Origin: an uncultured Pseudomonadota bacterium
Lineage (GTDB): Bacteria > SAR324 > NAC60-12
Direction of reading: 5' to 3'
Length of the DNA stretch: 13,719 bases
Assembly (NCBI GenBank): GCA_913020725.1
Contig: CAJWCD010000104.1
Span: 1 to 13,719 of the forward strand
The notes beneath the pieces were generated by a model. That model made no database searches, was not told where the DNA came from, and saw nothing but the letters and a program-made list of their open reading frames with translations. The position numbers were made by a program, and so were the translations under genes. Below are positions 1 through 13,719 of the stretch, one piece after another (within the stretch, counting starts at the first letter, position 1; each line of letters opens with the position of its first letter).

Positions 1-2
1 TG

Positions 3-53
3 CACAAGCTCAGGAGCGACTTCCCCATCGAGGCATGGCTCAAGGCGGCATGA
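3..53 (+). CDS. Possible 3' end of a CDS entering from the left edge (..HKLRSDFPIEAWLKAA*), product unknown, possibly a transposase
   Basis: Open frame from 3 to TGA at 51-53 with GC-rich third positions (cac aag ctc agg agc gac ttc ccc atc gag ...). Only 16 codons are visible, so it cannot be identified. Confidence 0.4.
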   Translation, partial: HKLRSDFPIEAWLKAA

Positions 54-169
54 ACTCCGAAACCGAAACGGAAAAACTCCGCGCCGACTCACGCACTTAT
101 TTGCGATAAGGGCTATTGGGTTTCCTGAAGCAGGTAAAATGGTTTGGAGAATTAGGCGGTGGCGGACAC

Positions 170-198
170 ACTCCAACTGGAATGAACCCATTTGGAGT
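170..198. terminator. Imperfect hairpin, possible terminator downstream of the yyaL-like gene
   Basis: ACTCCAA (170-176) pairs with TTGGAGT (192-198), plus inner TGG/CCA. It lies 27 bp past the stop at 226. No clear U-tract on the minus strand. Confidence 0.3.
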
Positions 199-225
199 AG
201 GGTTTTACAGCAATTCTAAACAAAC

Positions 226-2310
226 TCAAGCACGGCTTTGCAACTGTGTTCGTAACTCGTCCGGCGTGTGGACCGGCAGTTGGCAGGCGAAGTTTTGGCA
301 GACGTAGGCGGTGGCGTGTCCATTGAGGGCGGTGCGGCCTTGAGCAAGTGGAATCACAGAAGCAACGGAGGCGTCCTCACCAACCGGGACGAAAGCGGTG
401 ACGGTGTTCGGATGGAACTCGCGCCGCACAACGGAGAGCAGACTTTCGGTTTCCGGCTCTCCGCGAGTGCCCGCGATCACGATCTCCCGGATTCCGGAGC
501 GGTGTGCGTGGAGAGCTTGTAGCATCGCGGCAAAGCTGGGTCCGGCCTGTTGGAGATGTCCGCTGAACCCGGAGAGGATGCGTAGCCCGCTTTCTAGAAA
601 CTCCGCATTTCCGGTGCAGGCATGGAGCCGCAGGAACGCTTGCGCGGCAGAGCTATTCCCGGAAGGTTCCACACCATCGTAACCTTCCGCACTGCGCATC
701 AGCAACCGTTCGGCATCCTCGCCTGTGTCAAAGTACGCCCCCTCGTCATTCCGGAACAACCGATCCACTTCCTCCATCAACTCCTGCGCCTTGCGGAACC
801 ACCCCACATGGTAGGTCGCTTCGTAGAGATCAAGGCAGGCGACGGCAAGCTGGGCGTGATCCACGAGATACGCTGGAAAGCGGGATTCGCCCTCGCGCCA
901 ACGCCGCAAGAGCCGTCCGGAGTCCTCCCGCAAATGCTGAAACACGAACTCGGCGGCAGCAACCGCCAGCGCCTCGTAGTGTGGCTCGTCCAGAATCCGG
1001 GAAGCGCGGGCAAAGGCGGAGATCATCAGCGCGTTCCACGAGGTCAGCACCTTGTCGTCACAAAGCGGACGGATGCGGTGGCTCCGGGCTTCCAGCAGCT
1101 TTTGCCGCGCCTCGGCCAAGTTCTGGTTCAACTCATCGACTGAAATGCCAAGTTGTTCGGCAACTTCGGTTTCACTTTTGGGGCGATTTGGAATGCTGCT
1201 ACCCTCGAAATTTCCGGAATCGCTGATGTCCCAAAATGCACAGGCTCGTTCCGCGAGTTCCGGCCTCAAAATCTCGCGCACCTCGCTTGGTGTCCAGACG
1301 TAGAACTTGCCCTCCACGCCCTCGCTGTCCGCATCCTCTGCCGAAAAAAACGCACCTTCGGGCGAACGCATGTCCCGCTCAATGTAGGCCAGCACGTCCC
1401 GCGCACCAGCGGCGTAAACGTCCTTGCCCGTCACCTGATGCGCCTCCAGCAAGGCCCACACGAACAGCGCGTTGTCGTAGAGCATCTTCTCGAAGTGCGG
1501 CACCAGCCATTCGTAGTCGGTGCTGTAGCGGCTCAAACCGCCGCCAATCTGATCGTAGATGCCGCCCGCCAGCATCTTCTGGAGCGTGTGTTCCGCCATC
1601 TCCAGCGACTCCGGATTGTCGGTGCGGACATGGTGCCGCAGCAGCAGTTGCAGCCCCATGCTGGGCGGAAACTTGTTCTGCGGCTGAAGCTGAAAACCGC
1701 CGTGGTCCGGATCGTAGCTTTTGCGGTAGTATTCAGCCGTGACCTCTTCCGCTTCCCAGCCGGGCAGGGAAGCTCCCGAGCCTTGCGGCTCAGCGTTGTG
1801 CTGGAGGTGCCCCAGCAGATCCCCGGCCACCTGTTCGAGCTTGCCGCGATCCCCACGCCAGAGTTGCACAAGCTTTTCCAGCACCGTCCGGAACGAGGGG
1901 CGTCCGTAGAGTTCGCGGGGCGGGAAGTAGGTGCCGCCCGTGATGGGCCGCCCGTCCGGAAGCACAAACATGTTGAGCGGCCAACCACCCTGCTGGCCAA
2001 GCCCGTGCAGCGCATCCATGTGTAGCTTGTCCACGTCCGGGCGTTCCTCGCGGTCCACCTTGATCGGCACAAAGTGCGCGTTCAGGAACGCGGCCAGTTC
2101 CGGATCCTCGAAGGATTCCCGCTCCATGACATGGCACCAGTGGCAGGTCGCGTAGCCGATGCTCACCAGCACCAACTTGTCCTCCACTTTTGCCTGGGTA
2201 AACGCCTCCGGACCCCACGGCTGCCAGTCCACCGGATTGTGGGCGTGCTGGAGCAGGTAGGGGCTTTTCTCGTGGATCAGGCGGTTGCTGAACTCAGGTG
2301 AGCTGGACAT
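226..2310 (-). CDS. Thioredoxin domain-containing protein, YyaL/SPATA20 (DUF255) family with C-terminal six-hairpin glycosidase-like domain
   Basis: Family signatures [77 protein letters not shown] and [13 protein letters not shown] chose the ATG at 2310 (MSSSPEF) because the track start at 2370 overlaps leuB. Confidence 0.93.
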
Positions 2311-2321
2311 GGAGCGTTGTC

Positions 2322-3401
2322 TCAGAGCGATTCCAGTGCCTTGAGGACGAGGTCCCCCATCTGCTGGCAACCGACGAGCGTTTTGCCTGCGGACATGATG
2401 TCGCCCGTGCGGTGCGTTTCGATGGTCTGCACGACTGCCTGCTGGATCAACTCATCCGCTTCGGTGAGGTCGAAGGAGTAGCGGAACATCATGCCGACGG
2501 AGAGGATGGTGGCGAGCGGGTTCGCCTTGTCCTGTCCGGCGATGTCCGGGGCACTACCGTGGACCGGTTCGTAGAGGCCGATGCTACCGCCCACGCTGGC
2601 GGAGGGCAACATGCCGATGGAACCGGTCAGCATCGCCGCCGCGTCGCTGAGGATGTCCCCGAACATGTTGGTCGTGACCACCGTGTCGAATTGCTTGGGG
2701 TCGCGGATGAGTTGCATGGCGGCATTATCAACGTACATGTGGTTCAACTCCACGTCCGGATAGTCCTTGGACATGTCCACCACCACATCCCGCCACAGTT
2801 CCGTGGTTTCCAGCACGTTGGCCTTGTCCACCGAGGTGAGGCGATTACCGCGTTTTTGTGCCGTTTCAAAGCCGACCTTGGCAATACGCCGGATTTCGGA
2901 CTCGGAGTACACCAGCGTGTTGCGTCCGATGCGCTCGCCGTTTTCGGTGGTGACCCCACGCGGCTGACCAAAATAGATGCCACCCGTGAGTTCACGGATG
3001 ACCATGATGTCCGTGCCTTCCACCACCTCGCGCTTGAGCGTGGAAGCGTCCACGAGATCCCCGTAGATGACTGCCGGGCGCAGGTTTGCGTAAAGCTGGA
3101 GTTCCGAGCGCAGCTTGAGCAGTCCGCGCTCCGGACGCACCGAAAAATCCAGCGGCTCCCACTTGGGACCGCCCACCGCCCCTAGCAGAATCGCATCGGC
3201 AGCCTTGCAGGCGGCTAGGGTTTCGTCCGGAAGCGGAGTCCCGGCAAGATCGTAGGCGGTGCCGCCCACGGGGTGTTCGCTCAACTCCAGTTGCAGGCCA
3301 AAGCGCGAGGCGACGGCCTGCATCACCTGCACGGCCTGTTCGGAAACGTCCGGACCAATTCCGTCTCCGGGGGTCACTGCAATCTTCTTTGTACTACTCA
3401 T
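2322..3401 (-). CDS. leuB: 3-isopropylmalate dehydrogenase
   Basis: [65 protein letters not shown] and NPLATILS motifs; 359 aa. Confidence 0.97.
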
Positions 3402-3434
3402 GGAAATCCTGATTTGAGTTTTGGTTTAGAGGGC

Positions 3435-3464
3435 TTGTCTCCGCAAGTCTGCGGCAATTATTAT
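3435..3464 (+). promoter_or_regulatory. Putative sigma70 promoter for the glutamate synthase family gene
   Basis: TTGTCT (3435-3440), 18 bp spacer, TATTAT (3459-3464). It overlaps the opposite-strand -10 element. Confidence 0.4.
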
Positions 3465-3487
3465 AAATAATGACGAAAAGGCGTGAA
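3460..3487 (-). promoter_or_regulatory. Putative sigma70 promoter for leuB-yyaL
   Basis: On the minus strand: TTCACG (3487-3482), 16 bp spacer, perfect TATAAT (3465-3460), about 60 bp upstream of the leuB ATG in an AT-rich intergenic region. Confidence 0.55.
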
Positions 3488-3546
3488 TATTGCGATTATT
3501 GCATGTCAGACCATGTTGAAACAATTAACCTTCAAGAGAAAATAAT

Positions 3547-5118
3547 ATGCGCAATTTGTTCTGGCAGTTCACGGTGCTTGTGATCGCGGTCAACGCCATT
3601 CTTGCGGCCATCGGCTATCCGGGCGTCCTGTGGTCGCTGATCATCCTTGGTCCGATCATCCTACTAGGAATTCAAGATATCTTCCAGACCCGACATTCCA
3701 TTCTGCGGAATTTTCCGGTTCTCGGACACTTCCGATTCTTCTTTGAGGAGATCCGTCCGGAAATTCACCAGTACTTCGTGGAGTCCGACACTGACGGGGT
3801 GCCGTTCAACCGGCAGCAACGCACGGTGGTTTACCAACGGGCCAAGAACATCCGGGATACGGTGCCCTTCGGAACCGAGCGTGATGTGTACGCCGTCGGC
3901 TACGAATGGGTGAACCACTCGATCACAGCACGGCACATGGAGGCGAAGGACATTCGCATCACTGTTGCCGGTCCAGACTGCAAGCAGCCCTATTCCGCAA
4001 GCCTCCTCAACATTTCGGCAATGAGCTACGGTGCACTTAGTCAGAACGCAATCCGCTCGCTCAACCTTGGCGCCAAACTGGGCAATTTCTGCCACAACAC
4101 GGGCGAGGGGGGAATCAGTCCCTACCACCTTCAAGGCGGTGATCTCACTTGGCAGATTGGCACAGCCTATTTCGGATGTCGCACCAAGGAGGGGCAGTTC
4201 AATCCGGAAACTTTTCAGATGCGGGCGAAAACTCCAAGCGTCAAGATGATCGAGCTCAAGCTCTCGCAAGGGGCCAAACCTGGACATGGGGGCATTCTGC
4301 CCGCCGCCAAACTCACCAAGGAAATCGCGGAAATCCGGGATGTGCCGATGGGTCACGATGTGGAATCACCTCCGGGACACTCTGCGTTCTCAACGCCCAA
4401 AGGCTTGATTGAGTTTGTCGCTCAACTCCGGGAGTTGTCCGACGGCAAACCGGTCGGCTTCAAGCTCTGCATAGGCAAGCGCCGCGAATTTCTGGCGATC
4501 TGCAAAGCGATGCTCGAAACGGGCGTGACTCCGGATTTCATCACTGTGGATGGGGGTGAGGGGGGAACCGGTGCAGCACCACTGGAGTTCACCAACACGA
4601 TTGGCGCCCCGTTGATCGAATCCTTGATTCTCGTCAACAACGCGCTGGTGGGCTGCAATCTTCGGGACCGCATCCGCATCATTTGCAGTGGAAAAGTCAC
4701 CACGGGATTCGACATCATCAAACGCCTCGCACTGGGAGCCGATCTCTGCAACGCTGCTCGCGGCATGATGATGGCGGTTGGCTGCATTCAGGCGCAGAAG
4801 TGCAACACCAACGAATGCCCCGTAGGTGTGGCGACGACCAATCCCATGCTCATGAAAGGACTTGTACCTGCTGACAAGTCGCAACGGGTGTACAATTTCC
4901 ACCGCAACACCGAGCGCAGTGTCTGCGAGATGATGGGAGCGATGGGGCTTGCAAACACAGAAGACTTGCGCCCTTGGCATGTCATGCGGCGCGTCAGCGT
5001 TTCTGAAATCCGGAACTACTCTGAACTCTACGAGTTTCTGGAACCCGGAGCTCTCCTCAATAATCCGCCAGAATCCTACGCACGGGCGTGGAATGCTGCA
5101 TCGGCAGAGTCCTTCTGA
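3547..5118 (+). CDS. FMN-binding glutamate synthase family protein (stand-alone GltB FMN domain with hydrophobic N-terminus)
   Basis: NISAMSYGALS, HNTGEGG, IELKLSQGAKPGHGGILP, DFITVDGGEGGTGAAP and the Fe-S motif GCIQAQKCNTNECPVG. There is no glutamine amidotransferase domain. The first ~40 residues are hydrophobic. Confidence 0.93.
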   Translation: MRNLFWQFTVLVIAVNAILAAIGYPGVLWSLIILGPIILLGIQDIFQTRHSILRNFPVLGHFRFFFEEIRPEIHQYFVESDTDGVPFNRQQRTVVYQRAKNIRDTVPFGTERDVYAVGYEWVNHSITARHMEAKDIRITVAGPDCKQPYSASLLNISAMSYGALSQNAIRSLNLGAKLGNFCHNTGEGGISPYHLQGGDLTWQIGTAYFGCRTKEGQFNPETFQMRAKTPSVKMIELKLSQGAKPGHGGILPAAKLTKEIAEIRDVPMGHDVESPPGHSAFSTPKGLIEFVAQLRELSDGKPVGFKLCIGKRREFLAICKAMLETGVTPDFITVDGGEGGTGAAPLEFTNTIGAPLIESLILVNNALVGCNLRDRIRIICSGKVTTGFDIIKRLALGADLCNAARGMMMAVGCIQAQKCNTNECPVGVATTNPMLMKGLVPADKSQRVYNFHRNTERSVCEMMGAMGLANTEDLRPWHVMRRVSVSEIRNYSELYEFLEPGALLNNPPESYARAWNAASAESF

Positions 5119-5141
5119 TTTCTGGGAATTAAACGAGAACG

Positions 5142-5168
5142 CCCGGAGTTCCGGAAAGGAACTCCGGG
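5142..5168. terminator. Strong hairpin between convergent genes, probable bidirectional terminator
   Basis: CCCGGAGTTCC (5142-5152), GGAAA loop, GGAACTCCGGG (5158-5168): a perfect 11-bp stem between the stops at 5118 and 5181. On the minus strand it is followed by a moderately U-rich GTTCTCGTTTAATT. Confidence 0.75.
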
Positions 5169-5180
5169 GCGAGACGGGAA

Positions 5181-6272
5181 TTAGAAATCGTCTTCGATCA
5201 TTTCCAACTCCTCAGACATGTCGAGATCATCCTCAAGCAGTCCGGGGTCGGGTGCCGTAGCAATGGGATCGGAGGCCACTGCTGCCGCCATTGCGTCTGT
5301 GACAGGATCACCATCGGCATTGAAGCGTGTGAGGACGCTTTGAGCCACTGAGGAAAGGTGTACGGGGCGGGTCAGGAAGTCCGATGCTCCGGCATTGAGG
5401 CCACTGAGCCGGTGTTCCAGACTCACGGGTCCGGCGAGGCAGATCACGGGAACGCTAGGAAAGGCATCTCGGGTTTGCCGCAGCGTGTCCAGCGACTCTT
5501 CTCCAGCGTGACCCTGCCACTCCATGATCACCATGTCCACAGGATCGATTTTCATCAGCCGCCAGAGGTTTTGCTTCTTGCTGACAGCTTCAACCTCAAA
5601 CCCGGTGCGGCCCGTCAAATACTCCTTCAGCAATCCAGAGTGTTCCTGATTCTCTCCAAGGATGATCACGCTGCGGCCTTCAAAGCTTCGCGAGTCCATG
5701 CCTTCGACATTGAGTGACGGGCTCCCTCTCTGATCGTCTATATCCGGAGCAGCCCCGTTGACGCCTTCGTCATCGGGGACTTCATCCTCATCGAGCGAAA
5801 TGAACTCGTCTTCATCGGCCGCGGCGTCGAGGTCGTCCTCGGAAAGATCATCCAGCCAGTCTTCCTCGTCCTCTAGGTCCAGACTCGGCTCGGCCTGCGC
5901 GGGTTCCGGAGGAGCAGAGGTTGTTTCTGTCCCCTCTTTCTCAAAGGCATCAGGGTAGTCTTCCCCGGACACATCGATGATGTACTGCCGTAGCTGCTCT
6001 TGCTCTTCCGGAGTGATCTCGATGAACTGGACCGCCGACTGGTAGTACCACTCGATGGGCCAGCACCAGCGGACTTTTCCGGAGACTTCAAAATCCGGAC
6101 GGAAAGCGATAGTGATCCGTTCGCCGTCGGAAAGCGGGTGTTCGCAGTGAAAGCGAACCCCATTGAGGGAAACGTCCAAACCGGTGGCAACGGGGTCCGT
6201 CCATTCCTTGGTGCGAACCTCAATCGTCTCTTCGAAGAGGACTCTGAGATATTGTCGTCGCTCTGCGCCCAT
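5181..6272 (-). CDS. PilZ domain / acidic linker / atypical receiver-domain protein
   Basis: N-terminal RRQYLR (RxxxR) and DVSLNG (DxSxxG) are PilZ motifs. Residues ~200-316 follow the CheY-like pattern (SVIIL..GFEV..PVDMVIME..PVICLA..AGASDFLTRP). The linker and tail are very acidic. Confidence 0.85.
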   Translation of the reverse strand: MGAERRQYLRVLFEETIEVRTKEWTDPVATGLDVSLNGVRFHCEHPLSDGERITIAFRPDFEVSGKVRWCWPIEWYYQSAVQFIEITPEEQEQLRQYIIDVSGEDYPDAFEKEGTETTSAPPEPAQAEPSLDLEDEEDWLDDLSEDDLDAAADEDEFISLDEDEVPDDEGVNGAAPDIDDQRGSPSLNVEGMDSRSFEGRSVIILGENQEHSGLLKEYLTGRTGFEVEAVSKKQNLWRLMKIDPVDMVIMEWQGHAGEESLDTLRQTRDAFPSVPVICLAGPVSLEHRLSGLNAGASDFLTRPVHLSSVAQSVLTRFNADGDPVTDAMAAAVASDPIATAPDPGLLEDDLDMSEELEMIEDDF

Positions 6273-6280
6273 GAGAAAAC

Positions 6281-7075
6281 TCAGCGGTTAGTTGTCCGGG
6301 AAACCATCCTTGGCGTACCCGAATCCGGAGCCGGATCATCCGTTCGGTGCCGATTACAAATCCGCATTTGAGGTGTGCTCGATCCCGGAGACAAGGTCCA
6401 CACTGCCAAGGCAACACGGTTGTCCGGATTCAGCACCTCCCAATACGCTTTGACGATTCGATCGCCTTCGCCCTCCAATGGAAACCACAGAGGGAGCCTA
6501 GCAAAGCTGGGAAGCGGGTTGCCGTCCCCTTGGTAAGTGGTCAACCCGTGACCCAAACCAGAGGCAGGTGCAGGATAGCAGAAGAAGTGATGCTCTGACA
6601 ACTCTGGATTCCTGCCGCAACTCCGAATCAACGCAAGCCGGAGGGGGGATTCCAAATCTTCGGGATGCAAGCATCCCGCGATGCGGGGAGTCAGATTTGG
6701 AACGTCCGGCTCGTGGCGTTCACTATGGAGCGTCTCTTCAAAGGTCGTGCCGTTTTCCCATCCGCGCACCACTCGATCTGTGTGATCGCCGTTGCTGACC
6801 ACGGTTTTTCCCTGAAAAACCCGGAGGGCGTTGTAGATGATCAGGGTGGGGTCTTCGAGTTTGGCGGGGTCGGCGGCTTCGGTGTGAAGCCGTCCGTTGT
6901 TCTCAAGCAAAATCCGGTTGCGGCTGTTACGGCTACGCCCCATCAGCCAGTACACAATTGTCCACTCTCCAGCCGTGTTGCGCCCAAGAATTAGCCCCCG
7001 TCCCGGATAGGTGTTCTCGGCCAGATGCCGCTGGAGATTGGCAGTCGCTTCCGTGTGCAAAGCCTCAAAACTCAT
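6281..7075 (-). CDS. PurO-like IMP cyclohydrolase family protein
   Basis: YPGRGLILG, YWLMGRSRNSRNR, LIIYN, SNGDHTD, EPDVPNLTPRIAG, TYQGDGNPLPSF and LNPDNRVAL match the stand-alone IMP cyclohydrolase family as I recall it. Start placed at ATG 7075 (11-bp overlap with rng); the alternative is 7093. Confidence 0.85.
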   Translation of the reverse strand: MSFEALHTEATANLQRHLAENTYPGRGLILGRNTAGEWTIVYWLMGRSRNSRNRILLENNGRLHTEAADPAKLEDPTLIIYNALRVFQGKTVVSNGDHTDRVVRGWENGTTFEETLHSERHEPDVPNLTPRIAGCLHPEDLESPLRLALIRSCGRNPELSEHHFFCYPAPASGLGHGLTTYQGDGNPLPSFARLPLWFPLEGEGDRIVKAYWEVLNPDNRVALAVWTLSPGSSTPQMRICNRHRTDDPAPDSGTPRMVSRTTNR

Positions 7076-8537
7076 ACAACTCGAACTGCTCATGATGCAG
7101 CGAAGCCAGCGGTTTCACGACCAGTGGCTGTCCCACCAGCCGCTCGACCGCTTGCATGGATTGCTGCTCTTCCTTTTCAAGATGGCTGTAGACATCTGGA
7201 TGGACGTACACGACCATTGAACCTTGACTCCCGTATTTGCAGGTGCGCTGGATCTCCCGGAAGATCTCGTAGCTAATCGTGGAAGGCGACTTGACGCGCC
7301 CAAACCCGTCACAATACGGGCAGGGGTCACAGAGGTAGCGATTGAGGTTCTCCCGATCCCGTCGCCGCGTCATCTCCACCAACCCCATCTCGCTGATCTC
7401 GAGGATCTTGCTGCGGGCCTTGTCGGAGCGGAGTTGGTTCTTGAGGGTCTCGTACACCAATTTTCGATGCTCCGGGGACTCCATGTCAATGAAATCGATG
7501 ATGATGATGCCACCAATGTTGCGAAGTTTCAGTTGGTAAACGAGTTCCTCGATGGCTTCAAGGTTGGTGCGCACAATCGTCTTCTCATGACTCTCCTTGC
7601 CGACGAAGCGCCCGGTGTTGACGTCAATCGCTGTCAATGCCTCTGTTTGATCAATGACGAGGTGACCTCCGGAGCGTAGCCAGACTTTTTGCGCGAGGGC
7701 GCGGTCAATCTCCACCTCGATCCCATAGTAATCAAAGATTGGAGTGCGCCGGTTGTAATGCTCGACAATGGAGTTGTAGCGCGGTAGGTACGAGCGCACG
7801 AAAGAGCGGACATCCTGATACTGCTGTTTCTCGTCCACCACCAGTCGCCGCACGTCTGGAGAGAAAACGTCCCGGAGGGTGCGGAACACCACGTTGAGGT
7901 CAGAGTGCAGCAGGGCGGGCGCTTTCGTGATTTTGTAGCGTTCCTGAATGTCCTCCCAAAGCGAGACGAGGTAGTTGATGTCGGAATGAAGGTCTTCTTC
8001 GAAAGCCCCCTCAGCAACCGTCCGGATGATGAATCCTCCAGATTTGGGGCGGAGTCGTTCGACAATTCCCTTCAGCCGCACCCGTTCGTCATCTTCCAAG
8101 ATTTGGCGGGAAACCCCCAGCGTGCGGGAAGTGGGCATGTACACCAAGTGACGGCCCGGCAGCGAAATGTGGCTGGTGATGCGAGAGCCTTTTGTGCCGA
8201 TTGGTCCCTTGGAAACCTGAACGAGCACATCCTGCCCCTCTTTGAGCATAGAGGCGATGTCCTCGCGTTCCCGACGCTTGGAGTGCGTGGTTCCATCCAG
8301 CAGTTCGCTTTCGTCAATCAGATCGCCAACGTAGAAAAATGCAGCACGTTCGGCACCAATTTCGACAAACGCGGACTCCATGCCGGGTAGTACTTTGACC
8401 ACCTTGCCCTTGTAAATATTGCCTACAATGCGCTGCTCTTGGCCGCGTTCGTAGTGCAACGCAGAGAGAGTGCCGTTCTCCAGCACCGCCACACGGGTTT
8501 CGTGTGGCGCATGATTGATAACGATGTCCTTGGTCAT
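7065..8537 (-). CDS. rng: Ribonuclease G (Rne/Rng family)
   Basis: S1 domain GNIYKGKVVKVLPGMESAFV, catalytic TEALTAIDVNTG and IIIIDFIDM, and the CPYC Zn-link. At 490 aa it has no RNase E scaffold tail. Confidence 0.93.
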   Translation of the reverse strand: MTKDIVINHAPHETRVAVLENGTLSALHYERGQEQRIVGNIYKGKVVKVLPGMESAFVEIGAERAAFFYVGDLIDESELLDGTTHSKRREREDIASMLKEGQDVLVQVSKGPIGTKGSRITSHISLPGRHLVYMPTSRTLGVSRQILEDDERVRLKGIVERLRPKSGGFIIRTVAEGAFEEDLHSDINYLVSLWEDIQERYKITKAPALLHSDLNVVFRTLRDVFSPDVRRLVVDEKQQYQDVRSFVRSYLPRYNSIVEHYNRRTPIFDYYGIEVEIDRALAQKVWLRSGGHLVIDQTEALTAIDVNTGRFVGKESHEKTIVRTNLEAIEELVYQLKLRNIGGIIIIDFIDMESPEHRKLVYETLKNQLRSDKARSKILEISEMGLVEMTRRRDRENLNRYLCDPCPYCDGFGRVKSPSTISYEIFREIQRTCKYGSQGSMVVYVHPDVYSHLEKEEQQSMQAVERLVGQPLVVKPLASLHHEQFELYEF

Positions 8538-8564
8538 TCGTTTAGAAAGAGACAGTTGTGGGCG

Positions 8565-9296
8565 TCAGGATTGGGGAGTCGCCTCCCGGATCACCTTCAG
8601 CATTTCGCGCACGGCTTCGGAAATACCAGTGAAAACACTACGGCTGATGATGCTGTGTCCAATGTGCAACTCCCGGAGCTGCGGAAGCTGGCAAATTTGA
8701 CGAGTGTTGTGGTAGTTGAGCCCGTGCCCGGCGTTGACCTGCAAACCTGCTGCGTGCGCCTCGAGTGCGGCTTGGTGCAGACGAGCTAACTCCTGCTCGA
8801 TGCTTTCTGGAGCGTTCGCGTTCGCGTAGCTTCCCGTGTGCAGTTCAACAACCTCGGCACCCAACGCTTGGCTGGCTTCGATTTGCTGGGAATCCGGATC
8901 GATGAACAGGCTGACGTGAATGCCCGCGTCCTTGAGCTTGCGGATGCCGTCCTTCATCACTCCCGACGCTCCTGCTGCATCCAGCCCGCCTTCTGTCGTG
9001 ATTTCCTCGCGGAGTTCCGGAACCAGCATGACGATATCCGGTTTCACCTCCAGCGCGATTCCAAACATTTCCGCTGTTGCCGCCATTTCCAGATTGAGCC
9101 GAGTCTGGATGGTTTTCCGGAGGATGTGAACGTCGCGGTCCAGAATGTGCCGACGATCCTCACGCAGGTGGATTGTGATGCCGTGCGCACCAGCCAGTTC
9201 CACAAGCGCAGCGGCAGTGACTGGATCGGGCTCGATGGTCCGGCGGGCTTGCCGGACCGTGGCGATGTGATCAACGTTGACGTGCAGAAAAATCAC
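8565..9296 (-). CDS. pdxJ: Pyridoxine 5'-phosphate synthase
   Basis: VNVDHIATVRQAR, GITIHLREDRRHI, TTEGGLD, VSLFID, VELHTG, NAGHGL and IGHSII motifs. GTG start at 9296. Confidence 0.96.
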   Translation of the reverse strand: MIFLHVNVDHIATVRQARRTIEPDPVTAAALVELAGAHGITIHLREDRRHILDRDVHILRKTIQTRLNLEMAATAEMFGIALEVKPDIVMLVPELREEITTEGGLDAAGASGVMKDGIRKLKDAGIHVSLFIDPDSQQIEASQALGAEVVELHTGSYANANAPESIEQELARLHQAALEAHAAGLQVNAGHGLNYHNTRQICQLPQLRELHIGHSIISRSVFTGISEAVREMLKVIREATPQS

Positions 9297-10257
9297 TTGA
9301 TTGAACTCGCTGTTTGAGTTTTTCAGATTTCTCCAGTGTCTCCTTTTTCACCCAAAGGGAAATGGGAGGCCATTGCTCCAGAATGTTCACCTCTTCCGGA
9401 AGGATCGGGGCGGGTTTCACCTTGTTGTAAACGCCAGGCTTGTACTTGCGCAGATCAATCACCCCGTAAAGCCCGGAGGCATTCAGGCTCTTAACCACCT
9501 CAGCAGGGCCTTCGACGAAAATGTTGAAGACGTTCGGATTGATCACGCTGACATAGGCCGTATTTCGGAGGTACACGGGCACATTGTCAAACCGTTTCTT
9601 GACGGGCAAGCTCCGCAGGTTCACCTGTGCAGTGTAGAACTCCACCCCCTCGTCCAGAATCTGCAAACTGTGCGGCGGCAAGTCGAGTTGGATGATCATC
9701 TCGGTGCTGTGATTCAATTCGCTCAAGTCGATCACCATCGTCGCCACGGTTTCGAGGGAGGCCAGTTGTGACTTAGCACCCCGGACTCGCACGAATGATG
9801 GCGTGATCTCGATGGAATCGAGCAGGAAGCCCTTCTGTACCTCTCCTTGGCGACGAACCTGCACCGGCAGGGTTTTCTCGATCAGTTCCTCGATGGAGAG
9901 CATGACCTTTGGCGGAGTGATCCGGGTGATGTGGATATCTACCGGGGCAGTGATGTTGCTCTCGGTCAACACATACTCCACCTGCCCGTCCTGCGCTGTG
10001 CTGAGGTCTATGATCGCCTGAACGGCCAGAGGATTGAGGCTGCCTCCGCGATTCTTGGTTCGCGCTGAGATGTTCACTTGTGGGGGATCAGACGAAACCT
10101 GAAAATTCTGGGGTAGGTTCTTGAACACCACGGGCACAAAAAAACTCATCTGGATTGGATCGCCCACCTGCTTGGCGAGGTACCACACGAACAGTGCTAG
10201 CAGGATCGACAGTCCCTTGAATCCTAGGTTTTCTGAGAACCATGACAAACGCGGCAT
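9271..10257 (-). CDS. cdaR: CdaR/YbbR family membrane-anchored regulator of diadenylate cyclase
   Basis: ENLGFKGLSILLALFVWY N-terminal TM, repeated beta-rich YbbR units ending in IDLS/IDLS/IDLR, and position directly downstream of cdaA. Start is ATG 10257 or TTG 10260. Confidence 0.85.
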   Translation of the reverse strand: MPRLSWFSENLGFKGLSILLALFVWYLAKQVGDPIQMSFFVPVVFKNLPQNFQVSSDPPQVNISARTKNRGGSLNPLAVQAIIDLSTAQDGQVEYVLTESNITAPVDIHITRITPPKVMLSIEELIEKTLPVQVRRQGEVQKGFLLDSIEITPSFVRVRGAKSQLASLETVATMVIDLSELNHSTEMIIQLDLPPHSLQILDEGVEFYTAQVNLRSLPVKKRFDNVPVYLRNTAYVSVINPNVFNIFVEGPAEVVKSLNASGLYGVIDLRKYKPGVYNKVKPAPILPEEVNILEQWPPISLWVKKETLEKSEKLKQRVQSSDFSARQR

Positions 10258-10261
10258 CAAC

Positions 10262-11143
10262 TTAGCTGGTGGCGGGGTTGGCTTGGGTGGCGTGCGCTGT
10301 CTCGGCGTCTTCCGGCAGTACGGGTGACACAGAATCGTCGCCGTTCACAAGTTTTTCCGATCCAGGAAGTTCGGTGAGCTTTCCGGAGAGTAAATCGAGA
10401 ATAAGCGGACGGAGTTGCCGGCCTTGATTGCGGAGGATGCTGCCCCGGCAGCAGAGGCTGATTTCACGGCGTTCTTCGGAGACCACCAAAACCACGGCAT
10501 CGCTTTCTTCGGTGACACCGACGGCAGCACGGTGTCGGGTACCCAAATCCTCACCCAGTCGAGTGTTCATCGAAACCGGCAGGATGCACCGAGCGGCCGC
10601 CAACACACCTTTGGGGCTCAGCACGACTGCGCCGTCATGCAGTGGAGAGGTGGGGGCGAAGATGCTCAGCAACAAGGGTTCGCTGACCTCGGCATTGAGT
10701 GTGGTGCCGCGATCAGTGTGGTTGCGCAACCCGACTTCGCGCTCAAAAACGATGAGTGCACCAATCCTCCGGCGCGCCATCGTTTCGCACGTCTGCAGCA
10801 CGGTGTCCACAATCGTTTGCTGTTTGGATCCATGATCCCGGAACATTGTGAACAACCCAAACTGCGCAAGCGCATTCCGGATGTCGGCCTGAAACAACAC
10901 AACCACCACCAATACGAGGGAGTTCGCCAGATTGTCCAGCAGTAGCAGGGTGGCCTCGAGTTGCAGGGCGAGAGAAAGCACATACAACCCCAGCAACAGC
11001 GAGAAGCCGAGTAGCATGGAGATTGTCCGGGTGCCCTTGATGAGGATGAGCAACCGGTAAAAGATCAGGCTGAGGAGCAGGAGGTCAATGAGGTCTGGCC
11101 ACTGAAGATCGAGGTTCTCGACAAACGTGGCAACGGGACTCAC
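10262..11143 (-). CDS. cdaA: Diadenylate cyclase CdaA (DisA_N/DAC domain with N-terminal TM helices)
   Basis: Hydrophobic N-terminus with IKGTR and VVLFQADIRNAL, then IGALIVFER, SPLHDGAVV, LGTRHRAAVG and VVSEE. Both the DGA and RHR catalytic motifs are intact. GTG start. Confidence 0.94.
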   Translation of the reverse strand: MSPVATFVENLDLQWPDLIDLLLLSLIFYRLLILIKGTRTISMLLGFSLLLGLYVLSLALQLEATLLLLDNLANSLVLVVVVLFQADIRNALAQFGLFTMFRDHGSKQQTIVDTVLQTCETMARRRIGALIVFEREVGLRNHTDRGTTLNAEVSEPLLLSIFAPTSPLHDGAVVLSPKGVLAAARCILPVSMNTRLGEDLGTRHRAAVGVTEESDAVVLVVSEERREISLCCRGSILRNQGRQLRPLILDLLSGKLTELPGSEKLVNGDDSVSPVLPEDAETAHATQANPATS

Positions 11144-11193
11144 AAGAACAGGTCGGGAATGCGGTTGAGTGGTTGTTCAGTTTGCGACTGCGA

Positions 11194-12990
11194 TCATGCG
11201 GGTGCGGGCTGACGCAGGCTTTGAGCAACTTCCTCTCCGCCCACGGTCTCCTTCTCAATCAGGGTTTGGGCGAGGTGCTCCAAGGCTTGATAGTTTTCCT
11301 TGAGGATGGTGCTGGCGCGGTCGTAGCACTCGGTGAGGATGCGCAGCACCTCCTCGTCAATCATACGCGAAGATTCGTTGCTGAAGCCTTTGTGGCGCTG
11401 GAGATCCCGCCCCAAAAACACCTGCCCAGGATTTTCTGTGTAGGAGACTGGACCGAGTTTCTCGTTCATCCCCCACTGGCAGACCATCTTGCGGGCCAGT
11501 TCAGTCGCCTTCTTGAGATCGTCACTGGCCCCGGTTGTGAATTGTTGGAAGACCAACTGCTCGGCAGCGCGTCCACCCATGATCATCGAAATCTGGCTCA
11601 ACAATCCCCTGCGGTTGTAGCTGTGGCGGTCCTCTTCGGGTAGCAGTTGCGTGACTCCAAGCGCCCGTCCTCGTGGGATGATTGTGACCTTGTGGACGGG
11701 GTCGCATTCCGGAAGTGAAACGGCGACCAACGCGTGTCCAGCCTCGTGGTAGGCGGTGGTGCGTTTTTCATCATCCGTGATGACCATGCTCCGGCGTTCG
11801 CCGCCCATCAGCACCTTGTCCTTGGCGTACTCGAAATCGGTCATGTCCACCTTGTCCTTGTCGTTGCGCGCGGCCCAGAGCGCCGCTTCGTTGGCAAGGT
11901 TGGACAAGTCGGCTCCGGTGAATCCGGGAGTGCCACGGGCAATCACCTGAAGGTCCACCTCCTCGCCCAACTCCATTTCCCCGGTGTGGACCTTGAGGAT
12001 GTTCTCGCGCCCCTGCACGTCCGGACGTGGCACCACCACATGTCGATCAAAGCGCCCTGGACGCAGCAAGGCAGGATCAAGCACGTCCGGACGATTTGTT
12101 GCCGCAACGACGATGATGCCCTCGTTGGGGGTAAAGCCGTCCATTTCGACGAGCAACTGGTTGAGGGTCTGCTCGCGCTCGTCGTTGCCACCACCTAGTC
12201 CGGCCCCTCGGCTACGGCCCACGGCGTCGATTTCATCAATGAAGATGATGCAGGGCGAGTGCTTCTTGCCCTGCTCAAAGAGATCCCGGACACGGCTCGC
12301 GCCCACGCCGACGAACATCTCCACAAAATCCGAGCCGCTGATGCTGAAGAACGGCACCTCCGCCTCCCCGGCAATCGCCTTGGCAAGCAGAGTTTTGCCC
12401 GATCCTGGATCGCCCATCAGCAAGACGCCACGCGGAATCTCGCCGCCCAATTTCTCAAATTTTTGCGGATCGGAGAGAAAGTCCACAATCTCCGAGACTT
12501 CCTCCCGTGCTTCGTCAATGCCCTGCACGTCTGCGAAAGTGATGGTGTTCTCACCTTTCTCCAGCATCCGCGCCCGGACTTTCCCAAAACTCATTGCCCG
12601 ATTCCCGCCGCCTTGCACCTGCCGCATGAAGAAGAGCCAGATGCCGATGATGAGCAGCATCGGGAGCCAACTGTTGAGGATCGCGAAGAAAAGATTGCCC
12701 TGATCCGGAGGCTCCACGCGCACTCGCACCTGATGGTGCTCCAGCAGTTCAAAAAGCGCGGGGTAGTTCGGCACCTGCGTCTGGAAGTGCCCATTGGTGT
12801 CGCTCACGCCGATCACTTGGCGTTCACGCAAGGTGACTTCCAGCACACTTCCGGATTCAACTTGGGTGATGAAGTCAGAGAAGGAGAGTTGGCGTTCTTC
12901 GGACTGGCGGTTGCCGAGCACATTGAAGAGCAGCAACATCACCATGCCGATGACGAGCCAGATGCCCAAATTCCGCATGAAGTTGTTCAT
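11194..12990 (-). CDS. ftsH: ATP-dependent zinc metalloprotease FtsH
   Basis: Two N-terminal TM segments, Walker A GDPGSGKT, pore FVG, Walker [31 protein letters not shown], and zinc motif HEAGH. Confidence 0.98.
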
Positions 12991-13110
12991 GCCTGTTTCT
13001 GAGAAAGGTTTTTACGGATGCTTGTTAAGCGTAGAACTTCTCAAGTTTATCTGAAGATCGTCCCACATTGACCACAGAAAGGCAAGCACTGGATCAAGCT
13101 GCTTGAAAAA

Positions 13111-13626
13111 CTATGTTCCAATACTTTGAATTGCATCCGTTTCGGACGTTGCTCGGAACAGCAGCACGGTGGCTTGTGCGGCGATTCCTTCTTCGCGTCC
13201 CGTGAAACCGAGGCGTTCCGTGGTGGTGGCTTTTACAGACACGCGATCAAGTGCAACCCGGAGGGCATGGGCAAGCTTCGCCCGCATCTGCGGGATATGA
13301 GGAGCGAGTCTGGGGCGCTGCGCGATCACGATGCAGTCGAGGTTGCCGCAGATATAGCCGTGCTTCCGGACGAGCGTTTCCACCTCGCAGAGCAACGCGA
13401 GGCTGTCCGCACCCTTGTAACGGGGGTCGGTGTCTGGAAAATGCTGGCCGAGGTCGCCGAGCGCAAGGGCACCGAGCAAGGCATCCATCACGGCATGGCT
13501 GAGGACATCGGCGTCGGAGTGGCCCTCCAGCCCGCGATCATGGGGAATCTCGACCCCGCTGAGAATGAGCTTACGGCCTGCGGCAAAGGCGTGAACGTCA
13601 AATCCGCTTCCGATTCGAAAAGGCAT
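13111..13626 (-). CDS. ispF: 2-C-methyl-D-erythritol 2,4-cyclodiphosphate synthase
   Basis: [31 protein letters not shown] and [22 protein letters not shown] motifs. ATG at 13626 (MPFRIG) matches the family N-terminus. Confidence 0.96.
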
Positions 13627-13719
13627 CAGCAAAGGCAAATGAGGGTTCGTGGACAGTCTAAACTTGATGGTCTCGCAAGAACCCAAGGGCACCGACTTCT
13701 GAAAAAATTCGGATGCTCA

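Follow-up and report, generated by a model that had tools for sequence, protein, structure and literature searches.

TCCGGA, a genome-wide HIP1-like iterated palindrome with helically phased neighbour spacing in a SAR324 bacterium

Chi sites of RecBCD and AddAB are non-palindromic and strand-oriented, and a Chi-type word is expected to occur in all frames, to be depleted from islands, to turn over site by site and to be carried by phages. The uptake sequences of Neisseria (DUS) and Haemophilus (USS) are 9-12 nt long, lack palindromic symmetry and each depend on a specific receptor. Helical phase governs other site pairs: lambda repressor dimers cooperate at integral helical turns, and the lac system forms short DNA loops in vivo. 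Cyanobacteria carry HIP1 (GCGATCGC) and alternate highly iterated palindromes (Elhai 2015, PMC4390886; Xu, Lawrence and Durand 2018, PMC5861425). HIP1 is reported to be over-represented 15- to 300-fold with a periodicity of 10-90 kb, conservation at its sites exceeds that of control palindromes, and codons are more conserved inside the motif than outside (PMC4390886, PMC5861425). Elhai 2015 (PMC4390886) also reports that deviations from HIP1 concentrate at its outer letters and that each HIP is accompanied by a cognate methyltransferase.

We analyzed a 13.7-kb stretch of DNA (13,719 nucleotides, hereafter the window) from an uncultured marine SAR324 bacterium, for which the original prediction had claimed about 40 copies of TCCGGA spread over all eleven complete genes and all three codon phases. 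The count was exactly 40, and none of 200 dinucleotide-preserving shuffles attained it (mean 5.25, sd 2.07, maximum 12). Eleven ORFs contained 39 of the copies, with 7, 7 and 25 in phases 0, 1 and 2, so the claim held. The one-off variants were frequent as described (CCCGGA 19, TCCGGG 17, TCCGGT 5, together with 13 TCCGGC).

The yyaL-like ORF with DUF255/thioredoxin domain (226..2370, minus strand, Pfam PF03190) carried ten copies, at 493, 750, 916, 1213, 1610, 1706, 1887, 1955, 2099 and 2207, in the codon contexts SG, FRN, SG, SG, NPE, DPD, FRT, LPD, DPE and GPE, respectively; the readings given earlier for 493, 750 and 1610 were correct on the minus strand. An isocitrate/isopropylmalate dehydrogenase family ORF (2322..3401, minus, PF00180) followed, with copies at 2755, 3130, 3226 and 3349, all in phase 2. 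The plus-strand glutamate-synthase-domain ORF (3547..5118, PF01645) had copies at 3756, 4203 and 4530 (phase 2) and 5009 (phase 1). Between convergent genes, an intergenic inverted repeat at 5142..5168, CCCGGAGTTCC...GGAACTCCGGG, held the sole non-ORF copy (5150-5155), the one claimed for a hairpin there, as well as the variants CCCGGA and TCCGGG. The remaining ORFs were all on the minus strand: PilZ plus response-regulator receiver (5181..6272, PF07238 and PF00072; copies at 5743, 5905, 6007, 6078 and 6094), IMP-cyclohydrolase-like (6281..7093, PF07826; 6324 and 6423), RNase E/G family (7065..8537, PF10150; 7668 and 8021), PdxJ (8565..9296, PF03740; 8893, 9016 and 9116), YbbR-like (9271..10260, PF07949; 9395), diadenylate cyclase CdaA-like (10262..11143, PF02457; 10382 and 10876), FtsH protease (11194..12990, PF01434 and PF00004; 11708, 12020, 12086, 12704 and 12850) and IspF of the YgbB family (13111..13692, PF02542; 13365). 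As stated earlier, no candidate enzyme was encoded among the window's Pfam-annotated ORFs.

The enrichment extended beyond the window: the 3.45-Mb genome contained 7,675 copies, and TCCGGA led all 4,096 hexamers in raw count as well as in observed/expected ratio (7.35x base composition). Most other 6-bp palindromes were depleted in the same genome, in line with the avoidance assumed at the outset. The density was near-Poisson (mean 11.5, sd 3.7 in 1,032 5-kb windows), and islands of lower GC were depleted, as had been predicted. TCCGGA is a genome-wide, frame-independent, HIP1-like iterated palindrome. Like HIP1, it is a short GC-rich palindrome, hyper-abundant in every frame and between genes, with enriched one-letter variants that deviate most at the outer letters, and a link to nucleoid structure is suspected. 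It differs in having six letters rather than eight, in its 7x rather than 15- to 300-fold excess, and in lying outside the cyanobacteria.

Across 88 genomes of the phylum, TCCGGA was enriched in 37, neutral in 34 and avoided in 12. Enriched genomes ranged from 40% to 62% GC, and sister genera of enriched lineages were neutral. TCCGGA enrichment is therefore a lineage trait independent of GC, and, like HIP1, the word is gained, lost and replaced among relatives. Phages shared it. Tailed-phage contigs had host-like densities of TCCGGA, and whole viral records encoding portal, major-head, terminase and tape-measure genes contained 59, 104 and 167 copies, against 0, 5 and 11 of a control word, as would fit a word that acts in trans. 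One phage genome with the word had terminal repeats.

Conservation of individual sites in orthologues, one of the proposed checks, was not seen. In 296 kb aligned to G001, a genome of the same genus (82.4% identity), TCCGGA was kept at 65/182, 36/111 and 102/270 sites in phases 0, 1 and 2 (36%, 32% and 38%); the rate for hexamers overall was 35.5%. Single copies are lost and replaced at about the rate of ordinary sequence. When only synonymous changes were considered, 170 of 377 sites were retained against 137 expected, a 1.24x excess. HIP1 sites, in contrast, are more conserved than controls. Nearly half of the non-conserved sites (212/432) deviated solely at a flank. The same aligned DNA held 690 sites in one genus member and 451 in the other, implying that the system is away from equilibrium.

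Could the word be an unread by-product of biases in codon use, in dipeptides or in context-dependent mutation? Its average site conservation would fit, and the genome makes frequent use of the codons TCC, GGA, CCG and CGG. The observed/expected ratio was 6.5, 3.4 and 2.4 under order-1, order-2 and order-3 Markov models, the last of which already fixes the 4-mers TCCG, CCGG and CGGA. The excess therefore survived control for the sub-words under which the original prediction had allowed that it might vanish, but it fell to 1.00 when the 5-mers TCCGG and CCGGA were also fixed (order-4). These were themselves the most over-represented 5-mers (1.56, maximal-order model). Disappearance of the signal only under the 5-mer model indicated that the two flanks contribute independently. 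Independent flanks fit an additive half-site reading and equally fit two overlapping 5-mers.

In the 2,012 long ORFs, a greedy ORF set rather than a curated annotation, TCCGGA occurred 6,146 times, whereas synonymous-codon shuffles gave 1,796 copies and codon-order shuffles 1,056 (20 of each). The excess over synonymous shuffles was 3.4x overall and 3.7x, 2.1x and 4.1x in phases 0, 1 and 2. TCCGGA filled 6,143 of 18,946 permissive codon contexts (32%), where codon usage would give 8-10%. Dipeptide use was shifted as well, with Ser-Gly at 1.48x and Pro-Glu at 1.63x against 1.0x and 0.8x for the reversed pairs. Non-ORF DNA (409 kb) contained 655 copies against 110 expected (6.0x), an enrichment on a par with that in genes, and spacers of 20-150 bp were 5.85x enriched. 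The flanks were flat beyond +/-1, so TCCGGA is not part of a longer repeat element. The enrichment acts at the DNA level. Taken with the GC range of the trait and with the word-specific pair rule described below, these results largely refute a by-product, which we regard as most improbable.

Distances between TCCGGA pairs were periodic at 10.5 bp (z = 12.7, attained by none of 200 shuffles). The null kept protein sequences and per-gene, per-phase TCCGGA counts fixed, so codon usage is not the source of this rule. No pairs occurred at 20 bp (9.5 expected) or at 31 bp (9.2 expected); within the genus, whole-turn spacings are avoided and neighbours stay off the same side of the helix. The window pair at 6078 and 6094 is separated by 16 bp, about 1.5 turns. 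G001 repeated the rule, with 7 pairs at whole-turn spacings where 22.9 were expected. The effect involved pairs within about 100 bp and faded by 112-164 bp. In the related genus g2 the rule was offset by about 0.4 turn. The genome G020 (1.16 Mb, 3,376 sites) gave z = 4.2-5.0, which none of 300 shuffles attained, and its maxima at 31-33, 41-42, 51-56 and 60-63 bp coincided with the minima of the first genus.

The rule was specific to the word. Its amplitude was 12.4 for TCCGGA and at most 3.0 for six control words. Cross-pairs with TCCGGG (9.8) and CCCGGA (6.6) obeyed it, while it was absent in pairs with TCCGGC, TCCAGA and unrelated words, and weak or absent for CCGG-core words with G/C or A/T flanks (GCCGGA, TCCGGC, ACCGGA). 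Since the flank variants CCCGGA and TCCGGG share the rule, the unit read is YCCGGR. The dependence of two sites on helical phase, over a few turns and up to about 100-150 bp, resembles that of lambda repressor and lac loops, which however involve a handful of operators rather than a statistical rule over thousands of 6-bp copies genome-wide. In HIP1 the periodicity is 10-90 kb, not 10.5 bp between neighbours with a genus-dependent phase; neither "helical" nor TCCGGA occurs in the text of Elhai 2015 (PMC4390886). The abundance of the word and the helix-side avoidance suggest that it is likely read by a putative protein.

A reader might be dispensable if the word were intrinsically bent or anisotropically flexible and the stiffness or curvature of the bulk chromosome were under selection, the bends of copies in phase adding up. 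The helical period of the pair effect, its fading near one DNA persistence length (112-164 bp), the interchangeable sites, the enriched phage DNA and the lack of a reader protein among the genes searched are all consistent with this. We consider it unlikely nonetheless: among CCGG-core words only the pyrimidine/purine flank variants share the rule, which looks base-specific; the neutral sister genera and the genus-dependent phase are left unexplained; and the flanks showed no phased A/T pattern of the DNA-wrapping kind.

Methylation drive of the type proposed by Elhai would have an orphan methyltransferase act on TCCGGA or a sub-word, with methyl-dependent repair or nicking selecting or creating a high, even density. 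Selection of density rather than position fits the absent site conservation, and the concentration of deviations at the first and last letters recalls HIP1. A SAR324-wide orphan amino-methyltransferase family (own copy G000:C49:18035-19774), the only DNA-methylase-like orphan found, has conserved DPFxGxGT SAM and (S/N)PPY motifs. Its best fold matches include Dam/DpnM, but tRNA m2G methylases match equally well. Of 41 relatives, 36 had a match to this family, among them 15 of 16 f2 genomes and each of the four neutral g3 genomes searched; the enriched G019 and G012 gave no match, so the family does not track the trait. The other 19 carriers of (D/N/S)PP(Y/F/W/H), annotated or attempted, were housekeeping enzymes or lacked a Pfam match. 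C5 methylase, Vsr and MutH were all sought and none was found in the bacterium's own genome (93.3% complete), the only genome searched for MutH. No C5 methylase occurred in any of the genus's three genomes, and the other richest genera yielded no more than fragments of one (absent or fragmentary in g1, g12 and g2). Of the 88 genomes, 14 had a Vsr; within the three richest genera these were G001, plus a fragment in one g12 genome. The transition neighbours TCTGGA and TCCAGA were not depleted, and a repair bias running in one direction could not generate A:T flanks together with a G:C core. The helical rule and its shift are also unaccounted for. The suggested orphan methyltransferase with biased repair is thus rather unlikely, and TCCGGA departs from the HIPs, each reported with a cognate methyltransferase (Elhai 2015, PMC4390886), in that none was found for it.

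TCCGGA might instead be an orientation-free, Chi-like self mark, on which RecBCD or another nuclease spares or repairs DNA and which phages copy. As with Chi, this is an over-represented short word in all core-genome frames and poor in foreign DNA, and the depleted islands, site turnover and phage carriage would match expectation. RecC was present in the own genome and in 35 of 37 genomes with a TCCGGA ratio of at least 3, and was not found in any of 9 g3 and 19 f2 genomes, every one neutral or avoiding. The 21 long f1-type RecC rows from g1, g2, g5 and g12 formed one clade, all enriched. This loose co-distribution is confounded by descent, as FtsH identity sets the rich clade (mostly 75-80%) apart from g3 (70-75%), which falls with g9, g10 and g11 (72%); these three outer genera are RecC-positive and weakly or non-enriched. 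Many RecC-positive lineages are neutral or avoiding, and every state occurs within the short RecC type, where the tree shows at least 6-7 changes. One candidate for an enriched genome without RecBCD is G014 (96% complete). The non-palindromic half-words showed no strand skew (5,401 vs 5,304; correlation to GC skew -0.08). A palindrome with a duplex helical-phase rule is also unlike the target of a single-strand scanner, and we judge a Chi-like mark quite unlikely.

A site for an uptake protein was also suggested originally; in such an uptake-like drive a competence receptor would prefer TCCGGA-bearing DNA and recombination would spread the word. The word shares with DUS and USS its frame independence, its effect on peptide composition and a density of about one per kilobase or above; islands are depleted and ComEC is present. 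ComEC, however, was found in all 35 high-quality genomes, enriched or otherwise, and does not discriminate between them. A 6-mer discriminates little and is shorter than the known, non-palindromic uptake sequences, the word occurs in the phage genome with terminal repeats, and the helical rule is not accounted for. This role is very unlikely.

The suggested nucleoid-protein site fitted the helical spacing rule best of the options, although no reader protein was found and none of the genes tested across genomes (methyltransferases, Vsr, ComEC, RecC) tracked the trait cleanly. Our preferred reading, held tentatively, is that weak selection keeps thousands of interchangeable TCCGGA sites, read by a putative dimeric DNA-binding protein. 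Against it, an intrinsic bend of TCCGGA could produce the helical rule without a protein, the 1.24x retention is below that predicted for a steady selection coefficient near 1.6, and the flanks lack the phased wrapping pattern.

Under the dimeric-reader reading, the protein would recognise TCCGGA on the double helix, and weak selection would uphold the high site density. The roughly 5-fold shift in occupancy odds would translate into a scaled selection coefficient of about 1.6 at each site, in the range of codon-usage bias, and selection that weak would be effective solely in very large populations. Because a palindrome of 6 bp whose flanks are flat fits a single major groove, the reader may be compact and a symmetric dimer. 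If two such dimers sat on one helix face, they might contact each other or sum their bends; same-face pairs would then be selected against in the bacterium's own genus, while genus g2 would favour them. We propose that the word marks DNA as resident, which would put phages under selection to carry TCCGGA.

Counting across the window returned exactly 40 copies of TCCGGA, in agreement with the original prediction of about 40 and at the positions where it had placed them. Dinucleotide-preserving shuffles of the window held 5.25 copies on average (sd 2.07, maximum 12), and none of the 200 shuffles reached 40. Thirty-nine copies lay inside the eleven ORFs, 7 each in codon phases 0 and 1 and 25 in phase 2, and the codon readings proposed for individual sites were right on checking. 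All eleven ORFs were ordinary housekeeping genes. By Pfam-type family, the first six encoded a DUF255 thioredoxin-domain protein, an Iso_dh enzyme, a glutamate-synthase-domain protein, a PilZ response regulator, an IMP-cyclohydrolase-like protein and RNase E/G, and the remaining five encoded PdxJ, YbbR, CdaA, FtsH and IspF. The hairpin at 5142-5168 did contain one TCCGGA. It is an inverted repeat with an 11-bp stem, composed partly of CCCGGA, TCCGGA and TCCGGG and flanked by the convergent genes 3547-5118 (+) and 5181-6272 (-), and is probably a bidirectional terminator.

The enrichment was not confined to the window. In the assembly that contains it as contig C104 (3,446,541 bp, 204 contigs, 56.8% GC, 93.3% complete), 7,675 copies of TCCGGA were counted, one in roughly 450 bp, and the word ranked first of the 4,096 hexamers both by raw count and by observed/expected ratio (7.35). 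Compared with base composition, most other 6-bp palindromes were 3- to 20-fold too rare. After TCCGGA, the palindrome with the largest excess was TGATCA, at 2.6-fold in this genome and 3.3-fold in the sample of G001, a second genome of the same genus. With increasing Markov order, the observed/expected ratio of TCCGGA was 6.5 (order 1), 3.4 (order 2), 2.4 (order 3) and 1.00 (order 4). The enrichment therefore persisted at order 3, where the frequencies of CCGG, TCCG and CGGA are fixed. The order-4 value implied that, given CCGG, the preceding T and the following A are independent (each 51%). Among 5-mers, TCCGG and CCGGA showed the largest excess when set against a maximal-order model of their own (1.56), and CCGG alone stood at only 1.3-fold. 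The variants CCCGGA and TCCGGG reached 1.67-fold under the order-3 model, while CCCGGG (0.27) and GCCGGC (0.51) were avoided relative to the order-4 model.

The excess also survived control for codon usage in every phase. Genes were taken as a rough set of non-overlapping long ORFs, from which we tested 2,012 of at least 200 codons whose GC by codon position resembled that of coding DNA (2.57 Mb). These held 6,146 copies, divided by phase into 1,887, 1,125 and 3,134. Shuffling synonymous codons within genes (n = 20) gave 510, 528 and 758, so that the observed counts were 3.7-, 2.1- and 4.1-fold higher, and shuffling codon order gave 332, 339 and 386. Among the permissive contexts, in which the codons can spell TCCGGA with the protein unchanged, 6,143 of 18,946 (32%) were occupied; by phase the occupancy was 32%, 18% and 46%, where codon usage would predict 8%, 8% and 10%. 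Protein composition was shifted as well: Ser-Gly, Pro-Glu and Pro-Asp were enriched 1.48-, 1.63- and 1.38-fold, and the reversed dipeptides stood at 1.0-, 0.8- and 1.15-fold. Outside any ORF of 80 codons (409 kb), 655 copies were found against 110 expected, a 6.0-fold excess, and spacers of 20-150 bp contained 142 copies against 24 expected.

The bases flanking TCCGGA were flat save for a 36% share of T at -1 and of A at +1, and no phased A/T pattern was found around the word out to 110 bp. These two features ruled out a longer repeat element of the REP or MITE kind. Density was even along genes, and counts per 5-kb window were near-Poisson (mean 11.5, sd 3.7). In line with the expectation that recently acquired islands would be depleted, the few TCCGGA-poor stretches had lower GC. 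The clearest, at about 8,000-18,000 of contig C12 (locus L104; 48% GC), was nearly without the word. Its genes specify a flotillin, an AMP-binding enzyme of the acyl-CoA-ligase type and a branched-chain-type ABC transporter that is either fused to an amidase or followed by one. The stretch was probably acquired more recently than the remaining genome.

The copies were also positioned relative to one another. As a null, the occupied permissive contexts were shuffled while every protein and each gene's site count per phase stayed fixed. Pair distances were periodic at 10.5 bp, with an amplitude of 0.132; the 200 shuffles averaged 0.019 and peaked at 0.048, so that none reached the observed value (z = 12.7). 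Distances of whole helical turns were nearly free of pairs: there were none at 20, 22 or 31 bp (9.5, 6.9 and 9.2 expected) and a single one at 43 bp (9.6 expected). Pairs at half turns were at or slightly over expectation. The effect was strong for separations of 8-60 bp, had weakened at 60-112 bp and had disappeared past 112-164 bp. The spectral amplitude was 12.4 for TCCGGA and at most 3.0 for six control words. Cross-pairs of TCCGGA with TCCGGG (9.8) and CCCGGA (6.6) obeyed the rule; those with TCCGGC (at most 1.8), GCCGGA (2.7), TCCAGA (2.3) and unrelated words did not. TCCGGA copies thus interact pairwise through the geometry of the double helix, with a base-specific tolerance of pyrimidine and purine at the outer letters. 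The codon-preserving shuffles, the non-coding excess and this protein-fixed null together ruled out a codon or dipeptide artefact, and we regard it as highly improbable that the word is a by-product of composition.

The same rule was repeated in G001, where 84 pairs included 7 at whole turns against 22.9 expected and 27 near half turns against 17.5. In G020, from genus g2 (1.16 Mb, 3,376 sites, 39% occupancy), distances were again periodic, at 10.5-10.75 bp (z = 4.2-5.0; reached by 0 of 300 shuffles). The maxima there were at 31-33, 41-42, 51-56 and 60-63 bp, and the phase was about 0.4 turn off that of the window's genome, whatever period was assumed. G050, from genus g12 (188 kb, 115 pairs), leaned weakly in the direction of G020 (amplitude 2.4). 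Intrinsic DNA mechanics might also be proposed as the source of a pattern with the period of the helix; with the restriction of the rule to particular outer letters and its different phase in G020, we consider this unlikely.

The original prediction had proposed that site conservation be checked in orthologues, and here the word did no better than the average hexamer. In the single genome pair compared, 400 kb of G001 was aligned to the window's genome (296 kb aligned, 82.4% identity). By phase, 65 of 182, 36 of 111 and 102 of 270 coding sites were conserved (36%, 32% and 38%), as were 55 of 127 non-coding sites, and the values for all hexamers in the same classes were 35.5%, 35.5%, 35.6% and 36.5%. 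Where the amino acids were unchanged, the word was kept in 170 of 377 cases; retention of the same codons elsewhere predicted 137, so that the excess was only 1.24-fold. The aligned DNA held 690 copies in the window's genome and 451 in G001. TCCGGA of the former lay opposite CCCGGA or TCCGGG 145 times (46 times in the reverse case) and opposite TCCAGA or TCTGGA 42 times (39 in the reverse case), and 212 of the 432 non-conserved sites differed in G001 only at position 1 or 6. In the 1,063 shared permissive contexts, occupancy was 35.4% and 23.0%, and joint occupancy was 16.0% against 8.2% if independent. The force behind the enrichment targets the density of TCCGGA and not particular positions.

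The trait varied widely among relatives. The organism itself fell in the SAR324 cluster, judging by the source names given for a 98%-identical protein and for the nearest loci. Among 80 loci that encode a relative of one window protein, TCCGGA ranked first of the hexamers in the three closest MAGs (57-62% GC) and also in two SAR324-like MAGs of 42% GC (11- and 13-fold), and most other phyla stood near 1-fold. Across 88 genomes of the phylum, we measured the ratio of TCCGGA to its reversed word, AGGCCT. The ratio was at least 3 in 37 genomes, including 13 with at least 10; it was 2 to 3 in 5, 0.5 to 2 in 34 and below 0.5 in 12. Values were 14-30 in the window's own genus (g1), 1.6 to 32 in g12, 0.8-1.2 in all nine genomes of g3 and 0.1-2.0 in family f2. 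A 1.6-Mb genome of another family reached 36, and several genera of family f7 fell to 0.01-0.14. In six of these f7 genomes (G081 and G083-G087, genera g38 and g40-g43), 15-267 copies of TCCGGA were counted against 1,435-1,882 control words, and five of the six carried a C5 methylase. The f7 avoidance is likely due to long-standing restriction-modification of the CCGG type or to methyl-cytosine decay. In G084, the one genome sampled (180 kb; loci L106 and L111-L118), every CCGG word was depleted (0.14-fold), and GGATCC and ACGCGT were almost absent. Since all CCGG words and other palindromes were depleted together, this was ordinary avoidance at the CCGG level, and near-elimination as a mirror image of the TCCGGA system was rejected for this genome.

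As a cause, an orphan methyltransferase with biased repair had been suggested, and this was not supported. No C5 methylase, Vsr or MutH was found in the window's genome (93.3% complete), the only genome in which MutH was sought; a type I HsdM fragment was present, cut at a contig end. Of the 88 genomes, 33 carried a C5 methylase; the three from the own genus had none, and g12 (3 of 18) and g2 (1 of 3) showed fragments only. Canonical N4/N6 methylases were scarce in g1 and g12. Vsr turned up in 14 of the 88, for the most part next to C5 methylases, and the richest lineages were without it save for G001 and one g12 fragment. The G001 match (G001:C1:63124-63333) scored 110 bits, and that genome had no C5 methylase match. 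TCTGGA and TCCAGA, the words that T:G mismatches would produce, stood at 1.8-fold. A drive by C5 methylase plus Vsr was thus rejected for the rich lineages, as the genes were largely missing and the product words were not depleted; the signature of Dcm/Vsr-type repair, which combines a C5 methylase, Vsr and a depleted product word, was not seen for TCCGGA.

An orphan amino-methyltransferase-like protein of 579 residues was encoded on contig C49 (G000:C49:18035-19774, reverse strand, equivalent to L081:514-2253) between genes for an EamA transporter and BacA. It carries a DPFxGxGT SAM motif and NPPY. In the structure model, residues 1-158 were predicted to be disordered and the core had pLDDT >90; the modelled fold appeared about equally similar to archaeal tRNA m2G methylases and to Dam/DpnM, with a target-normalised TM-score of at most 0.53. 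The family, variously named by sources, is mainly found in SAR324. It matched 36 of 41 relatives, including the neutral g3 and f2, and gave no match in the enriched genomes G019 and G012; its presence did not follow the trait, which speaks against it as the driver. A scan of 3,119 ORFs for (D/N/S)PP(Y/F/W/H) found 40 carriers, of which 20 were sent to Pfam, the other 20 being short or having the motif at a terminus. Fifteen were housekeeping or unrelated enzymes and five had no family. Restriction folds of the CCGG family (Bse634I, NgoMIV) gave no match in the window's genome, in searches run without a positive control. A methylation-linked drive of some kind is, on this evidence, rather unlikely.

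Among the genes tested, only RecC showed a suggestive phyletic pattern, which raised the reading of TCCGGA as an orientation-free Chi-like mark. RecC was found in the window's genome (164.8 bits, in a 1,321-aa frame at G000:C157) and in 35 of the 37 genomes with a ratio of at least 3, and in the phylum survey none was found in g3 (0 of 9) or f2 (0 of 19). RecBCD/RecC is thus present as in Chi systems, but the strand orientation of Chi was not seen. The palindromic hexamer itself cannot be skewed, and its half-words CCGGA and TCCGG were balanced (5,401 and 5,304 in 91 contigs), with skew correlations of only -0.08 with GC skew and -0.05 with gene strand. Two types of RecC were distinguished, of about 1,250 aa in most of family f1 and about 1,100 aa elsewhere. 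In the f1 genera g4 and g7 the RecC is of the short type and falls within the f7 sequences, a placement suggestive of transfer. The RecC tree required at least 6-7 state changes, and the short type mixed enriched, neutral and avoiding lineages. By FtsH identity, g3 (70-75%) grouped with RecC-positive genera that are weakly enriched or not enriched (72%), outside the rich clade of g1, g2, g5 and g12 (mostly 75-80%), so the association of RecC with the trait can be inherited rather than causal. Taken together, a Chi-like mark seems improbable.

A role in DNA uptake is less probable still. ComEC was present in all 35 high-quality genomes and, being universal, was uninformative as an explanation. 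DNA uptake sequences have a non-palindromic core of 9-12 nt and a dedicated receptor, whereas TCCGGA is 6 nt long and palindromic, with flanks flat past +/-1.

The word was also abundant in some phages. A scan of viral contigs for three TCCGGA within short gaps returned at least 121 stretches. Among the matches listed, 80 were flanked viral loci, each with three sites by construction, and 11 of these held at least 15 sites at 5-fold enrichment or more. Five of six annotated loci carried portal, head, terminase, tape-measure, tail-fibre, primase or endolysin genes. The sixth (L248), on a phage-like contig (record G088), carried QueC-like and QueD-like genes; QueC and QueD belong to the 7-deazaguanine pathway. 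TCCGGA outnumbered the control word by 59 to 0 in a 32.7-kb record with terminal repeats, by 104 to 5 in a 38-kb record classed as a provirus, by 167 to 11 in the 115-kb record G088 and by 88 to 5 in the 249-kb record G089. In G089, 35 of the 88 sites lay in a collagen-like tail-fibre stretch covering 20 of the 249 kb. Its giant collagen-like tail-fibre ORFs (L269; 1,193 and 2,433 aa) contain repeats that spell TCCGGA many times. Such protein repeats are a local source of the word and can mimic a genome-wide signal. The TCCGGA-rich phage contigs gave no nucleotide match to the SAR324 DNA searched, and protein matches were weak and generic.

Overall, in this lineage and in some phages a directional force works on the sequence of the DNA itself. 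The reader of the word would be a compact symmetric dimer, neighbouring dimers on the same face of the helix would interact, and weak selection, of the strength of codon bias, would keep the word; the roughly 5-fold shift in occupancy odds corresponds to ln 5, about 1.6. Weak selection on interchangeable sites read by a putative dimeric protein is our tentative explanation, held with somewhat less than even confidence. A bolder version, which we put forward as possible but doubtful, is a sequence-specific bacterial chromatin grammar: an abundant putative protein would read a 6-bp word about every 450 bp, the permitted helical phase would be heritable and shifted by nearly a half-turn between genera, and phages of these hosts would copy the word to pass as resident DNA.

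The closest known kind of system is, in line with the HIP1-like candidate of the original prediction, the cyanobacterial HIP family. Like the HIPs, TCCGGA is hyper-abundant irrespective of reading frame, has variants at the outer letters and turns over among lineages. It differs in that its sites are not conserved above the hexamer average, no cognate methylase was identified, the phylum is another and a helical spacing rule is added. The enrichment is 7.35-fold, lower than the 15-300-fold reported for HIP1. According to Elhai 2015 (PMC4390886), one-letter deviations of HIPs are biased to the first and last letters, and a methyltransferase specific for the word or an inner word is present. TCCGGA shares that outer-letter bias in its non-conserved sites and in CCCGGA and TCCGGG. 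According to Xu 2018 (PMC5861425), HIP1 sites are more conserved than control palindromes, codons are more conserved inside than outside the motif, and HIP1 is distributed periodically at 10-90 kb, a scale for which the contigs here, tens of kb long where lengths were reported, are too short; our conservation values come from one genome pair and from controls that differ from those described there. In the literature searched, no paper joined SAR324 and TCCGGA. Of the best 40 of 1,066 papers containing TCCGGA, none treated it as an abundant genomic word, and among the papers listed none joined iterated palindromes with helical spacing; the supplementary tables of the two HIP papers may hold other words or taxa.

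In practical terms, TCCGGA biases k-mer-based binning and could aid phage-host assignment. Digestion of TCCGGA-rich genomes with enzymes of the BspEI/Kpn2I type, whose specificity matches the word, would be extreme. The variation of about 20-fold within one genus (1.6 to 32) and the absence from sister genera provide a natural comparative experiment. Cyanobacterial highly iterated palindromes have been an unsolved puzzle for decades, and TCCGGA adds a second case, independent of theirs, in an uncultured phylum that is abundant in the ocean. It goes beyond the cyanobacterial case in its 10.5-bp helical rule, the shift of that rule between genera, the fast turnover of sites and the carriage by phages. 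If a reader exists, it would represent a novel type of system that organises DNA, or marks it as self, across the whole genome and measurably shapes codon choice and protein sequence.
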